Source of the DNA: a virus
Virus genome (UHGV): UHGV-1378516
Direction: 5' to 3' (one strand)
Length of the DNA stretch: 64,000 nt
In this document: piece by piece, positions 1-64,000 of the stretch
Layout: each line of letters starts with the position of its first letter
How positions within the stretch are numbered: position 1 is the first letter of the stretch
The notes under the pieces: generated by a model
Database searches by the model: none
What the model was told of the DNA's origin: nothing
The model's input: only the letters and a program-made list of their open reading frames with translations
Translations under genes and position numbers: made by a program

Positions 1-2413
1 CACCTGTTGTATTCGTTACACCAGACCAGTTTCTTGATGCGTTGAAGTTGACAGGGATACCTTTAGTAAAGTTGTTACCAGTATACCCTTTAGAACCTGC
101 CTGACTACCGAGGTAGAATGCACCACTTGCTGTGTAGAAGCCACTAGCGTCACTTCTGAAGTAACCAAATGAACCAGTAATCTCCATAGTACCTCTGTTG
201 TGGTTGTGGTTACCAGTTGTGCTAGAAGTCTTAGTACCATAGTCAAATGATGAAGTAGTAGCAGAGAAGCTGTGCGTGTGTGAAGGTAAGTTACCAACAG
301 ACAGCGTTACAGAGTCTGAACCACCAGTTGTAGCAACATCTGAACCGTTTGCTGCTGCAATTCTAATAGTTCTACCAACACCATTATTCAGGTACGTCCA
401 AGTTAACCCAGGAAGTGCTGTGTTTGGGTTGACATTACTGTTAAACCACGTCACAATACCTACTGGATAGATTTTATTCAGGTCTGTAGAGTCACTAATT
501 GCTTCTGCAATCTTCTGGTCAGTTTCTGCTTTAGTGTATGCACCAATATCTGAAGGGGTTGGTTTTTGCAAACTTGTGTAGTATTTTGCAATTGTACCCT
601 TCACAATACCTTGTGGAGCATCATCAAATGTCTGTGGGACTTCAAACAACTGTACACTTGCATTACTAGAAGACTGAACCCTTGTCGTTGTGCTGTTTTG
701 ATACGTACCAGCAAGATAGTAAATATCATAGGTGTCTCCAGAAGTATTCACATAACCAATATCCCTGACAATGGTGTTCTCTGATGTTCTCCAAGCAACA
801 ACATTTAAGCCCTTTGGATTGTTATTTGAAGTTCGCAGAACAATTTCACATTTACCTGCTTGGTTTGGTGTATTAATATTAAAACCTGACCCACCAAATA
901 CCTCAATAACAGCAGTGGATGCTGATTGTGGCATCACAACAGTGGCAATTTTAGCCCACTTATCAGTGTTTCCCACATTGAAGCTAGTGCTTCTGATTCT
1001 TAGGTATCTACTATCACTAGCACTTTGCGTAAAGTATCTAGCATCTAAGTTAGAGAAATCTGAAGGTTGAACTTGTCCAGCAATAGTCAATGTTTTGTTA
1101 ATGTATGATGTTGTATTCCCGAGAACCAATTGGGTTCCAGAATAACTGTTATTTAGGGTAACATCATTCGTATCAGCACCACCAACACCAATCCACCATC
1201 TTGATACATTAGCAGTGTCCACACCACGAATATATAATGGTCTATTCTGAGTAGAGTTTTTAACAATCAGACCTTCATTATCAGTAACAACTGTCTGTAC
1301 ACCATTAAAAGTATTCCTTGCATTAGTTCTTGCAATCGTACTTAATGTTGCTACCGGAATATATCTAGAGTCAATGTTAGCCCAATCTGAAGGTTGGACT
1401 TGTCCAGTGATTTGCACAGTTTTATTGATACCAATAGCAGTACCTAGTGAAATCTGTGAACCTGTAAGGTAGTTATAAATATTTAGACGTGTTTCGTCAG
1501 AATCTGTACCAACATACCATTTATTTGTTCCATCAGACTTCTTACCGAGAATGTAAAGTGCTGTACTTGCATCAGTATTCTGCAAAGTAATAGCATTAGC
1601 ATTCTTCTTAACAACAAGGTTAGTGAAAGTGTTAGCACCTGTAAAAGTGTTATTACCAGCTAACTGTGCAAATCTCTGATTAGCAACTGTCTGAGTGAAG
1701 TATCTAGCATCTAAGTTAGAGAAATCTGAAGGTTGAACTTGACCAGTGATTGCTAAAGACTTATTCACAGAGATGTTGCTTGCAATAGTCAAGGCTGAAT
1801 TGTATTTGTTATTATATAACTTCACTTCATCAGAGCCATTACTACCAATACCAACCCACCATCTAGCTGAACCATCTAGGTTTACACCTTCGATATATTG
1901 TGCATTATTTGCATTTTGGTTCCTAAGGCGAAGTAAGTTAGCATCACCTTGAATATTTTGAGTCCCAGAGAATGTGTTTGTGACAGCAAGTCTTGCATAT
2001 CTCGCATCATTCTCTTCATTAGTTCTCATACCAAGTTCATTAGGGCTTGGTTTATTCAAAGTATGATAAACAGTTGCTGACCTTGAAGCATCTGCAATAG
2101 TGAGTTTAAGACCATTTGAGTTAAGTTTAAAAGTCTTTAAAACATCCCCAATAGTAATTTCAGAAGAACCTGTAGGGTCAAATACAGCCTTGCCACCGTA
2201 AAGTAACTTGACAATACCTAAATCACCCGTCATAGTGCTACCAGCAATCTGAACAAACCTTTCTAGTTTGAAGGAAGCTAAGAAGTCTTGATAGGTCATT
2301 CTACGGTCTTCGTCACCCAACATTTCAGGTCTTTTCTTAACTCTGATGTGCAATAGGTCTTCTGAACGAATTGTGTCGATTGAGTTTAATTGACTCAATT
2401 TGTAATCTGCCAT
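1..2413 (-). CDS. tail fibre protein, 5' portion (gene continues past window start)
   Basis: Minus-strand frame open from ATG at 2413 (SD AAGAGGA upstream, in-frame stop at 2438-2440) to position 1; absent from ORF track because it has no in-window stop; hand translation shows internal repeats (..GQVQPSDFSNLDARYF..) and HTHS/NHNHN His motifs near the window start. Confidence 0.6.
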   Translation of the reverse strand, partial: MADYKLSQLNSIDTIRSEDLLHIRVKKRPEMLGDEDRRMTYQDFLASFKLERFVQIAGSTMTGDLGIVKLLYGGKAVFDPTGSSEITIGDVLKTFKLNSNGLKLTIADASRSATVYHTLNKPSPNELGMRTNEENDARYARLAVTNTFSGTQNIQGDANLLRLRNQNANNAQYIEGVNLDGSARWWVGIGSNGSDEVKLYNNKYNSALTIASNISVNKSLAITGQVQPSDFSNLDARYFTQTVANQRFAQLAGNNTFTGANTFTNLVVKKNANAITLQNTDASTALYILGKKSDGTNKWYVGTDSDETRLNIYNYLTGSQISLGTAIGINKTVQITGQVQPSDWANIDSRYIPVATLSTIARTNARNTFNGVQTVVTDNEGLIVKNSTQNRPLYIRGVDTANVSRWWIGVGGADTNDVTLNNSYSGTQLVLGNTTSYINKTLTIAGQVQPSDFSNLDARYFTQSASDSRYLRIRSTSFNVGNTDKWAKIATVVMPQSASTAVIEVFGGSGFNINTPNQAGKCEIVLRTSNNNPKGLNVVAWRTSENTIVRDIGYVNTSGDTYDIYYLAGTYQNSTTTRVQSSSNASVQLFEVPQTFDDAPQGIVKGTIAKYYTSLQKPTPSDIGAYTKAETDQKIAEAISDSTDLNKIYPVGIVTWFNSNVNPNTALPGLTWTYLNNGVGRTIRIAAANGSDVATTGGSDSVTLSVGNLPSHTHSFSATTSSFDYGTKTSSTTGNHNHNRGTMEITGSFGYFRSDASGFYTASGAFYLGSQAGSKGYTGNNFTKGIPVNFNASRNWSGVTNTTG

Positions 2414-2433
2414 TATGAATTTTCCTCTTAAAA

Positions 2434-2449
2434 GGGGCTATAAAGCCCC
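2434..2449 (-). terminator. weak hairpin terminator/attenuator between the two tail fibre genes
   Basis: GGGGC-tttata-GCCCC on minus strand followed by UUUU. Confidence 0.3.
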
Positions 2450-2459
2450 TGTAAAGAAA

Positions 2460-3635
2460 TTAAACTGTTCTCTGCCACACATATACTACAAAAGATGGCT
2501 GCTCAATACTGAAAGCTTGGCCACCACCAACAGAACCAGATGTTCCTGAGTGTGTATGCTCGGAGCTAGAAACAGTAACAGTACCTGTATGGCTGTGTGA
2601 ACCAATATTAACAGTATGACTATGAGCACCAATTGCAACAGTATGACTATGAGCACCAGATGATGCAGTTGTGCCTGAGAAGCTATGGGTGTGAGCACCA
2701 GCTAAATCAGTATACATAGCATTACCAACACCAGCATCAGCAGATGCAGTAATAGCATTTGTACCACCTCTATCATTACCCCTCATAGGTACTCTATGGT
2801 TGTGGTTACCAGCATTGCTTGTTGTGCCACTAAACGTGTGCGTGTGAGCACCAACACTGTTAGTTGTCTTCGTACCATAATCAAAAGTCGATGTACTTTT
2901 TGAACCATAATCAAAGCTAGAGATAGATACGCTTGCAGAGTGTGTATGACCACCACCTGTTAGATAGATAGAGTGAGTATGCGCTGGTAAATTATTATTT
3001 GTTAATGCTACAGTCTGAGAACCAAACATTGAACCAACAGGTCTAGAATCTGTATCATAACCAACTAGTGCTCTACCTTTAGAAACTAACTCCCAAGTAC
3101 CTCCACAAAGTAAGTAAGTGGATGGGTTAGCTGGATTCACAGATAGATGGATTGTCCCTACTGGATATGATGCTTGGATAGCTTTGTACAAGTTATTGAC
3201 TGCTTTTGCTGTAGCATATTTATCAGCATCTTCATTGTACAGATTGGATGTTGTCCAGTTCTGAACATTACTTAAACCGACCTGTGCTTTCGTTGTATTG
3301 TGTGGGTTACTTTTATCGTCAATATGTTTCTGAATTAAATTATTCACTTCCTCTGACGACATAATTTGTAGATTTGCTCTTGCCTCAGCAACACTTACAA
3401 CATCTGACAAGTTATTAGCTGCAACTAATTGAAGAGAGTTAATAACATTATCAAGACCTACTTGTGATTTAGTTACACCATGAGGGTTATTCCTCAAAGA
3501 TGCGTGAGGTGCTAACAACTGCTCAAGCGTACATCTTTTATCCTCAACACCTTGCTTAAGGTGGAAGATATCACTCAAATCAATTGGTAAGGCCGCTTGT
3601 GGCAAGGCACTAATTTGAATTTCACCTACTGCCAT
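2460..3635 (-). CDS. tail fibre protein with His-x-His repeat tip
   Basis: 391 aa; repeated AHTHS/GAHSHTV/NHNH motifs in C-terminal half; N-terminal ..KSQVGLDNV../..KAQVGLSNV.. motifs; last genes of structural operon. Confidence 0.65.
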   Translation of the reverse strand: MAVGEIQISALPQAALPIDLSDIFHLKQGVEDKRCTLEQLLAPHASLRNNPHGVTKSQVGLDNVINSLQLVAANNLSDVVSVAEARANLQIMSSEEVNNLIQKHIDDKSNPHNTTKAQVGLSNVQNWTTSNLYNEDADKYATAKAVNNLYKAIQASYPVGTIHLSVNPANPSTYLLCGGTWELVSKGRALVGYDTDSRPVGSMFGSQTVALTNNNLPAHTHSIYLTGGGHTHSASVSISSFDYGSKSTSTFDYGTKTTNSVGAHTHTFSGTTSNAGNHNHRVPMRGNDRGGTNAITASADAGVGNAMYTDLAGAHTHSFSGTTASSGAHSHTVAIGAHSHTVNIGSHSHTGTVTVSSSEHTHSGTSGSVGGGQAFSIEQPSFVVYVWQRTV

Positions 3636-3637
3636 TA

Positions 3638-3940
3638 TTAAGCTCCTACATATTCATATGTGTAAAGGTTTCTTGTACTTGTTGATGCAGTCCCTGTCTC
3701 AGACTTAATGAGGTTCCAGCCATTAGCCACTAAATCTGGTTGCTCAGTTGCATATGAGCGAACTTCACCAACAGTGCCGTTTACTTTATTCAGCAGGTAG
3801 TTGATAATATAGTTGAACCACTGTCTACCCATAGGCTCACCCTTTAAAAGACCTGTCTCTTGAACTTCCGGTGGTGGTAAAACTTTTAACTGATTACCAT
3901 CAGTATCTACTTCGTTTGTAGACCAATTTAGAACTGCCAT
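3638..3940 (-). CDS. hypothetical protein (tail fibre/baseplate associated by position)
   Basis: 100 aa ORF tightly packed between baseplate and fibre genes. Confidence 0.45.
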
Positions 3941-4794
3941 TAAGAATTTCCTTCTTGTTGTGATTTATCTTTTCTGCCTTTGACAATTTGTGCAACCTCA
4001 GCCATAACTCCGTATGCACCACCTGCAATAGCTTCTTTACCAACGATGAAATAACCACTCTTATTAGACCTATCTACAGTCATATAATCATCGCTCTGTA
4101 AGTTTGCTGTTCTGTCAACCTTAAAGTAACCATCAATAACACCAGCATCTGCAAGGCTACCTACTAAGTTGGACTCCAGAGAGCCACCAGTGTTATTTGT
4201 TACCAGACCTCTGTTAGCATCAGTTACAAACCAGTTCTCTTTATCATCAACAATAGCAAGTGATGAATCAGCAACCTCTACAGGTGTCCAAGCGGTCCCA
4301 TTTAAAGTAACATCTCTTAAGATAACAGCGGAACCAGTGGTTGTTGCAGAAATCTTTGACAGTGTATATGCAGCATCAAGAACGCTTTTTCTAGTATTAA
4401 TACGGATAACGATACCACCAGTCTTAGGAGTAATATGCTCAAAAATCTGAGAGAAAGTTGCACCATACAATGTCATAATTGCTTTTTGCAAGAATGTTGG
4501 AGTAGTGTCAGAACGTCTTAAGAAGATTTGGATATAAAGCATAGCTCTATATGTTTCATCATCAGCACCTAAAGGTCTAGGAACTTTAATCAGTGAGCCA
4601 ATATTATCAAGTTGTTGACCTACTGACGTCCTAATATTTCTCTCTGTGTGCATCTGCCAGCAAACATCTTCTAAGGTTTGTAACTCATCAGTGATTGCTT
4701 TCAAGATGCTTGTATAGATAAACTTATCTTTAAACTGTGTTACAGTCCTTTCATCAAGTGTTTTATAATAAACACTATCAATCTTTTCAAACAT
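3940..4794 (-). CDS. putative baseplate protein (gpI/gp48-like by position)
   Basis: 284 aa, directly downstream of baseplate J-like gene; assignment by synteny only. Confidence 0.4.
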
Positions 4795-4796
4795 TA

Positions 4797-6265
4797 TTAC
4801 TCCTTAGTGATGGTATACTGGCTACTTTCCCAAACAGTATATTGGTCACCGTCAACAGTAATTCTTGCTGTAGTATATTGTCCGTCACTAGGTGGAACTG
4901 ATTGGCTGTTTGATAATGCTACTTTCACCTCATTAATCTCAATACCTTTGATTACGTCATAGATGTACCCATAAATTCTGTTAGGGATAACATCATTACC
5001 AACCTTAAGAGTTCTTCCGTAGGCGTTAATACCTTGCACAATACTATCTCTGATATCTTCTTCAGGGATTGTCAAACTTTCTTCGTCATATAATGAGTAA
5101 GACACCTTAACAAATGCGTATTTTGGTGTTGGTCTGCTAAAATAGATATTATGTGCCAGACCACCTAAATCATAGGCTGTACCAAAAATTGAGCCATAAG
5201 CCCTGATACCAGCAGGTTTTGTATCCCAGATTGCTTGAGCAACATTATCATTTTGACCACCAACTACAACAATCTTAAAAGACTTTGGTGGAAGACCTTC
5301 TGAGTTTGTCTCTTCAGTATCATTTTCAACACCTGAAGCATCTGAGACACCTTGAACTCTTTTAACAGCAGCCACAATTGCATCCAAAGTCCCTACACCA
5401 GTAACTGCTAAGGATTCTAAATATCTCTGTCTAAGTTCTGTGTCAGTTTCTTCGTTTCTACCAGTTGTTAAGTCATACCTGTTATAAATACTGTCAAGAC
5501 CATCAACAGTTGTCTCAATCTCAATAAGCGTACCAGCCAAAGCAGGGGTAGCACCAACCTCTTCAGCTACTACATCTGAAATAGTTGTAATCTTTGTAAA
5601 GGGCAGAAACGTTGTTGCAGTGACAACCATAGGGTTTGTTCTTGCAATGATATCACCTTCGTCTTTATAGACTCTTAATGCGGCTCCATCATTAATGACT
5701 TCTGCTTTTGCTACAATACCACCATTAATAGCTTCTGCTAATTTTGTTAGCAGCGTAGTGATTGTGTCTAATGAGGTTGGTTTATATGAGAAAATGACGT
5801 TATCAATAATAATAACATAATCTGCATCAGTTCGTAAAGAGTTAACTTCAAGTGTAGCTTCAACACAATATGATGGAGTAAGGGTAATGTTATTAACTGG
5901 ATAAAAGATGTTTCCGGCAGTACTTCTTAATCTTGTTGTTGAAGGAATGGTAGCACCAGTAGTTCCAGTAAACTCAACTTGACCTCTTGTTGCCTGAGCA
6001 ACATATCTGTATACAGCATTCAAAGCTGTAATATCATCAAGGTTAAATCCTTCAGCCTTGTCAATTGTCCCGCCGTCATAGATTTCTGATAGAATCTCAT
6101 GTGTATCTGCTAAAGACCTTGCAATTGAAGCTAGGAAGAGACCTAATTGACTGTCTTCAGAGACGTCAAGGTTTGGTGAAATATCTCTAAGAAGTCTTGA
6201 TTTGATATTATCAAAAATTTCCTGATATCTTAGAGTTTGTAATCCTGTTGTAGTTAATCCTGCCA

Positions 6266-6266
<1 letters not shown>
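4797..6266 (-). CDS. putative baseplate J-like protein
   Basis: 489 aa, position between wedge-like and gpI-like genes in P2/Mu-type order; synteny-based. Confidence 0.45.
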
Positions 6267-11650
<5,384 letters not shown>

Positions 11651-11651
<1 letters not shown>

Positions 11652-11890
11652 TACATTTTTCCTGCTCTTCTAAGTTCGTTGTAAGCAATTTCCTCTTTAT
11701 ACGACCTCTGAATCTCAAGAAATTGTCTCAATGATAATAAATCAGAGAATGTCATAGCAAAGAGTTGGTCAAGTGTTTCTTTACACCCTTCCATACCATA
11801 AATAGCAAGCACAAATTTCATCTCGTCTGCTTCTTCATAGGTTGCCTCTACAGCAGCATCAGTTAGTGGTGTCTGTAGAGTGTTACCCAT
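11651..11890 (-). CDS. hypothetical protein (tail assembly chaperone region)
   Basis: 79 aa ORF between chaperone-like gene and tape measure. Confidence 0.35.
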
Positions 11891-11892
11891 GT

Positions 11893-12291
11893 TTACTGAG
11901 AAGTTAGGCTTTTGAAAATGCTTGCTTCGAAAAAACTTCCGAAGTTTGCCTCCAGCGCAAATGCTAAGTAGTCAATAAATTCACCGTAGTTTGCTTGGAA
12001 ATAGGTATCAATATTTAGTGGGAAGTCATCAACAGTCGCCCCTTGAAATAGTAAGGTAGCCATTTCTTCAAGGTTAATTTCTTCAATTCTGTCAAAACAA
12101 GCTTCAACAAGTTCTTTAAATGGAACCATTGGAGCCTCTTTCTTATCTTTATCAGTCAGACTTGACAGCATCTGTGCAAAAGTTGGAACAACAATTTTAC
12201 CCAACTTCATAGACATCTTAATACCATCTCTTGCCCCAAGCAGAACGATATTTACTTTCTTACCATTAATTACTCTAAATTCTGTTTTCAT
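11893..12291 (-). CDS. putative tail assembly chaperone
   Basis: 132 aa ORF between tail tube and tape measure; position-based. Confidence 0.4.
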   Translation of the reverse strand: MKTEFRVINGKKVNIVLLGARDGIKMSMKLGKIVVPTFAQMLSSLTDKDKKEAPMVPFKELVEACFDRIEEINLEEMATLLFQGATVDDFPLNIDTYFQANYGEFIDYLAFALEANFGSFFEASIFKSLTSQ

Positions 12292-12362
12292 TGTGATTCC
12301 TTAATACTTTAAAAGAAACAAAAAGGGGAAGACCTTTTAAAGTCTCCCCCTTATAGGATTTA

Positions 12363-12809
12363 TTAAACACTTGACGCTGGAATTGTAGAAGTGTAGTCTA
12401 GCTTCTCACAACCAAAAATCCAAGTCTTAGAGTTCTGGTCACGACCAAGTTCAATCTGTGGTAATTCCTGCAACCAAGCATTAATACCAGTTGCCAGAAC
12501 AGAGCCTGATGGGTCGTAGATTACGAAGTTAGAAGAGATATCTTCTTCAAGTTCCATGTTGTCTTGTTTAGCTTGAATTGCAGAAAGCATCTGGTTAGAG
12601 AGAGAAGTCTGCATTAACTCAATCTCAATAGTACCTGTCTTGTCTGCATTTCTTGTCAGAGCAACTTGACCACCTGCACCTACAACTGGTGTCACAAGTG
12701 GTGATGTTCTCTGTAGACGTAAAAATGAGTCTGGGGCAAAGCCTTCAATGGCAATACCATTCCAGCTACACACAACGTCTTTAGGGGAATATTGCTGATA
12801 CATAGCCAT
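12363..12809 (-). CDS. tail tube protein
   Basis: 148 aa, immediately downstream of sheath gene. Confidence 0.55.
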   Translation of the reverse strand: MAMYQQYSPKDVVCSWNGIAIEGFAPDSFLRLQRTSPLVTPVVGAGGQVALTRNADKTGTIEIELMQTSLSNQMLSAIQAKQDNMELEEDISSNFVIYDPSGSVLATGINAWLQELPQIELGRDQNSKTWIFGCEKLDYTSTIPASSV

Positions 12810-12824
12810 TCCAATTTACCTCTA

Positions 12825-14177
12825 TTATTCGTAAGCCACTGTACCTTTCAAGTCAACATCCAAGATAGCCCCTGCTAAGATACCTGCGAAGGTAACGTCT
12901 TTCAGGATACGAGCTTTCTTGTCTGCCAAAGCAACTTGAGAGGCTTTAGGAACATTAACTGTGTAAGATGACAGGAAGTTTCTGTTGACTGCTCTTTGCA
13001 GAGAGGTTTCAATGACTTGACGAATACGGGTAATACCAGTATCATCATAAGTAATCTTACCACCCTTCTGATTAATTAGCAAGTCTCTCAGAGAAGTTTT
13101 CAGGTCTGATTCTAACCAGTCAACACCACGGATAATATCAATCCATTCCCCACCAGAAGTAATCCCTCTACGAACCACTGGAACACCACCATCAAGGTCA
13201 ATAAAGTTACAGTGACGTGCATCTAAAGCTGACTTCTGAATACTTGTCAGAGGTCTCTGGTTAGATGGCTGTAGAGAAGCAGCTACACCAGTTAACTGTG
13301 CGTTACCCCAAGCAATTGAACCTGCATCATAAGGAGCACCATAAGCAATGTATGCCATTTCTGGATAATCTTCTGCTGCTGTGTGATGCCACAAGCAAAC
13401 GGTACGAGTGTACTGGCTCTTAGCAAGCTGTGCTGGAACATCATTTGCACTGGCTAATTCTGTACCTTGCAGTGCTGTTACATCAGAGTTAGCTGTAAAG
13501 AAAATCTTCTTGCGAGCTTGAATCTCAGAAGCCATTGCTAAGACAAACTGTTGAGTTCTGTCTTCTGCTGCAATGAAATACCAGTCAGTTGAGTAAGCTT
13601 CAATAGCTGCCAGAGCAGTCGATGCTGTGTCAGCAGTAGTACTTGCAATTGATACTGTTTGTGCTGTAGAAGTCACCTTCACGAAGTCATTGTCACCAGC
13701 TTTGGTGATTACCATTGTTGCTGAACCGCCAGCACCAGTTACATTGACAGTAACAAGGTCTTTTACAGAAGGTTCTGCTTCAATCTGAGTTTTAAGCTGC
13801 TGTAGCACCTTCTCAGCAGTATCTTCTGACTGTGAAGTATACTGGAATGGCTGAGAAACTCCACCGCTCACAGCTACAGTTAAAGAATAGTCGGTGCTCT
13901 CAGTAACCTCATCAGGAATTGATACGGTGTACTGCATAGCACGTCTACCAATATAAAGCTGAGTTACTTTAGGAGTCTGACTCCAAAGTTGTTTAGCAGC
14001 CTTATATGCAGCAGAGTTTTCATCGAAATCTTCAGCAACTTCAGTTAAGGAAGTGTAACCACGCACTCTTTCTTCAAAATTATCTGTTGAAGCTAAAAAT
14101 AGTGGCAGCCCAAAACCTTCTCTTGTAGTTCCTGCGGTGTTCAATGTAATATCTACATTAACAATTGGATTCCACAT
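12825..14177 (-). CDS. contractile tail sheath protein
   Basis: 450 aa; size, position before tube gene and C-terminal ..GGEWIDIIRGVDWLE.. region typical of sheath proteins. Confidence 0.65.
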   Translation of the reverse strand: MWNPIVNVDITLNTAGTTREGFGLPLFLASTDNFEERVRGYTSLTEVAEDFDENSAAYKAAKQLWSQTPKVTQLYIGRRAMQYTVSIPDEVTESTDYSLTVAVSGGVSQPFQYTSQSEDTAEKVLQQLKTQIEAEPSVKDLVTVNVTGAGGSATMVITKAGDNDFVKVTSTAQTVSIASTTADTASTALAAIEAYSTDWYFIAAEDRTQQFVLAMASEIQARKKIFFTANSDVTALQGTELASANDVPAQLAKSQYTRTVCLWHHTAAEDYPEMAYIAYGAPYDAGSIAWGNAQLTGVAASLQPSNQRPLTSIQKSALDARHCNFIDLDGGVPVVRRGITSGGEWIDIIRGVDWLESDLKTSLRDLLINQKGGKITYDDTGITRIRQVIETSLQRAVNRNFLSSYTVNVPKASQVALADKKARILKDVTFAGILAGAILDVDLKGTVAYE

Positions 14178-14777
14178 TTATTTTACCCCTTTGGAGTCTA
14201 CATCTAGATGGATAGTATATTCTGGTGGCTCTTGTCCTTCTTCGTAAACTAATTCACCATCAACAATGACACGCTCAATAATACTTCCACGTTCATCTTT
14301 CAGGACTGAATTTTTTACAAGAGTTACAACAAGAGGCGCAGAATTTTCGAAATCTGTATTAAGATAAGTGTAGTCATTTGGGATAGCTCCAGTGTCTAGA
14401 ACTGTAGCTCCTGTCTCTTCAAGAATTAAATCTCTGACTGAACTCATCTCTAATCGTTGTTTAAGCTCAAGCATGATGCTGTGAGCACCTTTACCATTCA
14501 CCGTAATTAGTACAGGAATCTGAAAAGCAATTCTGTAGCAAACTACATCATCCTCAACAAACTTATCAAGAACCCAACCATAAGGTGTTGCAGCATCTTG
14601 ACAATATACGGTAATAAATGGCTGGTCAGGTTTTAAACCTTTGTCATTTGAGTTATCAGAAGGGTAAGCTCTAATTACGTTTGGTCTATTATTTTTATCA
14701 CGAGCTAGTCTGTGACCAATAACATCCACTAAGGTTCTAACTAGACCTTTTTCAAGTTCTGCTGTTTCTAACTGCAT
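14178..14777 (-). CDS. hypothetical virion protein (tail completion region)
   Basis: 199 aa ORF between head and tail genes. Confidence 0.4.
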   Translation of the reverse strand: MQLETAELEKGLVRTLVDVIGHRLARDKNNRPNVIRAYPSDNSNDKGLKPDQPFITVYCQDAATPYGWVLDKFVEDDVVCYRIAFQIPVLITVNGKGAHSIMLELKQRLEMSSVRDLILEETGATVLDTGAIPNDYTYLNTDFENSAPLVVTLVKNSVLKDERGSIIERVIVDGELVYEEGQEPPEYTIHLDVDSKGVK

Positions 14778-15153
14778 TCATTTTATCCCTTCTAATAATG
14801 ATATATTCATAATGGGACGTATGGGCTAATTGTTGTGACCAATCCATAGTCATAAATACTTCATACTCATGACCATCAATCATAACAATGTCAGACTCAT
14901 TCCACTCTACATCATCTGAAGTTCTAAGTTTATATGTAGTATACAGGATTCTTGTATCGGTAAGCCTGATACCTTCCGGTAAAGCAATCTGTGTACCATT
15001 CTTTACAGAACCTTTGATATATGGCTGGATATTACCTTTGCAGTTAACCTCTACAATATCTTGTGAAGCTACCCAATCACCATCATCATTGTAATAACCG
15101 TCTTCAGAGACTTTACGCTTTACTACAAAGCTGTGTCTGTTTAAGAGTCTCAT
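14752..15153 (-). CDS. hypothetical protein (head-tail joining region)
   Basis: 133 aa ORF. Confidence 0.4.
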   Translation of the reverse strand: MRLLNRHSFVVKRKVSEDGYYNDDGDWVASQDIVEVNCKGNIQPYIKGSVKNGTQIALPEGIRLTDTRILYTTYKLRTSDDVEWNESDIVMIDGHEYEVFMTMDWSQQLAHTSHYEYIIIRRDKMNAVRNSRT

Positions 15154-15632
15154 TTCTTAATACCCTTCTTAGTAGAAATTTTATAAGCAAGGCTATCCCT
15201 TAAGTCACCTGTCTCAACAAGAGGTGCGTTAAAGCCTTTTTTCTTGACTGTGGAAGGTGCGTTAGGAGGGAGTATAGCAGAATTACCAAAACCCCTTTTA
15301 ATTGCCTTCTGAGCATTCTTTGCAAATGCTTCTAAAGTATTTGAAGGGTCTGTGTTGAGACTGCTAAGTTGCTTATATAGATTCTTCTTAGTCTGCTCTA
15401 ACAAGGTCTGTCTGTTTAGCATCATAGTGATTTCAAACAACCTACGATATACTTTACCAGAAGCTGAAGTAACCCCAATAACTTCTTGTAAATACATTAA
15501 AGCAGGATAAGAAAAACCAGAGCTATGTTGACCTTGTTCTTGAAAATACCCAACTTGAGCATTAGCCGTTTGCAAGTTCTTCATAGCCCCGACTAATTTT
15601 GCTCTAGCGGGGTGAATAACCCTTTTAACCAT
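15150..15632 (-). CDS. hypothetical protein (head-tail joining region)
   Basis: 160 aa ORF, overlapping stop/start with neighbours. Confidence 0.4.
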   Translation of the reverse strand: MVKRVIHPARAKLVGAMKNLQTANAQVGYFQEQGQHSSGFSYPALMYLQEVIGVTSASGKVYRRLFEITMMLNRQTLLEQTKKNLYKQLSSLNTDPSNTLEAFAKNAQKAIKRGFGNSAILPPNAPSTVKKKGFNAPLVETGDLRDSLAYKISTKKGIKK

Positions 15633-16081
15633 TATTCATCTCGCTCGATAATAAATACGCCATTAACACGGTTGCAGTAATCTCTGCCTTCGTATCTGGC
15701 AGCATCACCATATTCTGTGTATTTCTTGACAGAGCAAGGATTTTGACGACGCATATCAATGTCGCACTGATTAATACCACCTGCATAGGGTAGTCCTGAA
15801 ACAGAGCTTTTAACAAGGTCGTCATAAACAGCTTTCAGAGATTTGAATCTGGAAGAGTTACGTAAATAAACACCACCAACCTTCTCATCTCCCATCTTGG
15901 CTACTTGAAAGAGTAAATATTTAAGAGCTTTGATGGCTGCTTTCTTTTCATCCTTTCCAGATTCTAGATAGAACCACTCTAGCACAGACTGTTCAATAAG
16001 AATTTCATCATTATTGGTGTCTGTGCAGAGGATTCTTACTCTATCAAGAGGGTTATTGGCTGGGTCGCCTGTATAGCACAT
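15632..16081 (-). CDS. hypothetical protein (head completion region)
   Basis: 149 aa ORF directly after major capsid gene. Confidence 0.4.
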   Translation of the reverse strand: MCYTGDPANNPLDRVRILCTDTNNDEILIEQSVLEWFYLESGKDEKKAAIKALKYLLFQVAKMGDEKVGGVYLRNSSRFKSLKAVYDDLVKSSVSGLPYAGGINQCDIDMRRQNPCSVKKYTEYGDAARYEGRDYCNRVNGVFIIERDE

Positions 16082-16102
16082 TCATAACCCTCCTTAAGAA
16101 TA

Positions 16103-17209
16103 TTAGTCTGGTTTAGCGTCAGAACGAACGTCTACCAGCAACTGAGGACGTGTGCAGTATGGCAGCATGTAAGAGTGAGCTTCAAAGTCAATACCTTCGT
16201 CACGGTCTTTTTCGTATTCGAATACGTACAGTTCCTGACCAAGTGTATTTGCATAACCCATCTTAGGACATGGACCATATGCCACTTCGAAGATGTTGTT
16301 AGCTTCACCCAGCATAGAAACGTTAGGGAAAGCATGACCTACACCAACAGTTGCTGCTACACTATCAATGCTCACCAGAGTGTGAACCTTACCACGCTTG
16401 TCTTTGAACTTACCGTTGTACTGGACAAACTTAACACCACCGTAGTAGAAAGTGTTCATGTGAGCCTGAACGCCGTCAGTACCACCAGTTCTCAGAGAAC
16501 CAGTAATCTGTTGCCAAGCCAGCGGAGTCTGCTGTGCAAGATAAGCGTCACGAATCTTAGGGTGTTTAACCAGTTTGCTGAAGAATAAGCGGTCAACAAC
16601 TACGTGAATTTCTTCACCGTTGATTACAGTGCCAGTCTTAGCTTCGTCTTCCATGTGCATACGCAGTTCTTCAATAGCAGCGTCAATGTCAGCATTAGGG
16701 TTGTCAAGGTCGAAGTAAACAGTCTTCTTCTCAACGTCGAACTGCTTGTACAGGTCAGCATACAGAGTACCACGAGCATCAACAACTTTACCCTTCAGAG
16801 CTTGCATAAACAGGAACTCACGAGTAATATCGAACTTGGTACGAATCTTCATCAGCTTCTTAGCACGTACTACAGCTTCAGTAGTCAGTTCGTTTGCAGT
16901 GCCTGGCTGACGTACACCCTGAATTTCATCAGGAGTAATGCTTTCAACTTCTTTGAAGTACATCATTGGGAAGCTGATTTGACGAACACGCTCAGGTGCG
17001 CTAGTCTCTGCTTTACGGCTATCACGGTCTACCGCATCAAGCAAGCTAACATCCCAATCAGTCAAGTCCATAAGGAAAGTAGTTTGGGTGATTGGTGCTG
17101 AACGGAACAGACCTAAGTTGGAAATATACCCATAAGTATTTGGGATAGACTGGACTTCACCAGTCAGGTCAGCAAGGAAAAATCTGCTTTTTTCAGAATT
17201 AGTCAACAT
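16103..17209 (-). CDS. major capsid protein
   Basis: 368 aa, follows decoration-like and protease genes in canonical head-module order. Confidence 0.65.
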   Translation of the reverse strand: MLTNSEKSRFFLADLTGEVQSIPNTYGYISNLGLFRSAPITQTTFLMDLTDWDVSLLDAVDRDSRKAETSAPERVRQISFPMMYFKEVESITPDEIQGVRQPGTANELTTEAVVRAKKLMKIRTKFDITREFLFMQALKGKVVDARGTLYADLYKQFDVEKKTVYFDLDNPNADIDAAIEELRMHMEDEAKTGTVINGEEIHVVVDRLFFSKLVKHPKIRDAYLAQQTPLAWQQITGSLRTGGTDGVQAHMNTFYYGGVKFVQYNGKFKDKRGKVHTLVSIDSVAATVGVGHAFPNVSMLGEANNIFEVAYGPCPKMGYANTLGQELYVFEYEKDRDEGIDFEAHSYMLPYCTRPQLLVDVRSDAKPD

Positions 17210-17242
17210 TGTAAAATTCTCCAGAATGTCTTATTATTGTTA

Positions 17243-17620
17243 TTACAGGCCAGTTGGTACGAAATCAATACCTTTAGCAGCCAGAGCTTTCTTGACTTCA
17301 GTAGCATCAACGCTTGATTCAAGAGTTAGCAGGTCTTTCAGTTCTGCATCACGGTGGATACCTACTACTTTCAACTGACCATGATAAGACAGTTGCAGGT
17401 CTGCGTAGAAATTAACGATACATACAGAGTCTGCTTGGGCTTCTTCTCCAGCTTGTACCTTAGTACCATCTGCTTTCAGAACTTCACCTACACGATACTC
17501 TGTAGATGCCTGTGGGGTGTACTCTTTACGAGAGTGGCCTGTTGGGGTAATCTGTTCCCAAAGAATGATATCATTCAGAGGTTCTCTGTTACCTAACTTA
17601 GTAAAACCTTGATATGCCAT
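17243..17620 (-). CDS. putative head decoration protein
   Basis: 125 aa between protease/scaffold and capsid genes (lambda D-before-E arrangement). Confidence 0.4.
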   Translation of the reverse strand: MAYQGFTKLGNREPLNDIILWEQITPTGHSRKEYTPQASTEYRVGEVLKADGTKVQAGEEAQADSVCIVNFYADLQLSYHGQLKVVGIHRDAELKDLLTLESSVDATEVKKALAAKGIDFVPTGL

Positions 17621-17631
17621 TATTGTGTTCC

Positions 17632-18978
17632 TTATTTGATAAGAGATTTTAGAGCATTCTGGAGAGCCAGTTTGCGTTGTTCAGCGGTGTCTTCGGAAGC
17701 ATTCTTAGCTGGTTCTTTTTCTTCTTCAACCAAATCAGCTTCACCGTTATTACCCATTTCTTCCATAGCATTAGAATGCTCAAGAACAGCACCAGCAGTT
17801 TCTTTCAGCTTGGTAATTTCTGATTCTTTTTCTTCCATTGCAGAAGCATGGGACGCGATAGTTTCATTAAGTTTCTGGTTAGCACCTTCCATAGCATTCA
17901 TAAACAGAACACTCAGAGGGTTATCAAGACCAGCACCTAAAATAGTCGTTGCAGCTTCTTTTGCATCAAATCCAAAAGCTTCAGCAGAAGCAGAAATCTT
18001 ATTAGTCAAATCTGACAAAGCAGCTTCCTGTTCTTTGGCTTTCATTTGAGCAACCTGAAGACGCAAAGCCTCTAGTTCTTGCTTTTCTTGTTCAGTCATT
18101 TCTTCACCTGAATTGTTAACGTTTAAACTTACAGGAGCCTCTTCAGAACCTTGTAAGTAATTTAAGAAATCATCTTGAGACATGATTGAGTTAATTAAAC
18201 CAAGTTCAAGAGCTTCCTGAGCAGAATAAACATTCGCCTCAGTATTCTTTACAGCTTCTTCAGAGAGATTACGTGATTCAGCTACAAAACCTGTAAAGGT
18301 TGCGTAGGTATCATTAATTCTCTTTTGAAGTCTTTCTTTGCTTTCTTCTGAGAGTGCTTGGAATGGTGAACCCATACCTTTAAACTCACCAGCTTTGATG
18401 ACGTTAATTGTTACGCCATTCTTTTCAAATGCCTTAGTTAATTCCTGATGAACCATAATTACACCAATAGAACCAACATCTGCATCTGGTGATGCAATAA
18501 TTTCTTCAGCAGAAGATGCAAGAGCGTATGCAGCGGAACAAGCGAACTCATCTACATAAGCAATAATTTTCTTTTGGCCTCTTGAAGCCATAATGTGACG
18601 TGCTAATTCAAAGCAACCTGAAGCTTCACCACCACCAGAATCAATATGCAGAACAATAGTCTTGATTGACTCATCTGCTAAAGCTTCGTCAAAGCCTCTA
18701 CGTAAACCCTCATAAGAGCTTAATCCACCTGTACACATTGCATCAATGAACGTCATACGATGAGTTAAACCACCCATAATAGGGATAATAGCAATGTCAT
18801 CTTTTACTTTTAAAAGACTTCTTGCGTCACCTTTGGGTTTATCAAAGTTTACTGCTGCTTGGACATCACCCAGCAATCTGTTATTCACATAAGTTGCTGC
18901 TGAGTGAGCTAATGATTCAGTGGCTAGTAAAGGTTGGTTGAATAATCTATCAGCAAGTCTGAAGATATTCGAACTCAT
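17632..18978 (-). CDS. prohead protease (S49/SppA-like) fused to scaffold-like C-terminal domain
   Basis: 448 aa; ..VLHIDSGGGEASG.. motif in N-terminal half, Glu/Ala/Lys-rich coiled-coil C-terminal half. Confidence 0.6.
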   Translation of the reverse strand: MSSNIFRLADRLFNQPLLATESLAHSAATYVNNRLLGDVQAAVNFDKPKGDARSLLKVKDDIAIIPIMGGLTHRMTFIDAMCTGGLSSYEGLRRGFDEALADESIKTIVLHIDSGGGEASGCFELARHIMASRGQKKIIAYVDEFACSAAYALASSAEEIIASPDADVGSIGVIMVHQELTKAFEKNGVTINVIKAGEFKGMGSPFQALSEESKERLQKRINDTYATFTGFVAESRNLSEEAVKNTEANVYSAQEALELGLINSIMSQDDFLNYLQGSEEAPVSLNVNNSGEEMTEQEKQELEALRLQVAQMKAKEQEAALSDLTNKISASAEAFGFDAKEAATTILGAGLDNPLSVLFMNAMEGANQKLNETIASHASAMEEKESEITKLKETAGAVLEHSNAMEEMGNNGEADLVEEEKEPAKNASEDTAEQRKLALQNALKSLIK

Positions 18979-18989
18979 TTTTACTCACC

Positions 18990-19322
18990 CTATTTGTTTA
19001 AATCTACAGAGACTGAAGAGATAACATAGATACCTTCTTCAGCAAAGAATTGAGGTTTGCTAAGAGCACCAGTTGCCACGCATTTATCGTTAGCATCCCA
19101 CAAGCTATAGTGTGAGACCGTTGCAGAAGCTGGAACAGTAATATTAACTGTGTCTTCTGAGGCAATTAAGCCGTTATCCGGTTCAGAAAAATAAATAGCC
19201 ACTGGCTGAGTAACCTTATTTGCTGTAGGGTCTGCCGTTGGGTCTACATTGTGTAAAATAATAGTCGTTGGGGTTAGCGTGGCGAGGATTTTATTCTTAC
19301 CATCAATAGTTAATGTTCCCAT
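18990..19322 (-). CDS. hypothetical protein
   Basis: 110 aa ORF in head module. Confidence 0.4.
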   Translation of the reverse strand: MGTLTIDGKNKILATLTPTTIILHNVDPTADPTANKVTQPVAIYFSEPDNGLIASEDTVNITVPASATVSHYSLWDANDKCVATGALSKPQFFAEEGIYVISSVSVDLNK

Positions 19323-19822
19323 TAATTAAACCTTACTTTTTGTTTAAGGACTGTTGAATGGTTACCAGATTCATCTACCACATTTACAATCATATCATAT
19401 ACTTTGCCTTTGACAAGTACTTTGTAATCATTTTGTGAAAAAATGTATTCAAGTCTGTTTGTTTCTTTATTAACTGTCATTGGAGATTGAAATGCAGTGT
19501 CGAGGGTAATGAAAGCGGCTTCAATGCTATTAACATTGATACGTTTATTCTCGCAGTTATATAACTTTACACCCAAAAGGCATGAACTGTCAAATGGAAT
19601 TTTAACAATTTCACTACAATTTCCTGAAATAAACGGTTTTCCACTCATTGGAGCATCAAGTAACCTGCAAATAGTGAAAACGTCAGAGGTTTCACCATCA
19701 CTTACATAACCTGAAAGGCTGACCCTTGAGCCAGCCTCTACAGATAATTTGTCAGTGATAATAAGAACACCTCTATACGAATGCACTCGTGTAGCATTTG
19801 AAATAGAGATAACTTCAGCCAT
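19322..19822 (-). CDS. hypothetical protein
   Basis: 166 aa ORF in head module. Confidence 0.4.
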   Translation of the reverse strand: MAEVISISNATRVHSYRGVLIITDKLSVEAGSRVSLSGYVSDGETSDVFTICRLLDAPMSGKPFISGNCSEIVKIPFDSSCLLGVKLYNCENKRINVNSIEAAFITLDTAFQSPMTVNKETNRLEYIFSQNDYKVLVKGKVYDMIVNVVDESGNHSTVLKQKVRFN

Positions 19823-21297
19823 TATTTATTTGCCTTATTTGCTGTGCTTGGGTCTTTCGCTGAAGGTGTCTTTGCAGTACCTTCTCCAGCGGTCTTATAA
19901 CCATCTCCTGAGCGGCTTTGACTATTTGGAGAAAGCTTTTCAGATACTGGCTGAGATTCATCAGCAGGAGGAAGACCAATATGCTCTCTAAGTTTGTTAG
20001 ATAGTTCTTTGTCAACTTCCAAAGCACCTACTGCAACAGTTTTCTGAATATAAGAACCAATTGCTTCAAGGTCTGGAGTTTCGATATCATCATATGTAAT
20101 TTGTACGTGTTCTTCATCATCCCACATATTAAGAGCATAAGTCTGTGCAACTAAATCACGGTTAATTACGTTCTTAATCTGCTTAAGCAGAATATCTACT
20201 GACATTGCTAGTAAGCTTGTCTTAGAATCTGCAAGAGAGAATGAACCGTATTTTGACTGACCCATAGCAAGAACATCTGACATAAATGCCATCATAATCT
20301 GCTTGGAATATCTGTCAATAATAGAACCTGTATCGTATGCTTTAGCACCCTGTCTAGAAACTAATGAGAACTCAAAAATATCCTCTTTAGTATCTGGGTC
20401 GATATATCTAGGCCAGATTAAACCTGCTCTGTCATTAGCAATCATATCATTAACAACAGTTTTGCAGTATTGTACGAAAGCTTTCTTTTCAGGTTCTGCA
20501 TTTTCATCCAAATAATCTGGTGGTAAACCAATCTTTGGCATACCTACCAAGTCTCTTGAAACACCAACAGCTTCGTACTCTTCAATCTGAACTTTATACT
20601 TCCACGGTACATAAGCATTAAGTAATGGTGAACGACCTTCTGGGTTTCCATATTCATCGTCATACTTAAACAGCATGAATTTAGCTCGTGGAAGTTTTCT
20701 TGTTAGTGGTCTTTCTCCGAGATTAATTGCTCCAGCAATATGTGAAACATTTCTCAGATTCTGCCTAACACCTGTAACTTTTCTAAAGTCTTCGTCAAAA
20801 TACCACTTATCAAGTGTTGATTGGTTTCTGATTGGTAATTTAGCCCATCCAATTAGACCATCATCAAATTTAGACTGGTACTTTCCTTTTTTACCCTGAC
20901 GCTTCTTATAAACTTTCTCGTTAACACAGAACCCATAAGTACAGAATGACATTACAGAATTAATAAAATCTGCCCAATCATGCTCCATGTCATCCATTAA
21001 AGAATTAAAGAAGTCTGCTCTTTCAAGCATTTTAGGGTCTTGCTCTTTTCCCTTTGGAGGTACGAATCTCCAGTTGACTTTTCTGACAAACATCTTAATA
21101 ATATTTACAGATGCTGCTACAGCAGGGTCACGCATCATTAATTGGAAAGTTTTAATACTTTCAGGGAATCTTAGTGCCTGACGAGGTTCTTCATAGATTC
21201 TTCCATTCTTAACCTTCAGACCCAAAGAACCTACTTCACCCATTCTAAATGGTGGTAAGCTTTCTTGTGTTTCTGTAATATCTGCCATTCTTCTCAC
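19822..21297 (-). CDS. portal protein
   Basis: 491 aa, immediately downstream of terminase large subunit. Confidence 0.6.
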   Translation of the reverse strand: MRRMADITETQESLPPFRMGEVGSLGLKVKNGRIYEEPRQALRFPESIKTFQLMMRDPAVAASVNIIKMFVRKVNWRFVPPKGKEQDPKMLERADFFNSLMDDMEHDWADFINSVMSFCTYGFCVNEKVYKKRQGKKGKYQSKFDDGLIGWAKLPIRNQSTLDKWYFDEDFRKVTGVRQNLRNVSHIAGAINLGERPLTRKLPRAKFMLFKYDDEYGNPEGRSPLLNAYVPWKYKVQIEEYEAVGVSRDLVGMPKIGLPPDYLDENAEPEKKAFVQYCKTVVNDMIANDRAGLIWPRYIDPDTKEDIFEFSLVSRQGAKAYDTGSIIDRYSKQIMMAFMSDVLAMGQSKYGSFSLADSKTSLLAMSVDILLKQIKNVINRDLVAQTYALNMWDDEEHVQITYDDIETPDLEAIGSYIQKTVAVGALEVDKELSNKLREHIGLPPADESQPVSEKLSPNSQSRSGDGYKTAGEGTAKTPSAKDPSTANKANK

Positions 21298-21304
21298 CTA
21301 GCTA

Positions 21305-22921
21305 TCAACGTCTAAGCCCCTCATATGGGTTTCCTCTCACTAAGTCTGTGTGAGCACCCATTGATGGTGGCTTGAATAATTTAACTTCGTTAAGACTGTT
21401 GAAAGCATCACTGGTAGCATCCACTTGGTCATCTTTAGTTTTGCCATCACCACAAAAGCCTTCAAGCTCTTGAAAATAAGCTTCGTTCCAACTACCTCTC
21501 AAGACTTTTACAAGTCCAGCTTCAGAAGCAGCAGAAAATCCCGCAAAGCGGGTAACTTTATCTTTATTTGTTGGTTTAGCTCTTGCACGATAACCTTTCT
21601 CGGCAAGTTTCCTGATGAGGGATGTTGCGTAGGATTTACCAGCAGCGCCTGGGTCTTGAGGGATAAAAATACCAGTTCGCTTACCGTCACTTTCAGCAGT
21701 CAAATTAATTTGTGTTTCGACTCCAGAGGGTCTATCTCTAAATCTTACTACATCAATGATATAATAGCAACCGTCTTTTTTAGATTTACCCATCTTAACA
21801 CCTGCTGTCCAGTCTGGATTAGGGTTAATCTCAGATGGTAAAGTTGCTGCTAAGTCCCATGCTCTAACATCGAATACATCTTCTGGGAGTGAATCAACAA
21901 TCTCACACCATTGTCTTTGCCAATAGTTTGAACCTTCTGCACGAGCCTTCCAGTTACCGAAACGAAGTCTTGCAACGTTTACAGGGGTGTTGTTTTCCAA
22001 CTTACCACGGTACTTAGGTTCTAAGAAGTCAAGGATTGGGTTATCATCAATCGTACCAGAGATAAAGGTGTATGTTTGAGGAATCTCAAGAGGGAACATT
22101 TCAAGAATCTTGTCTCTCTCCCAATCAGAAACCATCACACCGTCATTCATTACATACCAACGAATACGACCACACTTTTCAGGGTCTGGATAACCTTCTT
22201 CATCTAAGAATGGTTCTACCCAATCATAAATAAAGTGGTCTCTGTCTGGGTTCATGGAAATCTTCATGTATGAATCACCTTCAGCACCAGAACGCAGACG
22301 TGTTTGTAGGTATGAAATCTGTGAAGCAGAGAAGTGTGTACCTTCGTCAAAGTAAATAGCTGAGTATTCAATACCCTGATGACCTTCAGCGTGTTTTTCA
22401 AGTTCTAAATAAGTAAACTTGATAGTTGCCCCAGAAGGGAATGTGATAGTCATCTTCTGCTCGTGAGGAACCCCACCAAACTTACCAAATAGTTTCTTTG
22501 CAGCAGGCCATAAACCACCTTGTAGCTGTGTTGTATTTCGACGGAAATATACAGCATTATAATTAGGGTCTTCAATAAACCTTAAAGAATCCATTAACAA
22601 TGCAGCAGTTTTACCAGCACCAGCAGCACCACCATAGAGAACCAAGTCAGCATTAGTATTTAAAAAGACCTCTTGAGAACCCGGCTGAGGGGCTACATAA
22701 TTCTTATCAGTCATCAATTTGAAGATAAGTCTAACTTGGTCTGGTGTGTATCTTAATAAAGTCAGAATTTGAGTTGGAAGGAATTTAGAGGGGTCTTTAC
22801 CGAATGATTTGATAATTTCTTTTACTTCATCAGAAAGCCCCAACTCTCCAGCTAGGACTTTCCTAACATCTTCCACTCTCTTCTGCTTAACAGCATTTAA
22901 GTCCATTAAGCACCTCCGCAA
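21305..22921 (-). CDS. terminase large subunit
   Basis: 538 aa; Walker A ..YGGAAGAGKT.. near N-terminus, acidic nuclease-like C-terminal half. Confidence 0.85.
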   Translation of the reverse strand: MRRCLMDLNAVKQKRVEDVRKVLAGELGLSDEVKEIIKSFGKDPSKFLPTQILTLLRYTPDQVRLIFKLMTDKNYVAPQPGSQEVFLNTNADLVLYGGAAGAGKTAALLMDSLRFIEDPNYNAVYFRRNTTQLQGGLWPAAKKLFGKFGGVPHEQKMTITFPSGATIKFTYLELEKHAEGHQGIEYSAIYFDEGTHFSASQISYLQTRLRSGAEGDSYMKISMNPDRDHFIYDWVEPFLDEEGYPDPEKCGRIRWYVMNDGVMVSDWERDKILEMFPLEIPQTYTFISGTIDDNPILDFLEPKYRGKLENNTPVNVARLRFGNWKARAEGSNYWQRQWCEIVDSLPEDVFDVRAWDLAATLPSEINPNPDWTAGVKMGKSKKDGCYYIIDVVRFRDRPSGVETQINLTAESDGKRTGIFIPQDPGAAGKSYATSLIRKLAEKGYRARAKPTNKDKVTRFAGFSAASEAGLVKVLRGSWNEAYFQELEGFCGDGKTKDDQVDATSDAFNSLNEVKLFKPPSMGAHTDLVRGNPYEGLRR

Positions 22922-22927
22922 ATAGAA

Positions 22928-23128
22928 TTATTCAGAGTCTGTAGCAGTCTCTTCTTTCTTAACTTCGAACTTTGCATCAACAGCATCAAGAAGTGCATCC
23001 ATAGATGCTTCTTTAATATCAATACCTGTTGCTACAGACAATCTGTCTGCAATTGCCATGATAGTATTCTGCATAAATTCTAGCTTTTTATTAGCTTCAT
23101 AAAGTTCTTTATAAACGGTCTCGCTCAT
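22928..23128 (-). CDS. hypothetical small protein upstream of terminase
   Basis: 66 aa, ATG with SD GGAGAA; first gene after tandem terminators. Confidence 0.4.
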   Translation of the reverse strand: MSETVYKELYEANKKLEFMQNTIMAIADRLSVATGIDIKEASMDALLDAVDAKFEVKKEETATDSE

Positions 23129-23164
23129 TATGTTTTCTCCAAATAGTTAACCATGTTTCCCCTT

Positions 23165-23188
23165 AAAAAAGACGGCACAGAGACCGTC
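23165..23188 (-). terminator. rho-independent terminator
   Basis: Minus-sense GACGG-ucucugug-CCGUC + U6. Confidence 0.6.
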
Positions 23189-23253
23189 AAGGAGAAACCA
23201 CAATGTACGTCAGAGACATACTGTATAAGTCTTCCTATAAAGTATAACTCTGT

Positions 23254-23313
23254 AAAAAAGCCCTGTCTAAAAATACTCTTCGGTAGCGAAAGGAAGAATA
23301 CTTATAGCAGGGC
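23254..23313 (-). terminator. long compound hairpin + U6 (terminator or small structured RNA)
   Basis: Minus-sense GCCCUG..[10-bp inner stem with two G-U pairs]..CAGGGC followed by UUUUUU, just after tRNA-Cys. Confidence 0.5.
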
Positions 23314-23350
23314 ATTATTATTATTTTAATTGAGAGAGAGTAAAATAACT

Positions 23351-23426
23351 TGGAGAATCCGAAGGGACTCGAACCCTTATAAACCTGTTTTGCAGACAGG
23401 CACATAGCCATTTCTGTCACGGATTC
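23351..23426 (-). tRNA. tRNA-Cys (GCA)
   Basis: Hand fold: CCA encoded, T-arm AAGGG-ACTCGAA-CCCTT on plus, 5-bp anticodon stem, loop gives GCA. Confidence 0.7.
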
Positions 23427-23430
23427 AAAT

Positions 23431-23523
23431 TGGAGGAAGATACCAGACTTGAACTGGTACACCGATTTCTCAGCTACTGGCAGTTTAGCAAACTGCTCCC
23501 TTACCTTTTAGGGTTAATCTTCC
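23431..23523 (-). tRNA. tRNA-Ser (GCU), long variable arm
   Basis: 93 nt; T-arm ACCAG-ACTTGAA-CTGGT; perfect anticodon stem GCAGT/ACTGC; matching acceptor. Confidence 0.7.
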
Positions 23524-23525
23524 AT

Positions 23526-24260
23526 TTATTTCTGTAATACGTTCTTCATTTCTGGTGTTGCAATAGTGTCAATTACACCAGTTTTACAAGCATCATCAAA
23601 CCAGTCTGGTAAGATACCTGCTAAGAACCCATTGATATTCGTTTTAAGGTACTCTGCAATAAGAGCAGCTTCTTCTTCAATCATCTGCACAACTTCATCT
23701 GCATAAGCTGTAATTTTTGAAATACCTTCATTAATCTTACTAACAGCTTGGTTAGCTAAATCAGAAATAGTATCAAGACCTTTGTCAATAGCGTCTTGTA
23801 AGTCACTTAATACATCATTAACACCGTCTAGTGCACTGTTAATCGTATCAATAGCTTTTTGACCATACTCTGTAGCAACACCCATAATACCACTAAATGG
23901 TGTACAACCAACTTGTTCACCTGCTGCACCCATAACATTAGAATAGCCTTTTGCTACCTGCATACGTGATGAGAACTCATCAATGGACTTTTGACCGTAA
24001 TCTGTCAGTGTTTTGGTAGTTGATGTAGTGCTTGTCAGACTCGTGGTAAAGCTGTTAAGCAGAACTGTTGTGAGTCCAGCAGCAACAAGCTTATCCTTTA
24101 CTGTAGGGTCTGATACAGAGCTAATAGAGCTTACAAGTGATGTAGAGGCAGCTACGGTTCCGCCGAGAACTGCTGCACCAGTAATAAGGGGGTTAGAAAA
24201 CCCTTTACCAGTTTTTAAGAGATTGAAAATCTCCTTACCTTGTTCTGTCATCTCTTTCAT
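23526..24260 (-). CDS. hypothetical Ser/Thr-rich protein embedded in tRNA array
   Basis: Track ORF 23526..24323 begins with GTG overlapping a tRNA; trimmed to in-frame ATG at 24260. Confidence 0.45.
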   Translation of the reverse strand: MKEMTEQGKEIFNLLKTGKGFSNPLITGAAVLGGTVAASTSLVSSISSVSDPTVKDKLVAAGLTTVLLNSFTTSLTSTTSTTKTLTDYGQKSIDEFSSRMQVAKGYSNVMGAAGEQVGCTPFSGIMGVATEYGQKAIDTINSALDGVNDVLSDLQDAIDKGLDTISDLANQAVSKINEGISKITAYADEVVQMIEEEAALIAEYLKTNINGFLAGILPDWFDDACKTGVIDTIATPEMKNVLQK

Positions 24261-24276
24261 TAAGCACCTTTGAAAT

Positions 24277-24353
24277 TGGTAGTCCAGTGGGATTTGAACC
24301 CTCTTCTCATGTTTTTCAGACACGCGCTTTAACCATATAAGCTACTTGGACTA
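24277..24353 (-). tRNA. tRNA-Phe (GAA), tentative
   Basis: T-loop ATTTGAA; perfect acceptor pairing; anticodon stem has one mismatch. Confidence 0.5.
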
Positions 24354-24358
24354 TAAAT

Positions 24359-24435
24359 TGGGGTGACCTACGGGATTTGAACCCGTATAGACCATGTTCA
24401 CAGCATGGGTCATTACCATTTATGATAAGGCCACA
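24359..24435 (-). tRNA. tRNA-His (GUG)
   Basis: Perfect T-stem ACGGG/CCCGT and anticodon stem CCATG/CATGG; loop gives GUG. Confidence 0.7.
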
Positions 24436-24465
24436 TTTAAGGACTCTCGTAAGAATCCTTAGAAG

Positions 24466-24541
24466 TGGCAGCGGCATAAGGATTTGAACCTTAATAGGAC
24501 AGCTTCAGAGACTGTTGCATTGCCAGTTATGCTATACCGCT
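24466..24541 (-). tRNA. tRNA-Gln (CUG), tentative
   Basis: T-arm TAAGG-ATTTGAA-CCTTA; anticodon loop gives CUG; D-arm GCAT/ATGC. Confidence 0.55.
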
Positions 24542-24546
24542 AAATT

Positions 24547-24618
24547 TGGTACTCCATATCGGATTCGAACCGATACATAACACAGATTTTAAGTCTGGCC
24601 TCTCTGCCAATTGGAGTA
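24547..24618 (-). tRNA. tRNA-like, atypical (short D-arm; anticodon possibly UAA)
   Basis: Clear T-arm ATCGG-ATTCGAA-CCGAT and acceptor pairing but only ~72 nt; anticodon arm ambiguous by eye. Confidence 0.35.
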
Positions 24619-24627
24619 ATGGAGCAT

Positions 24628-24703
24628 TGGCGGGGGATGTTGGAATTGAACCAACTTCTTCGATTTCAAAGACCGAGGTTTTAACCTTGTAAACTAATCC
24701 CCT
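24628..24703 (-). tRNA. tRNA-Gln (UUG), tentative
   Basis: T-arm GTTGG-AATTGAA-CCAAC; anticodon loop gives UUG. Confidence 0.55.
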
Positions 24704-24711
24704 TTAAATCT

Positions 24712-25269
24712 TTACTTTCTTAGTGGATGAATAAAGAATGCCAACATAACTCTTTCCCTTGAGAATGCTCTTTCTTCTGGGACAACGCTTTTAAGTTTCC
24801 ACCCAACATAAATTCTCCAGTAAAATTGTTTACCAAAGATTTTGATTGATGGCACAAAAGCGAATAACCCCCAAGCATTACTGTTCCACATTAGGAGATA
24901 ACCAGTTTGATTATCTTCAGGGTTAGAACTTACGTTGATATTACCTTTCCACTTAGTAACGTCTTTTACATCTCTTCCTAACACATGGTAAGAGAAGTTA
25001 TAAGCTTTGTTTCTCCAGAGCCATCCAACTCTCTGCATGTAGACACCAAGCTTACCAATCTTTCTAATCTTAGCCCATCGTTTGATATGACCTGCATCAC
25101 CATCAATTGGGTTGTCATAAGTCTCCATCCATCTGAACCCGAAAGGCAAGTGTCCTTTCTTCTCACTGTAGAATGGAACTACAAAAGGTGCTAAGATAAC
25201 TGCTAAGATTGCTGCAAATGGCTCTAACAAAGCTAAGAAAATCCATGAAGCATACTTTAAGTATCTCAT
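24712..25269 (-). CDS. hypothetical membrane protein embedded in tRNA array
   Basis: 185 aa, hydrophobic N-terminal segments (..WIFLALLEPFAAILAVILAPFVVPF..). Confidence 0.5.
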   Translation of the reverse strand: MRYLKYASWIFLALLEPFAAILAVILAPFVVPFYSEKKGHLPFGFRWMETYDNPIDGDAGHIKRWAKIRKIGKLGVYMQRVGWLWRNKAYNFSYHVLGRDVKDVTKWKGNINVSSNPEDNQTGYLLMWNSNAWGLFAFVPSIKIFGKQFYWRIYVGWKLKSVVPEERAFSRERVMLAFFIHPLRK

Positions 25270-25508
25270 TGTCTAATCCTCGTAAGGAGGTAAATGTTAT
25301 TATTAGTTTCTAAACCTTCTGGTAAAACTGTCTCAAAAATAACACTCTTCAGATGTCTACCACCAAAACAATCACGTATAAATCTTTCTACTCTAGCGGG
25401 GTCACATAAGTATCCCACTTTTAAGAAAATGTGGTGTTCAACACCAATGACCCTGACAAACTCAATACTCTCACAGTTTTCATGTTCAACTACTGTTAAT
25501 GTTTGCAT
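25266..25508 (-). CDS. hypothetical protein
   Basis: 80 aa, ATG at 25508, stop/start overlap with downstream ORF. Confidence 0.45.
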   Translation of the reverse strand: MQTLTVVEHENCESIEFVRVIGVEHHIFLKVGYLCDPARVERFIRDCFGGRHLKSVIFETVLPEGLETNNNIYLLTRIRQ

Positions 25509-25525
25509 AGTATCACCTTTTTATC

Positions 25526-25601
25526 TGGCGCAGGATAAGGGATTCGAACCCCTATTAACAGCTTCGTAGACTGTTGCTCTTTCCATTTGAACTAATCCTG
25601 C
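25526..25601 (-). tRNA. tRNA-Arg (ACG)
   Basis: T-arm AAGGG-ATTCGAA; anticodon loop gives ACG; perfect acceptor. Confidence 0.65.
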
Positions 25602-25606
25602 AAAAT

Positions 25607-25684
25607 TGGTGTTCCAAGACGGATTCGAACCGTCACTAATACAAGGTTTGAGCTTGCATCCTCTGCCAATTGGGATACTGGAAC
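25607..25684 (-). tRNA. tRNA with anticodon CAA (Leu-type) but short variable arm
   Basis: Perfect T-arm GACGG-ATTCGAA-CCGTC; 5-bp anticodon stem with U33/A37 gives CAA; A73; only ~78 nt. Confidence 0.5.
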
Positions 25685-25685
25685 A

Positions 25686-25760
25686 TGGTACTCACTAAAG
25701 GACTTGAACCTTTTTCTTCATCTTGTAAGGGTGATGTTTTACCATATAAACTAAGCGAGT
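25686..25760 (-). tRNA. tRNA-Val (UAC)
   Basis: T-arm AAAGG-ACTTGAA-CCTTT; anticodon stem TCATC/GGTGA; loop gives UAC. Confidence 0.65.
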
Positions 25761-25856
25761 ATGAAAGAGGTCTGGAGTTGTGCCGCTAACTCAACTCCGT
25801 GGAATTTGTTACGGTCTTCAGTTGACTCAAAGCGGTCTTTCACTTGACCTCTGAAT

Positions 25857-25932
25857 TGGTGCTCCCACAAGGACTCGAACCCTGATAAGTTGCTTACAAG
25901 GCAACCGTAATAACCAATTATACGATAGGAGC
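25857..25932 (-). tRNA. tRNA-Thr (UGU)
   Basis: Perfect anticodon stem GTTGC/GCAAC; loop gives UGU. Confidence 0.7.
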
Positions 25933-25939
25933 ATTAATT

Positions 25940-33607: not shown

Positions 33608-34071
33608 TGCAACTCTCACAGAAAGGTTTAGAAGCTATTAAGTTCTTTGAAGGTCTGAAGCTAGAGGCTTACGAAGATTCTGCTGGAATCCCAACAATTG
33701 GGTATGGGACTATCCGTATTGCTGGTAAGCCTGTTAAGATGGGTATGAGGATTACCGCTGAACAAGCTGAACAGTATCTTCTCGCAGATGTTGAAAAGTT
33801 CGTTGCAGCAGTGAACAAAGCCGTCAAGGTTCCAACTTCTCAGAATGAGTTTGACGCACTTGTAAGTGAAACATACAACATTGGCATCACAGCCATGCAG
33901 GACTCTACATTTATCAAGCGCCACAACGATGGTAATAAGGTAGGTTGTGCAGAAGCTATGCAGTGGTGGAACAAGGTTACAGTCAAAGGTAAGAAGGTCA
34001 CTTCAAACGGCCTGAAAAACAGACGTAGAATGGAAGCTGACATTTATCTTGACAGTGTATACCCAAAGTAA
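33607..34071 (+). CDS. endolysin, T4-type lysozyme (GH24)
   Basis: 154 aa; ..FEGLKLEAYEDSAGIPTIGYG.. catalytic Glu/Asp/Thr pattern; followed by GGCTCC-TTCG-GGAGCC + T6 terminator. Confidence 0.85.
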   Translation: MQLSQKGLEAIKFFEGLKLEAYEDSAGIPTIGYGTIRIAGKPVKMGMRITAEQAEQYLLADVEKFVAAVNKAVKVPTSQNEFDALVSETYNIGITAMQDSTFIKRHNDGNKVGCAEAMQWWNKVTVKGKKVTSNGLKNRRRMEADIYLDSVYPK

Positions 34072-34081
34072 TATCTTCATA

Positions 34082-34103
34082 GGCTCCTTCGGGAGCCTTT
34101 TTT
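34082..34103 (+). terminator. rho-independent terminator after endolysin
   Basis: GGCTCC-TTCG-GGAGCC + T6. Confidence 0.7.
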
Positions 34104-34122
34104 ATTTTCTAAGGAGAAAACT

Positions 34123-34521
34123 ATGAAACTTTGGGCTAGTGACTTTGGAACTTTTAAGTACACTCGTAATGGCTCGCTTGTACGCATTGTCGGGAACAAT
34201 GTGGTTTCAAGAGGTGACAAGGTATATACACGGTTTACTGTAGAGCTTGTTGAACTGTCACCTATTGAGTCTGTGAACAATGGCCTGTTCAAGTTTGAGA
34301 CTTACAATGTCAACGAACATGGACAATTCAACCCTCTTGGTGAAAGTGGACTTGATATTATTTCAGAGCACCCATTGACAAAAGAGCAACTTGCAGGTTA
34401 CTATAAAACTGTTCTGGAAAGGCAGTTAGCAACACATGAACAAGAAGCTAACTACCATTTACAGCATTGCGAAACTTTAAGAGCAAAAATCGAACAAGCA
34501 GAGAGAGGTTTTTATGAATAA
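34123..34521 (+). CDS. hypothetical protein
   Basis: 132 aa; SD AAGGAGA. Confidence 0.5.
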   Translation: MKLWASDFGTFKYTRNGSLVRIVGNNVVSRGDKVYTRFTVELVELSPIESVNNGLFKFETYNVNEHGQFNPLGESGLDIISEHPLTKEQLAGYYKTVLERQLATHEQEANYHLQHCETLRAKIEQAERGFYE

Positions 34522-34903
34522 AGAGATTCAAGTAAAAGTTGACACTTTTGGACATGATGGTCGAGAAGATGCTGGACTTGCCGACGCAGTGATTTTTGAG
34601 TGTAATGGTAATATCAGTCTTCGCTTTACAGGCTCAGGTAGCACCCTTCGCAGAATGCGAGATGATGCAGATGGTTGCCCTGTATTTGGTTGGTATGACA
34701 TGGAGTTCCCACTTTATGCAATCCATTATCCAGATGGTGGGGAAGATTGGACGACTCAATCAATCCGTGATGAGCTTAACGGTATTCCAGTTGAGCAAGA
34801 AGAGCAAGAACCTGTTGAACTCACCTTCACTTTTATCAAAGAAGAGAAAGTTGGTGATTTGTCTGTAACTGAAGCAATTCAAGTCTCACAGGTTATTCGT
34901 TAA
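34514..34903 (+). CDS. hypothetical protein
   Basis: 129 aa, start overlaps upstream stop. Confidence 0.5.
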   Translation: MNKEIQVKVDTFGHDGREDAGLADAVIFECNGNISLRFTGSGSTLRRMRDDADGCPVFGWYDMEFPLYAIHYPDGGEDWTTQSIRDELNGIPVEQEEQEPVELTFTFIKEEKVGDLSVTEAIQVSQVIR

Positions 34904-35196
34904 TGAGTAAAGTACAGGTTGTTTTCCCTATTTGTGACTTCTCACTAGAGCGTGAACTTGACCTGTACGAAGAAATTACTGACGAAATTATCTGGTCTGT
35001 TGTAGAAGAGGCTATCAAGAAGCTGTATGGTGGCCTCTTAAACCCATCAAGTAAGAAGTTAAGCACTAAGCAAGTAGCTGACTCATATGTTTCATATGAT
35101 GCCTACAACAAACCTTTTGAGAATACCTGCTTTGACCTTATGGTAGGTAATAATAAAGTCAACTATTTCTTCGTCAGAGAGTTTAACGATGAGTAA
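34903..35196 (+). CDS. hypothetical protein
   Basis: 97 aa. Confidence 0.45.
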   Translation: MSKVQVVFPICDFSLERELDLYEEITDEIIWSVVEEAIKKLYGGLLNPSSKKLSTKQVADSYVSYDAYNKPFENTCFDLMVGNNKVNYFFVREFNDE

Positions 35197-35533
35197 GCTC
35201 CATGTCACAGTGTACAAAAACTTCTCAGATATCAAAGAGTCTTTAACAAATAAGCTTGACTTACAACGTAAAAGACTCTTTTTAATGTACGACATAGACA
35301 ACTACAACCATCCTAAAGAGTTTAACTACAAAGATGGTACAAAGGTTGTTGAGTTTGAAGATTCTGTGACGGTATATGTCAAGCATGACTTACCAGCAAA
35401 GTACATAGGGATGTTAGAGTACTACATATTCAAACATACTGGTATGCGTGGTGAATCTGTTAAGATATCTTCTATAGAAGTTTTTGAGAAACCTAACACA
35501 CAACTTAAAAAGTATTTAATGAGGAAACTGTAA
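35189..35533 (+). CDS. hypothetical protein
   Basis: 114 aa. Confidence 0.45.
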   Translation: MSKLHVTVYKNFSDIKESLTNKLDLQRKRLFLMYDIDNYNHPKEFNYKDGTKVVEFEDSVTVYVKHDLPAKYIGMLEYYIFKHTGMRGESVKISSIEVFEKPNTQLKKYLMRKL

Positions 35534-36114
35534 TGTCAGAAGAACATGAGCATATCCAACCAGAAGTTACATTAGTAAAACATTTCGGAAATGTAGAAGG
35601 CTGTGTAGCACTTTTTCAGACCAACATCAATTCTCCAGTCAAACTGTGCAAATTGACGATAAACACCAACAACATCAGTGTATGTGTGAATGAAGAAGTC
35701 CAATACTTCAAATTCAATGATAAAGAGGTTGATGCTGCACTGCTGAAATACAGAGCAAATCTTGAAAAAGATATTGACCATAAAGAAGTTGTGAGTCTCT
35801 TTGCAGACCTCCATAAGCTTCTTGATAAGGTTGAAAAAAGAACATATTACATGAATAACGGCTCTATCATCACCACTATGATTTCACCATGTATCTCTGA
35901 GCCAATCTTCACAGATGATGGTGCTTATTATATTGTAGCTTCAGCAGTGTCTGATTGGTGGTTAAAAAATAACGCCCTGAAAACAGTGATTGATGCTATC
36001 AGAGAGCACATCCCTACATTTAGCCCGTGGAAGGGTAAAGGTGATGAATTTATCGCACTGTTGAGTGAAGAGAGCAATAAGCGTAGCGCATTACTGCCTA
36101 AAAAATACTCTTGA
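35533..36114 (+). CDS. hypothetical protein
   Basis: 193 aa; followed by hairpin + T5. Confidence 0.5.
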   Translation: MSEEHEHIQPEVTLVKHFGNVEGCVALFQTNINSPVKLCKLTINTNNISVCVNEEVQYFKFNDKEVDAALLKYRANLEKDIDHKEVVSLFADLHKLLDKVEKRTYYMNNGSIITTMISPCISEPIFTDDGAYYIVASAVSDWWLKNNALKTVIDAIREHIPTFSPWKGKGDEFIALLSEESNKRSALLPKKYS

Positions 36115-36139
36115 CCGAGTATACAATATTGATTATGAT

Positions 36140-36168
36140 GGGAGCTATCGAGAGGTAGTTCCCTTTTT
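36140..36168 (+). terminator. rho-independent terminator
   Basis: GGGAGCT..AGTTCCC hairpin + T5. Confidence 0.5.
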
Positions 36169-36186
36169 AGTTTCTGGAGAATAGAT

Positions 36187-36732
36187 ATGGCTAAAGTGAA
36201 AGAACACGATAAAATTATTTTGTATGTTAAACAGAATCCTTCAAAGAGTGTTGAGGCTGTTGTAACACACATCTCACACAATGGGATAGTTTATTTTCGA
36301 CCACTGAAGAACTTAGACTTTGACACAACACCAAACCATACATTTAGTACTTCTGCAAGACTGTGTGCTGGAACTGTATACTCGACTGCTGAGATTGAGT
36401 CCTTATCTTTCACAGGTGCTTACAAGAACTTTATAGGTATTGCTTTAAAGGACTCTGAGGAATCTTTTAAATTTTTCATGGAGACCAATAAAGGTTGCTA
36501 TGCACATGTTATGCCAGTCTATAAGAAAGTTGACACAGAACTTACAAGCAAGTGCGAAGAGATTAGCAGCGACCTGAAGGAGCGTAAAACAGCTATTCAG
36601 AATGCCATTTACATCATTGAGAGGGACCACTTAGAAGTTCTTTTCAGAGATATGCTAAAAGCAGGGTTTACTCCAAACGAAATTACAAGAGAAACACAAC
36701 GCCAGTTCAGAAATGCTATGGTGAAAGAATGA
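36187..36732 (+). CDS. hypothetical protein
   Basis: 181 aa; SD GGAGAA. Confidence 0.5.
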   Translation: MAKVKEHDKIILYVKQNPSKSVEAVVTHISHNGIVYFRPLKNLDFDTTPNHTFSTSARLCAGTVYSTAEIESLSFTGAYKNFIGIALKDSEESFKFFMETNKGCYAHVMPVYKKVDTELTSKCEEISSDLKERKTAIQNAIYIIERDHLEVLFRDMLKAGFTPNEITRETQRQFRNAMVKE

Positions 36733-36947
36733 AAAAACTAACTACAGTTGAAGATTACTACAAACTGTCCTTGTTAGAACAGTATCGCAGAAGCCAGAAT
36801 ATAAGAAAATGCTATGGTAAGCACGCTGAAGGTGACTTTTACCATTGTTACGATGCAGATTTAAAAGGTGTAACACCTAGAGGAAAAGTTCTGCAAAGAT
36901 TTGTTGACCTTGAATGGAACAAACGATTGAGAGGGGTTGGGAAATGA
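36729..36947 (+). CDS. hypothetical protein
   Basis: 72 aa, start overlaps upstream stop. Confidence 0.4.
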   Translation: MKKLTTVEDYYKLSLLEQYRRSQNIRKCYGKHAEGDFYHCYDADLKGVTPRGKVLQRFVDLEWNKRLRGVGK

Positions 36948-37447
36948 TTTACGAAGAAAGATATAAGATAGACTATCAGGATACTCGCCACCACACTTCT
37001 TTAAGAGTAACCAAACCAAATGGGGATACTGGTATCATAGCACATTTTGGTGGTGATTATTGGTACGGTACAGGTTGCTTTGAAGGCTACACTCAAGAAT
37101 ACTTGAAAGCTTTCTACAGAGACTTTACAAATGACTACAACAGGGTTGTTGAAGAGAAGAATAAGTGCATTAAGCATGAATACCACGCCAGAGGTTGTCT
37201 GAATATTGTTATGATACTGGTTTTCTTCTTAGCAACATTACTAGCCGTATCATCAATCAGCTACATAGCTCAAGACTTGACCATTACACAGATTACTGCA
37301 AAGGTACATGATGTTTGGTACTTGTATGCTGTTCCTTTAGCTGTTATCATCATCTCACTAATGAGGTTCAGAGTTCATAAGAAACGACTTAAGGACTCTG
37401 AGGTTAAACTTGAAGAGGTAAGTAAAGAATGCAACCTACAATTATAG
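36944..37447 (+). CDS. hypothetical membrane protein
   Basis: Track ORF starts 36914; ATG at 36944 has SD GAGAGG and a 4-nt overlap with upstream stop; one hydrophobic helix. Confidence 0.45.
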   Translation: MIYEERYKIDYQDTRHHTSLRVTKPNGDTGIIAHFGGDYWYGTGCFEGYTQEYLKAFYRDFTNDYNRVVEEKNKCIKHEYHARGCLNIVMILVFFLATLLAVSSISYIAQDLTITQITAKVHDVWYLYAVPLAVIIISLMRFRVHKKRLKDSEVKLEEVSKECNLQL

Positions 37448-37523
37448 CCGTATGTGTTCGTTTTGCAATCGCTGAAATGATTAACAAGGCAATCTTGAAA
37501 GATGCCTATGGAGAGACTAAGTA

Positions 37524-37748
37524 ATGATTAAGACACCTGTACCAATTTTTGGATTTCCTTCTATAGAAGAGTTCAAAGTTTATCTTGACAAAAACTTCTA
37601 CAATGAGCAGCCTGTTACTTTACTGAAGAGTGACTTATCAGAGCTTCTTGATATGGTTATCAAGGCAACTTCTGAGAAGGAACCTGAGCAGAAAGCTGAG
37701 AAGAAGACTAGCAAGAAATCCGATAAGAAGACTGAAAAGTCTGAGTAG
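37524..37748 (+). CDS. hypothetical protein, Lys/Glu-rich C-terminus
   Basis: 74 aa. Confidence 0.45.
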   Translation: MIKTPVPIFGFPSIEEFKVYLDKNFYNEQPVTLLKSDLSELLDMVIKATSEKEPEQKAEKKTSKKSDKKTEKSE

Positions 37749-37803
37749 TAACTTGAGGGGGTTACTTGATAGCCCCTTTGTAGAAACTTAGAAGGTAGCG
37801 AAT

Positions 37804-38232
37804 ATGCAAATCATTGCTGGTCAAGAGCTTGACATCATAGATGCAAAAACACAGAAGTATATCGCAACAGTGAAGGTTATAGGGGTTAGGGATTGGAATA
37901 CTGAATACCCCATTCAATGCCTTGTGCTGGAAAAGTTTAAAGCTAATGGTGTACACTTTTATCATGGTGACTACATCAGCTTTAACAAAGACGGCTATTG
38001 GCAAGGTAAGAACCATCCTCAAGCAAATGAGTTTGATATGCGTCTAGTGATACCACAAAAAGGTAATCCACAAAACGTAAAAGATATCCTTGTGGAAGCC
38101 TATGCAGAAGGTATAATAGATGTTGTGCATGATGTTGAAGAAGCTTTAAAACTCATTATGCCACATTTAGAATCTGGAAAGCTGACTTTAGAGATGCTTA
38201 ATAGGGTTATTCGGAGAGCTTATGAAAATTAA
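37804..38232 (+). CDS. hypothetical protein
   Basis: 142 aa. Confidence 0.5.
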   Translation: MQIIAGQELDIIDAKTQKYIATVKVIGVRDWNTEYPIQCLVLEKFKANGVHFYHGDYISFNKDGYWQGKNHPQANEFDMRLVIPQKGNPQNVKDILVEAYAEGIIDVVHDVEEALKLIMPHLESGKLTLEMLNRVIRRAYEN

Positions 38233-38686
38233 AGAAGTAGTTCAAAAAGCAATGCTTAACAATTCAACTAAAGATAAAATGTACAAAGAGATTTGTGATA
38301 AGCTGAGTTGTTCAAGACATGCTGCTAAGGCTCTTGTGCATTGCTTTATCTTGGAATGCTCAGAAGCTTATATGAAACATATAGCTTTTGAAAGTTCTAA
38401 CTTACTAGGTGATGTAGAAGTTGGTGAGAAGCTAAAAGAACCTGAAGTGAAAACAGTTCCTAAAGTTGGTAATGTATACCGACTTAAAGACTTCAAGACT
38501 GGAGAGGTTGTTGCAAAAGGTGTAGTAGAGTCTGTTTATCATGACGGTAAATACCTATTTAAGATATTTGAGTGTGATAGCATCTATTTACATTTGTTTG
38601 GTCTTACATTCTTAGTAACAGAAGAAGACCTCATTAAGAACAACGGCAACAAGTTTGCAGTTCCAGCTTACCAAGTTTTACGATAA
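38222..38686 (+). CDS. hypothetical protein
   Basis: 154 aa. Confidence 0.5.
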   Translation: MKIKEVVQKAMLNNSTKDKMYKEICDKLSCSRHAAKALVHCFILECSEAYMKHIAFESSNLLGDVEVGEKLKEPEVKTVPKVGNVYRLKDFKTGEVVAKGVVESVYHDGKYLFKIFECDSIYLHLFGLTFLVTEEDLIKNNGNKFAVPAYQVLR

Positions 38687-38699
38687 TGGTGTGATAGCT

Positions 38700-39248
38700 A
38701 TGGAAAAAGATAACTTAAAAGATGTTGAAGGTAACTATCTAGTCCTTGATTGGAGTGATGCTCAAGAAGCACTCTCTGAAGAAAGTCTTGACAGATTAAA
38801 ACAGATTGTTTTTGCAGTACGGGGTTACAGAGAAGTTAAAAATGGTAAAGACCCACTTGAAGGAGTCTTTGTAGAGAAATCTTATCCGTTCTATGAAGAC
38901 ACTTTGCAGAAAGTTAAGATGTACTTTAGACAGAAGAACCGTAAAGTGGTCACTATGGTATCTCTTGGTGGACAGAATATGTCTGTGATGGAAGATATTA
39001 ATCCTAAGAGACCGAGTAAAGGTATCTGTATAAAAATCACAGGACATGAAGAGTATATCTCAGTGGATGACTTTAGTGCATTCTGTAATGGCTCTTGCGT
39101 CTTTAATGGTTTTCACTATGATATCCGAGTGTACCCAATTAAGGGTGATGATATCATGATGCAGGTATTCGATAATAACAATGGATTTACTCATTTTTAT
39201 CAGACAACCAAGTCATCATTGAAAACAGTTCTGGAAACACTGATTTAA
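38700..39248 (+). CDS. hypothetical protein
   Basis: Track ORF 38655..39248 starts with TTG inside upstream gene; trimmed to first in-frame ATG; followed by strong terminator. Confidence 0.45.
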   Translation: MEKDNLKDVEGNYLVLDWSDAQEALSEESLDRLKQIVFAVRGYREVKNGKDPLEGVFVEKSYPFYEDTLQKVKMYFRQKNRKVVTMVSLGGQNMSVMEDINPKRPSKGICIKITGHEEYISVDDFSAFCNGSCVFNGFHYDIRVYPIKGDDIMMQVFDNNNGFTHFYQTTKSSLKTVLETLI

Positions 39249-39259
39249 AATATCTTAAG

Positions 39260-39290
39260 AGCCCCCTTAATTGGGGGCTTTTTAATTTTT
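39260..39290 (+). terminator. rho-independent terminator ending plus-strand block
   Basis: AGCCCCC-ttaatt-GGGGGCT + TTTTTAATTTTT. Confidence 0.7.
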
Positions 39291-40876
39291 ATAAAATTTT
39301 ATCGGTTGTTCCAACCTCTGGGTCACCATCATATGTGAATAAAATATCTATCCTTCTTAACAACCTTCTTAATCTTACTCTCTATATAGTTATATAGTAC
39401 TATATAGTATCTTAGTAACTATCTAGTGGTCTTAATAGCCCTCTGTATAACCCTTCTAAATAGCCCTCTAAACACTCTTCTAACAAGCCTTCTTAACAAC
39501 CTATACAATCACCTTAACCATCTCTCTATACCCTCTTAGAAGCCCCTATACACCTCTTAATCTCTAGGTTAGCTATGATACCCTCTATAGGTGTTCACTA
39601 GGTATTACTAAGCCTCTATATAGACTGTTTTAACAAACTTAACAGGAATATCTTCACAGACCTTATCTCACAAGGTCTAACACGGTACTAACAAGGTATC
39701 TTATAAGCCTGTTTCTACCTGTATTTTTAAAAGACTGTCTAGGTAATTATTCAGATTTTTAAAATTTTTATAAAATAGGACTATCAAGTCATTTTTTAGG
39801 GTCTTTGAAGGAACTCAAAAATATCTGTAGGAGATGTATATCTGCTTGGTAGCCCTTAACAGCTCCCTTACAAGTACTTTGCAAAATTTTAAAATATCCT
39901 TAACAATCTCTTAACAGTTCTCACATCTTCTTAACAACTCTTCAAAGGTCTTAACAGTTTCTTAACAGAACTAACAAGGGCTTAACAGTTTTCTAACAAG
40001 TGCTGAATAGGTTTTACAGAATCTTAACAGATGACTAACAAGAGCTAACAAGTTAATTTTAAAGAGTTATTTTGTTAGGGATTGGTAACAATACCAATTA
40101 GATAACTAACAAGTTCCTAATAAGTGTTTAATCTTTTTAACAAGCTATTAACATGGTCACTATCTCTTTTCTTATCGTTCCCTTTCTCTCTTAGTGATTC
40201 TCTAAACATACCTTTTAAAAACTCTCTATAGCTCCTTGTAAGCTCTTTTAAATCTCTTCCTAGTATCTACCCATCAACTGTATGGATAGCTCTTTATAGG
40301 GCTTTACAGGAGCTTTTAAGGCTATGTCAAAGACTCTTACAAGGCTTTTACGTGGTCTTAACAGAGATTTAACAAGGGGCTAACAAGTCTCTAACAAGAA
40401 TAACTATGTAGGGATTGTTAAGAAATTGTTAAGAAAATGTTAAGGGGGCTAGCATTTACGTAACTTTATAGCCTTTTTTACGTTACTTTGAAGTAACTTT
40501 ATAGCCCCTATAACATGCTTTTTAGTGACTATCAAGGGGATTGTTTAGTTATTCACAAGATACTAGCCAGCCTATAAACTTTCACCCTTATAAGATTCTT
40601 TTAAGGCTCTGGGAAGCTCTATAAAGGGCTTTTTAGAGTGGGTTAATATGATTGCTTAAGTTAGGTTGATAAGGCTGTTATAGAGCTTTATAGAGCGTTT
40701 TAGTGGTTGCCCTTCCCTTTCGGATTATGGGCTTGTATTTAAGTTGATTTGATAAAAGGTTATAGAGTAGACTATAGAGTTATTGCTTTTAAGGTATGGG
40801 ATAGATTCTATCGAATTAGTGGGATAGATTCTGGGAAGGAAAGGAAAGGGTTTTAATAGAGGCTATTACATAGACG
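39291..40876. repeat. ORF-free repeat-dense region (candidate origin/iteron or regulatory hub)
   Basis: No ORF of 60 aa or more on either strand; over 30 copies of YTAACAR heptamers with orientation flip near 40400; CTCTATA/TATATAG family; short direct repeats. Confidence 0.6.
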
Positions 40877-40899
40877 TAAAAAGCCCCATTTAAGGGGCT
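40877..40899 (-). terminator. rho-independent terminator ending minus-strand small-gene cluster
   Basis: Minus-sense AGCCCCU-uaaau-GGGGCU + U5. Confidence 0.6.
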
Positions 40900-40937
40900 G
40901 TAAAGGTATCTGGGGCTATTTAGCCCCGTTGCGTCGA

Positions 40938-41186
40938 TTAGTTATGACCGTCTTTATCGTAATAAAGAGAAATAATTTTATCGCCCCAATAGTGCCAATG
41001 TGTACCATCTTTCACCGCTTCTTGAATAGCTGCAATCCAAAAATCCGATTCAGGGTTATAATCCTTGACAATCTGGCTAACAAGGCTTTTCACCATGTCA
41101 AAAGCACTGTCAGTGCCTATAATGTCAAATTTAACGTCCAGAGAGTAGAAGCCAAATTCGTTAACAGTTGCGCGGATAGTAGCCAT
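40938..41186 (-). CDS. hypothetical small protein (cassette-driven)
   Basis: Track ORF 40938..41429 reads through the upstream cassette; real start is ATG at 41186 after SD AGGAGA. Confidence 0.55.
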   Translation of the reverse strand: MATIRATVNEFGFYSLDVKFDIIGTDSAFDMVKSLVSQIVKDYNPESDFWIAAIQEAVKDGTHWHYWGDKIISLYYDKDGHN

Positions 41187-41282
41187 TTTAGAATCTCCTA
41201 GTTTAAGGGTTTTATTTAGTGGGGTGGGGGTTATCTCCTCCCCGTTGATTAGTAATTTACTGCATATTGGCGTATGTTGCAA
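41187..41282 (-). promoter_or_regulatory. type-1 promoter/5' stem-loop cassette, copy 1 (variant stem)
   Basis: Minus strand TTGCAA-17-TAAATT, G-rich stem-loop, conserved ACTAAATAAA..CTAGGAGATTCTAAA, ATG. Confidence 0.6.
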
Positions 41283-41520
41283 GCCTTTTTTCGTTGTATT
41301 TTGTAAGAATCTCACAAGATAAAACATCGAACTTTGTAACCGCGTTGCCTTTGTCGAGGTCAAAAAAGCCAAACGCTTTACCATCTTTGAATCCGACAAC
41401 TTCGTAAGACTCTTTGATGATTTCATCATTGAACAAATCGCTTTCGATACGGTGGAATAATGCTACATCTTCTTTGTCGGTTGCAATTTGTAAAAGTGTG
41501 GTTAATTCTACGTTTTCCAT
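41257..41520 (-). CDS. hypothetical small protein (cassette-driven)
   Basis: 87 aa; ATG directly after cassette. Confidence 0.55.
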   Translation of the reverse strand: MENVELTTLLQIATDKEDVALFHRIESDLFNDEIIKESYEVVGFKDGKAFGFFDLDKGNAVTKFDVLSCEILTKYNEKRLATYANMQ

Positions 41521-41612
41521 CTTGATAACTCCAGTTTAGGACTTTATTTAGTGGGGAAGGTCATTCCCTCCCCGTTGATTGACAATTTACAGACTTTTGA
41601 TTGTTTCGTCAA
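41521..41612 (-). promoter_or_regulatory. type-1 promoter/5' stem-loop cassette, copy 2
   Basis: TTGACG-17-TAAATT; stem GGGGAGGG-aatga-CCTTCCCC (G-U wobble only in minus-sense RNA); SD; ATG 41520. Confidence 0.65.
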
Positions 41613-42117
41613 TATCTTTTTCAATATCTTTTAAAGTTTTTTCTAAGTTCTTGATATTGAAAGATAAACCTTCACCGAGAGTCTTAGAGTAACCGCTAGG
41701 ACGTAAATCATAAAGGCTAATTTGTTCTACATTAGAGAGGCTGACCATTTCACCGCTTACATCATAAGCTATTGATACAGTATTTTCAGGGGCTTTATAG
41801 AACTTGTTTAGTGACTTGATAGAACGTTCATAAGCCATTTTATAACCGTTTAAAAGGTTTTTAACATGGTTGTAAACGTTTTTACACTCATCCAAGTAAA
41901 TCCCTAAGAATAGCGGTAATAATTCTGCTACAGCTTGCATAAAGTGAGAGACTACAACGGTTGCAGCATTACGACGATGAACGTAATAAGCTCCGTTTTC
42001 TGATTTAGTGATGGTTGCAAAGTGTACCCCATTGCAGCGAAATTCGTAGGTATCTTTGACAGGCTTTGACATTACAGCACTTGAGCGGATGTAATTGATG
42101 GCTTTGAACTTGTTCAT
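41587..42117 (-). CDS. hypothetical protein (cassette-driven)
   Basis: Track ORF 41587..42210 trimmed to ATG at 42117 downstream of cassette SD. Confidence 0.55.
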   Translation of the reverse strand: MNKFKAINYIRSSAVMSKPVKDTYEFRCNGVHFATITKSENGAYYVHRRNAATVVVSHFMQAVAELLPLFLGIYLDECKNVYNHVKNLLNGYKMAYERSIKSLNKFYKAPENTVSIAYDVSGEMVSLSNVEQISLYDLRPSGYSKTLGEGLSFNIKNLEKTLKDIEKDIDETIKSL

Positions 42118-42210
42118 TTTAGAGTCTCCTAGTTTAAGGATTTTGTTTAGTGGGAAGGTCATTCCCTCCCCGTTGATTAGTAATTTACTTGCTTTGATAG
42201 CTGATTGCAA
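42118..42210 (-). promoter_or_regulatory. type-1 promoter/5' stem-loop cassette, copy 3
   Basis: TTGCAA-17-TAAATT; same stem-loop and SD; ATG 42117. Confidence 0.65.
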
Positions 42211-42338
42211 GCAATTTTTTAAGCTTATCTATAAAGAATCTTTTAAGTGAATCCTTTTAGATAAACCCCCTCGAACAAAGTTACCAATGTCAAGGGGTAT
42301 TGTCAACACTTTTTTAAAAGTTTTTTGTAAGTTATTGA

Positions 42339-42680
42339 TTAACTGATGAATATTTTTTCAGGTTTTACATAGCTGATACGCTGACTTTTTAGCAGGTCAT
42401 CCCAGATTAACGCGGCGATATGGGCATAACCGGATTCACGTAAAAGTTTCATTGTTTTACTTCTCGTTTCAAAACGGCTTGCGTAGTACTCACTATTTAA
42501 AACCGTTTTATTCCCTTCGTTATCTACATGGATAACCTGCATCACTTGAAAGGGGCTTGTGTCCTCGCCTTTATTCCACTGTTCAAAGTATTTTAGGCAC
42601 TGCATAGGTGACATCTTATCACTAACCTGAGTTGACCAAGATGAACCCTCTTTATCGGTAATTACGGTTACATAAGCCAT
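42339..42680 (-). CDS. hypothetical protein (cassette-driven)
   Basis: 113 aa. Confidence 0.55.
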   Translation of the reverse strand: MAYVTVITDKEGSSWSTQVSDKMSPMQCLKYFEQWNKGEDTSPFQVMQVIHVDNEGNKTVLNSEYYASRFETRSKTMKLLRESGYAHIAALIWDDLLKSQRISYVKPEKIFIS

Positions 42681-42775
42681 TTTTAGAATCTCCTAGTTTA
42701 AGGACTTTATTTAGTGGGGAAGGTCATTCCCTCCCCGTTGATGTGTAATTTAATCTATCTAAAAAACAGTGTCAA
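42681..42775 (-). promoter_or_regulatory. type-1 promoter/5' stem-loop cassette, copy 4
   Basis: TTGACA-17-TAAATT; same stem-loop and SD; ATG 42680. Confidence 0.65.
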
Positions 42776-42784
42776 CAAAATTTT

Positions 42785-43189
42785 TTAGAGTTCTGCATAA
42801 ATTGCGTCGCAGATGTCACGAAAGTCATGATTTGCCAAATTACGTTGTAACCAAGTGGCAAAGAAATCAGCGATTGCAAAATTTGCGTCATACTCGACAG
42901 ATAGCCACACTTTAACAGCAAATCTAAACATTTTCAAGTCTAACTCTTTATTCATTACCTTAGATTTGCCTAACATGTCGGCCATTTCATATTGTGCGCC
43001 ATCTAGTGTGATACCTGCTGCAACGTCAGCCAATGAACTTTTTACGTTTTCAACGTCTAAGATAACGCTTTGAATCTTTCCGATAATGTTGTGCAATGTT
43101 TCATCAGGCGCTGATGATGTCAGAACATTAATCCGGTTGACGGTCAAACGTGCTTTTAAGATTGATAATTCACGGTTATTAATGGTCAT
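42785..43189 (-). CDS. hypothetical protein (operator-cassette-driven)
   Basis: 134 aa. Confidence 0.55.
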   Translation of the reverse strand: MTINNRELSILKARLTVNRINVLTSSAPDETLHNIIGKIQSVILDVENVKSSLADVAAGITLDGAQYEMADMLGKSKVMNKELDLKMFRFAVKVWLSVEYDANFAIADFFATWLQRNLANHDFRDICDAIYAEL

Positions 43190-43277
43190 TTTAGAATCTC
43201 CAATTTAGGATTGAGTGGTAAAGCTCTTTATCTGGGGCTATCTTATCAGCTTGATAACCCCCTGTAAAGTACTTTAC
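43190..43277 (-). promoter_or_regulatory. type-2 cassette with palindromic operators, copy 1
   Basis: Perfect palindrome GTAAAGTACTTTAC overlapping -35-like TTTACA; second half-site pair TAAAG-ctc-TTTA downstream; SD; ATG 43189. Confidence 0.6.
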
Positions 43278-43546
43278 ACTAAATGCAGTTTTTTACCTTT
43301 TACTATAATGTAACTCGATGCACTATTGCTTTGCACATCCTGATAAATTCTGCGCAAACGGCCTTCGTAGTGTACTTTCCAACTGGTTGGAATCTTTTTA
43401 CCGTATCCCGTAGCAGTTTTTTGGAGTCCTGCGACTTGCCAATCTAAGATATGTTGTTCAGCTTGTAAGTCTTCAAAGTGCATGACACCATCTACATAGT
43501 GACGTAGTGTGACATTTAAAGTGCGACCGTTGTTAGTAGTATACAT
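43274..43546 (-). CDS. hypothetical protein (cassette-driven)
   Basis: 90 aa. Confidence 0.5.
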   Translation of the reverse strand: MYTTNNGRTLNVTLRHYVDGVMHFEDLQAEQHILDWQVAGLQKTATGYGKKIPTSWKVHYEGRLRRIYQDVQSNSASSYIIVKGKKLHLV

Positions 43547-43640
43547 TTTAGAATCTCCTAGTTTAAGGATTTTATTTAGTGGGGAAGGTCATTCCCTCCC
43601 CGTTGATGTGTAATTTAATCTATCTAAAAAACAGTGTCAA
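43547..43640 (-). promoter_or_regulatory. type-1 promoter/5' stem-loop cassette, copy 5
   Basis: Near-identical to copy 4; ATG 43546. Confidence 0.65.
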
Positions 43641-43969
43641 CAGTTTTGTTTTCGTTTGCTCAATTCTTGAACAATTACAGCGTAGTAGTCTTTTAAGTCA
43701 CTGATATTTAAAGCATTTATTAGTGAATTATAATCATCGATTAACTGAAAATCATCTTTGAAAATGTCGCTAATCTGATACGTTCTCGCTTTAAATCTGA
43801 AGCTCATTTCTAACCGCTTTATTTGCTCATCACTGAGACGCCCTAGAAAGCTTTCTACAAGGTTATTGCTAACCTGCTGTGTGATTGCCTTATTTGCTAG
43901 ATTATAGGCTTTATATGCCTTATATAGCGCGAAAATGGCAATGATTGCAGTGATACCAGTCATTAACAT
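43637..43969 (-). CDS. hypothetical membrane-anchored protein
   Basis: 110 aa; N-terminal hydrophobic segment. Confidence 0.5.
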   Translation of the reverse strand: MLMTGITAIIAIFALYKAYKAYNLANKAITQQVSNNLVESFLGRLSDEQIKRLEMSFRFKARTYQISDIFKDDFQLIDDYNSLINALNISDLKDYYAVIVQELSKRKQNC

Positions 43970-44259
43970 GGTGTTTCCTCTTTACGTGATACTTTGCCAT
44001 TTACAGTTATCTCATAGGATTCTAATAAATCGCTTTTAGACTTTACAGGGCTTTTAAAAGTATCATCATAGATATTGACTTGCAATACAGGTTTTTTATA
44101 TTCCCTGCAACTATTCCATAAGCAAATCACTACACGACGGCCTTTGATTTTTCCGTGCAACCATTCCATAACATCATGCCTATTCCTTGATGTTTCAATG
44201 AAATCAATTTTATTAAGTAACTTGCTTAGATTTTCACGGACTTTATTTGATAGTTTCAT
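43963..44259 (-). CDS. hypothetical protein (operator-cassette-driven)
   Basis: 98 aa. Confidence 0.5.
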   Translation of the reverse strand: MKLSNKVRENLSKLLNKIDFIETSRNRHDVMEWLHGKIKGRRVVICLWNSCREYKKPVLQVNIYDDTFKSPVKSKSDLLESYEITVNGKVSRKEETPC

Positions 44260-44348
44260 TTTAGAATCTCCAGTTTAGGATTTAGTTGTAAAGCTCTTTA
44301 TCTGGGGCTTAAGATATCAACTTTTAAACCCCCTGTAAAGTACTTTAT
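44260..44348 (-). promoter_or_regulatory. type-2 cassette with palindromic operators, copy 2
   Basis: GTAAAGTACTTTA palindrome plus TAAAGCTCTTTA element; ATG 44259. Confidence 0.6.
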
Positions 44349-44638
44349 TTGTTAATTTTCAGCTTTGCATAACCTCTCATTGTACGAATTGGAGATGTTA
44401 AGGCTACGCGTCTAATATATGCCTTTTTCGTGTATACATTTGTCTTCCCGATAGTGTTTACACATGTAAAAAGATTTATTGGTGAATTTTTTAACTTCAA
44501 CTGTTTATCAGCCTTCACACCCCATCTTACAGCAGATTGTTTTCCGTTGTCAACCACTTTCCCGCCTAACTTTTTCGCCATGATGCGAGCGTCATCGCGA
44601 GTTTTTGCAGTAATTACAACGTTTTTAATAATAGCCAT
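44345..44638 (-). CDS. hypothetical basic protein (operator-cassette-driven)
   Basis: Track ORF begins with TTG at 44653 inside cassette; trimmed to ATG at 44638 after SD GGAGAA. Confidence 0.5.
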   Translation of the reverse strand: MAIIKNVVITAKTRDDARIMAKKLGGKVVDNGKQSAVRWGVKADKQLKLKNSPINLFTCVNTIGKTNVYTKKAYIRRVALTSPIRTMRGYAKLKINK

Positions 44639-44728
44639 TTTTAAGTTCTCCAATTTAGGATTTAGTGGTAAAGCTCTTTATCTGGGGCTTACTTTATCGA
44701 ACTATAAGCCCCCTGTAAAGTACTTTAT
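44639..44728 (-). promoter_or_regulatory. type-2 cassette with palindromic operators, copy 3
   Basis: Same architecture; ATG 44638. Confidence 0.6.
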
Positions 44729-45105
44729 TTAATTTTGAAGATTGTTACATAACCATCACTCCCGATGATTTGTGATACTCCAGCCTTTTCTACTTGATAG
44801 CCCATATTTTCAAGATGATAAATAGCATCATCATAACCATATGCGCCACCCTGATAACGTCTCTTATCACATCTTATCAGGTTTTTTCCACGTCCAGCAA
44901 GTGCATGGAGAATGGTTTTTTCACTTGAAAGAGTGCCATCTAACATGGTTGCCGTGTAATGGTTGATTTTATTCCCGTTGATATCATACTTGAAATTGAA
45001 CGAGTGAACAACAATCACATTACCTTTGAAATTTTCATCAAGTGACTTCTCCAGTACGCTACGAAAGTTGTCTTTGTTGATGAATTTAGGCGCACGATAT
45101 TTCAT
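44725..45105 (-). CDS. hypothetical protein (first gene of cassette cluster)
   Basis: 126 aa. Confidence 0.55.
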   Translation of the reverse strand: MKYRAPKFINKDNFRSVLEKSLDENFKGNVIVVHSFNFKYDINGNKINHYTATMLDGTLSSEKTILHALAGRGKNLIRCDKRRYQGGAYGYDDAIYHLENMGYQVEKAGVSQIIGSDGYVTIFKIK

Positions 45106-45200
45106 TTTCTGAATCTCCTAGTTTAAGGACTTTATTTAGTGTGGAAGGTCATTCCCTCCCCGTTGATGCAAATACTAGATAACCACGTTCAAAGAGTCAA
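45106..45200 (-). promoter_or_regulatory. type-1 promoter/5' stem-loop cassette, copy 6
   Basis: TTGACT-17-TAGTAT; same stem-loop and SD; ATG 45105. Confidence 0.65.
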
Positions 45201-45319
45201 GAAAAATTTTAAAAATATTTTTGACAAAACTGTAATGAAACGGGCGCACACGACTACCACAAAACAGAACACAAATCAAGAATTATTTTTCAATCCGCTA
45301 CAAATTTTTCCCTTGACTT

Positions 45320-45352
45320 TTGGGGAGAGGGGGAGTAAGAGGGGGAGAGGGG
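45320..45352 (+). other. G-run tract with G-quadruplex potential
   Basis: GGGGAGAGGGGGAGTAAGAGGGGGAGAGGGG: four runs of four or more G in an AT-rich genome. Confidence 0.45.
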
Positions 45353-45379
45353 TTGGTCTGGCTCTCTATAAAAACCTAC

Positions 45380-45556
45380 CTGCACGATTCTAAAATGATT
45401 TTTCTTGCCCGACCTGAGCGGGGTCTGCACGTTTTGAAAATGAAAAATCTCTTTGGAGATTACCTGCACAGTTTGAAAATGAATTTCCTCTTTGGAGTTC
45501 AAAATTTCCTCTACAGATTTCTCTATAGAAATATACCTGCACAATTCTGAAATGAA
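45380..45556. repeat. four direct repeats of a 20-bp motif
   Basis: CTGCAC(G/A)NTT(C/T)T(A/G)AAAATGA at about 45380, 45425, 45464, 45537. Confidence 0.6.
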
Positions 45557-45628
45557 AAAGCCCTCCTTACCTGAAAAATTTACCAGATAAGAAAGGCTTA
45601 GTCTATTGTGAATATCCTACGAAGTTTC

Positions 45629-46414
45629 TTAGTTCTTTGCGTCTAAGAAGGTAACTTCTGGCGAAGAGAAAACTGTCTCAATATCCTCATCAGTTCTTGC
45701 ATAGATGTAAGTGTCTGCATCACTGCCAAATGTTACTGCAATCCTGTGATTGCTCTTCGACAGGTGGGTAACTAGAGCGTTACTTAGAGACATCTTTTCA
45801 ACCGGAGGGTTACTTTGATGTATCTTACCTTTTCTTCGTCTGAAGAGGGTAACTGCATTATCCGTGAACACAACTACACCTGCGAAGTATTCTGGTTCAC
45901 AGTAGTTCTTCCAACCTGAGCGTAACTTGTGGTACATCTCTCCTTCATAGACATATAGATAAACATCTACACTCTTCATTGCCTGATTGATGATAACTGT
46001 GACGGCTTGAGGGTCCAACCCACCGATACCTGCACCAATCATAGGTAAACCAACTTTCTTCAACTGATTAACTTCACAGTATCTGTTAAGCTGTTTCAAA
46101 GATGACTCTAAAGCACTGTATCGGGCATCTTTACCAGTCTTAAGCTGAGTGTAAAGGTTAGCTATACGGCCTTGTTTTACACGTGCTACAGAGAAATTAC
46201 CCAGTAAATTTTCACAGGGTTTGTGTCCTATACCACCTGCATATAGATAAACTTCTGTATCGGTCTCATATGCTTTTGGGTAAAGTTTAGAAATCTTGTC
46301 AGCGATACCTGCACCCATTAAATTCATACAGTTGCAACCGTGACCGATGATGTCAAACTTACCTTTATCAAATGCGGAAAAGATATCACCGTTGATAATT
46401 TTTACAATACCCAT
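45629..46414 (-). CDS. macro domain-containing protein (ADP-ribose binding/processing family) with C-terminal extension
   Basis: 261 aa; N-terminal ..IINGDIF..DIIGHGCNCMNLMGAGIA.. matches macro-domain core in register. Confidence 0.55.
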   Translation of the reverse strand: MGIVKIINGDIFSAFDKGKFDIIGHGCNCMNLMGAGIADKISKLYPKAYETDTEVYLYAGGIGHKPCENLLGNFSVARVKQGRIANLYTQLKTGKDARYSALESSLKQLNRYCEVNQLKKVGLPMIGAGIGGLDPQAVTVIINQAMKSVDVYLYVYEGEMYHKLRSGWKNYCEPEYFAGVVVFTDNAVTLFRRRKGKIHQSNPPVEKMSLSNALVTHLSKSNHRIAVTFGSDADTYIYARTDEDIETVFSSPEVTFLDAKN

Positions 46415-46415
46415 A

Positions 46416-46616
46416 CTAATAATGCTCCCAACGTTGCATGTCTTCGGATGGTTTTACACGGTTACCCTCATGGTCTACATAACCTGCACCACAACCTTCA
46501 CAGATAACTGGCATAGCTGAACCAGCTTCAAACTCTTCTTTGGTGAAGAGACCTTTCAAGTCCCCTGTATCAACACCAAAATGTTCTATTGCACACTTCT
46601 TGCAGAAATCAGCCAT
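46416..46616 (-). CDS. hypothetical Cys-rich (zinc-ribbon-like) small protein
   Basis: 66 aa; CxxC ... CxxC spacing (..CKKC....CEGC..). Confidence 0.45.
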   Translation of the reverse strand: MADFCKKCAIEHFGVDTGDLKGLFTKEEFEAGSAMPVICEGCGAGYVDHEGNRVKPSEDMQRWEHY

Positions 46617-46836
46617 GAATAATTACCTCTTGAATGATGATACCTTTACCACAACGGCTTTTAAAGTCTTCCAATGGTTGGGAGATGAAGCCACGCAAGC
46701 AATCACTAAATACTAAGTTTTTCCTGTAGGCTATCACATCGTTTGCTGTAAACGGGATGACTTCATTTCTTCCAATGAATACTGCTGACCGGATGAGTTT
46801 CCGTGTCTTTTTATCTCTGGCTAGAATTACTCTCAT
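46609..46836 (-). CDS. hypothetical protein
   Basis: 75 aa. Confidence 0.4.
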   Translation of the reverse strand: MRVILARDKKTRKLIRSAVFIGRNEVIPFTANDVIAYRKNLVFSDCLRGFISQPLEDFKSRCGKGIIIQEVIIHG

Positions 46837-47137
46837 AATTTACCTTCTCAGTTAGCTCATATAAATCAACATGCTCAATACTATCAATGTTGATATCAAT
46901 CTTTTTGAAGCGTTCTATCACTTCGTTGTCAGTCATCCATATCAGACACCAATGATTCTGAATGGATTCTTCAAGAAGGTCAACACAATCTTTAAAAGTT
47001 TTTGTATCACTTCTCGTTCCAACTACTGCGATTGTTCCATATAGCCACCCACCATTGCCATAAGATACTTGCGCTACGCCAACTTCTTTATCTTTCTCGT
47101 AGTAAACGGCTACAAAGTCTCTTCCATTAATCTGCAT
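46811..47137 (-). CDS. hypothetical protein
   Basis: 108 aa. Confidence 0.45.
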   Translation of the reverse strand: MQINGRDFVAVYYEKDKEVGVAQVSYGNGGWLYGTIAVVGTRSDTKTFKDCVDLLEESIQNHWCLIWMTDNEVIERFKKIDINIDSIEHVDLYELTEKVNYESNSSQR

Positions 47138-47139
47138 AG

Positions 47140-47409
47140 TTACTTCCTCGTTTTAAGAACTGCTAAGATTTCTTTAGAGTCTGGTAAGAACCATGTGTAG
47201 TGATTCTCTTTGATTTCTGGATGAGTGTCAACCTTTATTTTGCACTCTTTACCAACATGCTTAAGCTGTGCTGTGACACCCTGCATAAAGATATGACACA
47301 TCACATTATCCATAATGGTTGGTATAAAGTCAATTCGCATATAAGTTTCTTTTGGTCGCGGTAACAGTAAGTACCCTTCTACGTAAAAAGTATCTTCATT
47401 CTCTGTCAT
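47140..47409 (-). CDS. hypothetical protein
   Basis: 89 aa. Confidence 0.45.
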   Translation of the reverse strand: MTENEDTFYVEGYLLLPRPKETYMRIDFIPTIMDNVMCHIFMQGVTAQLKHVGKECKIKVDTHPEIKENHYTWFLPDSKEILAVLKTRK

Positions 47410-47675
47410 TGCTGTTTATTTCCTAATAAAATCATATCAATAAGGTTATTAGCTTTGATTGTGCACTGGTAAAATCCATCACGATAGAACTCAAGGGCTG
47501 CTGCCACATCACTACCAGTATTGCCTTTGATAGTGAATCTTGAATCTTCTTGAGTGTACTTATCACTCTCACTTACTTGGGAGTTTTTGAATGTACTGCT
47601 CACTTTGTTCGTTGAACACCCTGACATAATTATCAGTAACACAAACATTATAAAACTCTGGCTTAGTTTTTTCAT
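47406..47675 (-). CDS. lipoprotein, possible o-spanin
   Basis: 89 aa; signal peptide + lipobox ..IMSGC..; SD AAGAGG; start embedded in 3' end of upstream ORF in another frame. Confidence 0.4.
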   Translation of the reverse strand: MKKLSQSFIMFVLLIIMSGCSTNKVSSTFKNSQVSESDKYTQEDSRFTIKGNTGSDVAAALEFYRDGFYQCTIKANNLIDMILLGNKQQ

Positions 47676-47916
47676 ATGTTAGTACCTCTTTTGTGTGCTT
47701 ATTCTTAGCAAGCACATCTTTCAAATCATTTTTGTAATTGGTGCTCAGTGTAGCTAATCCTTCCTGATAAGCGTCTTTAGCTACACTTATCAGCTTCTCA
47801 TTGTTTAGCTCAGTTTCAGCAACTTGGTAGTCTCTGTAAGAGTATCCTCCCCAGACACCTGCCCCAACTAAGAAAACAATTATGAAAGTAGCTTGACAGA
47901 ACTCTTTAAATGTCAT
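47569..47916 (-). CDS. membrane-anchored protein, possible i-spanin
   Basis: 115 aa; N-terminal TM helix then charged region; overlaps lipoprotein gene by ~107 nt (Rz/Rz1-like arrangement). Confidence 0.35.
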   Translation of the reverse strand: MTFKEFCQATFIIVFLVGAGVWGGYSYRDYQVAETELNNEKLISVAKDAYQEGLATLSTNYKNDLKDVLAKNKHTKEVLTYEKTKPEFYNVCVTDNYVRVFNEQSEQYIQKLPSK

Positions 47917-47935
47917 TTAACAATCTCCTGAAATG

Positions 47936-47956
47936 AAAAAGGCTCCCGAAGGAGCC
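47936..47956 (-). terminator. rho-independent terminator
   Basis: Minus-sense GGCUCC-UUCG-GGAGCC + U5. Confidence 0.65.
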
Positions 47957-47968
47957 TGTATCTTAACC

Positions 47969-48433
47969 TTAACCGAGGACTTTAGCAAGGATATTTGCAG
48001 CCATCGAAGAAGCTTTTGCAGCAGCAACTACGCCAGCTTTGACAGTGCTATCCTTAATAGCAGATACCGTTGCAGCATCAGTAAAGAGATAAGTGATTGT
48101 TTTGGAACCACTTGTAAAGGAAAGCATAAGAGTAGTTTCCAGATTGAAAGAGCGATACGGAGCACCTTCTTTAACGATACCTTCAGCACCTAACTCTGAA
48201 GCCTTACCCATATCATAGATAGTCATCAGGTTTTCTTTGTGTGCAGTCGTTGAACCAACACCTTTTACGTGCTTCTTAACGTTCAACAATGCACGATATT
48301 CACGAATGCTGCCATCAGCTTTTACATTAACAGCACGGAAAATTTTACCTTCAAAGTTACCTTGAATCATTTTACGAACTACTTCAGATTTGTTTGCCGT
48401 ATCATCCAGTGCTACCGTAATGATATTGTTCAT
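47969..48433 (-). CDS. hypothetical protein
   Basis: Track ORF 47969..48448 begins with TTG; trimmed to ATG at 48433; followed by UUCG-loop terminator. Confidence 0.45.
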   Translation of the reverse strand: MNNIITVALDDTANKSEVVRKMIQGNFEGKIFRAVNVKADGSIREYRALLNVKKHVKGVGSTTAHKENLMTIYDMGKASELGAEGIVKEGAPYRSFNLETTLMLSFTSGSKTITYLFTDAATVSAIKDSTVKAGVVAAAKASSMAANILAKVLG

Positions 48434-48444
48434 AAGTTTTTCTC

Positions 48445-49140
48445 TCAATGTTTAACTAACATGGTTTTAATGTGTGGAAGGATTCTGTTTACCTTCTGAA
48501 CATTCTTCTCTGTATCTTCTATAAAGCATACTATATTAAAGTAAGGAAGAATGCAAGACTGAATCATCCTCACTTTCAAACTTTCTGCACTTATAGAGTT
48601 AGTTCCAAAACCACGCATAAAAAGCAAGTAATCATGCTCTATATTGTGCCTTAAAAACATCTCAGTAGGTATTCTCTGAGATTCACCTCTTGCTGTCAAG
48701 AGTCCAACTGCTGCATGATTTGCAATTGCATCAATAATGTTGAAAACATATGTTGGTTTTGCTCTTACAGAATCAAGAAGATTAGTGTACTGTGAGAATG
48801 ACCCATCAGTCAATTCCGTTGAGCAATCTTCGTGATTAAAATTTGTAAGAACACCATCAATATCTGCTAAGATGAGGTTACCTTTTTCTACAAGGTCTTT
48901 ATTGACTATCACTAAACTATCACGCCTTACACCTATAGCTTGTCCAGTCTCTTTGTCCACAACGTTCACAATGGGTTCTGATGTGTGGAACTCTTCAAGT
49001 GAACATACAACCTCTCTTGCAGTGTCTTCAAAATCTCTGCACTGTTCTGGAGTCCATACACAGGAATCAAGACCTAACTCATGAGGATGCAAGTCATAAG
49101 CGTGGCACAGGACTTCATCAGACTTTCTTAATTTTTTCAT
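48445..49140 (-). CDS. HAD-superfamily hydrolase (phosphatase-like)
   Basis: 231 aa; HAD motif I ..LILADIDGVLTNF.. Confidence 0.5.
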   Translation of the reverse strand: MKKLRKSDEVLCHAYDLHPHELGLDSCVWTPEQCRDFEDTAREVVCSLEEFHTSEPIVNVVDKETGQAIGVRRDSLVIVNKDLVEKGNLILADIDGVLTNFNHEDCSTELTDGSFSQYTNLLDSVRAKPTYVFNIIDAIANHAAVGLLTARGESQRIPTEMFLRHNIEHDYLLFMRGFGTNSISAESLKVRMIQSCILPYFNIVCFIEDTEKNVQKVNRILPHIKTMLVKH

Positions 49141-49666
49141 GATTTACCTTAGAAATGTTTGTTGCAAATTCACATTGAGCGATAACTTTCATATTGTTAT
49201 AGACATCTTGAGAGTATTTCTTAGCTTTAGGGATTTTGTACGAATACCCAGCATTATATGATGCTAAAACTTTTTGTAAAGTCTTCTTTGACTTTGGGTG
49301 ACCATGTACCTTCGTCCAAAACTCAAGCTCTTTATGTGTTTCTTTTGCGGCATAGTCAAAATCTTTTAAGAGTTTCTTTTTAGCAACATTAGGACTAATT
49401 TTGTTACGCTTTACAACAGTCTTCAAGTGATTCTGGAAGATACCGTAGTCATGGGTCTTTTTATTTTCTACCTTCAGACCTAACTCTGACTCTTGTAAGG
49501 CTATAGCTGCTAGAGTGATACCCCAACCTTTACCCATGTTATTCTCACCATACTGGTAAGCTTTTAACATGTTCACTTTTTGGCTAATTGATAGCTCTGG
49601 GCAGTCAACTGCATAAGATAAGTGTGCTGTAAACATTAAGCACAAACCTAGAATCAATTTCTTCAT
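49118..49666 (-). CDS. secreted lytic transglycosylase-like protein
   Basis: 182 aa; signal peptide; ..LQESELG..DYGIFQ.. resembles SLT catalytic-Glu region; SD AGGAGA. Confidence 0.4.
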   Translation of the reverse strand: MKKLILGLCLMFTAHLSYAVDCPELSISQKVNMLKAYQYGENNMGKGWGITLAAIALQESELGLKVENKKTHDYGIFQNHLKTVVKRNKISPNVAKKKLLKDFDYAAKETHKELEFWTKVHGHPKSKKTLQKVLASYNAGYSYKIPKAKKYSQDVYNNMKVIAQCEFATNISKVNHEKIKKV

Positions 49667-49727
49667 TGGTTCTCCTGTTTAGTTTATCGTGACAACAATT
49701 ATACAGCACTCTGCACAAAATACAAAT

Positions 49728-49749
49728 AAAAAAGGCCGCCGAAGCAGCC
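49728..49749 (-). terminator. rho-independent terminator after rIIB-like gene
   Basis: Minus-sense GGCUGC-UUCG-GCGGCC + U6. Confidence 0.65.
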
Positions 49750-49766
49750 TTTTAAGAAATTACTTA

Positions 49767-50876
49767 TTAGATTTCACGTTTACGTTGAGAGATAAGTTCA
49801 CCAGCAGTGCCAACGATGACATGCAAAGCTTCAGTCTTACCGTCCCATGCTTCCAGCACTTTACGTTGATTATCAACGATTGCTGCAACTTCATAACGAG
49901 AGGAACGCATCTTCATATCGTTGTAATCAGTTGGAACAGATACAACATCTCGTGGGTGGACACGAACTTTCAGGATTGTATCACCTGAGAAGCTGCGAAC
50001 ATAATCCCAAGCACCAACATGAAGACCTTGAGAGCAAGTCACGTTACGGTTATTATCAACCATCCAACGTGGCATCTCTACAATGTTACCCAAATCGTTA
50101 GGAACTTTGTAGGTGTGGGAGTCAACCAGCTTACCTTCACGAGTAGAGACTTTCTTCCAACCAATGATGTAGCCTTCTTCATCAATCTCAACATCGAGAT
50201 GAGATACGAATCCCCAAAGCTGTTCTACAGAGTCTTTTGATGGGTTTTCCATCAGTTTTTCGAAGAACATTACAAGTCGTTCAAAACCTTTATCACCAGT
50301 CTTCATCATGTGAAGAATACGGTCAACCAGAGTAGAACGCATCTCAACAGCACCGTAGAAGAGCTTGTCACCTTTGATTGTGATAGCACCCTGAGTGAAG
50401 TTTTCGATAGACTTACGAATGTTCATCAGTTCAAATGCTTTCTTGAACTCACCTTTCACAACATGAACTACAATCTCTTGATAGTTTGGATGAGTAGACT
50501 CAACAATTTCAGATTCTGAACCATAAGTCATAATTACAGAATCACCAGTAATCATGTACTCAATCTTGTCATCTTTCTGCATAGCTTCGTGCAGTTTATT
50601 TACTGGAGCTTTCTGTACAGTGTCTTTAACGACCTTTTCAACTGGTTTGCCAGCTTTCTTTTTAAAAGTCTTAGCAACTTGTTTCAAAGTCTTCGTAGCT
50701 GGTGTAGAAGTTACCTTTTTATTCCCTTTTAGGGTTGCTTCATGACGCTCTACAGCACGACCAACTGAACGGGTTGAAGTGTTAAATTTCTGTGCAATAG
50801 CTGTTTTGGTCAGCTTACCTTCTTTAACCAGTTTGTAAATTTCTGCGTCAATCTGTGCTTTAGTTTTAGTAGTCAT
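49767..50876 (-). CDS. rIIB: rIIB-like protein (by position after rIIA-like gene)
   Basis: 369 aa; no motif recognised; synteny only. Confidence 0.35.
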   Translation of the reverse strand: MTTKTKAQIDAEIYKLVKEGKLTKTAIAQKFNTSTRSVGRAVERHEATLKGNKKVTSTPATKTLKQVAKTFKKKAGKPVEKVVKDTVQKAPVNKLHEAMQKDDKIEYMITGDSVIMTYGSESEIVESTHPNYQEIVVHVVKGEFKKAFELMNIRKSIENFTQGAITIKGDKLFYGAVEMRSTLVDRILHMMKTGDKGFERLVMFFEKLMENPSKDSVEQLWGFVSHLDVEIDEEGYIIGWKKVSTREGKLVDSHTYKVPNDLGNIVEMPRWMVDNNRNVTCSQGLHVGAWDYVRSFSGDTILKVRVHPRDVVSVPTDYNDMKMRSSRYEVAAIVDNQRKVLEAWDGKTEALHVIVGTAGELISQRKREI

Positions 50877-50955
50877 CTTATTACTCTCTCTTGTTAGTTA
50901 ATCAATCAATTTGTGAGGCTATTTTAAGGGGCTTTGAAGCCCCTTGTCAAACACT

Positions 50956-53322
50956 TTAATCGTAAATTGTAGTCCCTTCTGGAACACACTTCACATCAAA
51001 GCCTAAAAACTTACTCACTTCGATAGGTGATACTTTATTCCAATCTAAGTGTGAAAGCAAGAAGTTTTCTTGTTTTCTTTTTGAAAGATAGTTTGTCAGC
51101 TTAATAACCATGCGGTCACCAGCTTTCTTAATCTTTTTGTACAGTTTTGTGTCATTATCAAGGCATGACTTCAAATCCTGAAGAACACTGATAGTGTAAG
51201 TGTATGCAAACGGTGCAGCCACATACTGAATCTTACCGAACATTGCCTCAACAGCATCTTCATTCCCTTCTAAGAAGATTGTCTTAATAGTATCCCTTGA
51301 ATAACAATACCCACGAGAAATCTTCCTGTTATTAAACGTAAAGTTTCTGGCAATAATCCAACTGCTTGTAAGGTCAAGGACACCATTCATATAGATACGT
51401 GTCATATATCTGTTATGGTTAATCCAGTGAACATCAGTTAAGCTGTCATTCAAGAGTTTCTCATCTACTTCAATCCAATCTTCTGGTATCTTTTTCCAAT
51501 TTGCTTTTCGGAAAACATAGACTGTCTTACCTGTAACATTAGCAACTGACTTAGCTACATCTTCTGGAGATGAGCAAAAACATCTACCATCAACTGTGTC
51601 ACCAACTGCCTTAATGTAAAGTTGAGGTTCTTCAATTGTGTCTAAGTCTTCTGACACCTCTTTGTATGAAGCTACAGATTCTGCTGGAACAGCTTTCCAT
51701 AGTTTTACAACACCTCTCACAGCCTCTTTACGCTGATAATGATGCTCCTTATCAGACATTTTCACAATCTTTAACAAGCTTTTATCAAGTTTGTGTAGAT
51801 TGATTAAATCATCTAACTCTTTTTCAGTCGAGAATACAAACACAATACCATTGTATCTGTGGAACAGGCCTGACTCGTTAGCGTAGTCTCGACATGCACC
51901 ACGCAAGATTTGATTTCGTCCTACAGTCTTCTCAGTACCGTTTTTATTGCGACGGTCATTAATCACGAACAAAAACTGTTCAATTTGGCTTTTACGCATT
52001 GCACCAAAGATATTGAACATGCTTGCCTCTTGAGTGTAGGAAAGTGCTGTTGCACGAATCTTACTCTCTAAAGAGTTGAACTTGACATAAGCAACTGGGT
52101 CATAAAGATAATCTACTTTAGGGATATTGTTCCCGTTCCTATCAACCTTAATATTGCCTTTACCGTCACGTTCATAAATGACTGAGCCGTCTTCTGCGTA
52201 GATAATTCCACGACGAATGTTTAACAATTCTTCTTCCAGAGAATCAAGCTTAACGCCTCCCCACTCTAGCTTTGGACACACAGCATTAAACATCTCTCGT
52301 GAGTTCAAACGTAACTCTGCATAAGCCTGTGCAGCATCCATGAGTGTAGGTTGGCTATTAACTTTCTTGATAACATCCTTTGTAATTGCTTCAGTTATCT
52401 TTTTGGTAGCCTCGATGATAACATTTTTTGTCGTATCATTCATCTGCAATGCTTCACGAGAAGCTGCTATAGCAACTGAACCAATAGGCATGTAGATGTT
52501 TACAAGGTCTACGCTCCTACGGAAAAACTCTGGCAAGACTTTGAAGAAATCATCACCAAGTAACGCTTCCATGTTCACTGGATAGGCAATATTACCCATC
52601 ACCACATTAAACTCTGTCCTGTTACCACTAGAACGCCAGCTTTGCTTATGAATCATGGCATCATAAACACCTTCTTCACGGGCAATGACGTTCATATCTG
52701 CTAATACATCGTCGTACTCAATATTACTTTCTGGTTTTACAGTGAAGTATGAGTACACATTCCCAGCTTCTTCAAAGAACTTTGAGATACGGTGGTCAGC
52801 AACTGCCACACGTACAGCTAAACCATTAGGCTCTTTTGTTGGGTTAGTTGTCAGCTTAGTTACTTGAGGGATGCCATTCTCAAGATAAACAGAGTACTTA
52901 TTAACAACACCGTCAACATAGCTAGACACTGTGAATGACTGAGCAATTGCAAATGGGGATTTTGAGCCGATACCCATTGCACCAATGTAGTCATTAGAGT
53001 CATTCTTCGTAGAAGCCCCGTAGTTTAGGTACAAACTCATAACTTTATCATGAGTCAATCCAGTTCCAAAATCACGAACTTCAAAGTAAGGCTCAAAACG
53101 AGTAGGTAAATGCACATGGAACGGAATGTTCTCTTTTCCAGCTTCTTTCTGAGCATCTACTGCGTTACATGACAGTTCACGAATCACTGCCCTTTCTTTA
53201 AAGGTATATACACCAGAACTCAAAAGGCTGAACATCTCAGGTGTCATTGTAATCTGTGCTTGAGACGTCTCTAAAGAAGTTGAACTCTTAATCACTTCTG
53301 CGTGGTCATTTACCATGCGCAT
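50956..53322 (-). CDS. rIIA: rIIA-like protein with GHKL-type ATPase fold
   Basis: 788 aa; Bergerat-fold motifs ..ELSCNAVDA.. (N box), ..DFGTGL.. (G1), ..GAMGIGSKS.. (G2). Confidence 0.5.
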   Translation of the reverse strand: MRMVNDHAEVIKSSTSLETSQAQITMTPEMFSLLSSGVYTFKERAVIRELSCNAVDAQKEAGKENIPFHVHLPTRFEPYFEVRDFGTGLTHDKVMSLYLNYGASTKNDSNDYIGAMGIGSKSPFAIAQSFTVSSYVDGVVNKYSVYLENGIPQVTKLTTNPTKEPNGLAVRVAVADHRISKFFEEAGNVYSYFTVKPESNIEYDDVLADMNVIAREEGVYDAMIHKQSWRSSGNRTEFNVVMGNIAYPVNMEALLGDDFFKVLPEFFRRSVDLVNIYMPIGSVAIAASREALQMNDTTKNVIIEATKKITEAITKDVIKKVNSQPTLMDAAQAYAELRLNSREMFNAVCPKLEWGGVKLDSLEEELLNIRRGIIYAEDGSVIYERDGKGNIKVDRNGNNIPKVDYLYDPVAYVKFNSLESKIRATALSYTQEASMFNIFGAMRKSQIEQFLFVINDRRNKNGTEKTVGRNQILRGACRDYANESGLFHRYNGIVFVFSTEKELDDLINLHKLDKSLLKIVKMSDKEHHYQRKEAVRGVVKLWKAVPAESVASYKEVSEDLDTIEEPQLYIKAVGDTVDGRCFCSSPEDVAKSVANVTGKTVYVFRKANWKKIPEDWIEVDEKLLNDSLTDVHWINHNRYMTRIYMNGVLDLTSSWIIARNFTFNNRKISRGYCYSRDTIKTIFLEGNEDAVEAMFGKIQYVAAPFAYTYTISVLQDLKSCLDNDTKLYKKIKKAGDRMVIKLTNYLSKRKQENFLLSHLDWNKVSPIEVSKFLGFDVKCVPEGTTIYD

Positions 53323-53350
53323 AATACTTTCCTCTTAGTTTACTGTTAAA

Positions 53351-53527
53351 TTACTTATTAAACATTTTACCAGAACCGCCACACATAGGGCAACAACCTG
53401 CTCTTGTATAGCCTTCTCCATTACAGTAGTCACATTTTTTGTGCTCTGCATAGTACTTGCAAAGAAGGTAAACAAACACTGCTACACTACCAAGTGACAG
53501 TAAAATTTCTATCCAATATGCTTGCAT
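53351..53527 (-). CDS. small membrane protein with C-terminal zinc-ribbon-like Cys cluster (not in ORF track)
   Basis: 58 codons hand-translated: MQAYWIEILLSLGSVAVFVYLLCKYYAEHKKCDYCNGEGYTRAGCCPMCGGSGKMFNK; SD GAGG ~7 nt upstream; 19-nt overlap with upstream ORF end. Confidence 0.4.
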   Translation of the reverse strand: MQAYWIEILLSLGSVAVFVYLLCKYYAEHKKCDYCNGEGYTRAGCCPMCGGSGKMFNK

Positions 53528-53844
53528 GACTCACCTCTCATATTCTTGTAAAGGATAAAGCTTCTGTCATGGACGATACTTGTAGATACTGCAAAGTTAC
53601 TTTCAAGCATCTGTTTGTTTGGATTGTAGAAGCTTTCTTTAAACTCGTCAAGTGCAAATTGGTGATTGTCTGGAAGACCTTTTACACACACCTTTATTGT
53701 GATTGCTGCTGCAATCTTGCCAGTCAGTTCTTCTTTAGCTGCTACTAAGATTTTATTGAGGAACTTATGACCATTTTCAGGTTTCTTGATGTTCTCCCAA
53801 CGCTCTTCTAAGACAATGTTGATGTTCATCTCTTTGATTTTCAT
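53509..53844 (-). CDS. hypothetical protein
   Basis: 111 aa; SD GGAGAA. Confidence 0.5.
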   Translation of the reverse strand: MKIKEMNINIVLEERWENIKKPENGHKFLNKILVAAKEELTGKIAAAITIKVCVKGLPDNHQFALDEFKESFYNPNKQMLESNFAVSTSIVHDRSFILYKNMRGESCKHIG

Positions 53845-53861
53845 AATTTTCTCCAGAAATT

Positions 53862-53882
53862 AAAAAGGCTCCCGTAGGAGCC
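53862..53882 (-). terminator. rho-independent terminator after NAMPT-like gene
   Basis: Minus-sense GGCUCC-UACG-GGAGCC + U5. Confidence 0.6.
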
Positions 53883-53897
53883 TCTTATCATATACTT

Positions 53898-55679
53898 TTA
53901 AAGTTGCTTGTCAATATTATTTCGAATATCACCAAGAGTTGTGTAGCCGAACTGCTCAGAGTCGCTAAAGACTAAACGTAAAGCACAAGCTGGATGCTCA
54001 AGTGCATCTGCAAAACTCTGGAATCCATAGCCATCTACAGCTTTCAGGTTCTCACCATCCCACATAGGGGCTACACCACCAAAAGCAGACTTCTTAATAC
54101 CACTGTCTGTTTTAGGGTCTTTTGCAAGCATAATCTCTTTACCACCAATACTTGCAAGAGTTGCTTTGACAGCAAATGCAAAGGTGTCACGAGTCATGTA
54201 CTGGTAAGTGTAAGAACCTACACCAAACACTACGTTAGAGCTTGCAAAACCCATTTCATACAAACGCTTCAGGATTTCGTTTGCACGTTCCAACGTGATA
54301 GAGTCACCATAGATAAGGCCAATGTGCTCATCCAGTACCTTAAACCCTTTAGAGTTGATAGTTCCTCCAAAGATGTTATACAGTGTCTTGATAGCTCCAT
54401 CAATCTCCGCTACAGGACGTGTTACAACGTTTGCAGAACCAACCATATAAGCATTTTTCAACATCACTGTATCAGCAACTTCAAAGTCTTCTCTGTCAAC
54501 AACCATTTCGTAACCTTCTGACAGTAGCCATCCAGCAATACCATAATTGATGTTTTCAAGCTTCATGTTCAGAACAGCATTCAGCATTGTGTCGCTGGCT
54601 TCCAGCTTACTTAGGTGTTCGTAATAAGCCTTTTTAGCACACTCTAAATGGATTGCTTTGTATCCTGTGACAATATGTACAGGGTCTCCAGAATCAGGAC
54701 GAATTACCAGTTTGCCATCACGTTCCATAATCTCTTTACGGAGTTCTGGCAATATGACTGATACAGTTCTCCAGAAGTTATAAGTATCTGAAACAACACT
54801 TGCAATACCAGTTGGGTAAGTTTCTGTTAAGAAACGACGGAAGGTTTGTAACTCACCTTTAAAGCGTCTTTCTTCTTCAATCAACTCGTTACCACCTTCC
54901 CAAGCAATGTTTGCACACATTACAGAATGTTCAGTGGCTGGTACAGAACTACCAATATCAGAGATTTGGTAGGACTGTCCATAGATGCGTTTAGCTGTAT
55001 ACACAGCAGGGAAGCTATCAGTCCCTTTAAAGCTTGTTAAGTGACCTACAGCGTTAAATGCGTCATCAGTAAAGCCGGACATACCACGCATAGCAAAATC
55101 ATGGCACTGATAAGGTAAATGTAAGTCATTGTCACAAGTAAGGTCAGCCCACTTCTTACAGATGCGTTTGTAATGCAATGCAATAGTTGCAATGGTGCAA
55201 GCCTTCCAAATTTCAGCAGAGAAAGCATCTTCCAGATAACCTGCTACCCAATGAAAACCTGAAACAGTGTTCTGAAAGACAATCATCGGGACACGCATTG
55301 GAACAACTGTGCCTTCTTCTACAGCGTATACTTCAACTGGTAGATAACCTAAGTCGTGAAGTGCTTCCCAATGCTCTCGACCGATAGCATCTTTACCCAG
55401 AACACCATTCATGACTTCTAAGATTTCATCAATGGCTTCTTTTTTATCACGTTCAAAGAAAGTGGCATTCCAGTGGTCTATCAAGTAATCTTTAACAAAA
55501 CGTTGAATACCAAAAGCCACTACACCGTCAATTGCTAAAGGGCTGTTAAACCATTTATCACTACGTGGTGTTAGGTTGAACATCAAGTACTCTGTTGCGC
55601 TAGGATACTGGTAAACATGACCAGATTTGTAAGCATCTGCATTTAAACCTGCTGGTACTGCATAAAGTGATTTAGTCAT
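53898..55679 (-). CDS. nicotinamide phosphoribosyltransferase-family enzyme (NadV/NAMPT-like; possibly Namat-type)
   Basis: 593 aa; N-terminal ..YKSGHVYQYP.. and overall size/organisation of NAMPT family; adjacent to PRPP-synthetase-like gene. Confidence 0.65.
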   Translation of the reverse strand: MTKSLYAVPAGLNADAYKSGHVYQYPSATEYLMFNLTPRSDKWFNSPLAIDGVVAFGIQRFVKDYLIDHWNATFFERDKKEAIDEILEVMNGVLGKDAIGREHWEALHDLGYLPVEVYAVEEGTVVPMRVPMIVFQNTVSGFHWVAGYLEDAFSAEIWKACTIATIALHYKRICKKWADLTCDNDLHLPYQCHDFAMRGMSGFTDDAFNAVGHLTSFKGTDSFPAVYTAKRIYGQSYQISDIGSSVPATEHSVMCANIAWEGGNELIEEERRFKGELQTFRRFLTETYPTGIASVVSDTYNFWRTVSVILPELRKEIMERDGKLVIRPDSGDPVHIVTGYKAIHLECAKKAYYEHLSKLEASDTMLNAVLNMKLENINYGIAGWLLSEGYEMVVDREDFEVADTVMLKNAYMVGSANVVTRPVAEIDGAIKTLYNIFGGTINSKGFKVLDEHIGLIYGDSITLERANEILKRLYEMGFASSNVVFGVGSYTYQYMTRDTFAFAVKATLASIGGKEIMLAKDPKTDSGIKKSAFGGVAPMWDGENLKAVDGYGFQSFADALEHPACALRLVFSDSEQFGYTTLGDIRNNIDKQL

Positions 55680-55724
55680 CTTTTAATCTCTCTCAAAATG
55701 GGGCTTGGAAGCCCCTATAAAGTT

Positions 55725-56621
55725 TTAATCAAGGTTTGCTACAGTAACTTGGCTATAATGTGTTAAGCCACGGTCTTTAGCTTCCCCTAAAGAGTTTGTA
55801 GTGTAGATATGGTCAATGCCATTGTCAAGCAAGTTTTCAACATCTTTAGAGAAGATACCATGTGTTACATAGAGTTCCACACGTTTTGCACCTGCTTCAC
55901 GAAGATGCTTAGCTGCTTCTATGAAGGTTCGACCACCATCACAGATATCATCCAGAATCATGACGGTTTTATCTGTCAAATCAACATCATCAAGGATTCG
56001 CATACCAGTAATTTCACCAGTCTTAAGGTTACGCACCTTAGACATTGTGATATATGGTTTATCCACCTCTTTAGCGGTCTCTGCAACCTTCTTAGCAGCA
56101 CCTGCATCTGGGGCTACTAAGTAATCAACCAGTGGGTCATTTGCATAGTGGACTGCAATTTCCTTTTGAGGAATACTCTGGAAGCAGTTAAACAGGTTAT
56201 CTGGAACGTAACTGTGAGGGTCAACTGCACAGACTGCACCAAATCCCATTGCATTTACCTGTTTAGCAAAAACCTTCAAAGCTGCTGCGTCGCCTTTAAA
56301 CATGTGACGGTCATAACGTGCATTTGGTAAGTAGTAAAAGATGACAGTCTTTAAAGCATAATCATGAGGAATTAAATCATCAATTGCTTCTTTAGCAAGT
56401 GCCACAGCAAACAATGTATCCTTATCATAACCTTTTACAATCATAATCACATTGTTTATGGATGATGCTGCATAAGCAGTGAAATCAACAAACTCTGGCG
56501 AAAAGTGTCCACCAATCTCACCAGAAGGAAATTGGATGATGTTAAACTCCTCTTCATGAGTTCCTTTAGTTGGTGAATGAACTGTAACACGGATAGATGT
56601 TTTCATAGTTTTCTCTCTCAA
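55725..56621 (-). CDS. ribose-phosphate pyrophosphokinase-family enzyme (Prs-like; possibly Adps-type)
   Basis: 298 aa; PRPP-binding-loop-like ..VMILDDICDGGRT..; first ATG may be at Met6. Confidence 0.65.
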   Translation of the reverse strand: MREKTMKTSIRVTVHSPTKGTHEEEFNIIQFPSGEIGGHFSPEFVDFTAYAASSINNVIMIVKGYDKDTLFAVALAKEAIDDLIPHDYALKTVIFYYLPNARYDRHMFKGDAAALKVFAKQVNAMGFGAVCAVDPHSYVPDNLFNCFQSIPQKEIAVHYANDPLVDYLVAPDAGAAKKVAETAKEVDKPYITMSKVRNLKTGEITGMRILDDVDLTDKTVMILDDICDGGRTFIEAAKHLREAGAKRVELYVTHGIFSKDVENLLDNGIDHIYTTNSLGEAKDRGLTHYSQVTVANLD

Positions 56622-56896
56622 TCAAAAGTTACGTTTGTTACTGCCATTGCAGATTTGCATTTTGCAGGGTCTACAACGTGATAAAGTACACTACAGTTAC
56701 CTGTGCTGTCTGGTACAGGTTTAACCCATTGTTGCTTGACAGTTGGTTCGCCTAAGTCTTTGTAAGAACCATCTGTAAAGTTGTTTACCATCTCAAGTGC
56801 GATTGGCTCTGGAACATGACCACGTATCATGTACATTTCACAACCATTGCCTCCTTCACTGACTAATGGTAAAATCTCCCACTTTTCTTTAGCCAT
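56618..56896 (-). CDS. hypothetical protein
   Basis: 92 aa. Confidence 0.45.
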   Translation of the reverse strand: MAKEKWEILPLVSEGGNGCEMYMIRGHVPEPIALEMVNNFTDGSYKDLGEPTVKQQWVKPVPDSTGNCSVLYHVVDPAKCKSAMAVTNVTFD

Positions 56897-57404
56897 TATA
56901 AGTTGCCCTATAAACTATCTCGAACTTCAACAGGAGAGATATTGCCAAATCTGTATAGTTGTTGTCAAGCACATCTGGCATATTATTTTTGATATATCTC
57001 TCTTGCTCTTCATAGGTCATCTTAGGGGCACTTAAAAGGCTATCTCCTTGCTTCTGGTTATCAGCTTTAGTCTGAATAAACCAGTTTGCACAGTGATGTT
57101 CACCACCTTTTGTAACAGGTTTGTGGTGGCCTAATGTGAAGGATTGACTGCCTGTGTATCTGCAAAGTTTATTGAGTACTGTAATGGTGTTCTTCACAAC
57201 AAAACATTCATACAGGTTGTCTATGGTGTAGTGTGGATAATATCGAAATAATGCTCTTTCACGAGTACTCTCACGATTCCAGAGAATCATGTGATTGGAG
57301 TTGGAAGGGTCGTATTGGTGGGAGTCAATGAACTCTTGACGTTCCTCAAAACTGAGTCTTAACACTGACATTGCAGCAGAACGTTTCAGATTTGACAGAT
57401 ACAT
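56889..57404 (-). CDS. HNH-family endonuclease (putative homing endonuclease)
   Basis: 171 aa; ..GHHKPVTKGGEHHCANWFIQTKADNQ.. His/Asn pattern. Confidence 0.5.
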   Translation of the reverse strand: MYLSNLKRSAAMSVLRLSFEERQEFIDSHQYDPSNSNHMILWNRESTRERALFRYYPHYTIDNLYECFVVKNTITVLNKLCRYTGSQSFTLGHHKPVTKGGEHHCANWFIQTKADNQKQGDSLLSAPKMTYEEQERYIKNNMPDVLDNNYTDLAISLLLKFEIVYRATYNG

Positions 57405-57455
57405 ATTATCTCCAAAATAAAAAGGGAACCTTTACAGTTCCCTTATAGTATCTGC

Positions 57456-57776
57456 TTACTGAGCTACTTTCAAGATTCTTGTGAATGGAATTTCACTTTC
57501 TTCCATTAACTCTTTAGTTTCTTTGGTAACTTTCACAAAGTTATCTAGGCAGATAATCTTCTTATCTTTCTTACTATAGGTTAATTTAACCTTTTCAATA
57601 TCTTTCTCAGAGCTTTTCTCTTCATTGAAGAGTTTTACAGCCTCTTTGAATGGGAGATATGAGCCATCATTATCACTAATGAATCCTGTACCACAATAGT
57701 AGGAGTTATGCTCTCTAGCCATAAACTGGCACAGTAAGAAAATCTGTAATTTACGAGTGTTATAAACTTTGCTCAT
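57456..57776 (-). CDS. hypothetical protein
   Basis: 106 aa. Confidence 0.45.
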   Translation of the reverse strand: MSKVYNTRKLQIFLLCQFMAREHNSYYCGTGFISDNDGSYLPFKEAVKLFNEEKSSEKDIEKVKLTYSKKDKKIICLDNFVKVTKETKELMEESEIPFTRILKVAQ

Positions 57777-57778
57777 GA

Positions 57779-58045
57779 TTATTTAGCCTTCTTATTACGT
57801 TTACGGTTACGAGCTTTCTTAGCTGCTCGTTTAATAGCTGCTGCACCAGACGGACGATGGGCTTGTTTCTTACCACCTTTGCCACGGCCTACATAGATGT
57901 AAGGCTGCTGTTCAATTTGGCTTGTAAGAACCTGTGCAACCGCTGAAGCATCTACACCGACCTGCTTTCCAGTCATAGAAACAATTGCTGCTGCTTTTGC
58001 CAGTGCCTTCAAGAATCCAGCTTTCATATTACCTAAAATTCCCAT
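57779..58045 (-). CDS. hypothetical protein, strongly basic C-terminus
   Basis: 88 aa; ..KRAAKKARNRKRNKKAK. Confidence 0.45.
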   Translation of the reverse strand: MGILGNMKAGFLKALAKAAAIVSMTGKQVGVDASAVAQVLTSQIEQQPYIYVGRGKGGKKQAHRPSGAAAIKRAAKKARNRKRNKKAK

Positions 58046-58141
58046 TTTTAGTCTCTCTCATTAAAGTTTAATACAGAACTTATGAAGTTCTTCTTCAGTG
58101 ATACCAATTGGAGTTATACCTTAGCCCATTTGCCAGAATAA

Positions 58142-58642
58142 TCACTCTGCTCTCCACTGACAATCACCTTGCCACCCATACTCTTTTCTCCAGAGGTTTT
58201 GGTTATCAGAACCACGATATGGTTTAACTGTTGGTTTAGATGAATCATACTTACCATCAATCACCACGTCAACATATTTCATCACATCAAGGTGAATTTT
58301 TTCATGTAACTGAAAACCTGTCCAGAGCCAGATAGATTTCTCTGGATAGATTGATTTAACCTTCTGACAAATCTTAGTGACTTCTCCAATGTTACGGTCA
58401 TCCAATGGTTCTCCACCGAGGATAGACAGCCCACTTAAAGAGTCATCTTCCAAAAGTCTTAGAATGCCATAAAGGTTTGCATAAGTGAACTCTTTACCAG
58501 CATTAAACTTCCAAGACTCCCTGTTAAAGCAACCTTCACAGTGATGTTTGCAGCCAGCTACGAAGAGACTTACACGGACCCCTTCACCATTAGCTGTGTC
58601 AAATGGCCTAATCTCCATGTAATTCATTAGTTTAACCTCCAA
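58142..58642 (-). CDS. nrdG: anaerobic ribonucleotide reductase activating protein (radical SAM)
   Basis: 166 aa; radical-SAM Cys cluster ..CKHHCEGC..; same operon as NrdD. Confidence 0.75.
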   Translation of the reverse strand: MEVKLMNYMEIRPFDTANGEGVRVSLFVAGCKHHCEGCFNRESWKFNAGKEFTYANLYGILRLLEDDSLSGLSILGGEPLDDRNIGEVTKICQKVKSIYPEKSIWLWTGFQLHEKIHLDVMKYVDVVIDGKYDSSKPTVKPYRGSDNQNLWRKEYGWQGDCQWRAE

Positions 58643-58749
58643 ATCAAAGGGTTTGGTAATCCAATTACTGACGCTACTAATGTATATACAAATGCCACCA
58701 TTAAGAAAATGACAAACGCACCTATAACCCTATACATTCACAAATTACC

Positions 58750-59049
58750 TCACCAATACATATAGACGTTCTTTGCAGCTTTCTTTGGAGACTTGCTATC
58801 AATGTCAAAGTCTTCATCTAAGAAGGATGTCTTAGAAAGCTGTCTTATTTGTGTTCTTGTAATACGTTTAGTAGCCTTCTTAATCTCTCTACAAGGTTGA
58901 CTTGTAAAGTCATAAGAGCCACCTTTTCTGGACATCATATCAGAATGGAAGTAGATATCTGAAGCGTTCTCTCTGTTACGCGCTTCATTTCTCCACTCAT
59001 AGAATCCGTGAACGTTCTTTAAACCTTTTCTTCGAATTGTTTTACTCAT
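58750..59049 (-). CDS. hypothetical protein
   Basis: 99 aa. Confidence 0.45.
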   Translation of the reverse strand: MSKTIRRKGLKNVHGFYEWRNEARNRENASDIYFHSDMMSRKGGSYDFTSQPCREIKKATKRITRTQIRQLSKTSFLDEDFDIDSKSPKKAAKNVYMYW

Positions 59050-59441
59050 TCAAATACCACCTGACAAGGTACATGCTTAGTAATAAACTCTTCGCAGTGT
59101 TTCTTGATGAAATCCTGCAAGATTACACAGTCTTGTGCACAGGTCATTAGTGCAATATACTCTGGGTTCATAATATTTTCAAGACTATAGAAGACAACAT
59201 TGTTAGATAGTTCATGACCGTCTTCTTCAGACCAAGTTCCAGTGACTACAGCTAATTTGTCAAGCAATCCATTAGGCAATGCTACACCATCTTCTACAGA
59301 ATCACTTAGAACGTTGTCGCTGATGTACAATGTGAAGGTCGTATGGAATGTTGAATATCTTACGTGATTCTTTTCGCAAGAGCCACACTCTGAGGCATAA
59401 TCTTTAATCCACTCTAACTGTTTTTTGTTCAACTTAATCAT
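59046..59441 (-). CDS. hypothetical protein
   Basis: 131 aa. Confidence 0.45.
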   Translation of the reverse strand: MIKLNKKQLEWIKDYASECGSCEKNHVRYSTFHTTFTLYISDNVLSDSVEDGVALPNGLLDKLAVVTGTWSEEDGHELSNNVVFYSLENIMNPEYIALMTCAQDCVILQDFIKKHCEEFITKHVPCQVVFE

Positions 59442-59638
59442 AATTTCACCTTAGTTGGTAATGCACTGAATGCTATGACTAACCCTAAAAATGGTTTGAA
59501 GCATGACCATAAATCCATCTGACCCTGATATGCGAAACTCCATTGTGGGTCTGAAAAACCCCATACCATAACACTAACCCCAAAGAAGAAGATTAGAATG
59601 TGGAGAATGTATATCAATGCTTTTGATATTTTAAACAT
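59438..59638 (-). CDS. hypothetical small membrane protein
   Basis: 66 aa, two hydrophobic segments. Confidence 0.4.
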   Translation of the reverse strand: MFKISKALIYILHILIFFFGVSVMVWGFSDPQWSFAYQGQMDLWSCFKPFLGLVIAFSALPTKVKL

Positions 59639-59791
59639 TTTAACTTGCCTCTTAATTCACAATAAGAGAGTCCTAAAAAGAACCCTAGTAAGACAGAACC
59701 TATGAACAACCCAATAATACTCTCTGCCATATCTAACATCCAATAAAAAGGTGATGTAAGCCTATCAAGACTCACACCACCATGTCAAGTT

Positions 59792-61936
59792 TTACATAGA
59801 AACTCTGTCACGAATCTCAGCGATTTTTGCATCGTTCATTCGGGATTCACCTTTAATCTTAGTCCATCCAAGATACCCACACACTCTGTTAATCACAGAG
59901 ATATCATGTGAGTGACAAACTTCACACTCTTCAACATCTGATTTTGGTCTGTTACCACAATGCTCACAGATTGCTAAGTCAAAGTTAAGTCCCTGATAGA
60001 AACCTTTCAACATACCTCTGGTAATACAACTTTTAAGTGCTGATAAGTTTTCTGGGTTAGCTACTCTTACATACTGGATTCTACCGCCTCTACAGATATG
60101 GAAGTATGGCTCTTCTAAGTCCTGCTTCTCAAATGGCGAGATGTCTGCTGCAACATTCATATGGAAACTGTTTGTAAAGTATTCCTTATCGGAAACACCT
60201 TTGATAACCCCAAACATATCTCTGAACTGTTTTAGCTGAGTCCCACATAGTGATTCTGCTGGAGTACCATAGACGGCATATAAGAAGCCATCTTCATTTT
60301 TAAACTCTTCGGTTTTCATGTTGATGTATGCCAGAACATCATATGCAAAACTATAGCTTCCAACTTCATGAAGTCGTTTACCTTCAGCAAGAACAGACAA
60401 CTCATCAAGCGCAGTAACACCAAAAGAAGCTGTGAAGGACTTCACAATATCCCAACCAACCTTGTCAGTAGGTTTCTTAGTTCCTTTGTACAGACCACCT
60501 TGTGTGAATGCAAGAGGGTTAGAACTTGCTGGCATATTAGCAATCATTTCGTAGCGTTTCTTATGGAAACTACGAATCATCTCTAGGTACTTATCAAGCT
60601 CTTTCCAGAAATCTAAACCATTCTCTTTAGAATACTGGTAAATCATTGGTAAGTTCAAAGATACAGCACCAATGTTAGCACGACCAACGTAGAACTCTTC
60701 TCCACCCTCATTAAGATATGGAGATAAGAAAGCTCTACAACCCATCGGTGAAATTACCTTACCAGAACGCTCAAAAGCCTCTGCTACAGCACCATGACCA
60801 GACACACTTAAGAAATCTGGGTACATTGCTTTAGAGCAACACTCAATAGCTTTACTGTACAGGTGACCTTGACAGATATTTTCATCATGTCTCTTCTGGT
60901 CATAAATATAAACCAGTTTAGGGAATACAACAGGTTTTTTGCTCTTGCCTTGTCCATTCATACGAACATCTAGGAGAGTACTTGCAATCATGTATTGTAG
61001 TCGATTATCCTCATTAGACATATCTGAGTCAAGTAAACCAAATGTTAAAGTTGTGAATGCAAAATCACCACGGCTACAAGGTACGGTATTTAGTTTCATC
61101 TCAAGTGACTGAAAACCTTGAGTCAGTTCAATTTGTAACTGCTCCATTACATAATTGTGGTAATGCTCTTTAGGAATACCATAAGATGATGCTTTCTCAG
61201 CATGATAGCGTAGAGACTTCTTAGCATACGGTACAAGTACCTTATCAATCTCTGCTAAAGTAAAACCACCAAATTGCTGTGCAGTTGCTGAAAGTACTAC
61301 GTCACCAATAACCTGCAACGCTGACAGTACAGATTTAGGTTCACAGTACTCAATGCCGGACATTTCAAAGCCACCTTTTAGTACTTTACCAATGTCAAAC
61401 AGGCAACAGTTAATACCACCAAAAATCAGGTCTCTCAAATCGTGGATATAGATAAAGCCTTTCTCAATGGCTTCAAGTTCCTCTGGTGTTAGATGATACT
61501 GTTTAAAGATTTCTTTAGTCAGGTAACCACGGATAATTGAACCTTTCGTAGAAATTAAACTGCTGTCAAAGTTAGCATTTTCACGGTCACCTAAGAAGAG
61601 TGTGTCTCTAGTCTTTTGGTAAAGTTCATCCCAATTTTGAGCAACCTCTTTACGGTAATTTCTGTATGTTGAGTAAGACTCGTAAATCTCGTGATTAACT
61701 TCTGCCAAAGCACCCTCAACAATACTGTGAATATCATTTACTGAAATGAGCAAATTATTCTGCTTAGTGGACTTTACCAGAATCCTCATGAATGCTGACT
61801 CAAGAGCTTGGGTAACATCTGGTGGCAGTTCTTTATATCCAACCCTGTTAGCTGACTTTGTTACTGCCGCTAAAACTTTTTTGATATCAGGTTCTTCAAG
61901 TGAGCCATTCTTTTTAATAATCTGTACTTTGTTCAT
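59792..61936 (-). CDS. nrdD: anaerobic ribonucleoside-triphosphate reductase
   Basis: 714 aa; C-terminal glycyl-radical motif ..RVCGYLG.. and Zn-ribbon cysteines ..CEHCG..CEVCHS.. Confidence 0.85.
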   Translation of the reverse strand: MNKVQIIKKNGSLEEPDIKKVLAAVTKSANRVGYKELPPDVTQALESAFMRILVKSTKQNNLLISVNDIHSIVEGALAEVNHEIYESYSTYRNYRKEVAQNWDELYQKTRDTLFLGDRENANFDSSLISTKGSIIRGYLTKEIFKQYHLTPEELEAIEKGFIYIHDLRDLIFGGINCCLFDIGKVLKGGFEMSGIEYCEPKSVLSALQVIGDVVLSATAQQFGGFTLAEIDKVLVPYAKKSLRYHAEKASSYGIPKEHYHNYVMEQLQIELTQGFQSLEMKLNTVPCSRGDFAFTTLTFGLLDSDMSNEDNRLQYMIASTLLDVRMNGQGKSKKPVVFPKLVYIYDQKRHDENICQGHLYSKAIECCSKAMYPDFLSVSGHGAVAEAFERSGKVISPMGCRAFLSPYLNEGGEEFYVGRANIGAVSLNLPMIYQYSKENGLDFWKELDKYLEMIRSFHKKRYEMIANMPASSNPLAFTQGGLYKGTKKPTDKVGWDIVKSFTASFGVTALDELSVLAEGKRLHEVGSYSFAYDVLAYINMKTEEFKNEDGFLYAVYGTPAESLCGTQLKQFRDMFGVIKGVSDKEYFTNSFHMNVAADISPFEKQDLEEPYFHICRGGRIQYVRVANPENLSALKSCITRGMLKGFYQGLNFDLAICEHCGNRPKSDVEECEVCHSHDISVINRVCGYLGWTKIKGESRMNDAKIAEIRDRVSM

Positions 61937-61955
61937 TATTGCCCCTTTACATGCT

Positions 61956-61976
61956 AAAAAGGTCTCCGAAGAGACC
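61956..61976 (-). terminator. rho-independent terminator upstream of nrdD
   Basis: Minus-sense GGUCUC-UUCG-GAGACC + U5. Confidence 0.6.
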
Positions 61977-61984
61977 CTTTCATT

Positions 61985-62191
61985 TTAAATCTTTTTAGAA
62001 AACTTCGAAACGAGTTTTCTTAGTTTTTCAGTGATGCCTAACTGTATCTCTAATATTTCAAAGATAACCCATAGTAACATGGCCCCAAACAATGAACCTT
62101 GTTCAAAATCAGTAAATAGGTTAACAATCAGCATACCAATCACAATAGCTGGTGCATCAACAACCAAACCTTCCCAAATGCGTTTAAGCAT
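61985..62191 (-). CDS. hypothetical small membrane protein
   Basis: 68 aa; followed by terminator. Confidence 0.4.
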   Translation of the reverse strand: MLKRIWEGLVVDAPAIVIGMLIVNLFTDFEQGSLFGAMLLWVIFEILEIQLGITEKLRKLVSKFSKKI

Positions 62192-62426
62192 TATTCACCT
62201 CTGCCATAAAATTCTGTAGCGTCCCAACAGGCTTTAGGTTTTGTCCATCAGTTTTCATGATGAATGGCATCTGACGAACTGGCATCTGTGCAATATCCAT
62301 CAGGTCTGACAGTTCATAATCCTGCCCTAACATTCTCACAACATGGTCAATACCACGAGCTTTTGCAAAATTCTTTGCAGTCTCACACTGAGGGCATCCA
62401 GTTTTGGAGTAAATCACATAAGTCAT
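62184..62426 (-). CDS. glutaredoxin/NrdH-like redoxin
   Basis: 80 aa; CPQC active-site motif near N-terminus. Confidence 0.7.
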   Translation of the reverse strand: MTYVIYSKTGCPQCETAKNFAKARGIDHVVRMLGQDYELSDLMDIAQMPVRQMPFIMKTDGQNLKPVGTLQNFMAEVNNA

Positions 62427-63499
62427 TAAGGAACCTCTAAAAATCCACTATTCAAATCATCTACAACAGTATTCAACAGGTACGCACCGTTCTGTTGCTC
62501 CTGATTAGCATTCTGCTCTTTATCAATTTCCATCTTCTTAATCATATACTTCAAAGGTGGTTCTTTAGGAGCTACAAAATCTCTGGGAATGCCAAACATA
62601 TCATACAGTGGGGCAGCATTATAGTAAACCCACTCATGAAGAAGTTTTGTATTTAAGCCAACTACAGCACGTCCTTCGGAGAAGATATAATACGACCATT
62701 TCTCTTCACTTTCAACTACTTCATCTAAGATTACTTTAATCTCTGGAAGAATTTGTTGAAAAGCTTTCTGCCACTCATCATCTCTTAAAGTTTCTTTTAA
62801 AACTTCAATATCAATTTTGGTGTGAAGGATTTCATCAAGCATAATCTTCTGGACAGCTTGAGCAATACCCTGAAATTTATCCTGAGCATCAAGTGCAAAG
62901 GTACATGCAAAAGATGCCATGAAGGAAATACCTTCAAGTGCAGTCACTGCAAACAGCCCTTTCAGAATCACTTTATGGAAGTGTAAAGGGTCTTTGTCCA
63001 GAAGTGAATCACGGACATAACTCAGGCGATAGTTTATACCTTCATCCAGTAATTCTTCAAGAACACGATTCACAGTTTTTAATCGGTCTTGTACAGCAAC
63101 ATTCTGGTTAATCTCATCTAAGATTGTTTCAGGGTTTTTAATACATTGCCTTACAATCTCTGAGTAAGTAAGAGCATGTAGGTTTTCAATCTCAGACTGC
63201 TTCATAATTGCAGTTGCATAGATGTCATCAGAGATGAATGGTGCAAAGGCGAATGCCAAGCTCTTAGCAACTTGGGTATCTGCTTCCCACTGCCACTTAA
63301 GAATCTCAAGCATTACACCTGACATTGATGCTGGCACACTCTCAAAATCAAGACGTGATTGTTCAAAAGGAAACTCATCTTCTGACCAGTCTTGCGCTTT
63401 TTGTTGTTTATATAGCTCAAAGATTTTTGGGTAGTGTTTATTAAGTGAGTCAAATGTCTTTCTCTCACCACCTAAAAAGATTGGGTGTTGGTTAATCAT
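62426..63499 (-). CDS. nrdB: ribonucleotide reductase class Ia small subunit
   Basis: Track ORF 62426..63559 trimmed to ATG at 63499 (SD AGGAGA); di-iron ligand region ..DEILH.. and ..LEGISF.. Confidence 0.8.
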   Translation of the reverse strand: MINQHPIFLGGERKTFDSLNKHYPKIFELYKQQKAQDWSEDEFPFEQSRLDFESVPASMSGVMLEILKWQWEADTQVAKSLAFAFAPFISDDIYATAIMKQSEIENLHALTYSEIVRQCIKNPETILDEINQNVAVQDRLKTVNRVLEELLDEGINYRLSYVRDSLLDKDPLHFHKVILKGLFAVTALEGISFMASFACTFALDAQDKFQGIAQAVQKIMLDEILHTKIDIEVLKETLRDDEWQKAFQQILPEIKVILDEVVESEEKWSYYIFSEGRAVVGLNTKLLHEWVYYNAAPLYDMFGIPRDFVAPKEPPLKYMIKKMEIDKEQNANQEQQNGAYLLNTVVDDLNSGFLEVP

Positions 63500-63753
63500 A
63501 GTGTGATTTCTCCTTTCTTTATCATCTCTAAGGCTTGTTTTCTGTCTAAAACTTCCCAATTTTCTTTGTTAAACATGTCATAAGGTCTTGCATATATTTT
63601 ACCATCTGCTGTAGAGATGTAAGAGACACCAGCGACCCATGAGTCATCATTCTGTTTTATCATCATATATGTGCTACTCACATAGTACAGCGTTTTCCGA
63701 GGTTTGTGGAGCAAGTATATAGGCCACTCGTGATTTGCTATTAAATCTTTCAT
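63496..63753 (-). CDS. hypothetical protein between nrdA and nrdB
   Basis: Track ORF 63496..63837 overlaps NrdA 3' end; trimmed to internal ATG at 63753 with SD GGAGAG. Confidence 0.4.
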   Translation of the reverse strand: MKDLIANHEWPIYLLHKPRKTLYYVSSTYMMIKQNDDSWVAGVSYISTADGKIYARPYDMFNKENWEVLDRKQALEMIKKGEITL

Positions 63754-63808
63754 AGTCTCTCCAAAGTTAATTTTAGAGGGTCTTTTACGACCCTCATAGT
63801 TATTAAAA

Positions 63809-64000
63809 CTAAACACCACAACCCTCGCAATAAGCATCTTGCAGTGCAGATTTACCTACACCAATGCGACTGTTAAGGTAGTACATGGTTTTCATACCTA
63901 CCGAGTTGGCATAAATCATGTACTTCAAAGCTTGAGCCAATGATACCTTCTTAGCTTTTGCGTAGTCAACATAGAAATCTGAAGAGATAGCTTGACCAGT
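63809..64000 (-). CDS. nrdA: ribonucleotide reductase class Ia large subunit, 3' end only
   Basis: Hand translation of last codons: ..MKTMYYLNSRIGVGKSALQDAYCEGCGV*; Tyr-Tyr pair and C-terminal Cys pair match NrdA tail; stop at 63809-63811. Confidence 0.7.
   Translation of the reverse strand, partial: TGQAISSDFYVDYAKAKKVSLAQALKYMIYANSVGMKTMYYLNSRIGVGKSALQDAYCEGCGV

Follow-up and report, generated by a model that had tools for sequence, protein, structure and literature searches.

A conserved two-part repeat array between the early operon and the small-ORF cassettes of Felix O1-like phages

The window analysed here, a stretch of 64,000 nucleotides, is from a Felix O1-like phage (Felixounavirus), in which the 523-bp untranslated gap between the macro-domain gene and the first small-ORF cassette gene holds four copies of a two-part motif of around 24 bases. 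The motif reads TCATTTy-N6-GTGCA(GG)TAR in the sense of transcription. The array is the most strongly conserved non-coding sequence among those compared across lineages around the early region, and its motif has, according to the alignments, changed very little throughout the subfamily of Felix O1-related phages (Ounavirinae). We propose, tentatively and with somewhat less than even confidence, that the repeats are DNA sites for a putative sequence-specific factor that would control transcription at the boundary between the early operon and the cassettes.

Four copies of a two-part motif at a single locus

The early genes of the window lie on the − strand, and the repeat copies read CTGCAC..AAATGA on the + strand and TCATTTYMRAANNGTGCAG on the − strand. 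Along the direction of transcription, the gap runs from an intrinsic terminator through the four repeats and a C-rich tract to the promoters (Table 1), with the array placed exactly where the conserved early operon (rIIA ... macro) gives way to the variable or hypervariable small-ORF cassettes. An earlier note on this DNA had placed a G-tract upstream of the repeats; because all flanking genes are on the − strand, the sense order is instead repeats and then tract, which reads as C-rich on that strand. The coordinates it gave for the repeats and the tract stand, whereas its description of the copies as tandem does not, as they are dispersed direct repeats. TRF reported no tandem array at the locus.

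Table 1 Features of the gap and its flanking genes, with positions in the window
Feature	Position	Strand	Basis or detail
Macro-domain gene	45629-46414	−	
Rho-independent terminator closing the early operon (rIIA ... macro)	45558..45599	−	Predicted by scan
Repeat copy 1, core TCATTTCAGAATTGTGCAG	45530..45561 (core 45537-45555)	−	Pattern and profile HMM
Repeat copy 2, core TCATTTTCAAACTGTGCAG	45461..45487 (core 45464-45482)	−	Pattern, profile HMM and alignment
Repeat copy 3, core TCATTTTCAAAACGTGCAG	45424..45449 (core 45425-45443)	−	Pattern, profile HMM and alignment
Repeat copy 4, core TCATTTTAGAATCGTGCAG	45376..45404 (core 45380-45398)	−	Pattern and profile HMM
Polypurine/polypyrimidine tract GGGGAGAGGGGGAGTAAGAGGGGGAGAGGGG	45322-45352	G-rich on +, C-rich on −	Canonical G4 motif
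Promoter-like module AAAAGTCAAG..GAAAAATTTGTAGCGGATTGAAAAATAATTCTTGATT	45253..45321	−	Alignment; −35-like TTGATT at 45274-45279
Sigma-70 promoter of the first small-ORF cassette, TTGACT-17-TAGTAT	45172..45200	−	Scan; A/T-rich upstream element
First small-ORF cassette gene	44725-45105	−	

The four cores, each of about 19–24 bp, fit within 176 bp and have start-to-start spacings of 45, 39 and 73 bp. Units of one array are 62–82% identical over 34 nt and unevenly spaced, by 39–73 nt. A pattern search of the 64 kb returned these 4 matches against 0.18 expected, with none of 100 shuffled sequences reaching 4, and a profile HMM of the unit recovered the same four sites (E ≤ 1.4e-6; next best match, E = 2.1). 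Neither ahead of gene starts nor anywhere else in the window did the pattern search find the motif again, and related contigs of around 87 kb carry one array locus each; the suggestion that the repeats are middle-promoter boxes set before genes is at odds with a motif found at a single locus here and once per related genome.

The earlier note had also held that the repeats do not fit ordinary sigma-70 promoters, and this was borne out: in a sigma-70 scan copy 1 alone passed (TTTTCA-17-TATATT, 9/12) and copies 2–4 failed, leaving copy 1 as the only promoter-like one. In most copies TAR follows GTGCA(GG). The hexamer after GTGCAGG in copy 1 keeps a TAnnnT-like form in most sequence variants, a form that is not kept in copies 2–4 of all lineages. 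Copy 1 is fused to the terminator, whose U-tract (45548-45557) is the 5′ part of the copy, and the left flank of copy 4, GGTCGGGCAAGAAAAATCATTTT, is almost the same in the Erwinia phage phiEa104.

The predicted terminator has a 17-pair stem with three G-U pairs, because of which it folds well on the − strand only, and an 8-nt loop; the records of wV8, ASO1A and KhF2 annotate a terminator at this position, and Mooglevirus and Kolesnikvirus have a hairpin and T-tract in the same place. On the far side of the array, the ASO1A record annotates a promoter at the equivalent of the cassette promoter, whose upstream element belongs to the sole strongly A+T-rich stretch of the gap (85% A+T at 45200-45239). 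The putatively promoter-like module that adjoins the C-rich tract is among the best-conserved stretches of the alignment and is paralogous to the sequence that precedes the cassette promoter; it has no good −10 element and was not called by the promoter scan.

Conservation of the array, the adjoining tract and coding potential

Four lineages, Felixounavirus, Mooglevirus, Kolesnikvirus and the uncultivated relative L103, have the array immediately after the macro-domain gene, across distances at which the macro protein of Kolesnikvirus phiEa104 is 44% identical and the syntenic proteins of L103 are 29–44% identical. Mean pairwise identity is 0.99 for TCATTT and 0.98 for GTGCAG, compared to 0.68 for the 7-nt spacer and 0.74 outside the core. 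In every lineage compared the blocks are exactly 7 nt apart and the array has the same orientation relative to transcription. Relatives carry 3 to 5 copies, and the linkers between them have been homogenised genus by genus. Kolesnikvirus has unit spacings of 37/37/39 nt, and the ancestral repeat unit is put at 36–39 nt. On its 5′ side the motif has a run of A or T (A5 or T5); since these are equal as duplex DNA and not as RNA, the switch favours recognition of DNA. The repeats are real, occur at one locus only and have been retained over long divergence in a constant genomic setting, with conservation concentrated in two blocks and with no conserved RNA fold or open reading frame. The idea that they are recognition sites for a factor seems well matched by this behaviour, with blocks 98–99% conserved at a fixed 7-nt spacing in four phage lineages.

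Beyond these lineages, Pakpunavirus has the macro gene and neither the gap nor the array. Scans of IMG/VR with a single unit gave chance matches only, among the matches listed, and a two-unit pattern run against 185,579 species genomes retrieved only unrelated tandem repeats from non-enteric bacteria, several with 21-nt periods; none of the enterobacterial genomes had two adjacent units. Separately, there is a switch between GTGCAGGTA and GTGCATAG: the latter, which resembles a DnaA box, is present in Kolesnikvirus and L103, while Felix and Moogle have lost it (GTGCAGGT). The L103 array borders on a second repeat field, TTAACA.

The tract downstream of the repeats is less constant. A search for the canonical G4 motif (four runs of at least three G, loops of 1–7 nt) on both strands of the 64 kb matched only the tract, on the + strand, against 0.07 matches expected, confirming the earlier note on the presence of the G-tract and its predicted G4. 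The tract is also, as read from its sequence, a perfect 14-nt mirror repeat, GGGGAGAGGGGGAG-TAA-GAGGGGGAGAGGGG. Its uniqueness as a G4 motif, this mirror symmetry and the occurrence in Mooglevirus of a motif with four C3+ runs, equivalent to a G4 motif on the other strand, could suit a G4 or H-DNA switch on the template strand that pauses RNA polymerase or primes an R-loop. We nevertheless regard such a switch as quite unlikely, and doubt that a G4 is the point of the tract. Felix-like phages have two alleles at this place, and about half of the distinct sequences compared among them carry, instead of the tract, an unrelated allele with no G4 motif. Kolesnikvirus has three C3+ runs only and no canonical G4 motif, and in L103 the sequence after the last repeat has neither C3+ runs nor a canonical G4, nor C-richness with G-poverty.

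What persists more widely than the G4 motif is a C-rich, G-poor sense strand, with 27 C and 7 G in the 60 nt from 45370 to 45311 of the window and 17–27 C compared to 0–5 G per 40 nt in the C-rich Felix allele, Mooglevirus and Kolesnikvirus; C-richness is only mild in the other Felix allele (10–12 C compared to 4–5 G per 40 nt). A rut site is a C-rich, G-poor, unstructured stretch of nascent RNA. The tract is real but not conserved, and a candidate Rho-loading (rut-like) role appears to fit it better than a G4 does.

Three open reading frames cross the gap (45139..45393, 45290..45544 and 45320..45550), and the earlier note was right to call them probable artefacts: frames are not conserved from one lineage to another, and the Kolesnikvirus spacings are not multiples of three. 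Felix O1 ORF14, wV8 gp13 and Moogle gp115 likewise appear, on comparison of the genomes, to be annotation artefacts. It is extremely unlikely that the gap encodes a small protein, whether in the sense direction (Felix O1 ORF14 or wV8 gp13) or on the opposite strand (Moogle gp115, Mordin gp14 or the window frame 45320-45550). Open frames of 56–68 codons do exist in Felix-like and Moogle-like genomes, with annotations in several records and a positive RT-PCR for ORF14, but the open frame and its strand differ between lineages, and in Kolesnikvirus and L103 the longest open stretch is at most 42 codons. Moreover, no frame can run through units spaced 37/37/39, 73 and 41 nt apart, conservation follows the 6+7+6 blocks and not a codon pattern, no Shine–Dalgarno sequence was seen ahead of candidate starts, and the gap is unannotated in RefSeq Felix O1 and HMD-P8.

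Transcription of the gap and possible roles of the array

Published RT-PCR on Felix O1 found a transcript signal spanning repeat 4 and the C-tract, with its maximum at 25 min, in an amplicon of ORF14 whose primers map to 45400-45420 and 45328-45348 of the window; RNA of the upstream macro gene peaked at 5 min. Transcriptional silence of the repeat and tract region, which the earlier note had named as a finding that would count against its reading, is therefore not what is seen. The late peak, from RT-PCR that is semi-quantitative and not strand-specific, fits regulated transcription through or from the array, and the signal could instead reflect read-through of the terminator. Whichard et al. 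described both the temporal control of Felix O1 transcription and the means by which polymerase passes its many terminators as unknown, and reported that Felix O1 apparently has no T4-like proteins that alter the promoter specificity of host RNA polymerase. Our literature search found no paper on these repeats, on a Felixounavirus transcriptome or on an origin.

In the model that we prefer, one factor, probably encoded by the phage, would bind the four repeats as duplex DNA, reading TCATTT and GTGCA(GG)TAR across 7 nt, or around 13 bp centre to centre, with an A/T tract ahead of each site and an ancestral spacing of around 37 bp. With the factor bound, the four sites (relatives have three to five) would form a nucleoprotein array between the early-operon terminator and the cassette promoters, within the untranslated gap, and would set the fate of transcription there, either through factor-dependent initiation inside the array or by blocking or releasing read-through at middle times, with the C-rich tract downstream perhaps serving as a Rho-loading back-up terminator on sense transcripts. 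We infer recognition at the level of DNA, the existence of the factor and its effect on transcription, and the position of the array between a predicted strong terminator and promoters fits a boundary element. Some features sit less easily with this model. A period of around 37 bp corresponds to 3.5 helical turns, so adjacent sites would lie on opposite faces, an unusual arrangement where binding is cooperative, and a motif found at a single locus is unlike known phage promoter classes. Because the region is transcribed, recognition could also take place on RNA. Pfam searches of ten neighbouring proteins matched only the Macro domain and revealed no candidate binder, and no regulator or Rep-type initiator is annotated in the inspected half of the genome of the related phage HMD-P8.

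A bolder form of the proposal, in which we place little confidence, would make the array a cis-element of the Ounavirinae, acted on by a phage factor at TCATTT-N7-GTGCA(GG)TAG or, equally, expressed as a repeat RNA that serves as an anti-defence decoy. A factor of this kind would use four tandem sites to drive or gate middle-time transcription into the variable cassettes, in effect a MotA-like switch without MotA; a decoy RNA carrying the repeat motif would titrate a host RNA-binding protein or nuclease and would be conserved across the whole phage subfamily.

More generally, the element may act in RNA, as a primary-sequence site repeated for an RNA-binding protein or an RNase, a reading that we consider unlikely. 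The transcript could arise from terminator read-through, from initiation at copy 1 or as antisense RNA, and could function as a processing or decay signal, in antitermination, or as a decoy or sponge like pseudo-ToxI. In its favour, RNA over copy 4 and the C-tract is detected in Felix O1 infection, the ancestral unit of 36–39 nt is similar in length to type III antitoxin repeats (36 nt), and all lineages keep one orientation to transcription; a promoter-like −35/−10 pair in copy 1, with TAnnnT kept in most variants, would place copies 2–4 in a leader RNA. The RNA analyses point the other way. RNAalifold on ten diverse Felix and Moogle arrays found 0 compensatory pairs, at −10 kcal/mol over 209 columns, and neither a conserved fold nor covariation emerged; single-sequence folding gave z = −2.05 on the sense strand with the terminator hairpin included, which is the largest helix in the fold, and z = +1.44 on the antisense strand. 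Rfam searches at permissive thresholds (E ≤ 10; 3 kb and 331 nt) gave chance-level matches only, with no ToxI or CRISPR repeat at the array. Its units, at 62–82% alike, contrast with antitoxin units that differ at one or a few positions and are pseudoknotted, the flank alternates between A5 and U5, the array lies behind a strong predicted terminator, and enterobacterial genomes offer no counterpart with the two-unit pattern.

Iterons of a replication origin or auxiliary site, read by an initiator with two DNA-reading domains, would be a fairly unlikely identity for the repeats; unwinding would then take place in the A/T-rich promoter region, and an R-loop would be stabilised by the G/C tract. 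A set of four to five direct, non-palindromic repeats, each around 22–24 bp with two conserved halves, would suit this, as the WH1 and WH2 domains of Rep proteins read two-halved repeats, and so would the 85% A+T stretch beside the promoters and the TTAACA repeat field that adjoins the L103 array. However, the DnaA box TTATNCACA, allowing at most 1 mismatch, occurs once in 45100-45640 against 0.7 expected, and outside the array, and a repeat search found no family of repeated 13-mers that could form a DNA unwinding element. Plasmid iterons have a period of around 22 bp, compared to 37 bp here; the helicase-loader gene of HMD-P8 is around 23 kb from the array, no Rep-type initiator is annotated in the half of that genome inspected, and a 1.7-kb TGTTAAG-rich region is a better candidate for an origin. 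GC skew does not switch at the array, although skew follows the direction of transcription in the window and so says little about an origin. The iteron suggestion of the earlier note is accordingly weakened by the want of DnaA boxes and of a Rep-type initiator in that half, and keeps some plausibility. Very unlikely, finally, is that the repeats are functionless, decaying copies of a terminator tail (the U-tract and downstream bases) spread by slippage or cassette shuffling. Copy 1 does have TTTTTCATTTCAG in common with the tail of the terminator at 47928-47957, linkers are homogenised per genus, as concerted evolution of repeats would give, and copy number ranges from 3 to 5, but the cores are 98–99% conserved while their own spacer and flanks drift, and persist where neighbouring proteins are only 29–44% identical; neutral remnants would be lost at such divergence.

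Two further sets of candidates were rejected. A genome terminus, a pac site or a T5-like injection stop was set aside with reference to UAB_Phi87, a phage with mapped terminal repeats of 608 bp: the start of its record, presumably the physical genome end, lies in the tRNA cluster around 20 kb from the array. Informal comparison by eye with consensus sequences found no fit to all copies and lineages for sites of IHF, Fis, CRP, Fur, sigma-54 or sigma-E, nor for the marbox, NtrC, DnaA, ops, Chi or type I restriction sites.

Felix O1 has long served in phage typing and biocontrol, and phages related to it are in wide use against Salmonella, E. coli and Erwinia. The array offers a 24-bp bait with which to find the putative regulator by pull-down and mutation, and it corrects the annotation of Felix O1 ORF14, wV8 gp13, Moogle gp115 and their equivalents, several records having called the array a protein gene. 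If the repeats instead act in RNA or as iterons, they would still be a new phage-wide element.

Comparison with known systems

Like the iterons of lambda ori, F ori2 and RK2 oriV, the repeats are direct, non-palindromic, around 20 bp long and gathered in one non-coding region, and they are two-halved, as would suit a monomer with two DNA-reading domains, with an A/T-rich region and promoters near by. Unlike iterons, the array has no DnaA boxes, no repeated 13-mers and no adjacent initiator gene, and its period is around 37 bp.

T4 middle promoters combine a MotA box at −30 with a −10 element, are used through sigma appropriation, and have their boxes dispersed ahead of dozens of genes. The array resembles them in having the box TCATTT 12–14 bp upstream of a hexamer that starts with TA (TAG or TAA), in the lack of a sigma-70 −35 element and in RNA over the region that peaks at a middle time point. 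It differs in that the motif is at a single locus, an invariant GTGCA block fills the spacer, and copies 2–4 do not keep the last T of the −10 hexamer.

With type III antitoxin arrays and pseudo-ToxI, the array has in common direct repeats of around 36–39 nt in variable number, in a non-coding gap of a lytic myovirus. ToxI and pseudo-ToxI units differ at one or a few positions and are pseudoknotted, and type III antitoxin loci run promoter, repeats, terminator, toxin. Here the order is terminator, repeats, promoter, with no toxin gene and no host counterpart found, and the units are only 62–82% alike, with no covariation and no Rfam match to ToxI.

The C-rich tract resembles rut sites in composition, with 27 C to 7 G in 60 nt, and in its place after an intrinsic terminator and before the next promoters, a likeness that is weak in the alternative Felix allele (10–12 C to 4–5 G per 40 nt). 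Finally, the array shares with the 41-nt repeats of PAK_P1-like phages and with DR_1 to DR_9 of wV8 an intergenic position, conservation and the early region of Felix O1-related myoviruses. There, each small gene has one of the dispersed repeats in front of it as a sigma-70 promoter (TTGACA-N17-TAgAAT), whereas the array is without that consensus, is clustered and lies upstream of the first cassette.

Repeat copies behind the macro gene

The earlier note had described four tandem repeat copies between the macro-domain gene (macro gene) and the first cassette and proposed a genome search for their motif. In that search the pattern TCATTTYMRAANNGTGCAG (minus strand) gave 4 matches in the 64-kb window against 0.18 expected, with no match outside the array, and a looser pattern added only two one-mismatch chance matches. 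A profile HMM of the repeat unit, trained on 50 distinct units, recovered the four copies at E <= 1.4e-6, with the next best match in the window at E = 2.1, which bears out the copies and confines the motif to a single locus. The copies are dispersed rather than head-to-tail (start-to-start distances of 45, 39 and 73 bp) and TRF reported no tandem array at the locus, so the word tandem does not apply. The 3' repeat block GTGCAGGTA has 5 matches against 0.5 expected, three in the array and two within the macro gene (46027-46035 and 46306-46314, minus strand), where it encodes both Gly-Ala-Gly-Ile motifs, probably as a coincidence of codon choice.

The genes flanking the array are all on the minus strand, and the biology is therefore to be read on that strand, which also carries 26 tRNA genes in the window. 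The 523-bp gap between the macro gene and the first small-ORF cassette (45106-45628) then opens with an intrinsic terminator, whose three G-U pairs allow good folding in the sense RNA only and whose U-tract TTTTTCATTT doubles as the 5' half of copy 1. In this order the C-rich tract comes after the copies, and does not precede them as had been noted. The terminator and the cassette promoter have been annotated at identical places by other groups.

Features of the gap and its flanking genes, in transcription order
Feature	Coordinates	Strand	Remarks
Macro gene	45629-46414	-	Pfam Macro; stop at 45629
Intrinsic terminator	45599-45558	-	17-pair stem including three G-U pairs; 3' of macro gene
Repeat copy 1	45537-45555	-	Direct repeat; copies 1 to 4 run from 45555 down to 45380, directly after terminator
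Repeat copy 2	45464-45482	-	Direct repeat
Repeat copy 3	45425-45443	-	Direct repeat
Repeat copy 4	45380-45398	-	Direct repeat
C-rich tract	45322-45352	- (sense)	After copy 4; 27 C against 7 G over the 60 nt 45370-45311
Promoter-like module AAAAGTCAAG..AAAAATAATTCTTGATT		-	After C-rich tract; very well conserved, without a good -10 element
Sigma-70 promoter of first cassette	45200-45172	-	TTGACT-17-TAGTAT
First small-ORF cassette gene	44725-45105	-	Start codon at 45105

A second predicted terminator (47928-47957, minus strand, AGGCTCCTTCGGGAGCCT) has the same tail, TTTTTCATTTCAG, as the one before the array, which suggests a common terminator module. The -35 region of the first-cassette promoter lies within a 30-bp palindrome (45196-45225, GTCAAGAAAAATTTTAAAAATATTTTTGAC), and the upstream module at 45274-45321 has the same GTCAAG ... 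CTTGAT symmetry (GTCAAGCG...TGTTGACT in Erwinia phage phiEa104); a dimeric operator and a bidirectional -35 pair are both possible readings of this arrangement. Cassette starts (45120-45175, 43560-43620 and others) each carry a near-identical promoter and 5' leader, CAACGGGGAGGGAATGACCTTCCmCAC (a potential hairpin) followed by AAACTrGGAGATTCA-ATG. Annotated in phage wV8 as DR_1 to DR_9, these units give rise to spurious plus-strand ORFs starting MWKVIPSPLM or MGKVIPSPLM.

Conservation of the array

The key result of the comparison is the conservation of the array. By blastn, the surrounding 541-bp region matched 258 phage records, 199 of them over at least 80% of the query; the 258 are almost all from Felixounavirus or Mooglevirus (Ounavirinae). 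When 25 distinct Felix-like and Moogle-like sequences were aligned, the four cores formed nearly invariant islands between drifting linkers; across ten diverse arrays, mean pairwise identity was 0.992 for the TCATTT block, 0.983 for the GTGCAG block, 0.678 for the 7-nt spacer between them and 0.739 for all sequence outside the cores. In Felix O1 itself the copies lie at 7989, 8062, 8101 and 8146.

The architecture extends to phiEa104 (Kolesnikvirus). Its macro gene, whose protein shares only 44% identity, is likewise followed by a terminator, by four copies of GGnAnnWWWWWTCATTTTnnAWnnGTGCATAG (spaced 37, 37 and 39 nt), and then by a C-rich tract and a promoter. A scan of IMG/VR with a two-unit pattern turned up, in addition, an uncultivated 88-kb phage, L103 (IMGVR_UViG_3300045988_063805), with no close relative among deposited phages and syntenic proteins 29-44% identical to those of the window; directly after its shorter macro gene it has five copies, arranged 2 + 3 and 36-38 nt apart. 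The more distant Pakpunavirus has the macro gene and neither gap nor array. Copy number ranges from 3 to 5 across lineages, with the extended consensus G-n-WWWW-TCATTTy-maAwty-GTGCA-(GG)-TAR. The units had an ancestral period near 37 nt, and the first Felix/Moogle interval of 73-75 nt looks like two units, one of them decayed.

An unrelated 10-kb viral contig, L094 (IMGVR_UViG_3300018080_002802), with no protein similarity found to the window, has two copies of GGAGGCAATTTAAAAAyCAATCATTTTAACATAGTGCAGTG at 50-nt spacing (reverse complement, ~3890-3990), just 5' of a promoter and gene; their core resembles the Ounavirinae motif (TCATTTT-N6-GTGCAG). GU169904.1, a record named Staphylococcus phage SA1, matched 89% of the 541-bp query at 95.9% identity (128675-129156), which suggests that it includes Felix O1-like sequence.

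The C-rich tract

The tract noted as G-quadruplex-prone is indeed the sole canonical G4 motif in the window, both strands counted (0.07 expected), and a perfect 14-nt mirror repeat, GGGGAGAGGGGGAG-TAA-GAGGGGGAGAGGGG. Comparative data weaken a G4-specific role: roughly one in two of the distinct Felix-like sequences has, in place of the tract and the preceding 20 nt, an unrelated allele (GGTGGGTGCAGGTGGGGATGTCGCCATTTCTCACAAGGCTACCACATCTG) that lacks a G4 motif, only three C3+ runs occur in Kolesnikvirus, and in L103 no C3+ run follows the last copy. What is kept more widely is a C-rich, G-poor sense-strand stretch, which is the look of a Rho-loading (rut) site. From this wider persistence the tract is read as probably a second, Rho-dependent terminator that backs up the intrinsic one before it; any folding into a G4 or H-DNA would be an extra limited to one allele.

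In Felix-like phages the ~55 bp from copy 4 to the conserved AAAAGTCAA block exist as two strikingly different alleles, as a comparison of 45322-45375 with homologous positions in other phages (L004, L008, L011, L045, L053 and others) showed: one is C-rich with the G4 motif, and the other is GGTGGGTGCAGGTGGGGATGTCGCC...CCACATCTG, which holds a one-mismatch Chi-like octamer, GCAGGTGG.

Candidate functions and known systems

Our favoured reading, held tentatively, is that the array is a set of DNA sites for a factor at a transcription boundary. Two invariant blocks at a fixed distance around a free A/T-rich spacer speak for recognition of duplex DNA by a protein, as does the 5' flank, an A/T tract that occurs in both polarities (A5 or T5, equivalent as duplex and opposite as RNA). 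Recognition on DNA is further indicated by the lack of a conserved RNA fold and by the position between a strong terminator and promoters. A protein with two heads would read the unit, as is known for two-domain initiators and two-HTH monomeric regulators, and the array would act where the conserved early operon gives way to the hypervariable cassettes, a role suggested by the genomic context. What binds, on which strand, and whether recognition takes place on DNA or RNA are inferences at this stage.

Action of the motif at the RNA level is unlikely. The sense strand has z = -2.05, the terminator hairpin being part of that fold, and shuffled sequences fold better than the antisense strand; with no Rfam match at the array and no compensatory pair by RNAalifold in its alignment, a known or structurally conserved RNA was rejected. 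Nor is a small protein at all credible. ORFs have been annotated over the array in Felix O1 (ORF14, 8042-8254) and wV8 (gp13), and on the plus strand in Moogle, Mordin, Sf15 and 3HA14, but the open frame and even the coding strand vary between lineages, the units are spaced at distances not divisible by three, the longest open stretch is at most 42 codons in Kolesnikvirus and L103, and the gap is left unannotated both in RefSeq Felix O1 and in HMD-P8, annotated in 2024 style. Such ORFs are artefacts, as had been supposed for the ORFs called in the window. That the copies are non-functional remnants is very improbable.

The factor sites proposed in the earlier note survive as putative sites of two conserved blocks, and not as a dispersed promoter class or classical iterons. 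One array locus per genome rules out the former, dispersed middle-promoter boxes included. Copy 1 is the sole unit resembling a sigma-70 promoter (TTTTCA-17-TATATT), so the reported misfit to sigma-70 holds for copies 2-4; the hexamer after its GTGCAGG varies in the middle, but most sequence variants retain T1, A2 and T6, and transcription may start at this copy in Felix and Moogle. Iterons are rather improbable: DnaA boxes are not enriched over expectation at the array region and its sole strongly A+T-rich stretch belongs to the cassette promoter as its upstream element, against a classical iteron origin. A better origin candidate is the ~1.7 kb at 39250-40930, where plus-strand genes (30-39 kb) and minus-strand early genes converge. 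It has no ORF of at least 50 aa, dense short repeats, several TRF arrays and, within 39356-40433, 15 of the window's 30 YTGTTARG matches (14 expected; the minus strand has the majority). The region resembles a large field of protein-binding sites. The Mooglevirus L093 has the same field ~6 kb downstream of its array. In L103 a run of TTAACA (reverse complement of TGTTAA) directly follows the array (reverse complement, 5600-5790); in Felix-like phages ~5 kb of small-ORF cassettes lie between.

Published RT-PCR shows that the array region is not silent, contrary to one possibility raised earlier. The Felix O1 'ORF14' primers map exactly to 45400-45420 (minus) and 45328-45348 (plus), and their amplicon therefore spans copy 4 and the C-rich tract; by this non-strand-specific, semi-quantitative assay it was scored maximal 25 min after infection, as against 5 min for ORF13 (the macro gene immediately before it) and for cassette ORF16, which hints at separate timing.

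A genome end at the array was rejected, since UAB_Phi87 has mapped 608-bp terminal repeats and its record start, the presumed physical end, is ~20 kb off, within the tRNA cluster. We found no description of these repeats in the literature; the Felix O1 paper lists direct repeats only of at least 24 bp, and the wV8 record marks DR_1 to DR_9 in and around the cassettes, not over the array. A type III antitoxin mimic was also rejected: units are 62-82% alike, the two-unit pattern had no enterobacterial counterpart in 185,579 species genomes, and antitoxin loci run promoter, repeats, terminator, toxin, whereas here the terminator precedes the repeats. PAK_P1-type 41-nt repeats, unlike this array, are cassette promoters. 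Rep proteins (WH1/WH2) read DNA with two domains, and the array offers two blocks at a fixed distance. Arrays of direct recognition sites are a known kind of element; lying outside every defined family compared, this one is classed as a variant of that kind, with a putative function.

Follow-up and report, generated by a model that had tools for sequence, protein, structure and literature searches.

A putative counter-defence macrodomain protein of the orphan Gln type, fused to a lineage-restricted C-terminal domain, in a Felix O1-like phage

The stretch of DNA analysed in this study (64,000 nt, hereafter referred to as the window) belongs to a Felixounavirus, i.e. a Felix O1-like myovirus of the Ounavirinae, and encodes on its minus strand a two-domain macro protein of 261 amino acids. 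The gene is of a known kind, namely an orphan Gln-type macrodomain gene with a putative role as a counter-defence enzyme. Its closest characterised homologue is the phage T4 protein Tk.4/AdfM, and we tentatively read the window protein, at slightly less than even confidence, as an ADP-ribose C1''-hydrolase with an AdfM-like role: an orphan, antitoxin-like counter-defence factor that would clear the ADP-ribose attached by DarT2 from phage DNA.

Genomic setting and conservation of the macro gene

The reading frame starts with an ATG at position 46414 and runs down to 45629 on the minus strand, and the N-terminus of the encoded protein reads MGIVKIINGDIFSAFDKGKFDIIGHGCNCMNLMGAGIA, in agreement with the strings given in the original prediction. 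It follows closely on an ORF of 66 aa, whose TAG stop (46416-46418) is separated from the ATG of the macro gene by 1 nt. The locus comprises the following features:

45629..46414, minus strand: two-domain macro protein, complete coding sequence of 261 aa plus stop codon (45629-45631), from the ORF listing
46425..46429, minus strand: Shine-Dalgarno-like GGGAG, 10 nt upstream of the ATG of the macro gene, read from the sequence
45558..45599, minus strand: terminator-like hairpin followed by a T-run, 30 nt past the stop codon of the macro gene, a pattern match only, from a consensus scan

The macro gene appears to be the end of its transcription unit, and scanning the downstream spacer (520 bp) against Rfam gave no match. 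Expression would proceed from a group of small genes rich in promoters close to the end of the genome. No darT gene adjoins the macro gene, and its neighbourhood gave no indication of an ADP-ribosyltransferase of phage origin or of a link to Thoeris; the original prediction had brought up Thoeris as a possible target, for which we found no supporting evidence.

The gene is conserved in Felix O1-like phages and has already been annotated in more than 200 genomes. In total, 229 phage records match the macro locus at 80-99% DNA identity, and the gene is intact in 202 of the 203 records that match it by megablast. The names deposited for these relatives include “putative phosphatase”, “macro domain-containing protein” and “O-acetyl-ADP-ribose deacetylase”, and the 261-aa protein shows a full-length match to PHROG 335, labelled “phosphatase” (E=7e-113). 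The macro family as a whole was detected in ~6% (2866/50697) of phage records from many unrelated phage groups. In the literature, we found no direct work on the macro protein of Felix O1 or on any Ounavirinae orthologue.

Fold and class of the N-terminal domain

The N-terminal part of the protein was delimited as follows:

45944..46414, minus strand: macro domain, aa 1-157, of the DarG/TARG1/Poa1p (ALC1-like) class, from Pfam, profile searches and an AlphaFold2 model compared with Foldseek

A macro-domain protein had been predicted at this locus from the letters of the sequence, and this identification was confirmed by a Pfam match above cut-off, by profile matches in the PDB and by the modelled structure. 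The Pfam family PF01661 (Macro) matches aa 25-141 with 32 bits (gathering score 22; E=1.3e-7), which covers profile positions 2-117 of 118. Among curated, defence-related models, the best matches were those to DarG (NCBIfam NF048014, E=4.7e-13; PADLOC DarG, E=1.1e-13), of which the macro part only was aligned. As an equivalog, NF048014 was clearly missed, with 49.1 bits compared to a cut-off of 250 and model positions 4-153 of 338 covered. A family profile built from 27 homologues and searched against the PDB sequences gave TARG1 (4e-17), M. tuberculosis DarG (2e-16), SCO6735 (4.7e-15), yeast Poa1p (2e-14) and T. aquaticus DarG (2e-13), with far worse scores for MacroD-type and viral macro domains.

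The AlphaFold2 model of the 261-aa protein (pLDDT 90.6, pTM 0.89) contains the three-layer alpha/beta/alpha macro fold. Comparing this model to the PDB, Foldseek returned 242 matches at E<=1e-3, of which the top 50 were all of the macro fold; TARG1, both DarG macrodomains and Poa1p took the top ranks at target-normalised TM values of 0.75-0.85 (0.79-0.85 for TARG1 and DarG). Based on the profile matches together with this structure comparison, the macro fold is established, and neither profile nor structure searches led to a placement outside of it, which had been named beforehand as the refutation of the prediction. Profiles and model agree in assigning the domain to the DarG/TARG1/Poa1p class.

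Active-site residues

The original prediction had also placed a GDI motif, a segment equivalent to NAAN and a Gly-rich loop in register, and these elements are indeed in place: G9-D10-I11 is present, N28 within HGCNC represents the conserved macro Asn, and the Gly-rich loops read MGAGIA (33-38) and IGAGIGG (126-132). Across the 27 homologues, both loops and N28 are invariant or nearly so, and the set of invariant residues comprises H25, G26, N28, C29, M33, G36, A38, N86, L87, T89, Q90, P124, G127 and G129. In the HMMER alignment, TARG1 K84 is aligned with Q90 and TARG1 D125 with G131, and the TARG1 dyad as well as the DarG catalytic lysine (K80 in T. aquaticus, replaced by the invariant Gln90) are therefore missing.

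The SCO6735-type residue set is conserved in the phage protein (Q90, N28, H25 and G127/G129/G131), where the equivalence of Q90 and SCO6735 Q85 is deduced from the alignment of each with TARG1 K84. In SCO6735, Gln85 occupies the position of TARG1 K84 and DarG K80 and its mutation abolishes activity, Asn27 locks Gln85, His24 is a neighbouring residue and Gly128 belongs to the diphosphate loop; this enzyme neutralises DarT and is efficient at stripping ADP-ribose off DNA thymidine (PMC9411070). In the window protein, the ADP-ribose moiety would be bound via the two Gly-rich loops of the macro domain, Gln90, fixed by Asn28, would orient the distal ribose in the manner described for SCO6735, and the bond at C1'' would then be hydrolysed.

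Homology to the T4 anti-DarT factor

Judged by sequence, T4 Tk.4/AdfM is the closest characterised homologue of the window macro protein. The two proteins share 35% identity over all 155 aa of Tk.4 (BLASTP E=5e-24), hhalign gives a probability of 100% (E=1.3e-41), and the motifs HGCNC, NLYTQ and IGAGIG are common to both. The tk.4 gene is required for the growth of T4 on DarTG2 cells according to a transposon screen and a clean knockout, and its product was named AdfM; the assignment is genetic, and the removal of ADP-ribose from DNA was inferred by the authors (bioRxiv 10.1101/2025.11.20.689424). The suggestion, made in advance, that the window protein might reverse an ADP-ribosylation-based defence thus has a precedent in a homologue acting against DarTG2. 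Furthermore, the chimallivirus AdfM (PhiKZ gp104), a Lys-type phage macro protein, strips DarT2 marks in vitro and counters DarTG2 (PMC13309987).

For the window protein, the likeliest substrate would be the ADP-ribose placed by host DarT2 on thymidine of phage single-stranded DNA, and its removal would restore replication in Escherichia or Salmonella hosts carrying DarTG2.

A NARP1-type gene pair in the same genome

The window phage encodes two proteins that, by homology, constitute a NARP1-type pair:

55725..56621, minus strand: Prs-like protein, homologue of the NARP1 enzyme Adps (Pfam PF00156 and PF14572; 38% identity, E=8e-37, to Adps of Vibrio phage Gary)
53898..55679, minus strand: NAMPT-like protein, homologue of the NARP1 enzyme Namat (Pfam PF04095 and PF18127; 37% full-length identity, E=2e-105, to Namat of Gary)

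An NAD-salvage pair had been predicted in the same region as the macro gene. While this NAMPT/Prs-like pair is real (53898-56621), it is not adjacent: on the strand shared with the macro gene, it is found 7.5 kb upstream, and the interval contains rIIA, rIIB and about ten other genes, which include an SLT-like and a PNK-like gene as well as small ORFs. Positions 3940-6266, considered as a further candidate for a NAMPT/Prs pair, were rejected as baseplate genes. The proposed link to ADP-ribose and NAD metabolism likewise has a precedent, as the pair is homologous to the verified NARP1 enzymes Adps and Namat and a homologous macro protein, Adpp, feeds NARP1. Adpp dephosphorylates ADPR-1''-phosphate, the product of aRES, in vitro, after which NARP1 rebuilds NAD+, and it is required to overcome aRES, a RES-domain defence with systems described from E. 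coli, Klebsiella and Enterobacter (bioRxiv 10.64898/2026.01.28.702374).

The published NARP1-AP set is defined by a macro gene within two genes of the pair, and the table contains no Escherichia or Salmonella phage (bioRxiv 10.64898/2026.01.28.702374). The window genome, like this set, encodes both Adps and Namat, whereas its macro gene lies farther than two genes from either of them. The same arrangement was observed for three distant two-domain homologues on metagenomic contigs (32-40% identity), which show the gene order Adps-Namat-rIIA-rIIB-...-macro and in which the macro gene is never adjacent to the pair; in all four genomes, i.e. the window and these three relatives, macro gene and Namat are 7.5-10 kb and more than ten genes apart. 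In every lineage examined, one syntenic block contains both Adps/Namat and the two-domain macro gene, and this co-occurrence is at the level of the lineage and hence no independent evidence.

The Adpp of Vibrio phage Gary shows 27% identity to the window macro protein (E=2e-13). T4 AdfM and Gary Adpp share 35% identity, which equals the value between the window protein and T4 AdfM, and two published functions consequently fall into one sequence family.

Sequence features after the conserved Gln

Next to the gene arrangement, we compared the loop following the conserved Gln. All six motif classes of the ~123 NARP1-adjacent macro proteins (LYGQ, 75 entries; VYGQ, 30; AYTQ, 11; LHAQ, 4; LYTQ, 2; LHSQ, 1) share an aromatic insertion at this position, and in 10/10 distinct proteins that were aligned it consists of 2-7 aromatic-rich residues right after the Gln, for example QYNYG, QYHWHAHK, QYDYRRAYG, QKYYGYD or QYTFWD. 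A short loop was found in the window protein (QLKTGKD), its relatives and T4 AdfM (QFQPGPN). Among six macro proteins sampled away from NARP1, those of a Vi1-like phage and a Rhodococcus phage have the short loop, those of KVP40 and ZZ1 have two extra residues, and those of the rV5-like phage GAP31 and the jumbo phage E9.1 have long loops. No short loop was seen adjoining NARP1; however, the long loop also occurs away from it. This loop criterion is an observation of the present analysis rather than a published one and represents a partial signature, and the short loop is weak evidence in favour of an AdfM-like function. Together with the non-adjacent position of the gene, it leans towards AdfM, while the presence of NARP1 keeps a function like that of Adpp plausible.

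Further features were considered as discriminators. YTQ versus YGQ was rejected, as NARP1-adjacent macro proteins of Acinetobacter and Aeromonas phages have YTQ, and the best PDB relatives were uninformative, with Adpp nearest to TARG1/SCO6735 and Tk.4 nearest to BT1257/Poa1p. A neighbour-joining tree placed the Ounavirinae clade apart from the Tk.4 and Adpp clades, but it lacks bootstrap support and was not relied on. Overall, the macro family now has two experimentally supported functions, AdfM and Adpp, that sequence alone cannot separate.

A fast-evolving orphan domain at the C-terminus

The remainder of the protein consists of the following part:

45632..45943, minus strand: linker helix (aa 158-167) followed by a mostly-beta C-terminal domain (aa ~170-261; six strands and one helix), an orphan fold and fast-evolving

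A C-terminal extension of ~110 aa had been predicted, and its actual length is about 95-105 aa (aa ~158-261). The domain is modelled with a pLDDT of 85-94 in the full-length model and of 79.5 when modelled alone. It is a lineage-restricted orphan that occurs only in the macro fusion of Ounavirinae-like phages. By tblastn, it was found only in Ounavirinae (243 records), and a structure search of BFVD returned its own orthologue in phage SUSP2 as the sole match. A search of 1.84 billion representative proteins with an HMM of the domain gave macro fusions, truncated gene calls and spurious repeat matches only: two seemingly stand-alone copies turned out to be truncated gene calls, and four multi-stretch matches to repetitive proteins (a retrotransposon concatemer, YDG/MBG repeats and a PQQ propeller) were judged spurious. 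In another genus of the Ounavirinae, Erwinia phage M7 gp101 is a 260-aa two-domain protein with a highly divergent C-terminal part.

The C-terminal domain diverges at roughly double the rate of the macro domain. Compared with the window protein, close relatives are 46-54% identical in the C-terminal domain and 76-80% in the macro domain, and distant ones 17-25% and 40-52%, respectively. Homology to the DarT-binding domain of DarG was not found, and a conserved DNA-binding or DNA-mimic surface was rejected based on a net charge ranging from -5 to +4 across the homologues. The domain would pack against the macro domain, and targeting of a substrate or partner is one possibility for its function. 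As a speculation, its rapid divergence would fit a protein-protein interface engaged in an arms race.

It is conceivable, if something of a long shot, that the two-domain protein is an independently assembled analogue of DarG2, in which the macro domain would erase the DNA mark and the C-terminal domain would bind and block DarT2 or another defence protein, similar to the stand-alone ICP1 AdfB, a stoichiometric DarT binder of phage origin (PMC11481870). In a variant of this idea, one enzyme would serve both DNA and the ADPR-1''P of the NARP1 route, with the C-terminal domain tethering it to Adps/Namat or to DNA.

Proposed role and competing explanations

Several lines of evidence speak against a simple transfer of the AdfM function. 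A verified phosphatase, Adpp, belongs to the same family and the phage carries NARP1, the DarG equivalog score is far under its cut-off and the DarG catalytic Lys is missing, the support for T4 AdfM is genetic, and some macro proteins that are not NARP1-adjacent have long loops as well. A possible, though rather unlikely, alternative is a role like that of Adpp, in which the protein would convert the product of NAD+ phosphorolysis by aRES to ADP-ribose, from which the phage's own Adps and Namat would rebuild NAD+; the phage would then possess a NARP1-AP system with an unlinked third gene. The clear homologues of Gary Adps and Namat are in line with this, as is their location in one syntenic block with the macro gene, yet the block spans more than ten genes where the published association extends over two, and the co-occurrence follows from the lineage. 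Homology to Gary Adpp with a shared HxCNC and Gln motif likewise fits, but T4 Tk.4 is the closer relative and T4 is devoid of NARP1, and the aromatic insertion of the NARP1-adjacent classes is missing. The description of aRES from E. coli, Klebsiella and Enterobacter and the legacy annotation as a phosphatase would agree with such a role, against which stand the absence of Escherichia and Salmonella phages from the published table and the consideration that a phosphatase acting on a small molecule would have no evident need of an additional, fast-evolving domain. The two roles need not exclude each other, since both reactions break a bond at C1'' of the distal ribose, from which we infer that one enzyme could do both.

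A different ADP-ribose target, such as the reversal of protein or RNA ADP-ribosylation, 1''-linked signals (Thoeris gcADPR), a function as ADP-ribose sponge or the turnover of O-acetyl-ADP-ribose, appears improbable to us. The class is promiscuous, with TARG1 acting on proteins and O-acetyl-ADP-ribose and SCO6735 on DNA and protein, and the breadth of the family across phage records as well as the deacetylase name given to some relatives would fit a more general function. However, we found no homologue acting in this way, the two that are characterised in phages target DarT2- or aRES-type products, the neighbourhood is without sign of Thoeris or a phage ADP-ribosyltransferase, and the strict conservation of the catalytic-type residues N28 and Q90 argues against a pure binder. 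Weighing these explanations, we retain removal of DarT2-attached ADP-ribose from phage DNA as our tentative reading of the window protein.

Relevance for Felix O1-like phages

Felix O1-like phages are widely used for the typing of Salmonella and E. coli as well as in biocontrol and therapy, and their counter-defence repertoire affects their host range. The macro gene is a candidate for conferring resistance to DarTG2 and/or aRES in Felixounavirus. The co-existence of NARP1 and an unlinked macro gene in one phage moreover offers a natural test of whether one enzyme does both jobs, and the orphan C-terminal domain is small and well-defined.

Comparison with known systems

DarG2 of T. aquaticus and M. 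tuberculosis (PDB 5M31, 5M3E, 5M3I) resembles the phage protein in having an N-terminal macro domain followed by a second, C-terminal domain and is a top structural neighbour, but it differs by its catalytic Lys80 in place of Gln, by its own non-homologous DarT-binding C-terminal domain and by an adjacent darT gene. PhiKZ gp104 is likewise a phage-encoded orphan DarG-like macro protein, whereas it is of the Lys type (N23/K78), sits on another branch within the class and undergoes import into the phage nucleus. In the PDB, the top matches by sequence and by structure were human TARG1/OARD1 and yeast Poa1p, and Poa1p shares the HxCNC motif; unlike the phage protein with Q90/G131, TARG1 has the K84/D125 dyad, and both are eukaryotic housekeeping enzymes.

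Like the phage protein, SCO6735 of S. coelicolor (PDB 5E3B) replaces the catalytic Lys by Gln and possesses the locking Asn, an adjacent His and a diphosphate-loop Gly, and it is also a stand-alone DarG-like enzyme with no adjacent DarT. It differs in being encoded by a bacterial chromosomal gene and in consisting of a single domain, and it is only distant kin. Gary Adpp belongs to the same macro family, with the HxCNC motif and a Gln at the position of the catalytic loop, and Gary also encodes Adps and Namat. In Gary, however, the gene is located between Adps and Namat instead of 7.5 kb from the pair, and the protein is a single domain of 158 aa, in which a 7-residue aromatic insertion follows the Gln and YGQ takes the place of the YTQ of the window protein.

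T4 Tk.4 (AdfM, for anti-DarT factor Macrodomain) shares with the window protein the Gln at the position of the DarG/TARG1 Lys and an equally short loop after it, and it is also encoded by an orphan gene among small non-structural genes of a virulent enterobacterial myovirus. In contrast to the window protein with its extra C-terminal domain of ~95 aa, Tk.4 is a single domain of 155 aa, T4 is without the NARP1 that the window phage carries, and it is in T4 only that the anti-DarTG2 phenotype was demonstrated. With homologues characterised in 2025-2026, the macrodomain counter-defence considered here is of a kind already described, and the basic picture is unchanged.

A proposed NAD+-rebuilding gene pair in Felix O1-like phages

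The NAMPT-like and Prs-like genes of the window are homologous to Namat and Adps, the enzymes of the NAD+-rebuilding pathway NARP1 verified in Vibrio phage Gary (bioRxiv 10.64898/2026.01.28.702374). Amino acid identity amounts to 37% between the NAMPT-like protein and Namat and 38% between the Prs-like protein and Adps. This homology suggests that Felix O1-like phages would rebuild NAD+ from ADP-ribose and nicotinamide, and not by classical NAMPT/PRPP salvage.

Genomic surroundings of the macro-domain gene

The features considered here, including the gene pair, are listed by position.

Features of the window
23351-28562, minus strand: cluster of 26 tRNA genes, most amino acids covered
42681-42786, 43546-43651, 45106-45211: D1 repeat, 106 nt, three copies, 76-95% alike
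43189-43280, 44259-44350, 44639-44730: D2 repeat, 92 nt, three copies
45425-45570: three 34-nt direct repeats
46416-46616, minus strand: 66-aa ORF directly upstream of the macro gene
48445-49140, minus strand: 231-aa ORF, annotated as "polynucleotide kinase" in phage Pr103Blw
53898-56621, minus strand: NAMPT-like and Prs-like genes

The 66-aa ORF and the macro gene are apparently translationally coupled. Its two Cys pairs (CKKC ... CEGC) suggest a small zinc-ribbon protein; a Pfam search of this ORF gave no match. In two contigs of distant relatives (L005 and L006), ORFs of 63-66 aa are kept at the same position.

Downstream, the macro gene is followed by a non-coding spacer of ~520 bp (45106-45628), which contains the three 34-nt direct repeats as well as a C/T-rich tract on the minus strand (ccctctccccctcttactccccctctcccc), and for which Rfam returned no matches at E<=1. 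Megablast matches to some related phages split in two, showing that the interval is ~300-500 bp longer or shorter there. The repeated modules D1 and D2 occupy intergenic regions among small minus-strand genes, and the D1 copy at 45106-45211 includes a promoter-like TTGACT-N17-TAGTAT site together with the ribosome-binding site of the next gene. Overall, these modules resemble promoter/5'UTR and terminator units that have been used repeatedly, with one cassette for each small gene.

In the homologous region of Pr103Blw, several small ORFs carry implausible automated names, namely "tail sheath monomer" (98 aa), "tail assembly protein" (108 aa) and "prohead assembly scaffold protein" (67 aa); these names are probably annotation errors. 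The tRNA cluster is of a kind expected in Felix O1-like phages.

With regard to RNA repair, a Pfam search of the 231-aa ORF at E<=0.01 yielded no match, and its counterparts in related contigs showed weak HAD_PNKP matches. In KVP40, pseT lies two genes upstream of the macro gene, and in GAP31 an RNA ligase is found near it. The macro family may be loosely associated with RNA-repair genes.

Variants of the macro family

The metagenomic protein P0027 (339 aa) combines a macro-family homologue with a cREC_REC domain (PF20274, "cyclic-phosphate processing receiver domain") in a single chain. This fusion hints that some family members may process ADP-ribose 1''-2'' cyclic phosphate or 1''-phosphate. 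Two further members have Gln at the position of His25 (GQGCNC).

Members with Gln for His25
L007 1498-2280: Erwinia phage M7 gp101
L008 2998-3510: KVP40.0092

Judging from these two substitutions, His25, otherwise invariant, is not strictly required in the family. A dispensable His25 is in line with the account given for the Streptomyces coelicolor macro hydrolase SCO6735, in which the activity loss of the H24Y variant was put down to misfolding by the study authors (PMC9411070).

What the first reader, a model, noticed from the sequence alone, without database searches (positions are those of the whole stretch)
47406..47916. Overlapping membrane-anchor and lipoprotein ORFs resembling a spanin pair, far from the endolysin
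47569..47916 encodes an N-terminal TM helix followed by a charged region; 47406..47675 starts in a different frame inside its last ~107 nt with its own SD and encodes a signal peptide with lipobox (..IMSGC..). This out-of-frame overlap is characteristic of i-spanin/o-spanin pairs, but the pair lies on the opposite strand about 14 kb from the lysozyme and the lipoprotein is longer than typical o-spanins.
Basis: inference. Interest (0 to 1): 0.4.

Follow-up and report, generated by a model that had tools for sequence, protein, structure and literature searches.

The report
Felix O1-type overlapped spanin gene pair

Summary
47569..47916(-) encodes a 115-aa protein with an N-terminal TM helix. 47406..47675(-) starts in another frame 107 nt before that gene ends. 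It has its own AAGAGG ribosome-binding site and encodes an 89-aa lipoprotein precursor (lipobox MSG|C20, Ser at +2).

The window is a Felixounavirus, about 96% identical to phages XTG1 and KhF1. The pair is already annotated i-spanin/o-spanin in curated relatives; Moogle has identical geometry. Kongari et al. 2018 list Felix O1 among the overlapped two-component spanins.

Both partners, the lipobox and one periplasmic Cys in each are conserved down to about 28% identity. Substitutions drop from about 25% to 10% inside the overlap, as expected for dual coding. In Yersinia phage P778 the orthologous endolysin sits directly upstream of the pair.

Distance from the endolysin is normal for this group and for T4. 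At 89 aa the o-spanin lies between lambda Rz1 (60 aa) and T4 PseT.2 (99 aa).

The verdict is a real feature, correctly interpreted and already known. Function is inferred; I found no experiment on this family. The useful by-product is that most public records truncate the o-spanin start and so remove its signal peptide.

The parts
47569..47916 (-). i-spanin gene (115 aa): short N-terminus, TM helix at about residues 6-26, then a periplasmic domain over residues 28-115 with invariant Cys92
   Evidence: ORF. phrog_1152 'Rz-like spanin' at 8e-42. The AF2 model gives helix 3-83, loop 84-95 and helix 96-110, pLDDT 63. The 41-sequence family alignment has invariant G24, E82, F88, C92, F101 and N102.
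47406..47675 (-). o-spanin gene (89-aa precursor, 70-aa mature lipoprotein): signal peptide, lipobox MSG|C20, Ser21-Thr22, an unstructured tether, then a C-terminal helix with invariant Cys71
   Evidence: ORF. phrog_4180 at 4e-50 and phrog_456 'Rz-like spanin' at 8e-5. The family alignment has invariant L4, C20, S21, T22, G54, E62, C71, N76 and L78. The AF2 model gives helix 4-19, disorder 20-53 and helix 54-88, pLDDT 53.
47569..47675 (-). 107-nt dual-coding overlap: the last 35 codons of the i-spanin (including Cys92) and the first 35 codons of the o-spanin (signal peptide and lipobox), with the o-frame offset +1
   Evidence: There are 11/107 substitutions against Moogle, compared with 61/241 and 42/163 in the flanks, Fisher p = 6e-4. 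Seven of the 11 fall on o-frame third positions.
47839..47895 (-). Codons for the i-spanin transmembrane segment (about residues 8-26)
   Evidence: Hydropathy maximum 1.75 at residues 6-24. A hydrophobic segment followed by invariant G24 is conserved across the family.
47616..47627 (-). Lipobox codons M17-S18-G19-C20 of the o-spanin
   Evidence: Sequence. Relatives carry ISGC, MSGC, TSGC, TASC, MSAC and VSGC with an invariant Cys-Ser-Thr.
47685..47690 (-). Ribosome-binding site AAGAGG, 9 nt upstream of the o-spanin ATG and inside the i-spanin coding sequence
   Evidence: An RBS is annotated at the equivalent place in Moogle.
47925..47929 (-). Ribosome-binding site AGGAG, 8 nt upstream of the i-spanin ATG
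47931..47957 (-). Intrinsic-terminator-like hairpin AGGCTCCTTCGGGAGCCT plus a T-run, immediately upstream of the i-spanin. No sigma-70-like promoter lies between it and the start codon.
   Evidence: Annotated as 'terminator' in the XTG1 and KhF1-3 records.
33607..34071 (+). Endolysin (154-aa lysozyme), the functional partner whose action is expected to release the spanin complex. It lies 13.3 kb away on the other strand.
   Evidence: phrog_7 endolysin at 3.4e-57. It is 58% identical to the Yersinia P778 endolysin, which sits directly upstream of that phage's spanin pair.

Best explanation
This is the two-component spanin of a Felix O1-like myophage, in the 'overlapped' gene arrangement.

Shown by sequence: one mRNA stretch encodes two proteins in different frames. 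The first is an inner-membrane protein anchored by an N-terminal TM helix, with a mostly helical domain of about 88 aa. The second is a lipoprotein precursor whose lipobox Cys20 is followed by Ser-Thr. There is no Asp at +2, so the Lol pathway should deliver it to the outer membrane.

Inferred from what is established for lambda Rz/Rz1 and T4 PseT.3/PseT.2: the C-terminal regions of the two proteins bind each other across the periplasm. Each carries one invariant Cys (i-Cys92, o-Cys71), and these probably form Dsb-dependent intermolecular disulfides. The complexes accumulate harmlessly while threaded through the peptidoglycan mesh. When the holin releases the endolysin (33607..34071) and the wall is degraded, the complexes can move sideways and change shape. 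This brings the inner and outer membranes together and destroys the outer membrane, which is the last step of lysis.

Because the complex is inert until the wall is gone, the genes do not need to sit next to the holin or the endolysin, or to be co-timed with them. That fits their place in an early-looking gene block downstream of rIIA/rIIB.
For: Anatomy. Family assignment of the i-partner: phrog_1152 'Rz-like spanin' at 8e-42. There is a weak direct link to lambda Rz: pairwise E = 7e-4, and Rz itself hits phrog_1152 at 1.5e-4. Curated records use the same labels and geometry (Moogle; heid). Felix O1 and phiEa104 are listed as overlapped spanins in PMC6139136. The architecture is kept in diverged relatives: Hafnia Zyzzx, Erwinia phiEa104, Yersinia P778 and Kuravirus 172-1 all have a TM-anchored ORF whose 3' end overlaps an out-of-frame lipobox ORF. 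Invariant motifs include the lipobox Cys-Ser-Thr and one periplasmic Cys per partner. Dual-coding constraint in the overlap. Gene neighbourhood: in P778 the orthologous endolysin (58% identity) lies 44 nt upstream of the pair. Predicted secondary structure matches the helix-linker-helix layout described for i-spanins, and a tether-plus-helix o-spanin resembles the T4 type (PMC6139136).
Against: I found no experimental test of this family. Function therefore rests on homology, architecture and neighbourhood. Both structure models are low confidence (pLDDT 63 and 53). My crude heptad test found no coiled-coil periodicity in the stalk; 3983 of 5000 shuffles scored as well. The mature o-spanin has no proline at all, unlike lambda Rz1, whose proline-rich stretch is mutationally sensitive. 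There is no detectable sequence similarity to T4 PseT.3/PseT.2. The pair follows a terminator hairpin with no obvious promoter of its own, so its expression level and timing are unknown. The membrane topology of the i-spanin cannot be read from the charge distribution.
Confidence: 0.93

Rival explanations
1. The pair is an envelope system unrelated to lysis. An example would be a superinfection-exclusion or receptor-masking lipoprotein with a membrane partner, comparable to T5 Llp or the Cor proteins (from my own knowledge of those systems), expressed early to protect the infected cell.
For: The genes lie in an early-looking block on the same strand as rIIA/rIIB, a phosphatase-like gene and a macro-domain gene. 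They are 13.3 kb from the endolysin, on the opposite strand. The PHROG families of the lipoprotein, phrog_4180 and phrog_2425, are labelled 'unknown function'. No experiment exists for this family.
Against: The membrane partner belongs to a spanin PHROG at 8e-42 and shows weak similarity to lambda Rz. The overlapped, out-of-frame TM-protein/lipoprotein arrangement is kept across myophages and podophages. Orthologues sit immediately after the endolysin in Yersinia P778. T4 keeps its proven spanins in an early region away from the holin and endolysin too.
Confidence: 0.04
2. Only the 115-aa gene is a real membrane protein. The second gene's true product is the shorter 65-73-aa cytoplasmic protein annotated in most GenBank records, starting at Met17 or later. 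On this view the upstream 'signal peptide plus lipobox' is an untranslated accident of the alternative frame.
For: Most database entries use the short form. Roughly 360 member sequences are 68-73 aa, against about 40 at 88-89 aa. The heid, Pr103Blw and DR094 records use the short form. A lipoprotein-signal pattern arises about 0.9 times per shuffled 64-kb window.
Against: The long frame is open, and the lipobox Cys-Ser-Thr is invariant in lineages only 28-35% identical. Met1 has an AAGAGG ribosome-binding site, while Met10 and Met17 have none. Substitutions in the overlap are 2.5-fold depleted and fall mostly on o-frame third positions. The curated Texas A&M records use the 89-aa start. PMC6139136 documents that gene callers systematically mis-start overlapped o-spanins.
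Confidence: 0.02

Closest known systems
Felix O1 / FO1a / UAB_Phi87 overlapped two-component spanins (SpaninDB, Kongari et al. 2018), and the curated i-spanin/o-spanin of Citrobacter phage Moogle (CPT_Moogle122/121)
   Same: These are orthologues: 77% (i) and 80% (o) amino-acid identity to Moogle, and 97-100% to Felixounavirus members. Lengths are identical (115 and 89 aa), as is the 107-nt overlap, and each gene has its own RBS.
   Different: Nothing of substance differs. This window is simply another Felixounavirus isolate.
Lambda Rz / Rz1 (prototype spanin, embedded architecture)
   Same: Both have an N-terminal TM anchor and a helical periplasmic i-spanin. Both have an outer-membrane lipoprotein partner encoded in another frame of the same DNA, and periplasmic Cys residues. 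The i-spanin has weak sequence similarity to Rz (E = 7e-4; Rz hits phrog_1152 at 1.5e-4).
   Different: Rz1 is fully embedded in Rz, whereas here the o-gene runs 163 nt past the i-gene. Rz is 153 aa against 115 aa here. Rz1 is 60 aa and proline-rich. This o-spanin is 89 aa, has no proline, and is predicted to end in a helix of about 35 residues. The lambda genes sit in an S-R-Rz/Rz1 cassette, while here they are 13.3 kb from the endolysin.
T4 PseT.3 / PseT.2 (spanin pair shown to complement lambda Rz/Rz1)
   Same: The sizes are similar (117 and 99 aa in RefSeq). Per PMC6139136 the T4 i-spanin has two periplasmic helices and its o-spanin has a C-terminal helix. In both phages the genes lie away from the holin and endolysin in an early-type region of a large virulent myophage.
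   Different: There is no detectable sequence similarity, and the PHROG families differ (739/812 versus 1152/4180). The T4 genes overlap by only 4 nt, which the paper classes as 'separated'. T4 has 0 + 2 periplasmic Cys, whereas this pair has 1 + 1.
Spanin pairs of Kuravirus (phiEco32-like) podophages, Erwinia Kolesnikvirus (phiEa21-4/phiEa104), Hafnia Ounavirinae phages and Yersinia phage P778
   Same: They belong to the same two protein families: phrog_1152 for the i-partner and phrog_2425/4180 for the o-partner. They share the overlapped arrangement, the EK..F.N.C...Y..FN motif in the i-partner, and the E[FYW][YW][RQ][DN]..[FYMT].C..(3)N.L motif in the o-partner.
   Different: Identity is 25-49%. 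Overlap lengths and N-terminal extensions differ. In P778 the pair is contiguous with the endolysin.

Membership tests
Two-component spanin (i-spanin + o-spanin), overlapped class | The i-spanin has a single N-terminal transmembrane domain with the bulk of the protein beyond it | tested here: met
   Hydrophobic segment at residues 6-24, KD19 = 1.75. It is the N-terminal part of a predicted helix spanning 3-83. The segment is conserved in 41 family members. The N-in/C-out topology is inferred, not tested.
Two-component spanin (i-spanin + o-spanin), overlapped class | The periplasmic domain of the i-spanin is largely alpha-helical, typically two helices joined by a linker, with coiled-coil propensity | tested here: inconclusive
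   AF2 gives helix 3-83, loop 84-95 and helix 96-110, but at pLDDT 63. A crude heptad a/d hydrophobicity test was not significant; 3983 of 5000 shuffles scored as well. No dedicated coiled-coil predictor was available.
Two-component spanin (i-spanin + o-spanin), overlapped class | The o-spanin has a signal-peptidase-II signal sequence with a lipobox ending in Cys | tested here: met
   MKK, then a hydrophobic core, then M-S-G-C20. It matches a PROSITE-style lipoprotein pattern and is the only such ORF in the window. The Cys is invariant in diverged relatives. Actual lipidation cannot be tested here.
Two-component spanin (i-spanin + o-spanin), overlapped class | Outer-membrane sorting: no Lol-avoidance Asp at position +2 of the mature lipoprotein | tested here: met
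   Ser21 and Thr22 follow Cys20 and are invariant across the family.
Two-component spanin (i-spanin + o-spanin), overlapped class | The o-spanin gene starts inside the i-spanin gene in another frame and extends beyond its stop | tested here: met
   The overlap is 107 nt at +1 frame offset, and the o-gene extends 163 nt past the i-stop. Moogle has the same geometry. Overlaps are also present in Hafnia, Erwinia, Yersinia and Kuravirus relatives.
Two-component spanin (i-spanin + o-spanin), overlapped class | At least one periplasmic Cys available for intermolecular disulfide bonds (507 of 528 systems in PMC6139136) | tested here: met
   i-Cys92 is invariant in 41 sequences and o-Cys71 is invariant in 7 diverged sequences. 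Disulfide formation itself is not testable here.
Two-component spanin (i-spanin + o-spanin), overlapped class | Physical i-o complex through the C-terminal regions, and outer-membrane disruption after wall degradation (complementation of lambda Rz/Rz1) | not testable with these tools
   This needs wet-lab complementation or pull-down, or a multimer structure prediction, which the tools do not offer.
Two-component spanin (i-spanin + o-spanin), overlapped class | Association with other lysis genes (common, but not defining) | tested here: not met
   In this window the endolysin is 13.3 kb away on the other strand. The Moogle-type putative holin has no match in the window. In the relative P778 the orthologous endolysin is adjacent to the pair. 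PMC4319497 and PMC6139136 show that scattering is normal for Felix O1-like phages and for T4.
Lambda Rz1 sequence family (phrog_3198) | Short mature lipoprotein with a conserved proline-rich (penta-proline) region | tested here: not met
   The mature o-spanin is 70 aa with zero prolines. It hits phrog_4180 and phrog_2425, not phrog_3198.
T4 PseT.3 / PseT.2 sequence families (phrog_739 / phrog_812) | Detectable sequence similarity to PseT.3 and PseT.2 | tested here: not met
   BLASTP gives E = 18 for the i-partners. For the o-partners only the signal peptide aligns, at E = 0.039. The PHROG families differ.
phrog_1152 'Rz-like spanin' (Felix O1 / Kuravirus / Kolesnikvirus i-spanin family) | Full-length profile match | tested here: met
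   E = 8e-42, covering residues 1-115 against profile positions 2-124 of 127.

The most novel reading that the evidence does not exclude
The Felix O1 / Kuravirus / Kolesnikvirus spanin family may work somewhat differently from lambda Rz/Rz1. Its o-spanin is proline-free and ends in a long helix, and each partner carries exactly one invariant Cys in its C-terminal region (i-Cys92 in the inter-helix loop, o-Cys71 in the helix). These Cys residues could form a heterotypic i-o disulfide that covalently bridges the two membranes, rather than the homotypic i-i and o-o bonds documented for lambda and T4. My evidence neither supports nor excludes this.
Probability: 0.08. Interest if true: 0.3.

Novelty: already known. 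Interest (0 to 1): 0.07.

Why it matters
Biologically this adds nothing new. Felix O1-type overlapped spanins are in the published spanin catalogue and in curated GenBank records.

The practical value is for annotation. About 90% of database entries for this o-spanin start at an internal codon and lack the signal peptide and lipobox. PHROGs labels the o-spanin families 'unknown function'. At least one paper reported an o-spanin as absent from a phage (vB_Si_DR094) when the intact 89-aa ORF is present. Felixounaviruses are widely proposed for Salmonella and E. coli biocontrol, so a complete and correct lysis-gene inventory is useful. The family also remains experimentally untested.

Tried and rejected
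1. Pfam and NCBIfam gave no meaningful family for either protein. The NCBIfam hits were far below cut-off and matched only the signal peptide.

2. A PDB sequence search with the 41-sequence i-spanin profile found nothing credible; the best E-value was 0.044.

3. The all-library profile search with the o-spanin alignment returned only 4 representatives. The protein is short and is rarely called correctly, so breadth had to come from tblastn on phage genomes instead.

4. Direct homology to T4 PseT.3/PseT.2 was rejected.

5. The heptad and coiled-coil test was not significant.

6. I did not run a fold search on the two AF2 models. At pLDDT 53-63, and with essentially single helices, any matches would be meaningless.

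7. I looked for the holin. PHROGs gave no holin label for any small membrane-protein ORF in the window. The Moogle 'putative holin' has no tblastn match. Its expected position, just past the tail-fibre gene, is off the left edge of the window.

8. I considered shared synteny with T4, where a polynucleotide kinase gene lies next to the spanins. The window's 'polynucleotide kinase' resembles only the phosphatase half of T4 PseT, at E of about 0.1. I do not claim conserved synteny.

9. The idea that the lipobox ORF by itself is statistically remarkable was rejected. Shuffled sequence gives about 0.9 such ORFs per window.

Full report
**1. What is there.**
On the minus strand, 47569..47916 is an ATG-initiated ORF of 115 aa. 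It begins MTFKEFCQATFIIVFLVGAGVWGGYSY and continues with a charged, polar sequence. A second ORF, 47406..47675, is 89 aa and begins MKKLSQSFIMFVLLIIMSGCSTNK. The second ORF starts 107 nt before the first one stops, in the +1 frame relative to it. AGGAG lies 8 nt upstream of the first ATG. AAGAGG lies 9 nt upstream of the second ATG, inside the first gene. The internal Met10 and Met17 codons of the second ORF have no such site. The hydrophobic maxima are 1.75 (Kyte-Doolittle, 19-residue window) in both proteins.

**2. Is it more than chance?**
A PROSITE-style lipoprotein-signal pattern matches exactly one ORF of at least 50 aa in all six frames of the window, and it is this one. Block-shuffled versions of the window produce about 0.9 such ORFs, so the motif alone proves nothing. 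Three further results settle it.
- tblastn finds the 89-aa protein in 318 phage records, all covering at least 80% of it, down to 28% identity. It finds the 115-aa protein in 403 records.
- Four diverged lineages keep the arrangement: Hafnia phage Zyzzx, Erwinia phage phiEa104, Yersinia phage P778 and the podophage 172-1 (Kuravirus). Each has a TM-anchored ORF whose 3' end overlaps an out-of-frame ORF starting with a signal peptide and lipobox (TSGC, TASC, MSAC, MSAC).
- Against Citrobacter phage Moogle, nucleotide differences are 25.3% in the i-only part and 25.8% in the o-only part, but 10.3% in the 107-nt overlap (Fisher p = 6e-4). Seven of the 11 overlap changes lie on o-frame third positions. 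That is the signature of two translated frames, and it shows the signal-peptide part of the second ORF is under selection.

**3. Identity of the window and prior annotation.**
The 3.3 kb around the pair is 95-96% identical to Felixounavirus genomes such as XTG1, KhF1, LF82P3 and heid. Many of these records already label the genes i-spanin and o-spanin. In Moogle, annotated by the Texas A&M Center for Phage Technology, the i-spanin is 348 nt and the o-spanin 270 nt. They overlap by 107 nt and each has an annotated RBS, the same geometry as here. [quoted passage not shown] The spanin survey of Kongari et al. lists "(Felix01, FO1a, UAB_phi87)" and "(phiEa104, PhiEa21-4)" under the overlapped architecture (PMC6139136). 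The finding is therefore already known.

**4. Family evidence.**
The i-partner matches phrog_1152 "Rz-like spanin" at 8e-42 over its full length. The o-partner matches phrog_4180 (4e-50) and phrog_2425 (1.6e-9), both labelled "unknown function", and weakly matches phrog_456 "Rz-like spanin" (8e-5). Pfam, NCBIfam and the PDB give nothing useful. The i-partner has weak similarity to lambda Rz (pairwise E = 7e-4), and Rz hits phrog_1152 at 1.5e-4. Neither partner resembles T4 PseT.3 or PseT.2 beyond the signal peptide.

A 41-member alignment of the i-family, reaching about 22% identity, has invariant G24, E82, F88, C92, F101 and N102. These form a C-terminal motif EK..F.N.C...Y..FN. A 7-member alignment of diverged o-partners has invariant L4, C20, S21, T22, G54, E62, C71, N76 and L78. 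Three points follow. The lipobox Cys is invariant. Ser, not the Lol-avoidance Asp, follows it, so outer-membrane sorting is expected. Each partner keeps exactly one periplasmic Cys in its C-terminal region, in line with the near-universal periplasmic Cys of two-component spanins (507 of 528; PMC6139136).

**5. Structure.**
AlphaFold2 with the 41-sequence alignment gives the i-spanin one long helix (residues 3-83, TM segment plus stalk), a loop (84-95) carrying Cys92, and a second helix (96-110). Mean pLDDT is 63. With only a shallow alignment, the o-spanin is predicted as a signal helix (4-19), an unstructured tether (20-53) and a helix (54-88) carrying Cys71. Mean pLDDT is 53. These are low-confidence monomer models of proteins expected to act as oligomers. 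I use them only for secondary structure.

The layout agrees with the helix-linker-helix i-spanins, and with the T4-type o-spanin that has a C-terminal helix, both described in PMC6139136. It differs from lambda Rz1, which is proline-rich; this mature o-spanin has no proline at all. My crude heptad test did not detect coiled-coil periodicity, so that feature stays open.

**6. Context.**
The endolysin is at 33607..34071(+) (phrog_7, 3.4e-57), 13.3 kb away on the other strand. The Moogle "putative holin" lies just past the tail-fibre gene. In this window the tail fibre maps to 2413..284(-) and the holin has no match, so its locus lies off the left edge.

Upstream of the pair on the same strand are a 159-aa protein of unknown function, a phosphatase-like "polynucleotide kinase", a signal-peptide protein with a weak SLT domain, then rIIB and rIIA. 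Downstream are four small unknown genes and a macro-domain protein. An intrinsic-terminator-like hairpin (47957..47940, plus a T-run) sits between the 159-aa gene and the i-spanin, and no promoter-like site lies between the hairpin and the start codon. Expression is therefore presumably by read-through; this is inference.

The strongest neighbourhood evidence comes from Yersinia phage P778. A lysozyme 58% identical to the window's endolysin (E = 9e-65) ends 44 nt before the i-spanin orthologue (phrog_1152, 5.5e-25), which overlaps the o-spanin orthologue. The three genes that are scattered here form one cassette there.

**7. Mechanism.**
Shown here:
- two overlapping translated frames;
- a TM-anchored helical protein;
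- an outer-membrane-type lipoprotein precursor;
- one conserved Cys in each partner;
- genetic linkage to an endolysin in a relative.

Inferred from the established lambda and T4 work summarised in PMC6139136:
- the two proteins join through their C-terminal regions into a complex that spans the periplasm;
- the complex is stabilised by Dsb-dependent intermolecular disulfides;
- the complex is held inactive by the peptidoglycan mesh;
- once the holin and endolysin have removed the wall, the complex disrupts the outer membrane, probably by fusing it with the inner membrane.

Since the complex is inert until then, the position and timing of the genes are unconstrained. This explains why they can lie far from the endolysin, as they do in T4. 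I put the probability that this pair is a functional spanin at about 0.93. The remainder is split between a non-lysis envelope function and the "short cytoplasmic product" reading implied by most database annotations. Both are contradicted by the conservation and dual-coding data.

**8.
- Distance from the endolysin is the rule for this phage group (PMC4319497).
- Length is unremarkable. At 89 aa it lies between lambda Rz1 (60 aa) and T4 PseT.2 (99 aa in RefSeq). The combined periplasmic length of about 158 aa is well inside the published range of 62-300.

**9. By-products.**
Most public entries for this o-spanin are N-terminally truncated. Clusters of 68-73 aa hold about 360 member sequences, against about 40 for the 88-89-aa form. 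The heid record starts at Met17, "MSGC...". The phiEa104 RefSeq and Hafnia Zyzzx records start after the lipobox.

In vB_Si_DR094 the gene is annotated as a 65-aa hypothetical protein, although the intact 89-aa ORF is present. The statement in PMC8300805 that only the i-spanin was found in that phage is thus an annotation artefact. Kongari et al. had already described this general problem. An earlier genome paper on UAB_Phi87 recognised only the lysin as a clear lysis gene (PMC4837284).

**10. Verdict.**
It is already known and catalogued, so interest is low. The one open point is that no member of this spanin family appears to have been tested experimentally.

Noticed in passing
window 47406..47675(-); L001 4012..4230; L011 473..670 versus 401..670; L005 1648..1776 versus 1501..1776; L004 1573..1752 versus 1456..1752: Most public records and protein-database clusters start this o-spanin at an internal codon (Met17 'MSGC...' or later), which removes the signal peptide and lipobox. 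About 360 member sequences are 68-73 aa, against about 40 full-length. The published claim that phage vB_Si_DR094 lacks an o-spanin (PMC8300805) is such an artefact, because the intact 89-aa ORF is present.
   Followed up: yes
PHROG families phrog_4180 and phrog_2425 (hit by window 47406..47675 and by the L005, L006 and L009 o-spanins): Both PHROG families that hold this o-spanin lineage are labelled 'unknown function'. PHROG-based annotators therefore name the i-spanin but leave its partner as 'hypothetical protein'.
   Followed up: partly
L006 (Yersinia phage vB_YenM_P778, PP693300.1) 749..1770: The endolysin (58% identical to the window's), the i-spanin orthologue (1263..1628, not annotated in the record) and the o-spanin orthologue form one contiguous cassette. 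In Felixounavirus the same genes are scattered.
   Followed up: partly
window 49118..49666(-): A 182-aa protein has a Sec-type signal peptide (MKKLILGLCLMFTAHLSYA|VD) and a sub-threshold SLT lytic-transglycosylase match (Pfam 18.8 bits against a cut-off of 21.3). Some records call it 'putative lysin'. It would be a second, exported wall-degrading enzyme 1.2 kb upstream of the spanins, and its role is unknown.
   Followed up: partly
window 48445..49140(-): The gene labelled 'polynucleotide kinase' (phrog_3970) resembles only the HAD phosphatase half of T4 PseT, and only weakly (E about 0.1; the DIDGV and DVDGT motifs align). The kinase label looks unsupported. T4's spanin genes also lie next to pseT, but I could not show conserved synteny.
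   Followed up: partly
GU169904.1 (Staphylococcus phage SA1, 147 kb) 125695..126039; hit H24: A record named as a Staphylococcus phage carries a Felix O1-type i-spanin 100% identical to the window's. Two 'Campylobacter' records also matched the region at DNA level. This looks like chimeric or contaminated assemblies.
   Followed up: no
L009 (Escherichia phage 172-1, Kuravirus) 2444..2939, and about 140 other podophage records: Both spanin partners of these phiEco32-like podophages belong to the same families as the Felix O1-like myophage pair, at about 27-37% identity and with the same C-terminal motifs. This suggests the two-gene module has moved between unrelated phage groups.
   Followed up: partly
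window 49753..49730, 47957..47940 and 45599..45558 (all on the minus strand): Three strong terminator-like hairpins divide the rIIB-to-macro-domain gene block into units. The spanin pair begins 23 nt after the T-run of the middle one, with no promoter-like site in between.
   Followed up: no
window 1..2413: The tail-fibre gene maps to 2413..284(-). The Moogle-type 'putative holin' (124 aa, one N-terminal TM helix plus a long helical region) has no match in the window, so the holin locus of this phage lies beyond the left edge or has diverged.
   Followed up: partly

Follow-up and report, generated by a model that had tools for sequence, protein, structure and literature searches.

Two neighbouring genes in the 64,000-nucleotide stretch of viral DNA analysed here (UHGV virus genome UHGV-1378516, hereafter the window), which is assigned to Felixounavirus, very probably form the NAD+ reconstitution pathway 1 (NARP1) operon of a Felix O1-like phage. 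Both lie on the minus strand: adps (55725..56606; 293 aa), for the Prs-like ADP-ribose pyrophosphokinase that is the first NARP1 enzyme, and namat (53898..55679; 593 aa), for the NAMPT-like nicotinamide ADP-ribose transferase that is the second. The assignment draws on gene identity, orthology, synteny, the retention of published functional residues, the predicted fold and purifying selection, all observed for the window pair. An initial annotation of the locus had proposed just such an Adps/Namat reading, which is now supported by synteny with phage Bas63, by the identity of the two proteins to their Bas63 counterparts (98% between Namat and gp80, a 77-aa insert included, and 78% between Adps and gp79) and by the conservation of functional residues. 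The system is already characterized, and our result is a confirmation and an annotation rather than a new finding.

Among sequenced phages, about 4% carry NARP1 (859 pathways were counted across 20,185 genomes), and it allows them to evade numerous unrelated NAD+-depleting defences simultaneously. Once it is recognized in a genome, host range can be predicted for strains that carry SIR2-HerA, DSR, Thoeris or SEFIR, a prediction that is useful for choosing therapeutic Felix O1-like phages, and the assignment corrects the misleading names 'ribose-phosphate pyrophosphokinase' and 'nicotinamide phosphoribosyltransferase'. The sole forward-looking element of the window is a Macro-domain gene that is not linked to the operon.

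Gene calls and collinearity with Bas63

The two reading frames are adjacent and co-directional, as was evident at first reading, and are separated by a 45-nt spacer; what changes is the start of the Prs-like gene, first read as 55725..56621 from a TTG at 56621. Its coding sequence is most likely 55725..56606, beginning at the ATG at 56606, because the TTG shares bases with the stop codon that ends the preceding reading frame, GAGAGAGAAAACT precedes the ATG and the shorter product agrees with annotated orthologues of 293 aa. The pair is matched by 257 phage records, the top one at 97.4% nucleotide identity, and 97% of Adps-clade genes have a Namat gene as a neighbour. An Rfam scan returned tRNAs only.

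The region is collinear with genes 64-88 of Bas63 (JohannRWettstein), and the pair occupies the position of bas63_0079 and bas63_0080. It is therefore the positional orthologue of genes 79-80, in which NARP1 was discovered through deletion, NAD+ measurement and the detection of ADPR-pyrophosphate (ADPR-PP) (bioRxiv 10.1101/2024.02.11.579819). The two loci share genus, genomic position, gene order, protein lengths (293 and 593 aa) and every functional residue. They differ in that bas63_0081, a small gene directly downstream of namat, is missing from the window, and in the N-terminal domain of Adps.

The Prs-like protein resembles phage Adps

The PRPP-binding-loop signature that had been recognized by eye in the Prs-like protein is present as MILDDICDGGRT, and the protein matches Pribosyltran (8e-12) and Pribosyl_synth (4e-10) in Pfam and phrog_619 (8e-97) among the PHROGs, with PADLOC returning only generic matches to the PRTase fold (ShosT/PsyrT). 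In the PDB set searched, which contained no Adps structure, its best matches are canonical Prs enzymes. It is 32% identical to the Adps proteins of ICP1 and SPbetaL1, both biochemically validated enzymes, versus 23% to E. coli Prs. When scored against NCBIfam, it falls below every Prs equivalog cut-off (41-105 bits against 296-536; 104.8 against 296 for the best of these models); the one model that it clears, at 124.5 versus 113, is TIGR01251, which describes a broad subfamily, while the E. coli Prs control reached 423-533 bits in the same scan. The protein has 293 aa against the 315 of E. coli Prs, and the alignment stops about 20 residues short of the Prs C-terminus; Adps thus appears to be without the C-terminal α11-α12 filament/regulatory module of PRPS, the absence of which is a signature of the Adps family (PMC13586617). 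Judged from its sequence, this member of the Prs superfamily falls in the Adps clade of phages and apart from the canonical PRPP synthetases.

Functional residues were mapped by alignment, with the ICP1 Adps sequence taken from GenBank. K190 aligns with K162 of SPbetaL1 and K185 of ICP1, the β-hairpin catalytic lysine that is essential in both enzymes; R97, H131, D167, D219, D220 and D223 fall in the columns of ICP1 R87, H121, D161, D212, D213 and D216; and F26 aligns with the ADPR-site residue F18 of ICP1. A second ICP1 contact, F92, is replaced by Met102, a methionine in Bas63 too, and the PP loop reads CDGGRT, compared with CDGAAS in ICP1 and SSFGGT in SPbetaL1. Inspection of ribose-5-phosphate (R5P) versus ADPR-binding residues, which the initial annotation had put forward as a way to tell the two activities apart, found the ADPR-site residues present and the R5P ligands not lost. 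Loss of the latter is a poor discriminator, because structures of ICP1 Adps show the ancestral acceptor site kept and reused for ADPR (PMC13586617).

The N-terminal domain of the window Adps (residues 1-165; 56112..56606, minus strand) is a divergent allele, with 61-80% nucleotide identity to Bas63 between flanks at 90-99%, and amino-acid identity is 67% here compared with 93% for the C-terminal domain. Because only 67% of residues are shared in this domain, the window Adps and the tested Bas63 enzyme are not nearly identical where the protein touches the adenine end of ADPR. Relative to Bas63, adps has a dN/dS of 0.07-0.10, indicative of purifying selection; the value for the N-terminal domain is 0.07 with saturated dS, which rules out positive selection as the origin of the divergence and is consistent with an old allele that was transferred by recombination. 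The domain, which falls into three allele groups within the subfamily and is dimorphic, might serve in regulation or in the evasion of inhibitors.

Namat and its selectivity clamp

The product of 53898..55679 had been assigned to the NAMPT family, and profile searches agree, with matches to NAPRTase (2.2e-34) and NAMPT_N in Pfam and to phrog_448 'nicotinamide phosphoribosyl transferase' (5e-202). Profile and structure comparison with characterized Adps/Namat and Prs/NadV proteins, a check suggested at the outset, sides with Adps/Namat for both genes: Adps fails the Prs equivalogs, and the best sequence and structure matches of Namat are the crystal structures of SPbetaL1 Namat (9w5w/9w5x; E 1.5e-128), its predicted fold aligning to 9w5x with a TM score of 0.95 (normalized to the target). 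The catalytic H193, together with R327 (SPbetaL1 R306), is unchanged across 49 homologues, and the dN/dS of namat relative to Bas63 is 0.04, again indicative of purifying selection.

The adenine 'selectivity clamp' is likewise present. The clamp helix, SYTYQY, supplies Y490 and Y494 as the aromatic pair matching F392/Y396 of SPbetaL1, at a position where bona fide Nampts have GALLQK (Xcc 7yqo) or AQTYQR (HdNadV 9ke8), and the clamp loop, PRSDKWF, is of the lysine-then-aromatic type (K42-W43), which is the form described for Bas63 Namat. The window pair thus has the two-enzyme architecture, catalytic residues and clamp in common with the NARP1 systems of SPbetaL1 and ICP1, but shares only 32% of residues in Adps and 47% in Namat with them, has a clamp loop of the K-W rather than the Arg type and adds a 77-aa mini-domain to Namat.

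This insert (residues 351-427; 54399..54629, minus strand) is lineage-specific: it is absent from SPbetaL1 and ICP1 Namat, and the 254 phage records that contain it are all Felix O1-like (Ounavirinae). The length at this site varies among homologues. The insert has no sequence match in Pfam or the PDB, is predicted to be a folded α/β mini-domain (AF2 pLDDT 93-97) and might also act in regulation or inhibitor evasion.

Proposed pathway and alternative readings

In the proposed pathway, a host defence (SIR2-HerA/Nezha, DSR1/2, type I Thoeris, SEFIR or similar) would split NAD+ into ADP-ribose (ADPR) and nicotinamide. Adps would move the β-γ pyrophosphate from ATP onto the distal ribose of ADPR, at its 1'' position, forming ADPR-PP, and Namat would replace the pyrophosphate with nicotinamide to yield NAD+ directly, without the need for a host NMN adenylyltransferase. 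The expected outcome is phage replication in cells with NAD+-depleting defences. For the window pair, both the chemistry and the anti-defence phenotype are expected by analogy with its orthologues, from Bas63 in vivo and from SPbetaL1 and ICP1 in vitro and by structure. Deletion of genes 79-80 costs Bas63 about 20-fold in plating on SIR2-HerA and abolishes both NAD+ maintenance and ADPR-PP (m/z 720.010) (bioRxiv 10.1101/2024.02.11.579819). The conversion of ADPR and ATP to ADPR-PP, and of ADPR-PP and nicotinamide to NAD+, was carried out in vitro solely with homologues from SPbetaL1 and ICP1, which are 32% identical; the Adps of Bas63 was never purified.

The best-surviving alternative, also raised in the initial annotation, is plain salvage, in which the Prs-like enzyme would make PRPP, the NAMPT-like enzyme would make NMN and host NadR or PncC would complete NAD+, as a NARP2-like or housekeeping boost. 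It is suggested by the Pfam, PHROG and NCBIfam names ('ribose-phosphate pyrophosphokinase', 'nicotinamide/nicotinate phosphoribosyltransferase'), by the R5P-type acceptor ligands kept in the window Adps and by the NMN that Namat still makes from PRPP in vitro. We nevertheless consider it very unlikely. For the Bas63 orthologues it is excluded by experiment: counter-defence is kept in a ΔpncC ΔnadR host and ADPR-PP is seen only when the operon is present, while SPbetaL1 Adps gives no PRPP-synthetase product and Namat favours ADPR-PP over PRPP (bioRxiv 10.1101/2024.02.11.579819). Within the window, which is part of the genome, a Pfam scan of 79 ORFs found no strong NMNAT or Nudix family among the best 25 of 44 families. 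Although the window pair belongs to the same superfamilies (phosphoribosyltransferase type I; type II NAPRTase/NAMPT) as NARP2 of Vibrio phage KVP40 (Nampt/NadV plus NMNAT) and canonical Prs/NadV salvage, its Prs-like member is probably an Adps rather than an NMNAT and, unlike canonical Prs, fails every Prs equivalog threshold, and its Namat carries an aromatic adenine clamp that the solved NadV/Nampt structures (HdNadV 9ke8, Xcc 7yqo) lack. Since Namat keeps some PRPP-to-NMN activity in vitro, salvage through NMN may make a minor contribution alongside NARP1.

Least credible is the idea that the Prs-like enzyme lifts PRPP for phage nucleotide synthesis with the NAMPT-like gene as an unrelated passenger, which would suit the surrounding nucleotide-metabolism genes (NrdD, NrdG, NrdA/B, thymidylate synthase and DHFR) but sits badly with the 45-nt linkage here, the tight linkage in every relative examined, the existence of fused Adps-Namat proteins (phrog_12872) and the NAD+-specific phenotype of the Bas63 deletion (bioRxiv 10.1101/2024.02.11.579819).

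A Macro-domain gene outside the operon

Beyond the NARP1 pair, a gene at 45629..46414 (minus strand), 7.5 kb downstream of namat and about 12 genes off, encodes a protein of 261 aa whose N-terminal part is a Macro domain (PF01661, 1.3e-7), an Adpp-like 'phosphatase' that is a candidate accessory. It matches phrog_335 (7e-113), the PHROG that also includes the Adpp homologue encoded within the operon of Vibrio phage Wyman, and its top PDB matches, OARD1/TARG1, are the same as for the Adpp homologue. Identity to published NARP1-associated Macro proteins is 29-36%, with the invariant residues in common. PADLOC returned a DarG-like match for this protein.

The point of comparison is NARP1-AP of Vibrio phage Gary, an operon of Adps, the Macro phosphatase Adpp, which acts on ADPR-1''-phosphate, and Namat. 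Its Adps and Namat are homologous to those of the window, and the window genome has a Macro protein that shares PHROG 335 and the Pfam family PF01661 with Adpp; unlike Adpp, however, this protein is encoded outside the operon, has an extra C-terminal region of about 100 aa and is only 29-36% identical to the operon-linked proteins. No Macro domain was found in neighbours within ±3 genes of the pair, the gene at 45629..46414 falls outside the ±2-gene rule of NARP1-AP, and the published table of NARP1-associated Macro proteins contains no Escherichia or Salmonella phage.

We put forward, tentatively and with the odds against it, that Felix O1-like phages run an NARP1-AP-like pathway in trans, the Macro protein converting the ADPR-1''-P of aRES (RES-domain) systems into ADPR for Adps. 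The group would then have been scored as plain NARP1 because the NARP1-AP survey counted Macro genes only when at most two genes from NARP1. If this is true, the share of aRES-proof phages is underestimated, and, more generally, if the Macro gene feeds NARP1, rules based on operon proximity under-count extended pathways.

Upstream genes and predicted hairpins

Immediately upstream of adps lies a 92-aa gene (phrog_4726; 56618..56896, minus strand), possibly co-transcribed with it, and beyond this a 171-aa gene of a family of unknown function (phrog_3500; 56889..57404, minus strand). The latter had been described as an HNH endonuclease gene adjoining the pair, a description that does not hold: the 92-aa reading frame intervenes, the only HNH evidence is a weak match of residues 59-123 to phrog_2214 (E 1.4e-4), and a Pfam search finds no HNH domain. 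The 171-aa gene is a conserved syntenic gene with a counterpart in bas63_0077 and is not obviously a mobile insertion. It has no obligate link to NARP1, because its homologues in rV5-like phages (phage alia, for example) lie tens of kb from adps. The records with homologues of the 92-aa protein are all from Felix O1-like phages, and with the rV5-like homologues of its neighbour so distant, a functional tie between NARP1 and either gene is unsupported.

Two terminator-like hairpins on the minus strand enclose a four-gene block comprising the 171-aa and 92-aa genes, adps and namat. One, at 57422..57444, lies upstream of the 171-aa gene; the other, at 53863..53886, immediately follows the stop codon of namat, together with a T-run, and has a folding energy of -17.4 kcal/mol (z -3.4), equalled by none of 200 shuffles. 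Within the adps-namat spacer, at 55700..55715 (minus strand), the sequence reads as a GC-rich hairpin, GGGGCU-UCCA-AGCCCC, followed by AUUUU and folding at -13.7 kcal/mol (z -2.3). It is a possible attenuator or weak terminator, and the annotation of phage AYO145A places a rho-independent terminator at the same position.

A NARP1 operon in a Felixounavirus

Two co-directional minus-strand ORFs were found where the initial annotation had placed a Prs-like and NAMPT-like pair: adps, encoding a Prs-like phosphoribosyltransferase (ORF 55725..56621; PF00156 8e-12, PF14572 4e-10, phrog_619 8e-97) that contains the motif MILDDICDGGRT, and namat, of the NAPRTase/NAMPT family (53898..55679; 593 aa; PF04095 2.2e-34, PF18127, phrog_448 5e-202). 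The observation is confirmed, apart from two small corrections. At 56621 the TTG runs into the stop codon of the ORF upstream, and the ATG at 56606 has a purine-rich stretch upstream and fits the 293-aa annotation in all relatives, so that the start moves to 56606 and the coding sequence of adps is probably best given as 55725..56606.

NARP1 is already known as a system, in which Adps converts ADPR to ADPR-PP and Namat joins this to nicotinamide to form NAD+. It was discovered in the BASEL phage Bas63 (JohannRWettstein), a Felixounavirus, in which a mutant lacking genes 79-80 plated about 20-fold less well on SIR2-HerA and no longer maintained NAD+; ADPR-pyrophosphate was seen only with the operon plus the defence system, and the operon effect was independent of host pncC and nadR (bioRxiv 10.1101/2024.02.11.579819). 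The window is collinear with Bas63 (MZ501086) from NrdB to past rIIB, and the pair occupies precisely the position of bas63_0079/0080, with Namat 98% identical to gp80 (580/593) and Adps 78% identical to gp79 (229/293). Bas63 differs in carrying an extra 114-aa gene directly downstream of namat (bas63_0081, 9509..9853 of Bas63 locus L004), which is absent from the window (at about 53845), and in having NrdD split by an intron that carries a homing endonuclease; NrdD of the window (59792..61936) is uninterrupted.

With the pair as query, 257 phage records were matched (best identity 97.4%), almost all from Felix O1-like phages of Escherichia, Salmonella, Shigella and Citrobacter, and a 25-kb query gave the same picture. 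A minus-strand array of 26 tRNA genes (23351..28562; ARAGORN, 24 confirmed by Rfam), rIIA/rIIB and NrdD/NrdG are likewise typical of Felixounavirus.

Bas63 orthology, synteny, functional residues, and family and structure tests support the proposed NARP1-type Adps/Namat pair, and with it the reading of these genes as a NARP1 operon closely orthologous to the founding example. Plain PRPP/NMN salvage, the alternative, is excluded by experiment on the orthologues, and conflicts both with the clamp residues of the window Namat and with the failure of the window Adps to reach Prs equivalog thresholds.

Adps residues, family models and alleles

Structures of Adps from Vibrio phage ICP1 define a catalytic K185 (equivalent to SPbetaL1 K162), an acceptor site of R87, H121, D161, D212, D213 and D216, and an F18 contributed by the neighbouring protomer, in a protein without the PRPS C-terminal alpha11-alpha12 module (PMC13586617). 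In an alignment of the window, Bas63, ICP1 and SPbetaL1 proteins with E. coli Prs, K190, R97, H131, D167, D219, D220, D223 and F26 of the window Adps occupy these functional columns, all ICP1 catalytic and acceptor-site residues being retained, and the protein ends about 20 residues short of the E. coli Prs C-terminus. ICP1 F92 is replaced by Met, as it is in Bas63. Loss of ribose-5-phosphate ligands, which the initial annotation had put forward as a discriminator from Prs, would fail to tell the two apart, since Adps puts the ancestral acceptor site to new use (PMC13586617).

Of the Prs models, the window Adps reaches the cut-off of the broad TIGR01251 subfamily model alone (124.5 bits vs 113) and fails all Prs equivalog models (at most 105 bits vs cut-offs of at least 296), whereas E. 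coli Prs scored 423-533 bits in the same scan on the subfamily-level models TIGR01251 and NF002320.

Both genes are maintained by purifying selection, as shown by dN/dS values against Bas63 of 0.04 (namat), 0.07 (Adps N-terminal domain) and 0.10 (Adps C-terminal domain). Relative to Bas63, the window carries a divergent N-terminal-domain allele (56112..56606, minus strand): over the initial ~500 nt of adps nucleotide identity is 61-80%, against 90-99% in the flanks, with an abrupt change at the start codon, and the domain has 67% amino-acid identity with dS saturated. At least three such alleles occur in the subfamily, and the two within the genus differ more than alleles between genera, a pattern that suggests recombination, not positive selection. 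The window allele, commoner among tblastn matches, differs from the Bas63 allele that was tested.

Namat clamp and insert

Structures of SPbetaL1 Namat show a Nampt-like core (catalytic His, R306) with an adenine 'selectivity clamp', made of an F392/Y396 helix and a loop whose stacking residue is Arg in SPbetaL1; Bas63 has Lys and then an aromatic there (PMC12774641). The window Namat has H193, R327, K42-W43 and the clamp helix S-Y490-T-Y-Q-Y494; at the helix position, two bona fide Nampts of solved structure, aligned by the same search, read GALLQK (Xanthomonas, 7yqo) and AQTYQR (HdNadV, 9ke8). An AlphaFold2 model built on a 49-sequence alignment (mean pLDDT 93.9) matched the Namat crystals 9w5x/9w5w best (TM 0.95 on target), followed by HdNadV and mammalian NAMPT.

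Residues 351-427 (54399..54629, minus strand) form an insert of about 77 aa that is absent from SPbetaL1 and ICP1 Namat and found in Felix O1-like (Ounavirinae) records only. It is predicted with high confidence to fold as an alpha/beta mini-domain and belongs to no recognisable family, with no Pfam or PDB sequence relatives found; its insertion point is a length-variable hotspot (15-94 residues among Namat homologues), and we found no discussion of it in the NARP1 papers cited.

Many homologues of the window Namat, 495-497 aa long and 40-49% identical to it, come from chromosomal contigs of multi-megabase size in Klebsiella, Cronobacter, Kosakonia, Phytobacter and Kluyvera. Every one of them retains the aromatic clamp helix, consistent with reported bacterial NARP1-like systems.

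An unlinked Macro-domain gene

A T4 Tk.4-like Macro-domain protein of 261 aa is encoded on the minus strand at 45629..46414, 7.5 kb from the pair. It combines an N-terminal PF01661 domain (1.3e-7; phrog_335, 'phosphatase') with a ~100-aa C-terminal region of unknown function, and its Bas63 orthologue, bas63_0095, carries the annotation 'putative phosphatase'. According to a 2026 preprint, RES-domain defence (aRES) yields ADPR-1''-phosphate, which NARP1 cannot use, and 15% of NARP1 operons additionally encode Adpp, a Macro phosphatase by which ADPR is restored (the variant NARP1-AP); the survey covered only genes within two of NARP1, and its supplementary tables contain no Escherichia or Salmonella phage. 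The window protein shares PHROG 335, its Pfam family and its top PDB relatives (OARD1/TARG1) with the operon-embedded Adpp homologue of Vibrio phage Wyman, itself 89.8% identical to the characterised Gary Adpp, and is 29-36% identical to the listed NARP1-associated Macro proteins, with invariant residues in common.

It is possible, if rather doubtful, that this protein feeds NARP1 in trans, as a trans-acting NARP1-AP. We offer this as a hypothesis rather than a finding because T-even-like phages, whose records were missing from the sampled Adps matches, also commonly carry Tk.4-like Macro genes of this family, and because of the window protein's further resemblance to DarG-type ADP-ribosyl glycohydrolases (weak similarity to DarG and TARG1).

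Genomic neighbourhood

Terminator-like hairpins on the minus strand (57444..57422 and 53886..53863) bracket four genes, encoding a 171-aa protein, a 92-aa protein, Adps and Namat; no evidence was found that ties the two upstream genes functionally to NARP1. The former (56889..57404, minus strand) is the 'HNH endonuclease' that had been placed next to the pair: the 92-aa ORF lies between, and the HNH likeness is weak (phrog_2214, E 1.4e-4), with no Pfam HNH domain found.

The 45-nt adps-namat spacer holds a small GC-rich hairpin followed by AUUUU (55700..55715, minus strand), weaker than the two bracketing hairpins; the equivalent site in phage AYO145A is annotated as a rho-independent terminator, and the hairpin could hold namat expression down relative to that of adps. 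Of the sigma-70-like matches in the region, the strongest (TTGACA-16-TATGAT, 11/12; 53887..53914, minus strand) overlaps the namat stop codon, directly before the hairpin at 53886..53863.

In a PHROG scan of 53898..56606, Adps matched the first half of phrog_12872 (547 positions) and Namat the second half, implying that proteins fusing Adps to Namat occur in nature. In Suspvirus SUSP1 (991..1079 of locus L010), adps is directly followed by a gene annotated as an HNH endonuclease, in the position taken by namat in the other relatives examined, which shows that mobile insertions are tolerated at the adps-namat junction.
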